DNA of 63,515 nt, the filler included, from Collodictyon triciliatum (taxonomy: Eukaryota): assembly GCA_043381765.1 (NCBI GenBank). It is 16 parts of 16 records of this genome, joined end to end, with 100 filler letters (N's around TTAATTAATTAA, not from the genome) between each part and the next. Parts side by side here need not be neighbours in the genome. Positions count along the whole stretch, not along the records: positions 3,985 to 7,867 come from JBHJMP010006760.1; 15 more parts are not named here. One strand, given 5' to 3'. Below the pieces are notes generated by a model that worked only from the letters and a program-made list of their open reading frames with translations, ran no database searches and had not been told where the DNA came from. Numbering within the stretch: position 1 is the first letter of the stretch; each line of letters starts with the position of its first letter. Position numbers and translations under genes: made by a program. Positions 1-63,515 of this stretch are shown in pieces.

Positions 1-1225
1 TATCTATAATCATAGAAGCTGGCACCTTTTTAAACATTCCCTCTAATATTTTGTCATATTGAAAATGAAAGTGACTAAAAACAGTGCGCCAATACGGAAG
101 AACTTCCAGCAAAAATCACAGCGCCACAAAACCCACGTATTTGAATGTGAACTATCACGACAAGGTCTCTATATAGGTTAACACGCGACATCAGAAAAAT
201 CAGTCATGCAGTATCACACAGAAGGCGAGTGCTATGAACACATCCTAAACATACAGCTATAAAAATGTAAAAATCTCTCCTAAAACTCTTCAAACATACA
301 CAAAATAATATACCACCAACATACTCCAGTCAGGTGGGCACTTTGAGTGAGTCCCGTTAAGATGAAGACTTTGACAGGGTTGAAATAAATGAGTAGATTT
401 TGTTTGACAGAACCAGATGTCTAATATTTATTTTTCACACTATAGTATGTGACATAGTCCTTCAAGATATTCGATATAATCAAGCCAAAATAAATGGCAC
501 ACACAACCTTAGCTCGCTTCTCTGCTTCTTTCAAGGGAAATCAAAAATGTGATGCAACATTGTACTTTGGTGCACATTAATAGGTCTATTCAGAAAAGAA
601 TGTAAATTAAAATCATTTTTAAGGATGTACTCTAGACTATAGTGAGTTGTGGGCTGTGATTTCATTTTTATTTATCATTCTGTCTGACCCACGGCACTCT
701 TTCATAGAAACTCGAATTGATTTTTTGGCATTCGCAATATTTTTGGTTGAGAGCCCTCAGAATTATCAGATGAAAAAGGGATGTCATTTATTTTGTTGAT
801 TCCATACAATTTATGGATATGTAATAAAACTTAAAGCATAATCTACACATATACCAAAACTTTCTTGATTAAAATATGCGAGTAATGATTGTATATTGGT
901 AGCATTTTTCCTCAGAAGGTGCTGACTTTACTCTTTCTATCTCTCAAAAATAGGGCAGAAAGAGTCTCCTGGTAGTTGGAAAGTTCTTTGTCCACAGTGA
1001 AAGCTTATATTTCGAATGTTTTCTGGGTGGATATGTATCCATGTATTTTCATTTGTGCTTCTTACCTTATTTTTTAATTCTTCTGAAAAGTAAGCTCATA
1101 GCCAATTTTCAAATGTATGTACTTGATTGAGCAGGGATGCCTAAAATGTATCTGATATCTGCAATTTCCTGTTGACTTGATAGCCCCTGAGACAGAAATA
1201 ATATATAATATAGACCGCTTCTCTC

Positions 1226-1282
1226 ATGTGGTATTGGTTGGCTTCGAATCAAGTAAAGAGGAAAATGTGATGTTGGTTGGCT
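1226..1282 (+). mobile_element. Older diverged copy of the ultra-short retro-insertion
   Basis: ATGTGGTATTGGTTGGCT and ATGTGATGTTGGTTGGCT (18 nt, 2 mismatches) flank TCGAATCAAGTAAAGAGGAAA. Confidence 0.65.
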
Positions 1283-1648
1283 AGATCTTTTTCTTGGGTG
1301 TATTACTCTCAGATTTTGTTGCTCGTTTCAATTCAGTTTTCTGGCAAAATAGAACCAAATTCATCATGATTATAATGACAAATGTTATCATGGACATCTA
1401 ATCCAGGTCTCATACCCGAGGTCCGGACTTCAGGGCCAAGGTACACCCTAACCCACAAAGTATAATGGCTGGTTGTTTGATATTTCTTTCTCCATTACAT
1501 ATCTTGTAAGCATTTGGTGTTTGAGTTGTTAATTTTGAAGCTAAAATATCATGACATGATACATACAGGGTATTTGAAGTATGGAATAAGCAAGTTTCAT
1601 CTTTGGTTTAATTATGCTACCAGTGCATTCATCTAGATAATTTGAAAT

Positions 1649-3584
1649 GATGGCGCCAGTGAGCCTCGTGCGCGGTCGAGCTTGCATCGGGAAACAGAAC
1701 ATCCCGATCGACCATTTGTGGCTGATATATCACGATTAAAATGTGCGATTGAGAACAAACTCTTCAAAGGCGAAGACTGCTTTGTCCGCCTTCGGGGCAA
1801 GCAATGACCGGTTCTTTCTTTTGTAAACCATAGTAATATGTACAAACAACTGAGAGCTGTAATGGAAGCCCGAAAGTGCTACAAAAAGGACGTGACACTT
1901 ATGGTGGACAAACCTGCCCTCAGACTCAGAATCGCCTTCCCAAGAAAAGAAAACGCGACTACCTTCATTAAAAAGAGGTCTTTCCAGCTCCTCAATCTCC
2001 AATACACCCCATGCCAGTAAAACTGTCACAAAGGTTGTGCACCTGTCTAACATACCACTGGGGTCAACTGGACTGACATTTTCGAAGCCTGCAGCGAATA
2101 CTTCACCCCAATCAAAGTCAACTGGACAAAGCCTGGAGGAATATGCATGGATGATGCACTCGTTACTTATGACAAAGAACACGAAAAAATAGGGAAAATA
2201 CCTTTGTCGTCATTCATGGTAGACGCTGTCGTGTGGAGATACGCGCCCCCAAAGAATCTGACATCCCATCAACTCTCCCCAACAAAGAAGGGTATGACAC
2301 ACAAGGTCAAACCACAAACCACAAAAAAAAAAAAAAAAACAACTGCCAACCAAACGCCACCACTCGCTTCTCGGGCTTCAACACAAAAGTAGCCGACTTC
2401 AGCGCTAAAGACTGGCCAACCGTGCAGGAATCGTCTGTGCAAAACAAGCCCAGAGCCCGCAAACAAGGCCAAAATCAAGGCGCGTCGTCCTCTAATGCCA
2501 GTGGGAGAAATCGTGACAAGACACCCATGGATGAAGTGCTCGAAGTCTCAATCAAGACAAAGATTCAGGTACGGCCCCAAAATCAAGAAATGGATATGGA
2601 AAAGTGGACGAAACACCAGGCAGTTTGTTCGAAAGTGCTTCATCAAGTTCGCCAATGAACACGGAGGAAGCAGTATCAGTAATGGAATGGCTTCAATGAA
2701 GCGAAGGAAACATCGCATGCCTCCAACATTTCCAACCTCCTCAAGCCGATGATATCTCACCAAACTCTCCTTTAAATCACGGAGAAAATGCCGAGGAAAG
2801 TGAAACCCAAGCCAACTCGGTAACAGAATCGGGAAACAGCAGAATGGCACCCAGCAAACCACACCCGCCTACCTCCTTAGAGGTCATGGCTCCTGGGACC
2901 ATTCAAGAGACTCTTTCTTCAGCAAGTACTGCGCAATCCATAAGAAGCGACGTCTCAGGCCCAGGATTGGAAGAACAACAGCCCATCCAACCTGTCGTCA
3001 TCATAGAAGGCTCTGCTGAAGAAGAAAGTGAGCACCTTGAAGCCTCGGGAACGACAAACTACTCCTCAAGTACTGTTTATGGGACCAGACCTGCTGTCGA
3101 AACTCTTGCGACTCCCCAGCGATAAACACCTTCCTATCCAAGAAAAAGAAACGTAGATGAATATAAAACACCGGTTACTCATCCTACAATCACTGGCGCA
3201 CCAAAAAAGAGCGAAACAGTCGAAGATTAATCCTCACCCGATGAAAAGAGAGTGAATCAGTCAAGTACACCACCGAATATAGCGAGCCAGAAAGCAAGCC
3301 AGCATGAAAGCGGAAACATGGTTGGCCCTGCCTCCCGCGTGGATGAGGGGGAAAAATTGGAACCGAGGGTTACTGATGACCAACAGAGTACATCTCCCAA
3401 CACACCAGCTACAAAGGGGTTGCAGTCAAAAGCCCAAGACCATCCGATAAATCCTGACTGAACCGCCAGCAATTATAACACCGGCCAAATGAAGGATAAA
3501 TCGAGTAAACCATCCCACTCTGAGCAACCCAGCTCCAGCGGAGAGGGTCAATCACCGGATGCTACGGCCTCCAAAAGCCAATAG
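1649..3584 (+). pseudogene. Decayed ORF1 of an L1/Tx1-like non-LTR retrotransposon
   Basis: A chain of frameshifted, intronless ORFs (LRIAFPRKENATTFI...KVVHLSNIPLG, RRM-like, then low-complexity S/T/P/Q/E sequence) ends in TAG at 3582-3584, 7 nt before an APE-type ORF2 start. The 5' boundary is approximate. Confidence 0.7.
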
Positions 3585-3591
3585 AATTTTC

Positions 3592-3884
3592 ATGCGTTTT
3601 AACGTTCTGTCGTGGAACGTTAGGGGATTAACGACCCCCGAAAAACAAAAGAGGCCCTAAACACTGCTCTTTTCACCCACACAGACATCATCTGCCTCCA
3701 AGAAACATGGCTCAGCCCTGGCAATCTAACCAATGATGAAATACAGAGACGTCCACAAATGTGGCCCTGTGACGATAATCAACAGAGACATGCAGGTGTA
3801 GCGATTTTGTGCAAGAAATGGATAGCCAAACTCAATCCTCGCTTCAGAGAGATTATTCTTGGCCGCTGCATGAGTCTCGATATC
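3592..3884 (+). mobile_element. LINE ORF2 N-terminus, APE endonuclease; frameshifted and cut by the contig end
   Basis: MRFNVLSWNVRGL, then after a 1-nt frameshift ...DIICLQETW...HAGVAILCKK...EIILGRCMSLDI. These are the canonical SWNVRGL, CLQET and GVAIL motifs of L1-clade APE. Confidence 0.9.
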
Positions 3885-3984
3885 NNNNNNNNNNNNNNNN
3901 NNNNNNNNNNNNNNNNNNNNNNNNNNNNTTAATTAATTAANNNNNNNNNNNNNNNNNNNNNNNNNNNNNNNNNNNNNNNNNNNN
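3885..3984. other. Artificial contig spacer (N44-TTAATTAATTAA-N44), first of 15
   Basis: The identical 100-nt spacer with a six-frame stop linker recurs at 7868, 11850, 15830, 19808, 23786, 27763, 31740, 35717, 39692, 43666, 47640, 51611, 55580 and 59549. Intervening contig lengths fall monotonically from 3884 to 3867. Confidence 0.99.
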
Positions 3985-4207
3985 AAAAGAAAAAAGAAAA
4001 AAGAAAAAAGAAAAAAGAAAAAAGAAAAAAGAAAAAAGAAAAAAGAAAAAAGAAAAAAGAAAAAAGAAAAAAGAAAAAAAAAACGATTTGTATCATACTC
4101 CAATTAATCTGTATATTTGGGATATCATAGTTAAGTATGACATAACTAATTGCAATGTTCCCTTATTCCTTCCATATTGTAACTCATAAAATTATGTATC
4201 TCGATAG

Positions 4208-6795
4208 GATTTATACTCAGAGTATCGCCGACTAGATGGGATGGTCTCACAGATTGTTTTATTCAAGGATTATCAGAGAAAACTGCCGCTTGAGGTGCGC
4301 CAGTCTTTTGCCAACAGAAAGTAAGGACAAGCATATTCTATTTAGGACTAATTTCAAAAAATGTGTCGCGAATAGCACCATGAAGACATATACTGATTTG
4401 AAGTTGACGTAAAGAGACCTTTATCCTCATTATTGTTTGTATATCGGTTTAAAATCTTCACTACAATAGAGACAGGCTCTCTCGGAGAATATACTACATT
4501 CTGGAGCAAAAAACACACGAATTCTTCGAACCAGGTCGGTCCCACGGAGTTAAAGAGCACATCTATATAGAAGGAAAAAGAAGGACCATGCATTTTTACC
4601 CAAGTGCTCGTGTGGACGGACTTGTTTCCCGAGATGACCTGATTGGAAAAAAAGTTTATCTTTCATTCAAAATGTGGCCCAATATTAAAATCAAGGAGCT
4701 TTCCTCGTTACATTACTTTCCTTTTTATTGTGTGTGTGATAGCTCATTATCAAAATCTATTCAGATTGTGGAGACATACACTGGACGGGATGATAGATTG
4801 ATTTATCGCAGTATAACTTACTTTGACAAATCTGAGGTACCTCGATAGAATATTTTTTTTCCTTTATTCGATTCAAAGTACCTCGATAGAATATAAAAAA
4901 ATTCTATTTTTCTCCATTTATCTATCATGGATGAATACGTATATATGAGTGAATATTGACCCATTCTGATTTTTAGGGTGGAAGAAAGGACGAGTTAATC
5001 CCGCGCAAAATGACAGAGAAATTTTCGCGCAATGAATGTATTCTTTTTCTTACAAATCTCTTTTTTTTTTTTTCCTGCAAGAAAGAGCTCTTGAACTTGC
5101 CCTTAGAAGTATATCATAAATTAAAATGTGGAATATCCAATGGCATAACCTCGCTACACTTTGAATCGAATAAAGGAAAAAAAATGTGGAATATCCACTT
5201 ACCTATCAAACACACAGCGATACCTGCAGACGAGGATGTTGCGAAGAGAACATTCGACTTGGACGAAAAGAATGGAGGGATTCGCCTTGTTTTCCACAAA
5301 CTTCCAGGACGGATTACAGCATCTACAAGATTACATCCAAAATCAGGAGAAGCAGAGATATTCTTTGTATGAACTTATGATTTCCAAGTACTTCAGCATC
5401 AAGTGTCATATTGTTTTAGTAATGAGCAATTAACTTTATAATTTTTTTAAACAAGGTTGACCAGTTTTCTAAAAAACCAAAGAAGACAGCGCTTCATGAA
5501 GAGTTTGCCAGATTACTAATTGCTGAAAAGGATTGCACAACAGCTATACGCGAAAGTGAACGAGATGCAAAAGAAATTTTGAAGGTTTACATTATTTTTA
5601 TTTTTTTTAATTTTTTGTATGGTCACTTTTAGCCTTTCTTTTGCTGCATTCATTTAAAAGAATCTCAATTTAATTTCACAATATCCAGATCAGAAAAGAA
5701 GAGGAGGAAAAGATTCAGTTCATCTTCTCAGTATATGACACAGGCAGAAACAAGACGGTAATTTAAGCTGCCCACACTCCTTTTGTTCTACTTGAAACCA
5801 ATAAATTTAATCTGAACATAAAAGACCATCCTATAAACTTTGAATCGAATAAAGGGAAAAAAAAACACCATCCTATATTACTTAAGCTCCTTCACTCCCA
5901 CATTTACCATCTGACATCCCATGGCTCTACAGAAACGCCAAGATAACACTGCGGCAGCAGCAGCTCAGGAAGAACCAGACAAACGAAGGAGAGATTACCT
6001 GTCTCCGTTTATTCCAGTAAGAAAAAGAAAAAGAAAAAGAAAAAGAAAAAGAAAAAGAAAAAGAAAAAGAAAAAGAAAAAGAAAAAGAAAAAGAAAAAGA
6101 AAAAGAAAAAGAAAAGGAAAAGGAAAAGGAAAAGGAAAAGGAAAAGGAAAAGGAAAAGGAAAAGGAAAAGGAAAAGGAAAAAGAAAAGGAAAAAGAAAAA
6201 GAAAGTAAAAAATACAGTTAAGGCGAGCATATTATATGCAATTTGTATTGAAAGTTTACCATCTTTATTTTATTATTTCCTGAAAAATATATACTGAACC
6301 TTGAACAAATCAGAGCGACAAGCCAATTACCCGGGATGTGGCCTATTCCGCAAGAGAAGCCTGCCTGAAGGCCTTGAAGGACCGCCTTTTGGAAAAAGCA
6401 AACATGATTCACAACCGACTGGAGGAAGAAGTTGCAGCACTGAGCAAACGCAAAGCTGCCTACGAGCGAAATCAAGACCAAATGGATAAGGAAGAAGAGG
6501 AAGATTACATTCGTTATTGTAACGAAGCCATGTTCCGCATGCAGATTCTTGAACAGCGACTCGCCCGTGTAAGCTTTGATAATTATGCATGTCGCTCATC
6601 CCCTCAGTTATTTGGTTGGGTTGTATGAATCAATTTCCATTATCTAAATCCTAAAATAGAGATGCACCATGTTAATGTACTTTTTTTTTTTTTTTTTTTG
6701 GTGTGTGCTGATAGCATGAAGACCAGGCCGTACGAAAATATGACGAAATGAAGAACCGCATTAATTCCGACCCCCGACTTGCTCACTTCTTCTGA
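4208..6795 (+). CDS. DRC7: Dynein regulatory complex subunit 7 (CCDC135/FAP50), multi-exon, 5'-partial
   Basis: Spliced exons give HFYPSARVDGLVSR, ETYTGRDDRLIYRSITY, KMTEKFSRN, PADEDVAKRTF, RITASTR and ACLKALKDRLLEKANMIHNRLEEE...AMFRMQILEQRLARHEDQAVRKY...SDPRLAHFF*. GT-AG introns; TGA at 6793-6795. Confidence 0.9.
4837..4894 (-). mobile_element. Ultra-short poly(A)-tailed retro-insertion with 17-bp TSD
   Basis: GTACCTCGATAGAATAT at 4837-4853 and 4878-4894 flanks TTTTTTTCCTTTATTCGATTCAAA. Confidence 0.85.
5123..5197 (+). mobile_element. Ultra-short retro-insertion (41 nt, longest TSD-bounded copy) with perfect 17-bp TSD
   Basis: AAAATGTGGAATATCCA at 5123-5139 and 5181-5197 flanks ATGGCATAACCTCGCTACACTTTGAATCGAATAAAGGAAAA. 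The target reads TT/AAAA. Confidence 0.88.
5825..5877 (+). mobile_element. Ultra-short retro-insertion with TSD
   Basis: ACCATCCTATA at 5825-5835 and 5867-5877 flanks AACTTTGAATCGAATAAAGGG(A)n. Confidence 0.8.
6020..6204 (+). repeat. (GAAAAA)n/(GGAAAA)n microsatellite in a DRC7 intron
   Basis: Hexamer run directly after the donor CCA|GTAAG. Confidence 0.95.
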
Positions 6796-6840
6796 AGTCT
6801 ATGATTATGCCCAGAAACATAAATAATCCAAATTTTCTTT

Positions 6841-7017
6841 TTAAACCTCGCCTTGTCTCTCCCATGCAAACACAAGACCCAGGCTACAGGCCAAATCGCA
6901 GGATGCAATTCCTGATTACCGACTACTTCTCCGCCACCCGGCCAACAAGTAGCGCCCATGCAAACGATCAGCGAACCACCAATATCTCATCCTGCACAAA
7001 ATTGAAAGAAAAAAAAA
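6841..7017 (+). mobile_element. 5'-truncated LINE 3' end (family A) with A-tail
   Basis: Clearly homologous to the reverse complement of 11309-11505 and to 33254-33353; ends CCTGCACAAAATTGAAAG(A)n. Confidence 0.85.
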
Positions 7018-7174
7018 CCAATTGTTTATAGACTGAATCGAAAATTCATTTGGCAAGGATGTTGTACTGACGTATGGAGACTGGAGCAGAAAATCTCAGA
7101 TGAAACATTTTATGCCAACAATCGGAATAGGATTACAAAAAATACTATCCAAACGTTTTGAAACAGTTAGTGTA

Positions 7175-7216
7175 TGATATTAATATATACTTAATATTTA
7201 GTATATATTAATATCA
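7175..7216. repeat. 42-bp near-perfect palindrome inserted in the Fanzor remnant
   Basis: TGATATTAATATATACT-TAATATTT-AGTATATATTAATATCA, flanked by GTGTA/GTGCA. It is absent at the homologous site in copy 2. Confidence 0.85.
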
Positions 7217-7471
7217 GTGCAGATGAATTTAGAACGTCCAAGATGTGTTGAAACTGCGAAAAAGAACTGGAATATATGACACCGAAAGGAAATTCACAAA
7301 AAGAAAAAGGTGTATAGATGTCTGATATATATAATGCAACCGCCCAGGAAGCAAACAAACTGTATTCTCGACAAGGGACTTTAACAGCGCTAATGGTATA
7401 CTCAAAAAAAAAAAAAGTCATATACTAATCTTTCAAAATATGCATATACATCCTCTAAAATATAGGCTTTT

Positions 7472-7575
7472 GGGTCTCACCTGGCAGCCTTCACCACTGC
7501 AAGACTCCTTTAAAAAAAAGTGGTGAGACCTTGGATACTAGCGCACCAGGTTATCTAATCGGGAGGGATACTTCT
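7472..7575 (+). ncRNA. Candidate Fanzor omegaRNA scaffold (copy 1)
   Basis: Downstream of the RuvC-III region and conserved with copy 2. Stems: CCTGG (7480-84)/CCAGG (7546-50) and TCACCACT (7491-98)/AGTGGTGA (7519-26). Confidence 0.5.
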
Positions 7576-7818
7576 AGTATGATAAGATAATTATCCAGAT
7601 TAGTTTTCCACATTAGTCAAAGGTGGCATGACGTCACTACCTTCACCATCGCCGCCCGAATGACGCTTTGTTTCTGGTACACCCCTTCCAAAAGCCGTAC
7701 TCAATCACTTCTGGAGAGTCAGTGCAAAGAGCAGGTGCTTCGTGTTTAGTCTGTCAGCCGATTCGTCTCGCATGCTGGTTAGGGGATATTTTTTTTGCGT
7801 AGCTCAGTTCCTCTCTCT

Positions 7819-7867
<49 letters not shown>

Positions 7868-8201
7868 NNNNNNNNNNNNNNNNNNNNNNNNNNNNNNNNN
7901 NNNNNNNNNNNTTAATTAATTAANNNNNNNNNNNNNNNNNNNNNNNNNNNNNNNNNNNNNNNNNNNNTTTGCTTTTGCTTTTGCTTTTGCTTTTGCTTTT
8001 GTTTTTGTTTTGCTCTTTATTCGATTCAAAATGCAGCAGGGTTATGCCATACAATTGCTTTTGATTAGTTATATATTTTTGTTTGTGTCTCTGTGTACAT
8101 CATGCATTCGGTAACGCATCGAAAGTCGACCTCGTACTTTCCTTGTGCAATATGGATCGAGTAGTAAGAACAGCAATTCTGATGTTCTGTCTATTAGCGC
8201 A

Positions 8202-9725
8202 ATGGCCCAAGCAAGGAAGAAAACGAATCTCCTGGCAAATATGGTGGCGCTTATTTGGCTCCTAGCTAGCCTTTCATTTTCCGCCAAGGCGGTCAGGTTT
8301 TCTTTAAAGCCTTCGATCGAAAAGTGCTTCACTGAGGATCTTAATAAGGGCACCAAGTGCTTGTTGGAGTACGAGCTGGAGACTGTTCCTGAGATCCTTT
8401 CGATAATTAAGGTACGAGCCCTTCAATTATGAAATATATCCAGATAATGAAACATGAAGACATAATAATGTGGAATTAAAAAAATTAAAGGATGGATGTA
8501 AGTAAGAAGGGAGGCCGGATATAACGTCAATGTGTAATATACTATAAATATAAAGAGAACAAGAAAAATAAGCATTAAGATGCTTGGTGGTGTAGAAAAA
8601 TATGTGTTGATGACTTAAAAATATATCAAGAGCAGACATGTTTCAGTTCATTTCGATGGTCCTAGCAAAAGCAAGATCGCCCCATTTTTAGAATACATAC
8701 ATAAGAAATATTCCTGGGGTAAATAATCACGAGGATATAGAATGGTATTTACGAATCATACGTATCTAACCAGCTATTGTCCTATTTGATGTAAAGCTCG
8801 TTGGCCCAGACGGAGGTCAGATATTTTTTCGAGAAAATCCTGTGGCCGGACACTATCGCTTTACCACCCAATCAGCTGGACCGTATAGAGTGTGTGTCGA
8901 GACGCAGAAGGACGATGGTTCTTTATAATCACCTTTAACTACCATAATTATTTTCCCAAGTACCATTCGATGTAAATCAATTGTAACCTAAATATAATTC
9001 CCATAAATTAGAAGGGGAGTTCTTGATGCAAGTACAACACCTGGACAAAGAAGGAAATGTTATTGACTCTCCTGAACAAAAGAACCAGGAAGACAAAGGT
9101 CATGGGAAAAATGAATCAGAGGATAAGAAAGATAGGTTCTCGCTTGATGATGACGAAATACTGGTCAAAATAAACCTTCTTACTGGGACAAAAGCAGAAG
9201 AACCTAGCAAAATCCCAAAGGAAGACTCGCTACTCCCAATCGAAGTACATCACACTATCAGATTGCATTTGGTTGTATTGGCTTTAAGTTGAAGTAATAT
9301 TTTCTGATATCTTTTGTCATATATCTTTTTCAGGATAATGTCAAATCAATGGAAAATATGCTCGGTGAAATCATATCCAATTTGAATGAGATGAAGGAGA
9401 ATGAAGCTAATCTCCGTGACCAGAATGGTTAGTTTTCACTTTCCTATGATGTAAATGTAATCTTTGAATAAAATAAAATTACCAAGGCATCGCATAATTG
9501 ATATCACGTTCTTAAACTTGTAAGCTACATCACTTTGTGGATGTACCACCTCTGCACATTGTGAATGGCGAGGAACCAAACAATAACCTATACACGACAC
9601 ATGCAGAATCACTCAACTCCAAAGCCCTTTGGTTTAGTGTCCTATCAAGTGCGATCATTATCTCTGTGGGAGTTTATCAAATAATTCACCTCAAGAAGTT
9701 TCTAGTCCAAAAGAAGGTCATATGA
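8202..9725 (+). CDS. p24/emp24/GOLD family cargo receptor, delta (TMED10/Erv25)-like, 5 exons
   Basis: Signal peptide, VRFSLKPSIEKCFTEDL, YRFTTQSAGPYRVCV, coiled coil ending EANLRDQNESLNSKALWFS, TM helix, tail HLKKFLVQKKVI*. The start may be the ATG at 8241. Confidence 0.9.
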
Positions 9726-10515
9726 ATGGACTCTGCACCCGCTCCAAGAATTCCCGACAACAATAAACTCGCCAGTTTTCCCCACAAAAAGCATGGCATA
9801 GAAGAAAGATGAAATCTGGTTGGGTTAGAAACTTGAGAGTGTACCGATTTGAAAAATTTTCTTGCTCTCTTATATATACCTGCTGGGTATATGAATTTTG
9901 TCTCATGATGAATATTTTGTGACATACAAAATATTTTCCACAATTGATCATAAATTTATTGCAAAAGTTTCAAGAGAGCGCCCCATTCGCATTAACTGGT
10001 AACGACACCACGGTTTCTCTTTTACCTGACACTCCAGCACAGGCAGAACTTGCGCCTCCAACCAGAATCCCGGGAAGCAAACCAGCTAAGACAAGTAAGG
10101 CGCAGCTTCTCATCGATTTGAACATCTTCTTCCCTCAAAAAGCCTCCCCCAACACCACCACCACCCCACAACCTGGCTGCAGTAGAGGCAGTCCCGGCTG
10201 GGTATCAATCACCTAGTATCATCAACCGCATTGGTAACGTGGAAGGATTGTGCCTGAAGAGCAAATAATACCAGAGAACCCTCTGTTGAGTACTCATTTC
10301 TGTCGTGGCTTCGTGTCCACACAAAAATTTACCCAAATGATGATCACCAAACCCCGATCTCACTGCCAGACCTTGCTGCTGCGCAAGATCGAACGCCTTT
10401 AGCTGCTCTGGGAATCCACCCGGACCTTCCAATTTGCTGAATGCTCACCTGTTTCCAGCCTGTTAGAACAGCAGATGGATTCCTAACAACAACCTCCCAT
10501 ATCGATCTCTACAGA

Positions 10516-11239
10516 ATGGTCAAGCACAACAACATCATCCCGAACGGGCACTTCCACAAGCAATGGCAAGAGAACGTCAGAACCTGGTTCAACCAGCCTG
10601 GCCGCAAGCTCCGCCGCCGCCAAGCCCGCGTCCAGAAGGCTAAGGCCATCTTCCCCCGCCCCGTCGACGGCAAGCTTCGCCCAGTCGTCCACGCCCAAAC
10701 AGCCCGCTACAACATGAAGGTCCGCCTTGGACGCGGATTCACCCTCCAGGAGCTCAAGGTTTGATCGGTACCCGTCACCCAAATTCCGGCCTCTGTCGTT
10801 GATGCCCGCGTTCTCAGCTTCGCTGTGCTTGGTCCAGTTCTGAAGTACCAGCTGCGCCACCCTGGTCTCATTTATGCTAACACTGCAGGAGGCCAAGATC
10901 GCCGTCAACAAGGCCCGCTCCCTTGGAATTGCCGTCGACTATCGCCGCACCAACAAGTCCAACGAGGGTCTGCAGGCCAACGTCCAGCGCCTGAAGGAGT
11001 ACCTCGCCCGCGTTGTTGTCCTGGACGGAAAGAATACCGACGGTCAGACCCAAGCCAAGGGTGTCCTGCTGCCCATCCAGAAGGAGCCTGTCACATTCCC
11101 CGCCGTGACCATCACTGATGCCGACCGCAAGGCCTCTGCCTACTTCCTCCTCAAGTTCAACCGCGCTGCTGCCAAGCTCCAGGGACGCCGTGCCCTCCGC
11201 GCCAAGGCCAAGGCCAAGAAGGCTGAACTGGGCAAATAA
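10516..11239 (+). CDS. RPL13: 60S ribosomal protein L13 (eL13); exons 10516-10758 and 10889-11239
   Basis: [35 protein letters not shown]...[15 protein letters not shown]...[30 protein letters not shown] intron with a TGCTAAC branch site; strong C-ending codon bias. Confidence 0.98.
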
Positions 11240-11308
11240 ATGCTTTTCTGCTCATGAAGTAGTCATGTCGATCCAGTCGGATAGGGAAAGGCTTCGGCGC
11301 AGACCGTG

Positions 11309-11849
11309 TTTTTTTTTTATTCTTCCTTTCAATTGTGTGCAGGATGGTGAAGATGTTGGCTTTGGTTCGCCAGCCATCGTTTGCATGGGTGCCACTTGGA
11401 CGCTACTTGGTGGCAGAGAAGTAGTCAGTAATCAGGGATTGCATCCTGCGGTTTGGTCTGTAGCCTGGGTCTTGTGCTTGCATGAGAGAGGTAAGACGTG
11501 GTTTAATTTCTTCCTCGCTTCTTTCCACATGTCTCTTCTCACGGGGTCTGAGTAGTAGAGAACGTGCACGTGGCGAAGGAAGCTGTTGAGGAAAGAGATT
11601 TGTATGATGCAATCCAGCCTATTATCAGGAATGGGTGGCTGGTTGTTGACTCTTGCTTTGCGTGAGTATATGCGCGCTATCCACACAGTCCATAGCAAAT
11701 GGCCTCGCGTCACTGCCCAGAATGTTTTTGCCTCTGGACGCAGCTGTTGCAGAGGCCCAAATATCGCCTGGATTGGGCCAACAGCTGCAGCCGTCTTGAG
11801 TGTCAGTCGAAGAATCTCACCGGCTGTTTCGCGCAGGTTTTGAGCGAAG
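11309..11849 (-). mobile_element. L1/Tx1-like LINE ORF2 C-terminus, 3' UTR and poly(A) (family A), tail-to-tail with RPL13
   Basis: Open from the contig end: FAQNLRE...AIFG...LLWTVWIAR (the W-x-I-W-x-x-R motif that follows the ORF2 zinc knuckle). Stop at 11432; ends GAAAGGAAGAATAAAAAAAAAA. Three further truncated copies occur in the window. Confidence 0.8.
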
Positions 11850-11962
11850 NNNNNNNNNNNNNNNNNNNNNNNNNNNNNNNNNNNNNNNNNNNNTTAATTA
11901 ATTAANNNNNNNNNNNNNNNNNNNNNNNNNNNNNNNNNNNNNNNNNNNNTTATTTATTATTT

Positions 11963-12035
<73 letters not shown>

Positions 12036-12225
12036 AACAGCCATTAATTTAACTCGTACTTTCTTGCCTCGCGTGAACTTTGAACCGAATAAATGCAAAA
12101 AAAAAAAAAAAATCTTTTAACACACGAACGTTGACCCCAAACAAATCTGTGAAGCCAGAGTGATACTAAACAGGAATTATGTCAATATCAACCCTGGTGA
12201 TATTCGTAGGGTTGAATTTTCCGTC

Positions 12226-15200
12226 ATGGTTCGATACAACGAAGAAAGCCCGCTGCTGGAGCCTAACGAAAAGAACGGTATTTCGATTTTTGAGTATAAC
12301 ACCATATATTCACGAAATGCAATTTTGAGTAACTTTTTTTAAAAAAAAAAAACATATATTATGTTCATATCTTTTGAACAGCTTCTTCCATATTTCATCC
12401 TTCTTTCACATTGAGTATAACATCGATCGACTTCTTTGAAAAGGAAAATTGTAAACCGTAATTGTTTTGAATTTATGCGCATTAAACAGCAAAGGTATAC
12501 CTAATTTAAGAATCAGAGCTCCTTGATTTTAAATTATTCAATATGGTGTTGTGTAAAAGGGAAGCTGAATCCTCTCTTGATTGGTCGTAACTGTCGTGAT
12601 GCGCTATTCCTTTTTATTTTCATCGCTTTCTGTGTGGGGATGGTTATTATCAGTGGTTTCGCTTTTGTTTATGGAGACGTTGACAGGTCAATGCAAATTC
12701 ATATCCCTTTTAAACCCCAGCTCCGTGAATACATAATTTAAAACTACTTATCACGACCGCATGAAATAAGAAAAAAGAATCATTAAGAATCATATTGTTG
12801 TGATTGGATTGGATTATTATCAACCAAATTATTATCTTCTTACTTTATAGACTCAAATATGGGACTGACTATGTTGGGGATATATGTGGCAATGAAGGCC
12901 GGGGGAAATACACATATTGGCTCGATCCTATCAATGAAGTAACAAACACATCAATTCTTTTTATGAAAACCTTGAATAAACACAAGATTAGTGCATATCT
13001 CGATTTTAATTTATCTTCTTTTTTTTTTCCTTTATAGAGCAACTGGAAATATAAAATATGCGTTCAGCAATGCCCTAACAACATCACTCCACTCAACTTA
13101 ACAGACTCGTCCAACCTAAAAAACGTAAAAATGAATTTCCTTTTATCGGCAATAAGATTTTGATGCCTTATTGCTCTCGTTAAATGAGCAGGACTGATAA
13201 TATGTTATGCAAGCTTTCTGCACAAAATTGAAAGGAAGAATAAAAAAAATGTTATGCAAGTTTTTTTTTCATTTGCTCCTCTTTTTTTCTTTTAATTCGT
13301 TTTTAGAATGTGCGTTGTCAATACGGTCTTGAACCGAGCTTAGATTCTGATGGACGACTTATAAACGGATGCTATCCAGCGTATAACTCGGAATCAGGTT
13401 GTCTCTCAATCATAATTCTTTGCTTATAAGATCATTTATATAGAGCATATCGCCTCCTTGTTACCCCTATACGTATGATTGTTTACCTTTGTACCATGGG
13501 CACTAGTTTTGTATCGATGTATTCCATCAACTTGTCCGGAAGACCAAGATACAGGATATATTCCCGAGAGCTGTGATAAAGTCATGGATGATAGTATAAA
13601 TGATGTTGGAAGGGAAGTTGAACGGATGATGTCAGATATATCTGATTCATGGGAGGTAAAGACCATTCAATCAATGTATAGTCATGCTGTTCGTCGGACT
13701 TTCTTTGTTTCCTCGATAACCATGTTTAACATGTAATTGTTATTTCTAATGAGAATGTATCAATTTTGAAAATTAATTTGTTAGGTAATCCTAATTGCCT
13801 GTGGGTTTGCTATTATTGTTTCATTTCTATGGTTATTCATCGTCCGCCTTTTCGCTGGGCTCATTGTGTGGTTGACATTAATTGGATTGGTGATCTCGTC
13901 AATCGCATTTACTGTTTACTTGTTTATCAAAGGTTTACATGCTTCCACATCGATATTTCTCTATAGTCCATATTTAATTATTAGTATAATCGTGAATTTA
14001 ATAGATTTATAATATTAATAGCCGGTGACTTGGAAGCAAACGATAAAGTTAATATTAAACCAGCTGAGGACAACCAGGTGATGACTTACTCTCTTCAATC
14101 TGTGATTATTTTGGGTGAATATAGAGTCGAAGGAAAACTGTTTGTTTTTTCTGCAACCAGAATTTTTAATAAGGCTTTGAGGTTTAGGACAACATTAGGA
14201 TACTTGGATATGCATTTATCGGACTCACAGTGTTGCTTATATGCTTGATTGTATTCATGGCTAAAGTTAGTCTAATATACAACAAGCGTAACCCCTTATG
14301 TATCGCAGCGGAAAATATCACTTGATGTGACTAACTCACACACCCCTTTTTTATTTCGTAATGTAGAGAATTCATTTTGCCATTAAAATAATTCAAGAAG
14401 CTACGTATGCAGTTGTTGCTGTCAAAAGCTTGGTTTTTTTTCCCTTTATCACAGCTATATCCATCGGGTGCTTTCTTGTTGGCTGGATTTTCATCGCTAT
14501 GTGTGATTTCCAAATAAGAATTCAGCTGAATATATTATTATATGTATTTAGTTTTTTTTTCCATTCCATTTTAATTATAATTCTATTCATTGATGAGTGA
14601 TTTTTACAGAATTCTTTTTTGCATTAGATATCTCGCCTCCTCTGGAAATTTCAATGACTCTAGCATGGAGTACGAACAGAGTGATACACTCAAGGTTACA
14701 CGATGAATTTTGAGTTGCTCGTTCTTTTTGGTGGGGTGGCATGAGCTGCTTTCTTGTTAATAACTATGTATGAATAGTATTTAATTTACTTTAGAGATTG
14801 ATGGTTTATCATTTCTTTGGATTGCTGTGGGTCTCTGGTTTTTTAATTGCCATCGCCCAAACGACTATGGCAATGGTCTTTTCCACTTGGTATTGGACCA
14901 GAGAACCTAAGGTATCAACGTTTTGTCGTTTTGTTAGTTTTTTTACAGGATATTTTGGTTCGTTGATTCGAAAATATATGACCTCAACGATGGGAAAAAA
15001 CAAAATAAATTTGTATATTCATTAATCCTAACTAATTTTTATTTCATATTGCCTTCTCAAATGAAAAAAAAAATATCTATCAGGAGTTACCCGATGATGT
15101 TGTATGGCAAAGTTTTACCCGAACTGTCAAATACCACAGTGGGTCGATGGCCCTGGGTTCCCTTATATTGGCGTTTGTCCAGCTTATTCGCAGTATATTT

Positions 15201-15473
15201 GTTAGTAGTCACTTTTTATTTTACTTTTTTTTTTGGTTAAAGGATGTAAATTATTTAATAGCAAATGATGCTATCTGTTTTTGTTTTTGTTTTTTTCCAA
15301 ATGTAGTCATCTGACCTACTCCATTATCGTATCAACAGGAATACGTCCAGCATAAGCAGGAAGAATCAAATCAAGATAACACTGTTGTCAAAATGATTGG
15401 CTGTTGCATTCGTTGTTGCTTGGATTGCTTTGAAAGATTTATAAAATTCTTGAACAAGAATGCTTACATAATG
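12226..15473 (+). CDS. Choline transporter-like protein (CTL/SLC44), multi-exon, 3'-partial
   Basis: RNCRDALFLFIF...GDVDRLKYGTDYVGDICG; YHFFGLLWVSGFLIAIAQTTMAMVFSTWYW; YHSGSMALGSLILA; CCLDCFERFIKFLNKNAYIM. Confidence 0.93.
13202..13264 (+). mobile_element. 31-nt LINE family A 3' tip with 16-bp TSD in a CTL intron
   Basis: ATGTTATGCAAGCTTT and ATGTTATGCAAGTTTT flank CTGCACAAAATTGAAAGGAAGAAT(A)n, identical to the end of the 33254-33353 copy. Confidence 0.88.
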
Positions 15474-15581
15474 GTACCAAAATCATTATGAGGAAATACA
15501 TATTTCCGTTGTTTTCAATATAAGTGAAATCGGTCGATTGTTCATTAGTCTGAACAATCAATCTTAAGATATATCATATGC

Positions 15582-15829
15582 ATATTTTCTATTTTTTTTT
15601 ATTTTCTATTTTTTTATTTTCTATTTTTTTATTTTCTATTTTTTTATTTTCTATTTTTTATTTTCTATTTTTTTATTTTCTATTTTTTTATTTTCTATTT
15701 TTTTATTTTCTATTTTTTTATTTTCTATTTTTTTATTTTCTATTTTTTATTTTCTATTTTTTATTTTCTATTTTTTATTTTCTATTTTTTATTTTCTATT
15801 TTTTATTTTCTATTTTTTATTTTCTATTT
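15582..15829 (+). repeat. Degenerate (ATTTTCTATTTTTT)n minisatellite at the contig end
   Basis: Visible 14-16 nt periodicity. Confidence 0.9.
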
Positions 15830-15929
15830 NNNNNNNNNNNNNNNNNNNNNNNNNNNNNNNNNNNNNNNNNNNNTTAATTAATTAANNNNNNNNNNNNNNN
15901 NNNNNNNNNNNNNNNNNNNNNNNNNNNNN

Positions 15930-16285
15930 GTTTTCTATCTGTTTTCTATCTGTTTTCTATCTGTTTTCTATCTGTTTTCTATCTGTTTTCTATCTGTTTT
16001 CTATCTGTTTTCTATCTGTTTTCTATCTATTTTCTATCTGTTTTCTATCTGTTTTCTATCTGCTTTCTATCTGCTTTCTATCTGCTTTCTATCTGCTTTC
16101 TATCTGTTTTCTATCTATTTTCTATCTGTTTTCTATCTGCTTTCTATCTGCTTTCTATCTGCTTTCTATCTGCTTTCTATCTGCTTTCTATCTGCTTTCT
16201 ATCTGTTTTCTATCTATTTTCTATCTGTTTTCTATCTGTTTTCTATCTGCTTTCTATCTGCTTTCTATCTGCTTTCCATCTGTTT
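15930..16285 (+). repeat. 11-bp minisatellite (GTTTTCTATCT/GCTTTCTATCT)n
   Basis: About 32 tandem 11-mers. Confidence 0.95.
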
Positions 16286-16387
16286 TTTATATTTTATATA
16301 TTTTTTCTATCTATCCCACTTATTTTTGTGTTTCTTTATTCATACGTACATTTTTTTCCCCACTTAACTCAATTTGCATATTCCAAG

Positions 16388-16904
16388 GTGGCCACCTCCG
16401 TGACAGGATTTCCAATCGAGCTGCAGAGTGTAAAGTTTTATGTGCCCTCGCCAAATGGAAACCTCGTCTGTGTTGTGCGCTCGAATAAGCAAGACAAGAG
16501 CACCGAAGACACTATCGAGGTGGTTCTTTTCTTCAATACAAAGAATGGATATCTTTATGCGAAGTTAATGTAATTGAATGACTTTTCGCTCGATGAACCT
16601 CAACTTTTTACAACTCTTTCTAATCAATTCGCCCATGACTCATTATTATCCCACATTTGACAAAGAATCACACTTAATGATTAGATATGGTCCAGAGTGG
16701 GACTTGTCACGCAAAAAGCGACAGGGAAAATCCATGGAGAACTCTATTCTGATGGTATGCTTTGTAAATTTGAGGGTGAATGTAGGAATAATACTTTGTT
16801 CTGCGGAATCTTTGCTAATATGAAGAAAGAGGAACAGATGACTTTTTTTATGTATTGTACAAGGGAAGCGGTGTGCTATTGACCAATTAAAACTATGCTT
16901 ATCA

Positions 16905-16958
<54 letters not shown>

Positions 16959-19551
16959 ACCCTTCTTTATCTGCAATCTGACGCAGGTACCATCGGAACT
17001 CTTTCTTGGGACTCTGATGGAAGTAAAATATTATATGTGGCAGAAGAGCAAATGCCCAAGAACGCCCATTTTTTTGACGAAGCCTCAGACTTGAGTAAGC
17101 CTCGATTGATGTCAATTCTGTTTATGGAATCCATTTGTTGTTCGTTCTTATGATAATCCTTGCAATACTTTATCCCCTTTAGGATCGATTCCTCTGAGCA
17201 ATCGTGTAAGATTTATTATGAGCCATTTGTCAACGAATGAAATATTATACTCTATTGTATGGAATTTAAAAAAATGCTAATCAAATTGAATATCAGTCTG
17301 AGTTTTACAAATACCAGCAAGATTGGGGTTTGTATACTGAACAAATTTGGACACAAGACAGAGATAATTCAGGATTTTGTGAAATTATTGTTTTTATATA
17401 TTTTTTTATTTCCCAATTCCCTATCTAATATCAAGCTACAATCCATATTTGCTTGAACAGGGGAGCAGATGCCAAAAACATTTAATAGCCGCATCTTTAT
17501 TTTTGATGTTCATACGTCCAACATCCAATCTTTTCCGAAGCTTTCGTCGGACCACGTGTATGGACAGGTTCTTTTCTGTCATTTATATGAGTATAGTATC
17601 AAACTCCTCTTAGATTTTAGAATGCATCGTAATATTGCACAATAAACCCCTCCAATCGAAGCTGTTACTTTTACGTGTTAAAAAAATATTTCAAATCGCC
17701 TTTGGTAGCCATCTTTTTCGAAGGATGGAGATACGATTGTCTTCGTTGGGTGGGAAGTCACTCCTCGTCGCTACGGGCTTCGTTATTGCGAAAACAGACC
17801 GTAGGAACAGTTTCTTGCGCTATCCTACATCTGCTCATCCTTTTTGAAATATTTTGCTTTCATTTCATTTCAATCTTAACTTCTTTTTTTTACCCCAAAG
17901 TACGTCATGCAACTTTGATTGAATATATATGTATGTCCTCTTTTCGTTTCTTTTTCTTTTTTTTTTTTTTTTTGCGATAAGGTCAAAGATTTTTAAAATG
18001 GCTTCAAATGGAAATGAAGAAGCAGGTATGAATCGTTTTATGTAGCAGGAGTTCCACTGGATAAAATTTATTATTATGAACTGAATTCATGTCTATCCAG
18101 CTGTCATTTCGCCCAAGGATGGCCACTTTTTTTTCGACCCACGCTTTTCGCCAAATGGAAAAAATTTGGTTAGTGCCAATAATACTCTATTATTGAATTG
18201 CATTGTCCTATTATTTTGAGTTATGGCTTCCCTTGGAAACAAAGTTTGAATAATGAAAAAATTTGCAGTTGTTTTTGTCTGTTAAAAATCCAAATGCTCA
18301 TGCAAGCAATACTGCGGCCTATGTGGTATGTTTACATATATTTTTACTTCTTGTGGCAAAACCCTTTTCAAATCTGCAGCCCTTCATGATATGATTATAT
18401 TGCGAAGCACATAGCACATTTCTGAAATGTCAGACGGTTGACTCTGATTCGCCGTCACAACTTTACTTTCTGTGCTTCATATGACTCTGTAATTGGATTA
18501 CCCGCTTGAAGCTTGATTGGCAAACAGGAAATACGCGTTTGCTTGTTGACTATGTAGCAAATCCAGAGTCTGTTGGTGCCTTTCCCGGACTTTACTTTGC
18601 ACATCCCGAAACAAATCCGTGGATAAACGACAATCAAATCATCCTCACTTCTCGGTGGGGATTCAGCCATGTAAGGGTAGTTGAATTAAAAATAGAAAAA
18701 TTAAAAACAACAAAAAAGATGATTAGCCTTATAAAGAAATACCATATCACTTGTTTCTTCCTTTGTGACGCGTGAAAAAGCTAATATTTAACAATCTATG
18801 GTTTCTTTAAAAAAAAAAATACAAAATAGTTTACTAATTCTTGTCGCTACGACATTTAGAGCTTGCTTCTCATAGATGTGGATACTGGTGCGTTAAAGAA
18901 AATCGGAGACCCAGGCGAGTTGCATCTGTAGACAGAAGACCGTAGATAATGTGTCATTCTAGATTATTCATCTTTGAATCAAAGGGACAACAAAATATGT
19001 GTAATCGCTCATATATGAATGATTAGAATATTCATGGAGATTGGTTTCATCTGTACCAAGCACACCCGAATTGCCTGGCTTGATTGTCCTCGTAAAATCG
19101 AAACTTTCCGAGCCCCCATCGCTGGTGAGTCTCCTGTTTACATAATTTTTACCTTACTTGAATTATATCTGAGGAAAAGTCTATCGCTACGTTCTAAGTT
19201 TAGGTGGCTGCGGTGAGGTTTATGTCATCGCATTAAGTTAACCGTTCACGAATCGTGTTTAGGATATTGCGCTGGTGCCCGTCTCTGGCTTGGAAGATGT
19301 GGCTCAAGTCCCATTGGTTGAATCACAGCCAGGTTCTTATATTCATTAAGTATCAGAAAAACGACGCGGTATTTGAGCTATATCGGCTGATTAGGTTTAA
19401 AGACCTTAAAAGAGAAAGTTAGGGCTCGTATTTATGATTCGAAGCTTATACTTTTTTCTCATGTCGTTGTTTTTTGGCACCGCGCAGATGAGCTCATCAA
19501 CAAACTTGTTCACGAAGTCATCCCACTGCACGCAGAGGGACATCCAATCGG
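16388..19551 (+). CDS. APEH: Acylaminoacyl-peptidase (S9C) N-terminal beta-propeller, multi-exon, partial at both ends
   Basis: FPIELQSVKFYVPSPNG; IHGELYSDGTIGTLSWDSDGSKILYVAEE; YQQDWGEQM; YGQAIFS...IVFVGW...RRYGLRYCENRP; PRFSPNGK; FPGLY; SWRL...SEPPSL. Confidence 0.88.
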
Positions 19552-19907
19552 GTGCAAATTAATTAAACCAATTTCATTTTCATTTTATTTTTTCTTCTTT
19601 TTCTTCTTTTTCTTCTTTTTCTTCTTTTTCTTCTTTTTCTTCTTTTCTTTCTTTTTCTTTCTTTTTCTTTCTTTTTCTTTCTTTTTTCTTTTCTTTTTCT
19701 TTTCTTTTTTCTTTTCTTTTTTCTTTCTTTTTTCTTTCTTTTTTCTTTCTTTTTTCTTTCTTTTTTCTTTCTTTTTTCTTTCTTTTTTCTTTCTTTTTTC
19801 TTTCTTTNNNNNNNNNNNNNNNNNNNNNNNNNNNNNNNNNNNNNNNNNNNNTTAATTAATTAANNNNNNNNNNNNNNNNNNNNNNNNNNNNNNNNNNNNN
19901 NNNNNNN

Positions 19908-22900
19908 ACGAAGTCTGGTTCACACAAGACCCGCAAAGGCTCCCCGCTGTGCCGAACGTCGACGAAGTCTGCTTCACACAAGACCCACGAAGGCTCTGCG
20001 TTATGCCGGAATACGACGAAGTCTGCTTCGCACAAGACCCGCAAAGGCTCTGCACTATGCCAGAATACTTCGCAGTCTGCTTCACACAAGACCCTCGAAG
20101 GATCTCCACTATGCCGGAATACGACGAAGTCTGCTTCACACACACAAAGACACACAGAGGCACTCCACTATGCCGAGATACGACGCAGTCTGCTTCACGC
20201 AAGACCCACGAAGGCCCTCCACTATGTTGGGATGAGACGAAGTCTGCTCCACACAAGACCCACAAAGGCTCTACACTATGCCGAATACGACGAAGTCTGC
20301 CTCACATAAGACCCACAAAGGCTCTACACTATGCCGAATACGACGAAGTCTGCCTCACATAAGACCCGCAAAGGCTCTCCATTATGCTGGACGTCGACGA
20401 AGTCTGCCTCACATAAGACCCGCAAAGGCTCTCCATTATGCCGGACGTCGACGAAGTCTGCCTCACATAAGACCCGCAAAGGCTCTCCATTATGCCCGAA
20501 CGTCGACGAAGTCTGCTTCACACACAACCCGCAAAGGTTGTGCGTTATGCCCGGATACGAAAACTGTAAGTCTCGTGAAATCAAAAAATCTATTTTTAGC
20601 TTTGCATCGAGCACTTTGATTTGTGCAAGCACATACCTAGCAGATGTTTTGTTATAATTCATATGGAAGGATTTTTACCATAAAGGAGAATAATAGAATT
20701 TCTCCTGTCAAAAATAGAGCAGTCTGTGTCCGGATATGGGGAACATTCGAAGCCCAATTAACTGTTTAATGAACGACGAAGTCTGCTTCGCTCACAAAAG
20801 ACCCGCAAAGGCTCCACTATGCCGGACGTCGACGAAATCTGCTTTACACACAATCCTCGAAGGCTCTCCACTATGCCGGAATACGACGAAGTCTGCTCCA
20901 CACACAACCCTCGAAGGCTCTCCACTATGCCCGAATACGACGAAGTCTGCTCCACACACAACCCTCGAAGGCTCTCCACTATGCCGGAATACGACACAGT
21001 CTGCTTCACACAAGACACAAGGCACACAGAAGCTCTCCACTATGCCCGAATACGACGAAGTCTGCTTCACACACACAACCCTCGAAGGCTCTCCACTATG
21101 CCGGAATACGACGAAGTCTGCTTCACACACGCAAGACACGCAAAGGATCTCCATTATGCTGAACGTCGACGAAGTCTGCTTCACACACAAGACCCGCAAA
21201 GGCTCTCCACTATGCCGGAATACGACGCAGTCTGCTCCACACAAGACCCGCAAAGGATCTCCACTATGCCGAACGTCGACGCAGTCTGCCTCACACAAGA
21301 CCCGCAGAGGCTCTCCACTATGCCGGGATGTGAAGATGTCTGCTTCACACACAACCCTCAAAGGCTCTCCACTATGCCGGAATACGACGAAGTCTGCTTC
21401 ACACACGCAAGACACGCAAAGGCTCTCCACTATGCCGGAATGTGACGATGTTTGCTTCACACACACAAGGCACACAGAAGCTCTCCACTATGCCCTAATA
21501 CGACGCAGTCTGCTTCACACACACAAGACCCACAAAGACTCCACTATGCCGAACGTCGACGAAGTCTGCCTCACACGCACAACCCTCGAAGGCTCCACTA
21601 TGCTGGGATGTGACGACGAAGTCTGCTTCACACACAAGACCCACAAAGGCTCTCCACTATGCCTAACGTCGACGAAGTCTGCTTCACACAAGACCCACAA
21701 AGGTTCCCCACTATGCCGGACTGCAACGAAGTCTGCTCCACACAAGACCCGCAAAGGATCTCCATTATGCCGAACGTCGACGAAGTCTGCCTCACTCAAG
21801 ACCCTCAAAGGCCCTCCACTATGCCGGAATACGATGCAGTCTGCTTCACACACAAGACCCGCAAAGGCTCTCCACTATGCCGGAATGTGACGATGTTTGC
21901 TTCACACACACAAGGCACACAGAAGCTCTCCACTATGCCGGGATACGACGCAGTCTGCTTCACACAAGACACACGACCCGCAGACGCTCTCCACTATGCC
22001 CGAATACGACGAAATTTGCTTCACACACACAACCCTCGAAGGTCTCCACTATGCCGGAATATGACGAAGTCTGCTTCACACACGCAAGACACGCAAAGGC
22101 TCTCCACTATGCCGGTATACGACGCAGTCTGCTTCACACACAAGACACACAGAGGCTCTCCACTATGCCGGTATACGACGCAGTCTGCTTCACACACACA
22201 AGACACAAACCTCAAAGGCTCTCCACTATGCCGGGGTACGACGAAGTCTGCTTCACACACAATCCTCAAAGGCTCTCCACTATGCTGAATACGAAAACCG
22301 TAAGTCTTAACCATTCATATATTCTATTTTGCTCTTCGCTTCAGGCACTTTGTTTTTTTCCTCCATACACTTAGTCGATGTTTTTGCTCTAATACATAAA
22401 GAAAGGTTTATTCATGCATGAAGTAGAATAATTGAATTTCTCGTGGAAAATAGAGCAATATGTGTCCGGCCATGTGAACTTTCGAAGCCCAATTCCTGTT
22501 TATTGAGCAACAAAGTCGAATCGCGGACCATCAAGGGCTCTGCACTATGCCGGAATACGAAAACCGTAAGTCTTAAGCAACCAGAAATTATGTTTTTCAT
22601 CGCATATAGCACTTTATTTTGTGCAAGCACACACTTAGTCGACGTTTTTTTGTTATAATTCATATAGAAGGCTTATTCATGCATAGAGCACAAAAATTGA
22701 ATTATCCTTGCGTAAATAGTGCGTCGGGTTATGTGAACATTCGAAGCCTAATTCCCTGTTTATTGAGCAACAAAGTCGAATCGCGGACCATCAAAGGCTC
22801 TCCACTATGCCCGAATACGAAAACCGTAAGTCTGCTTCGCACTAAGAACACGCAGAGGCTCTCCACTATGCCGGAATACGACGAAGTCTGCTTCACACAC

Positions 22901-23240
22901 ACAAGACACAAACCTCAAAGGCTCTCCACTATGCCGGAATACGACGCTGTCTGCTTCGCACTAAGAACTGCAAAGGCTCTCCACTATGCCCGGAATACGA
23001 AAACTGTAAGTCTTAAGTAATCAGATATTTTATTTTCCATCTCTTCACTTTGAGCACTTTGTTTTTTTCCTCTATACATTAGTCGATGTTTTTTTTATTA
23101 TAATTCATACGGAAGGTTTATTCGTGCATAGAGCATAAAAATTGAATTTTTCTTGTGAAAATAGTGCGATATGTGTCAGTTATGGGGAACATTCGAAGCC
23201 TAATTCCCTGTTTATTGAGCAACAAAGTCGAATCGCGGAC
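19908..23240 (+). repeat. Complex tandem array: roughly 40-45 copies of a ~54-bp unit interleaved with 4 copies of a ~230-bp AT-rich module
   Basis: Unit consensus CTCTCCACTATGCCGGAATACGACGAAGTCTGCTTCACACAAGACCCGCAAAGG. Modules lie at about 20560-20775, 22292-22530, 22560-22790 and 23000-23240, each starting GAAAACYGTAAGTCT and containing TTCGAAGCCYAATT..CTGTTTA. Confidence 0.95.
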
Positions 23241-23894
23241 ACGAGACACAACACATCCCCGTCCACGTGCAGACGTGAAGAACTTCAGGTGAGTATCATT
23301 CACAAACATTTTTATCATTAAGAGAATTTCTTATTTTCTCCATTATCCATTACAACAATTCGAAACACTTGAGCAATTTTTTCAGCTTTTCGATAATCAA
23401 AGAACCCATAATAAAGTCTCGACAATCCATTTTCCAATGTGCATTATCCAGTTTCTGATTGCAGAATTTCGGCCACTCTCCAACCGCAGCGACGCCGGAC
23501 TTAGCACAAAGAGACGCATCCGTGCAGGTGATTCAGGAAACCACGAACATGCGGCAACTCCTCCGCACCAACGCGACTCATGTGGCCACCCCCAGTATTC
23601 CCAGAACCATATGGCAATTCCCAGGTCTTTGGTGACGCCCGGTGACGCACGCGACAAGCACCAGGCTATTCCCAAGACTTTCGGTGCAAGAGGTCAACCT
23701 TGGCTGTGGCCAACCCCGAACCGGTGAATTTCCAAGGAAGCACAAGCACACAAGTTCTGCACAAGTCGTCTTCTCTGAAAAATCCNNNNNNNNNNNNNNN
23801 NNNNNNNNNNNNNNNNNNNNNNNNNNNNNTTAATTAATTAANNNNNNNNNNNNNNNNNNNNNNNNNNNNNNNNNNNNNNNNNNNNAAAAAAAAA

Positions 23895-23925
<31 letters not shown>

Positions 23926-24223
23926 CAAAACAAAACAAAACAAAACAAAACAAAACAAAACAAAACAAAACAAAACAAAAAAACAAAACAAAAAGCAACA
24001 AAACAAAAACAAAAAGCAACAAAACAAAAACAAAAACAAAAAACGAAAAAATAAAAAAAAGTCGCACACTGGTATTATAATAAATTTTAAAGCTCGGCAA
24101 TAGTCTTCAGCAGCTGGTATTCTTTTTATGTTTTCCCGCAGCGTTGTGATTGATATTTGCATCTGAACGCATAGAGTTGACTAATTACTTCGTAAGAGTT
24201 TCAAGAAGAAAAGCGGCTCAGAC

Positions 24224-49346: not shown

Positions 49347-51482
49347 ATGGCTTCCCAACCTCGGATCATTGCCGGGGTCCTCAGCTTGTTGCTCTTGTGC
49401 GCAACACAAACATTTGCCTACGAATGCTACGAGGGACAATGTGCCCAGATCGAGGCTGAAGTTGCCGCACAAACAAAGTTTGTCATATTTTTATGCACTG
49501 CCCACTTATCATATTATTGACCCCGACTTCAGCTTCGCCTCTCTCTCTCTCTCTCTTCTCACGAACCTTTCTGACTGCCCTTTGCTATGCCGACTTTATG
49601 AGCTGCATCTGAGTTCCCTCTGAAACTTAACCTTGCTTTCTCTTATCTTTATTTTATTTCGTCTGAATGTTCTCACAGTTCATTGTGCATACATGTTGTT
49701 TACCTTCTCCTAATTACACGGGGCTCTGGCAACATAACAGTCGAATAGACACAACTTTAAGTTTGGGAACGAGCCAAGTCCTCATAGTAATTTTATTTTC
49801 CATTCCTTAAAAAGTCAAACTAAGTTCACCATCGGGGATCGCATCTTCAGCGCAATGTATCTTCAAACCATCGTCACAAAAAACGTCAGCGAGTCTATCA
49901 CCTATTCTTACCTGACTTACCGTGCAAAATTCTACCCCGAAGTTGACCAATTCTCTGTGATGCGCTCTCCAGGAAGTATGTTTTTATGAGAAGACTTTTT
50001 TTTTCTTCCTTTATTCGATTCAAAGTTTTAAGAGAAGACCTTATTCTGATATGAACTTGTCGCATTTATTCGCTATATTATTCTATTCCAAATTAGTTGA
50101 CTTATATTATGCAAAGCCTCTATATTCTCAAATACGCAGTTTTATTTCTCTCTTTTCTAACCGGGTCGTTTCTGGAAGAATACTATTTGTTCATCGTCTT
50201 TTCACATACTTTACGATGAGGGGATGTCTGGCTCTTTTGTAATTGGCCAACTCTTACAATTCTTTCTAGGCGGAGCAATAATGGACAATGCTGGAGGTTT
50301 CTCCAGTTACATTTTTGCAGAAGTGAACGGCTTCTTCACCTGCAAGCGCCCGCATTACAAAAACTCTAGGGAATTTAACTCTTTTTACACTGTGGTTGCA
50401 ACCCTCGAAGATGGGAAAGTTGACAAGGTCGAATGGAGTGATGGTGCCAAGTGCTCTGTTTCCAGTAATTTTTTCAAATTATTTCTCGCCCTGTGATATC
50501 TTCAAGTTTATCTTCTTTGAATTGAATAAAGGAAAATAATCTTTAAGTCTATTTTTTTTTTAAAAAAAGAAAATTGTTTAGCATAGCACGTAACACTTCC
50601 TTTATTTTACAAAACTCTATCTTGCTGATAGCATTTTTGTTTTATTTTGTTTTGATGTGCTGTATTTTACATGACATTTACTTTGGTCTTGTGTTTTAAA
50701 AGATGACTGTATTTACAAAGTTACAGCAGCCTGTAACTTTAAATTTCAATAGGTACAAATAACTGCACACTTTCCGTGACGCCTTCATGCACAAGCAGTT
50801 ACTGCAGCTATAACAATATTCCTATTTGCAATGAAAAGACCTTTCCTGATGATAAGGTTTTAATTGACAAAGAGTCTGCTAATTGCCCAGAAAGCAAAGA
50901 GTGTGACCCCAAGGTACACTTTCGTTTCCATCAATGCGAGTATATTTACATATACATCTTTATACTGCTCTATAGAACTATACCTATCTCTAAGTCGCCT
51001 GAAAAACACATGCAGATATATCTGGCTTTTATCGGACCAGACAAGAATGGAGACCCCACGACAAGCACCAGTAAGTGGTGACAATATGATTTTTAATAAA
51101 ACTCTCCTCAATCAACAACGAATCACATACGGAGGGATTTTTGCTACCCATTCAATTAGAATTCTTTTCAACTATTACTTGACGTTGATATCGTTATTGC
51201 TTCTATTTTCCTTGGTATCGCTCATAACCCCAAGCAACTCACCCTTTTCTATATCTATGGATGGAAATACATATTTCCTACTTTACTAACTAATTCCTCA
51301 TCTTCATATATAATCAAGACCTCATCTTCAGCAACTTTCAATCTTTTGGTGTGGACTACAGTCAATTAGTCAAATCCGCCACAAAGATTGGAGCGTCCAT
51401 CCCCTACGATGATGTAAGGATAGCATATCTCAAATAGCCTTTCGATACTATTACATGCTCATAGAATTTCTCAGATAACTAG
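49347..51482 (+). CDS. Secreted Cys-containing protein resembling the plant/protist Expp1-like family, multi-exon
   Basis: Signal peptide MASQPRIIAGVLSLLLLCATQTFA; FYPEVDQFSVM; FYTVVATLEDGKVDKVEWSDG; CDPK|IYLAFIGPDKNG...FSNFQSF. The family call is from recalled motifs and the last exon is uncertain. Confidence 0.6.
49982..50039 (-). mobile_element. Ultra-short retro-insertion with 14-bp TSD, just inside an intron donor
   Basis: TTTTATGAGAAGAC and TTTTAAGAGAAGAC flank (T)nCTTCCTTTATTCGATTCAAAG. Confidence 0.8.
50498..50552 (+). mobile_element. Ultra-short retro-insertion with diverged 14-bp TSD
   Basis: ATCTTCAAGTTTAT and ATCTTTAAGTCTAT flank CTTCTTTGAATTGAATAAAGGAAAATA. Confidence 0.7.
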
Positions 51483-51517
51483 CAATTGGGTTCCACCTGA
51501 AAGATACGGACACAATT

Positions 51518-51609
<92 letters not shown>

Positions 51610-54033
51610 TNNNNNNNNNNNNNNNNNNNNNNNNNNNNNNNNNNNNNNNNNNNNTTAATTAATTAANNNNNNNNNNNNNNNNNNNNNNNNNNNNNNNNNN
51701 NNNNNNNNNNGTCTTTTTTATGTCTTTTTTATGTCTTTTTTATGTCTTTTTTATGTCTTTTTTATGTCTTTTTTATGTCTTTTTTATGTCTTTTTTATGT
51801 CTTTTATGTTTTTTATGTTTTTTTGTCATGTGTGCCTAATACATTCAGTGTGTCAACTTTGCTTTTGACAAATATTATGTATGTGCTTAGTTTCGAGTCT
51901 GACTTTGTCGGGGCGAGTCTCGGGATTGCTCCGAGTTTATTATGTTGTGATTGCCAAAGAAGCAGACAACATTGTACCGTTTCTTAAGTTCATATCCTAT
52001 TCCGGAAACTAAATCAAATGTTAGCTTTTTTGTTCGCAACACTCATCTTAGCGCTTACTCGGTGCAATCTTCCATAGTACGAACAGCATGATTCTATTTG
52101 TTCTTGGCATAAAGGTGTTTCCGATCATATGCTCCTTAATAAAAGGATGTTATTATTTGTCGGGTTTTAAATCATCACAATTTCAGTGCGCTGTCTTAAG
52201 ACATCACGTCAGTGTTCTATGGAACTAGTGGGTGGATAGTGCTGGTGACTGTGGAGCAATTTTTGTTACAAATCAAAAAGGAATAGTAGATTGCATTTTC
52301 CTGTTTGTTTGTAACCCGATTCTAGAAATAGCCACCAAACGTGTTTATTTCACGATATTATGCATATTTTAGATTAACTTTCAATACTACCTTATGGTAT
52401 TTCCTGATGGATTACATTTGAGTCTTGCATGAGACATTGTATCCGAATCTGTATCATATTTGGCGTTTTCAATAACTCCTTTCATGAAAAAGAGTATATT
52501 CCATATTTATATTGAATAAAAGTAAACATTTGGTTTGTTACAAAAGCATTCCAACAGAGAACATTTTTCCTGTCTTAAAAAAATAACTAAATATCTATCT
52601 CATGTTTCAACGATATTTTTACCTAATTTTTTTCCTTTTCTCGATTCAAAGTTTTATCTGCATATATTATATTGCCAGAAAATCTGCCTTTCGGTATAAT
52701 CATATAGAAAAATGGTTATTTTCCTTTGCTCTTCAGCATTTATTAGATCCGTGACCAATTAGTCATGAAATTATCTAACTTCAAAAGTATTTTTAAATAC
52801 GATATTGGAGTCATACAGCTCGACTTATCAAACTCTCCAGTGGTATACTTTTTACATACATTACAAAATAAGAAAAAACGTCATTCAGGCAATATACTTT
52901 CAAGATTTAAATTCATACATCCACCGAATGTTGTCACCCATGTAGAACTTACGTTTTTCATGAGTGTTCATTGTGTAATTCATCTACAATTAACAAGGGA
53001 TTATTTATGTTCATCTTCAATAAGACTACAATAGTGTCGCATTATGGGTAAGGCAAGAATAAGAGCTAAATTTGGTGCAATTTTTAATTCACTTTGGTCC
53101 ATCAAAATATAAAGCGAATGAAGCACGCAAAGAGAATTTCTTTGTATAATTGTTTTGTTATGTTATGTGTTGTTTTTCTTTATATCGATCATTTTCACAA
53201 CTAGAAAAGTCTTTTTTTTTTTCATTTATGTATTTTTTTCGTCCTTTAAATCCAACTATTAGTTGTTTTCATAAGCCCCAAATTTATCTAGAAATTCTTT
53301 TTCCTTATCAAATCCATGATAATATATGAAGCATCCACCACTGTTTATATAATCATCGAATGAAATGTTCAGTCATCCTTCAACAAGATGATGATTATGG
53401 ACAGAATAAAATCCGGGTTGTGTTAACGTCTCATATAAAAGACACATCCCGCCATCATTAAATTATTGACAAAGTGAAAATAGCATAAATACTAAGCTCT
53501 TGCCTCCAGTTAGGTCTGCACACCGACTGAGCGTTTCGCGGTTTAATAGTCTGTGTAAGATTTGAAGTGTTCTAAAAATTTGCCTCTGTATGAACTCATG
53601 CACAATCAAATAAGTAAGTCCCCTTAACCTTTTACAATCACATTGAATTTTTCAGTTTATATTCAAATGATTATTGTGATGACAGTTTGTTTTCTATTTG
53701 ATATGGAAGTGAATATACCTTTCTAATTATGCGTCTATGATTCATCCACCCACCCATCCGTCCACCCATCCGTCCACCCACCCACACCGACTCAAATATC
53801 AAAATTATATTTACTTCCCAACATGAATGAAAGCTCTCAGCATCACAAAAATCGTTGACAAATGAGCTAGACGAAAAAAGGAGGCGGTATATCAACACCC
53901 ACACAAAAAAAAGCCCTAAAATTTCTTTCATACCATATTTAGAATTAATTTTTGGAAATTATGTAAATTTCTTATTTTTCAGGAAACCTCCTTTTCTATT
54001 CGCCCATATTTCTGTATTTACAAGCAAAATATA

Positions 54034-54140
54034 AGAAGTATCAAAAATTTTGATTGGCAAACCTGGAGCACTAGTATCCAAGCTCTCAATCCACTTTTTC
54101 ACAGAGATTGCGTAGTGGTGAAGGCTGCCAGGAAAGACAT
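54034..54140 (-). ncRNA. Candidate Fanzor omegaRNA scaffold (copy 2)
   Basis: Shares CCTGGCAGCCTTCACCACT, AAAAAGTGG, CTTGGATACTAG, CCAGGTT and GATACTTCT with 7480-7575. Confidence 0.5.
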
Positions 54141-55487
54141 AACAGCCTGTTTTTTAGATGAAAATGTATGCATTTTTTGAAGGATTGAAAAAACTTTCTT
54201 GAGTATATCATTATCGCTGGTAAAGTCCCTTGTCAAGAATACACTTGGTTTGCTTTCTGGGCGATTGCATTCTTTACATATGAGACATCTATACACATTT
54301 TTTGAACTCCTTTTCAGTTGCATATATTCCAGTTCTTTTTCGCAGTTGCAGCACATATTGGAGGTTCTAAATCCATTTACAATAACTGTTTCAAAACGTT
54401 TGGATGCTATTTTTCGTAATCCTCTTCCGATTGTCGGCATAAAGTGTTTCATCTGAGATTTTCTGCTCCAGTCTCCATACGCCACTACAACATCATTGCC
54501 AAATGTTTTTTCGATTCGGTTCATAAACAATTGTTCACTTCTTTTTGTGTTAACATACTGTCCCCATATCATCTTTCGAAAAGTTACTTGTTCATAAAAT
54601 CTGGATAGTTCTATCTGGTATTTTGATTCCATAGATACATATTTTCGAAATTTTTCATAATCGAGCGTGCATGAATTATATTAATCCAGTTCTGTCTCTA
54701 AATCGATTAAAGATGCCCTTGATGTTTCAAACCGCTGATTCTCTTAAAAAGTGATTTGACGAAAAGAAACAGCACTTTGTAAATCTGTTGCCATGCATAT
54801 CCCTGAAGCCTTGTACTTTTCTTTTTCGCGCAAGAGTATTTTGTGATTTTTAAGAGATTTGCTATCATGTCTTCTTTGGTGTGCCGTGTAACGTGATTTC
54901 TTACCTGTCTCATCCACCATGTAAACCAAATTAAACTTGCCTGCGTCCACTTCAACTATTATTTTTGTCGCTAGTAAGGATAACTGCTCTTCGGAAAGCT
55001 CATATATATATAAACATGTTCTTAGGTTTTTGATTATATTGGATTTAGAATTTGAAATACTTTTCTTTTCAAACAATAATGACACTGCCAAGCCGTCTGT
55101 CTGTATCGTGTATTTAAAATTGTAGTCTCTTTGATGAAAGACCCTCTTTTTCATTTCAAAGAAATCATCCCATAGGTCTCTTTGCATCCTGATATATTCT
55201 TCAGTAATGATGTTTTTCCAGATAATACTAAAATATCTACCAAATATGCAGTATCTAGAGTAATATGACATGATATATTGTTAGTTCTTCTAGTGATTGG
55301 TTGAAACAGTTTGGTTCCATTGTCCTCAAAAATGCGATTCATGTAAATCAAACATGGAATGTGCTTATTTGGATTGACTTTGACGTCATATTCGATACCA
55401 TTTACAATATCGCTGGGAATGATATGACGCAAATGGATTATAGCCAATCCTGTATATTGTTCCGGTATTTCGAGATTCTTGAAGATG

Positions 55488-55489
<2 letters not shown>
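54099..55489 (-). pseudogene. Fanzor1-like RNA-guided nuclease, frameshifted, 5'-partial (copy 2)
   Basis: Three ORF pieces: YDVKVNP...IYMN...KLFQPI.RRTNNI..HITLDT; F.YTIQTDGLAVSLLF; RuvC-I IVEVDAGKFNL; YGDWS...PTIGRGLRK; RuvC-II VNGFRTS (E replaced by G); Zn finger CCNC...CKEC; RuvC-III TRDFTS. Confidence 0.92.
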
Positions 55490-55579
<90 letters not shown>

Positions 55580-55679
55580 NNNNNNNNNNNNNNNNNNNNN
55601 NNNNNNNNNNNNNNNNNNNNNNNTTAATTAATTAANNNNNNNNNNNNNNNNNNNNNNNNNNNNNNNNNNNNNNNNNNNN

Positions 55680-57230
55680 GCTTTTTTGTCAGACTATTCT
55701 ACCCGAGGTGGTTCAGCTCCAACGCGATTTCTGGTTGTATTCGAGACTGACAGAAGAGCGGATAAAGTTGTCGGGTCGATGAAAGTACGCACATGAAAGT
55801 TACTTCTCAAATCGATTCCGGCGAGTCCTTTCAACAATCTATCTCAGACAAGGTTTACATCCTATTTCAATCCACTGCATGAGTCTTTTGAGGGGACAAT
55901 GGGTCACTTTCCTTGCATTTCTTGCTGGGCGACTCTGATAAAAAGCGATGCATCGCTGTTTGTCTGGTATTATCGGAAGTGGCGCTTGACCGTCCCCTGG
56001 TTTCGGGACCATGCGTAGCCGGCAGTGGACTTTGCTTTACCGGAGTATGGATATGCGTTTGTGGTTTTAGAAACATACGCTCCTGCTTGCTCGGACTGTC
56101 TTTGGTGTGCGATGTTCCAAGCTTGGATTCGACTTGTGCTGTTTGCTCTTTCTCCTTGGTTCTTGGTGCGACGGGCTGGGGCAGGATAAACGGACTATCT
56201 TTGGTGGGCGCTGGTTCTTGTGCTGCCTTCGCTTTGGAGTATCCTTTCGGATAAGTAACGATGACTGCCTTGATGCCTCCTATGTTAACCATATTCACGT
56301 CAGTCTGAATGGGTAGTTTAACTGGGATTTCTTTCGGGGTATGGAGATGCGCTGCTCTTGGGTCTTGTGATGTGCGGACTTGTCCGGTGTTGGCGGTGGA
56401 GGGCTCGAGTGCGAGGATTCTGAAGAGGAACCGAGATTTCCTTCCATGTCATTGTCGCTGTCTCTGTATGCACGTATCTGCTGTGAATCTTGCGGACTCA
56501 GTTGTTGCCTGGCCTTGGCTTCCTTGACCCCGTTGCTGCCTGTCTGCTTGGCAGATGTATTCTTTTGCGAAGGTTTTTACTTGTCATTCGTTGTTCGCGG
56601 CTGGTGGACGCTCTTTGAGGATGCGCTTTGGACACTTTTTGCCCATGACCGTAAACTTTGCAGGGAGCTGGTTCTTATGGCAAAGAAGCTTCACCACGGC
56701 CGTGTCTGTGAAGAAGCCTTTGTCCTTTTTGATGTCCACGTGGGTCGGTCTGAACGGCTTCAGCTCCTCACGAAGGAGTTGCGGTCACACATCCAGCGGT
56801 AGTTGGTGGAGCATCACCGAGGTCTTTGTTAGTTTACTTTTGCTGAAGCTGATCATAATATCGCTCAAACTTATCTGCTTCGGCTCTAGAAGCTTTCGGG
56901 CGTTTTCTGCAGCGCGGAAGGCGATCAGGCAAAGGCCTTCGCTGTCCGGTAAGCGCAGATGGATGGACTCTTCCCAAAGTTTGTTCGCTTTCAAGAAGGA
57001 GGCGAGCGCATCTGTGGCCTGCGGGCTTTGTTCTTGTTGTAAACGACTTGCTCGACCCGTGCAAAAATACTGTCCGATCAGACAGACTTGCAGGCGGCTT
57101 CCTTGCACGGGTCTTCCTAGACTTACGTGCAACTCGGGGTGTTTCGCACCGATGTTGGGACCAGAAGAACTGGCTGCAACTTGCGAAGCCTTCGACGGGC
57201 CGCGGATTGTCTTTTCCATCAGGCGCGGGA
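55680..57230 (-). mobile_element. Decayed LINE-like ORF1 (RRM-like N-half, low-complexity C-half)
   Basis: LCLIAFRAAENARKLL...TSVMLHQLPLDV*PQLLREELKPF, with TGG changed to TGA relative to the 35523 copy. Two other partial copies in the window; architecture parallels the APE-linked ORF1 at 1649-3584. Confidence 0.65.
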
Positions 57231-58237
57231 TGTTAGAGAAAATCTATTTAGTTTGTTTCTGCTGCCCCTCATATGATGTATCCTGCAGTTCATGATGAAA
57301 ACCACATGGGTTCTGGTTGCGAAGTTGTGATGCTCCCACCATAAAGCAAACAGCAGTGTCTAAAGTTGCAAAATAAGAATCTACCATTGAGCCTCTTAAT
57401 CTCAGCACTCACTGTTACATCATTCATCGCCTATAATAATCCCTCCGTATTTCAGGTATAATTCAATCAGAAATTAAACCATTTCTACCCTATAAACTTT
57501 GCGTACAGTCCATGGGATTAGTAGTATTGTTGGAGGGTCATCCTATAAATAAAATTGTGCAATCGATTGTCTAAAGAGAAAGGGAAAATATCAATAACAA
57601 AAATTATAGAAATTCAGGTGTGATATAGCCTTTTCATTACGATTCCTTAATTGCCACCTAAGTTATTGTACTAATGGTGTGGAGTTTACTGATAAATTTT
57701 TTTTTTCTAAATGTTCTTTAATGCTCTTTGAATATATTTTGCAGTATATAATAGCATCAATCCAAATTAAAATCATGAAATATTTCTAGCATTGAAGCAT
57801 ACAGCTCTAATACTCGGAGTGAAATGAACCTATATTCATCGCCAGCAATAAATGAGGCATCTGAAATGCCTTACACACTCAGGATAGACCCAAATAATCA
57901 GTTGAATCTCACGAAAATGTATGGATATTTCACCTCACATAAAATAATACTCACGAAACCATATTTCCTCAGCCTTTTCAATCGGTTTCAGTGTTTTAAT
58001 GAAAATAAAAGGTATCTTTAGAATAAATACCCAGTTTCGATCACTAAATATAAGATGGGCTAATAAGTAAGAATCAGAGATAAGAGGACATAGACATATA
58101 TACATAGTGCGTAGTAAGTGGTTTATAGTGTGCGAAGCTTGTCTCAAGAGGGTCAAATGTATAAAGAAACGTAATTAAAATTTTCCTCTCTCTTTTTTCT
58201 TCCAAAACTAACTTAGTCATTGAGGAAGAAAGAAATT

Positions 58238-58915
58238 ATGTCATTCCTACGATCAAAGCGGACATTCGCCGCTTTCATCTTTGTGTTGCTGGTTGCTTTG
58301 GCTCTCAACATTCCAGGAGAGGTGGAACGGGTGGATTACCCAGTTAAAAAGTGCGATTTTTCAAACGACCAGTTTATGTCATGCGCTATGAATGGCACGC
58401 TTACCTGTTTTCAGACCAATGGGTGTTCCCAAATTCACTTTTTCCAGCCATATGAGTGCACAAACGACGAGGATAGTAGATTTGGATACAAAGCCCTAGT
58501 AAGACTTAACTTTGTAATCTTGGGTGCCTTTGGAGTGATATTGTTTTTCATCTATGTCTGGAAGACTTCAGAGTCGGTACTCTTTTTTTGTATAGCCGGT
58601 ATCTCTAGTTTTGTTCTTGGATGGTTTTGGATTCAGTTGGTCATTCAAGTTAACAGAAATATCAAAGCTAGTGATGGTAATATAGATGCTGGTTGCTCCA
58701 CTACCATCAATTTTGGAGGAGATTTTCTGACCTTATTACAATCCACCTTGGCCTCGTCCATCATCATATTGATCGTCACTGCCCCAATTGCCGGTGTCTG
58801 TGCATTTTGCTTGCTCGCAATCGCAACTTGCTTTATATTAAGTTGCCTTTCAAAAAATGGATCAGAAAATAAGGCCTCGGAATACGTCCTGGTGATTTTC
58901 TCGACAACCTCATAA
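58238..58915 (+). CDS. Intronless multi-pass membrane protein of unknown function
   Basis: ATG at 58238; N-terminal hydrophobic segment, Cys-rich loop, three further hydrophobic segments. A frameshift near the 3' end is possible. Confidence 0.6.
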   Translation: MSFLRSKRTFAAFIFVLLVALALNIPGEVERVDYPVKKCDFSNDQFMSCAMNGTLTCFQTNGCSQIHFFQPYECTNDEDSRFGYKALVRLNFVILGAFGVILFFIYVWKTSESVLFFCIAGISSFVLGWFWIQLVIQVNRNIKASDGNIDAGCSTTINFGGDFLTLLQSTLASSIIILIVTAPIAGVCAFCLLAIATCFILSCLSKNGSENKASEYVLVIFSTTS

Positions 58916-59257
58916 AATCGCCTTTAACTGGTGCTATGGGCTTTGCTTTCAGCACGGAAAAGTCACACTCTTTTTCTGTTCCTATTGAAATCATCTCAGC
59001 TTTCAAAACCGCCACAATAAGACACATAATAAAATGAAAGAGAGCGAAGTTACAAACACTCACATAGTTTGCTAGTGTTCCTGTTTGCGCTGTTTTTTCC
59101 ATTTTTTTTTTGAAAAATAGTTCAAATTGAGGATGTCTCAGATTATAATAATCAGCATTCCCTCTTTTGATAAATTAAAAAAGCTGCAACACTACAAAGG
59201 GCCATAAAGCAAATATCGATAACATAGCGCATAGTCATATATCTCACAGAAGATGAC

Positions 59258-59548
59258 TTGCAGGTAGTTCAGACGTTTGATTCAAACCTTAACCACATCT
59301 CATCGCACTATACTGGATTAATTATTTCAGACTCCTTGCACGGGCCTAGAGGTATTGCCATATCCAGTCATGGTCTGATTGCAATTGCAGATTGTGAAGG
59401 CCATTGCATAAAGCTCTTCACCGACAACTTCTTCCATGTGAAGACAATTGGTGGGAAGAAGGGCATGGGTAACGACCAGTTCAATCGCCCATACTCGGTT
59501 TCTTTCGACAGAGAAGATAACTTTTACGTGGCAGACTCTGGAAATCAA
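59258..59548 (+). CDS. NHL-repeat protein fragment
   Basis: LHGPRGIAISSHGLIAIADCEGHCIKLF; GMGNDQFNRPYSVSFDREDNFYVADSGN; cut by the contig end. Confidence 0.85.
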
Positions 59549-59648
59549 NNNNNNNNNNNNNNNNNNNNNNNNNNNNNNNNNNNNNNNNNNNNTTAATTAA
59601 TTAANNNNNNNNNNNNNNNNNNNNNNNNNNNNNNNNNNNNNNNNNNNN

Positions 59649-59908
59649 GAAGAAAAGAGAAGAAAAGAGAAGAAAAGAGAAGAAAAGAGAAGAAAAGAGA
59701 AGAAAAGAGAAGAAAAGAGAAGAAAAGAGAAGAAAAGAGAAGAAAAGAAAAGAAAAGAGAAGAAAAGAGAAGAAAAGAGAAGAAAAGAGAAGAAAAGAGA
59801 ACAAAACGAAGAAAAGAGAAGAAAAGGGAAGAAAAGAGAAGAAAAGAGAAGAAAAGAGAAGAAAAGAGAACAAAACGAAGAAAAGAGAAGAAAAGGGAAA
59901 AGGAAAGA
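59649..59908 (+). repeat. (GAAGAAAAGA)n decamer repeat
   Basis: Visible 10-nt periodicity at the contig start. Confidence 0.95.
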
Positions 59909-60715
59909 AATGACAACTATAGCACCCAAACGTTGCCCTTTTTCGTATCTGCAGGGGATGTTGGATGCATCGTGAAGAAAAAAGCCAAAACAGTTTTGAA
60001 TAAATTAGCCTAATCTGGAATATATACCACCCTTCATTCTCTGCAATTTTCTTCGAAAAGAAATGTGTCGGCCTAACGATGGATTTTTATGCACCAACCA
60101 AGGATGAAGGTACCCACAAAGAATCGCACAACAGCAATAACAATATGGGAAAATGCACTACCAAGCGTCACTGGGATTTGGATGTTCACACAGCGGTGGT
60201 ATTACTCAGTTTTTTAACTATTTTTTTTAAAAAAATTCCTCTTTTGCTGTTTTGTGAACAAGCTCAAGAAATGCGGGGTTTTGTATGGTGAAAAACAAAA
60301 ACAAAAACAAAAACAAAAACAAAAACAAAAACAAAAACAAAAACAAAAACAAAAACAAAAACAAAAACAAAAACAAAAACAAAAACGAAAAACAAAAACG
60401 AAAACGAAAAACAAAAACAAAAACAAAATATTATATCTTTCGGACTCATTCACAACCACACTCATATTGTGATGCTAAGCAAACTGATAGAAAAGTAAAA
60501 TGTAGAGGGAAAGATATGTCCTGTTTTTTTTTTGAATTCAAATTTTATGTTCGATTTTTGATATTCGAATACTAGAATTCAATAATGATTTCAATAGGTT
60601 GGTATAGATGGTGCTGTCTGAGACAAAGCATGGTTAAAAGATGAATGTATCATTTGATACACTTCGAATAGTCGCTCGATACCGTCCACCATCTCAGACT
60701 ATGATGGCCAAGGAA

Positions 60716-63258
<2,543 letters not shown>

Positions 63259-63415
63259 TAATATTCATCCAGCAGGAAAAAAATTTCCATTATCATCCAT
63301 TTAAACATGAAAATAATTTTCTATTCAATTCGAGCTTTAGGATTATCAACAAGTCGTGTATAATTCCTCACATCACTATCATATACACATATGGCACATG
63401 CTTTCGTTGCCCTCG

Positions 63416-63515
<100 letters not shown>

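Follow-up and report, generated by a model that had tools for sequence, protein, structure and literature searches.

In poly(A) LINEs of the L1/Tx1 type, 5'-truncated copies are nested fragments that all share one 3' terminus, carry an A-tail, are bounded by target-site duplications (TSDs) of variable length and lie at A/T-rich targets. Such truncated members usually measure 100-1000 bp according to the part of a review cited here (PMC3747384). SINEs that carry the tail of a stringent LINE, such as the eel pair UnaL2/UnaSINE1 treated in that same part, likewise bring a short LINE 3' end and a repeat tail to new sites, in line with a reverse transcriptase (RT) that recognises this end. For human L1, somatic events that were resolved after very little cDNA synthesis have been recorded in the portion of PMC4398972 used here, in which truncations form a broad spectrum rather than a dominant class with a fixed endpoint.

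The tail copies found in Collodictyon triciliatum resemble those of the L1/Tx1 type in being A-tailed and nested on a common 3' end, in their TSDs (11-19 bp), in their targets (one of which reads TT|AAAA) and in a parent whose ORF2 ends in a zf-RVT domain and whose relatives have an APE endonuclease and an RT. They differ from the usual truncated members, as these are given in the cited part of PMC3747384, in that all copies of the main family (hereafter family 1) are of 18-41 nt and 7 of the 10 have one endpoint. Unlike SINEs of the UnaSINE1 type they have no head, body or promoter, the unit being the LINE's own terminus alone, and they lack the stable or covarying stem-loop that the same source describes for stringent-type tails.

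Short A-tailed copies in the window

The window, i.e. the whole stretch of DNA that was analysed, consists of 16 contigs of ~3.87 kb each, joined by N44-TTAATTAATTAA-N44 and amounting to ~62 kb in all. It contains 9 matches to the 18-mer CTTTGAATCGAATAAAGG at <=3 mismatches (4861-, 5159+, 5838+, 8014-, 12078+, 48698+, 50008-, 50515+ and 52634-) when 0.19 were expected from dinucleotide shuffles, and none of 100 windows shuffled in this way reached 9 matches or more. A tenth copy, which is a degenerate 21-nt version (1244-1264), lies between 18-bp repeats that match at 16/18 positions, so that the original prediction of about ten copies on six contigs and in both orientations holds, family 1 being distributed over contigs 1, 2, 3, 4, 13 and 14 (6/16). 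In all ten copies an A-run follows the motif. A Pfam search of 9 ORFs located near other copies, on contigs 1, 13 and 14, returned no family.

Five of the copies that are flanked by clear TSDs are on the plus strand. The micro-copy at 1226..1282, which is old and degenerate, comprises ~18 nt of LINE tail and a short A-run (TSDs 1226-1243 and 1265-1282; p 0.0000, against 5000 random 24-mers as for all TSD p values below). The copy at 5123..5197 (element 5140-5180, 37 nt plus tail) has perfect TSDs of 17 bp (5123-5139 and 5181-5197), and the micro-copy at 5820..5877 (element 5836-5861, 19-21 nt plus A-tail) has TSDs that match at 15/16 positions (5820-5835 and 5862-5877). Two further micro-copies are found at 48687..48738 (element 48698-48724, 18 nt plus A9; TSDs 48687-48697 and 48728-48738, 10/11 match, p 0.0014) and at 50498..50555 (18 nt, of which 1 is mismatched, and a tail that is short and interrupted; TSDs 50498-50514 and 50539-50555, 14/17 match, p 0.0024). 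On the minus strand, micro-copies occur at 4837..4894 (element 4854-4877, 17-18 nt plus A7-8), between perfect TSDs of 17 bp (4837-4853 and 4878-4894), and at 49982..50042 (element 49999-50025, 18 nt plus tail; TSDs 50026-50042 and 49982-49998, 15/17 match, p 0.0008).

For two copies no significant TSD was found by comparison with the random 24-mers: a variant on the plus strand (12067..12112; 29 nt, then C and A16; p 0.12), which is 83% identical over 42 positions to the LINE contig L004 described below, and a minus-strand micro-copy (52627..52651; 18 nt, of which 2 are mismatched, and A7; p 0.19). The last copy (7968..8054, minus strand; element 8014-8054, 41 nt) is ~87% like L004 (86.5% over 52, L004 positions 1006-1056) and its tail, which has turned into a (CAAAAG)n-type repeat, extends to the contig start, for which reason it was left out of the TSD test. 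Significant TSDs of 11-18 bp thus accompany 7 of the 9 testable copies (p 0.0000-0.0024), in agreement with the seven copies initially listed, and flanking direct repeats, on whose excess over chance the proposal had been staked beforehand, are indeed commoner at these copies than with random sequence.

A scan for A-runs beside TSDs that was blind to the motif yielded 7 matches against 0 in a reversed-sequence control, 6 of which correspond to tails of family 1 or of the second family described below; when relaxed (A>=5, score >=8), it gave 24 matches against 29 in the control, that is, noise. The target of the copy starting at 5140 is TT|AAAA, as first read, and tail and TSDs together fit the signature of target-primed reverse transcription (TPRT) that had been invoked. 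Tails on the youngest copies are of 7-9 A only, in which they differ from L1/Tx1-type truncated copies, and this length fits an initiation near the junction of UTR and tail.

That the window is made of short contigs could raise the suspicion that the motif arose by chance or through faulty assembly, but 9 matches were found for 0.19 expected, the TSD sequence differs from site to site, and the same sequence occurs in an independent metagenome contig as well as in contigs of other runs. We consider such an origin extremely unlikely.

The motif is the 3' end of a LINE

A search of metagenome contigs gave two matches, L004 and L005, the second of which has no A-tail and was rejected as a chance match. 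The same was concluded for three matches to the 17-mer in viral contigs, none of which has an A-tail, and public genome contigs contained no match to the motif. The terminal 45 nt of L004 are those of window positions 5140-5184 (45/45 identical), and the contig holds the last ~1050 nt of a LINE, including the 3' end of ORF2, in which a C-terminal zf-RVT domain was detected (PF13966; E 1.5e-7, 32.4 bits for a Pfam cut-off of 27.5). Extension of the longest copy, which had been proposed as the way to a parent LINE, thus led to one. By blastn, every family-1 copy in the window corresponds to a nested fragment of the L004 3' end: all stop at one 3' position, and they start at 1006-1029. The parent shows three features of a poly(A) LINE, namely zf-RVT, an A-tail with variable-length TSDs and a series of 5'-truncated copies with a shared 3' end. 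The motif is probably the terminal 18 nt of the 3' UTR in such an element, the ORF2 of which ends in a zf-RVT zinc knuckle.

The two ORF pieces of L004 are joined in a single frame in a public protein of 359 aa (P0015; 97% and 94% identity), which has zf-RVT and is the longest protein of the family, stopping short of the RT region; at E <= 0.001, the homologous-protein search returned no longer relative of the L004 ORF. Four full-length relatives (1226-1275 aa, 29-38% identical) all contain Exo_endo_phos and RVT_1, and three of them (P0002, P0004 and P0008) a weak zf-RVT that is below the cut-off. By analogy with these distant relatives, the parent LINE itself would encode an endonuclease and an RT. 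The zf-RVT clusters returned by a protein-atlas search came from a variety of animals, and a protein cluster look-up for 5 relatives returned no informative names.

The original prediction had also considered an extremely small SINE-like RNA. Under this reading, a tiny autonomous-looking SINE, or a small cellular RNA transcribed from a promoter of its own, would borrow the LINE machinery. Most copies have a defined 5' end and share their tail with a LINE, as a SINE does with its partner (45/45 in L004); yet the unit coincides over its full length with the end of the LINE 3' UTR, longer copies extend into that UTR, no promoter-bearing head is present and 18 nt is too short for the A and B boxes of a pol III promoter. 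In addition, an Rfam search at gathering thresholds gave 0 matches in the window and L004 (no ribozyme, tRNA, 7SL, 5S or snRNA). An origin of this kind is very unlikely.

Copy length and 5' endpoints

All 10 copies of family 1 are of 41 nt or less and, as initially noticed for most of them in relation to CTTTGAA, 7 start at -18/-19, within 1 nt of CTTTG. Although the sample is small (10 copies in 62 kb), such a clustering has a probability of 3.7e-6 under a uniform null, after correction, and of 4.8e-7 under the best-case geometric null. When the window was scanned for shorter suffixes, a single further candidate was found (7 nt, without TSD), which makes 18 nt a mode and not a detection floor. 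A smooth series of lengths leading into a full LINE had been set out as the mark of ordinary truncation; the LINE parent does exist, but in the window the lengths of family-1 copies form a spike instead of a smooth series. The lack of long family-1 copies within contigs may partly reflect assembly bias because contigs are of ~3.9 kb and, if the assembly is of short reads, contigs would be interrupted at any young repeat that exceeds the word size of the assembler. LINE copies of ~18 nt with a fixed endpoint were not found in a full-text search of the literature outside subscription journals.

Microhomology at the junction was dismissed as a reason for the fixed endpoint, since it amounts to 0-2 nt only at the seven junctions examined, one of which has an extra A.

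Predicted structure of the 3' end

It had been suggested that a small terminal hairpin (CTTTG/TAAAG, loop AATCGAA) blocks the RT, which would then almost always stop at this point. Its five pairs are possible on paper, the 5' ends do fall at the base of this stem, and the stem appears when the 231-nt 3' region of L004 is folded at minimum energy. However, no fold is predicted for the 18-mer with its tail (MFE 0 kcal/mol, z +0.78, with 200/200 shuffles folding equally well or better), the stem is missing from the centroid of the longer fold, and the 231-nt region is no more structured than its shuffles (z -0.47). Neither sequence thus revealed a stable structure within or just upstream of the 18-mer. 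The variant copies alter the stem without compensation (e.g. TAAAT at 12078 and GAAAAGG at 52634), in a covariation test that is weak with 3 variants only, and the stable stem-loop with compensatory changes of stringent-type LINE 3' elements is absent. Furthermore, the RT would meet the 3' arm first and would be expected to stall before the stem, not past it. With a predicted stability of 0 kcal/mol and variants that break or wobble the stem, a stop caused by the hairpin is quite unlikely.

Insertions in DRC7 and RNA contigs

Three family-1 copies (4837, 5123 and 5820) are located in introns of DRC7, as originally annotated: spliced RNA contigs skip ca. 4837-4976, 5038-5217 and 5757-5931, and the exons match PF24667 (MORN_DRC7, E 9e-20). 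The 4837 copy is antisense to DRC7 while the two others are in sense, and the TSD of 4837..4894 begins at the first base of the intron. The runs aligned to contig 2 are assembled contigs, of which X1 and X2 represent spliced RNA and X3 and X4 cover other parts. In seven contigs of X1, which is from the same organism, the sequence that extends upstream beyond 5140 is L004-like, and a second set of contig ends occurs at 5149, which is position -28 (3 contigs of X1 and 2 of X2); as assemblies, these contigs cannot show RNA ends.

Other tail families

A second LINE family is represented by four copies. On the minus strand, 11310..11849 corresponds to a 3' portion that extends past the contig end and comprises the C-terminal region of ORF2 and ~114 nt of 3' UTR, with a tail of the form ...ATTGAAAGGAAGAAT(A)n; its ORF is 42.7% identical over 96 aa to that of L004 (tblastn, E 5e-21). 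The others, all on the plus strand, are a truncated copy of ~170 nt plus A-run that is 80% like the former and for which no clear TSD was found (6841..7017; p 0.57), a micro-copy of 24 nt plus tail (13199..13264; element 13218-13245) with 19-bp TSDs (17/19 match, p 0.0002), and a copy of 92 nt plus A8 (33235..33372; element 33254-33353; 91% identity over 89 positions) with 19-bp TSDs (18/19 match). RNA contigs cover the 6841..7017 region at very high depth. With truncated copies of 24, 92 and ~170 nt, family 2 shows no spike like that of family 1.

A third tail type (44054..44131, minus strand; element 44070-44115) is a 40-nt insert plus A-run between perfect TSDs of 16 bp, and holds a stable GTTGAG...CTCAAC hairpin (-8.5 kcal/mol, z -2.28). 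These two further families behave like the first in producing short tail copies by insertion.

How the short copies may arise

Taken with the LINE parent, the tails and the TSDs, the clustered 5' ends make it probable that family-1 copies are products of abortive TPRT with a preferred early endpoint. An endonuclease would nick an A/T-rich site, where the short A-run of the LINE RNA would prime; cDNA synthesis would begin and the event would be resolved after just 18-41 nt, leaving a target duplication of 11-19 bp. Each copy would then represent an independent TPRT event and be dead on arrival, with no further mobility. As to the cause of the preferred endpoint, we infer that the RT may let go, or pass the cDNA to second-strand joining, once it has copied the 3'-terminal RNA held at initiation.

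Besides the small sample and the possible assembly bias, five points weigh against abortive TPRT with a preferred endpoint: no sequence feature accounts for a stop at -18/-19, the RT and endonuclease domains are those of relatives at 29-38% identity and not of the parent family, the four copies of family 2 show no matching spike, 2 of the 9 testable copies lack a significant TSD, and a sharp 5' end with 0-2 nt of microhomology is also what run-off from a short RNA would be expected to give.

The last point leads to the main rival, in which LINE transcripts are trimmed to their last 18-19 nt plus tail and the RT simply runs off the end. Trimming would be due to 5'-to-3' decay that is stopped where the RT or a poly(A)-binding protein sits on the RNA, or else to a cut that is site-specific or guided by a small RNA, and copies of 29-41 nt would stem from other decay intermediates. 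The sharp endpoint (7/10 within 1 nt), junctions with 0-2 nt of microhomology and one extra A, a 3' end with no structure able to stall the RT, and the near absence of copies below 18 nt all agree with such a template, as does the coincidence of the RNA-contig ends at 5149 (-28) with the 29-nt copy at 12067. However, RNA of this size is not among the RNA data, which are assembled contigs and blind to RNA ends, neither the window nor L004 contains a ribozyme or other Rfam family, and family 2 has no obvious discrete length class. A short RNA template is a possible but doubtful account. It is conceivable, with similar reserve, that the 18-19 nt and short A-run constitute a discrete RNA, either a nuclease-resistant footprint of the RT or a stub sliced under the guidance of a small RNA, that has been inserted thousands of times.

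Implications

If the window (10 family-1 copies in ~62 kb) is representative, the genome would be peppered with LINE insertions that are below the size of ordinary repeat masking, each of which would supply an intron or an intergenic region with AATAAA and an A/T run. A 5' splice site is duplicated at one copy, and old tails would seed A-rich microsatellites. Should endpoints prove smooth genome-wide, family 1 would merely illustrate an unusually steep form of ordinary LINE truncation. The discrete RNA stub, if true, would be the shortest retroposed unit described and a read-out of the minimal RNA needed for TPRT to start, and might also record how the host degrades or silences LINE RNA. The fixed endpoint at 18-19 nt, if true, would offer a handle on a little-understood stage of TPRT, the hand-over from bound 3' RNA to processive synthesis, or on template decay, and would delimit the minimal 3' element used by the RT in question.

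Repeated motif and target-site duplications

The 18-mer CTTTGAATCGAATAAAGG has nine matches with up to three mismatches in the window as against 0.19 expected, and none of 100 shuffles reached nine. Together with a tenth, decayed copy at 1244-1264, these occur in both orientations on six contigs, as originally predicted, and all ten are followed by an A-run. Target-site duplications (TSD) were assessed by comparing the 24 nt located 5' of each element with the 24 nt located 3' of its tail, relative to 5000 random 24-mers and leaving out the copy at 8014, whose tail reaches the contig end. Significant direct repeats of 11-18 bp were detected in seven of the nine testable copies (p 0.0000-0.0024), which matches the number and sizes first proposed. 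With the same 24-nt flanks and 5000 random 24-mers, no significant TSD was found at 12078 (p 0.12) or 52634 (p 0.19). A scan blind to the motif (A-run of at least 6, directly followed by sequence recurring at most 400 nt upstream, low-complexity matches being dropped) returned seven sites in the real sequence, four of which are motif copies, versus none in the reversed-sequence control.

In the 41-nt copy (8014-8054), the tail is now a (CAAAAG)n-like microsatellite that runs up to the contig end (7968-8013). A-rich repeats are common elsewhere in the window; examples are found at 15596-15800 (15-nt unit) and 23911-23979 ((CAAAA)n).

Host gene and genomic context

The window (63,515 bases) is composed of 16 contigs of 3,867-3,884 bp, longest first, with a G+C content of 31-48% and joins of the form N44-TTAATTAATTAA-N44. 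It is eukaryotic since RNA contigs from two public runs (X1 and X2) splice across the six short introns that they span in contig 2. Five of these introns are GT..AG in the alignment and the sixth (about 4837-4976) is given as AC..GG, with an ambiguous junction. In these exons, the MORN domain of dynein regulatory complex subunit 7 is recognised (DRC7; PF24667, E 9e-20). The spliced RNA contigs place three motif copies within DRC7 introns, namely 4854-4877 (intron about 4837-4976), 5140-5180 (about 5038-5217) and 5836-5861 (about 5757-5931), as had been claimed; on all countable points the original prediction is right.

At 4837-4894, the 17-bp TSD of an antisense micro-copy starts at base 1 of the DRC7 intron and the 5' splice-site sequence GTACCT is therefore doubled, at 4837 and 4878. 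RNA contigs use the upstream site (joint near 4838; exact base ambiguous).

Other open frames were seen in the window. Two adjoining ones at 27863-30872 (+) total about 1000 aa and, as judged from translation, comprise numerous cysteine-rich repeats of the CxxCPxGTF type and, after these, a hydrophobic region that looks multi-pass. Another at 20718-21890 (+), in a contig of 48% G+C, encodes 390 aa of tandem ...GSPLCRNTTKSA.H.. peptide repeats.

A LINE parent for the motif

Scanning metagenome contigs identified L004 (1,157 bp), which encodes a LINE ORF2 C-terminus and whose minus strand terminates in ...CCCTTTGT-ATGGCATAACCTCGCTACA-CTTTGAATCGAATAAAGG-A10. Window positions 5140-5184 are identical to L004 (45/45), and all motif copies of the window align as nested 3' ends of this contig, with starts at 1006-1029 and a common end. 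In its upstream part, a coding stretch of 202 aa includes a zf-RVT zinc knuckle (PF13966, E 1.5e-7, over the Pfam cut-off) and is followed by 133 aa in a different frame. Both pieces occur in a single frame, with 97% and 94% identity, in a public 359-aa protein of the same LINE family (P0015), indicating that L004 is a frameshifted, itself defective copy (frameshift at about 549-606) and that the intact ORF ends 93 nt upstream of the tail.

Among 1.84 billion representatives, an exhaustive HMMER search retrieved just 14 relatives (E <= 0.001). All four full-length relatives (1226-1275 aa, 29-38% identical) contain Exo_endo_phos and RVT_1, and three a weak zf-RVT; APE-type LINEs have an ORF2 with this layout. 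The parent itself has the zf-RVT, tail, TSDs and nested 3' ends of a LINE, reverse transcriptase and endonuclease being read in the relatives alone. Spliced X1 contigs are nearly free of differences from the DRC7 exons, and seven contigs of this run extend upstream of 5140 with a consensus resembling L004; the parent LINE is thus present in the window's own organism. Long copies of the family therefore exist, as L004 and in RNA-contig evidence. The motif is thus where a LINE 3' UTR ends rather than an element in its own right.

The original prediction had proposed either a SINE-like RNA or a LINE whose reverse transcription stops at a terminal hairpin; the LINE origin holds, given the L004 3' end, and the other two proposals do not. 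A CTTTG/TAAAG stem can be drawn in the 18-mer, which with its tail is predicted to be unfolded (MFE 0 kcal/mol, z +0.78; 200 of 200 shuffles fold equally well or better). The 3' region of L004 (231 nt) does not exceed shuffles in structure (z -0.47), the stem is absent from its centroid, and three variant copies alter stem positions with no compensation. By contrast, the unrelated insert at 44070-44115 has a real predicted 8-bp hairpin (-8.5 kcal/mol, z -2.28). An Rfam search of the window and L004 found no ribozyme or small-RNA family. These results led to rejection of both the hairpin stop and a promoter-bearing SINE, the motif being a LINE 3' UTR terminus. It does not qualify as a SINE, having no head, and the stem-loop test for stringent LINE tails is negative.

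Copy length and mode of insertion

Without the tail, seven copies (1244, 4861, 5838, 48698, 50008, 50515 and 52634) measure 18-19 nt and the remaining three 29, 37 and 41 nt. The occurrence of seven of ten endpoints in a single 2-nt bin has a P of 3.7e-6 under a uniform distribution (7-45 nt, corrected) and of 4.8e-7 if a geometric fall-off is assumed at its most favourable. A suffix scan (at least 6 nt of the parent right before an A-run) gave one shorter candidate versus none in the control, so the 18-19 nt spike is no detection floor. The endpoint phenomenon, based on ten copies, is real and statistically clear within the window. If the assembly derives from short reads, young repeats longer than the assembler word size would break contigs, making the lack of long in-contig copies weak evidence.

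The shorter candidate, at 13016-13035 (-) (7 nt at 13029), reads ATAAAGG + A10, which corresponds to the 7 terminal nt of the motif with a tail. It lacks a TSD and may be either a chance match or a copy that is shorter still.

The phenomenon is a form of LINE 5' truncation. Truncated LINE members are described as usually 100-1000 bp (PMC3747384), whereas the copies found here are 18-41 nt; very heavily truncated events are on record for human L1 (PMC4398972). Full-text literature outside subscription journals and supplements yielded no LINE with common copies of about 18 nt and a fixed start.

The evidence is best accounted for by an APE-type LINE that carries out ordinary target-primed reverse transcription, with each event resolved at an extremely early stage. 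Targets are A/T-rich, with T before 8 of 10 TSDs and A as first base in 9 of 10 (curated alignments; partly a result of tail-boundary placement). Young copies have tails of just 7-9 A, which suggests initiation right at the UTR/tail junction. The fixed endpoint would arise if the enzyme copied the short 3' RNA segment in its grip and then released or handed over the cDNA. The sharp endpoint, the junction microhomology of 0-2 nt and the lack of a stalling structure fit equally well with the main rival, a template already shortened by RNA decay or cleavage to a stub (18-19 nt plus tail), which we regard as rather unlikely. The reading that we consider probable combines a LINE origin with a cDNA that is released or handed over after copying of the held segment, the latter step being our interpretation. 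A further set of ends in the X1 and X2 contigs, at 5149, corresponds to position -28 and agrees with the 29-nt copy at 12067.

Other LINE tails

At the end of contig 3 lies the 3' portion of a second LINE (11849-11310, minus strand), with an ORF 42.7% identical to the L004 C-terminus over 96 aa and the tail ...ATTGAAAGGAAGAAT(A)n. Copies of 24 nt (13218-13245) and 92 nt (33254-33353) each have a 19-bp TSD, and an older one of about 170 nt is located at 6841-7017. This last fragment has by far the top summed RNA-contig depth on contig 2 (bin 6845-6974: 3411 in X1, 2211 in X2), indicating that this second family occurs in many transcript contigs. A third tail type, unrelated to the other two and present as a single copy in the window, is the 40-nt insert with A-run at 44070-44115 (-), flanked by perfect 16-bp TSDs (span 44054-44131), for which a LINE and an mRNA 3' end are candidate parents. 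All three tail types end in GAATAAA, before or inside the A-run, and short A-tailed inserts are not confined to one family.
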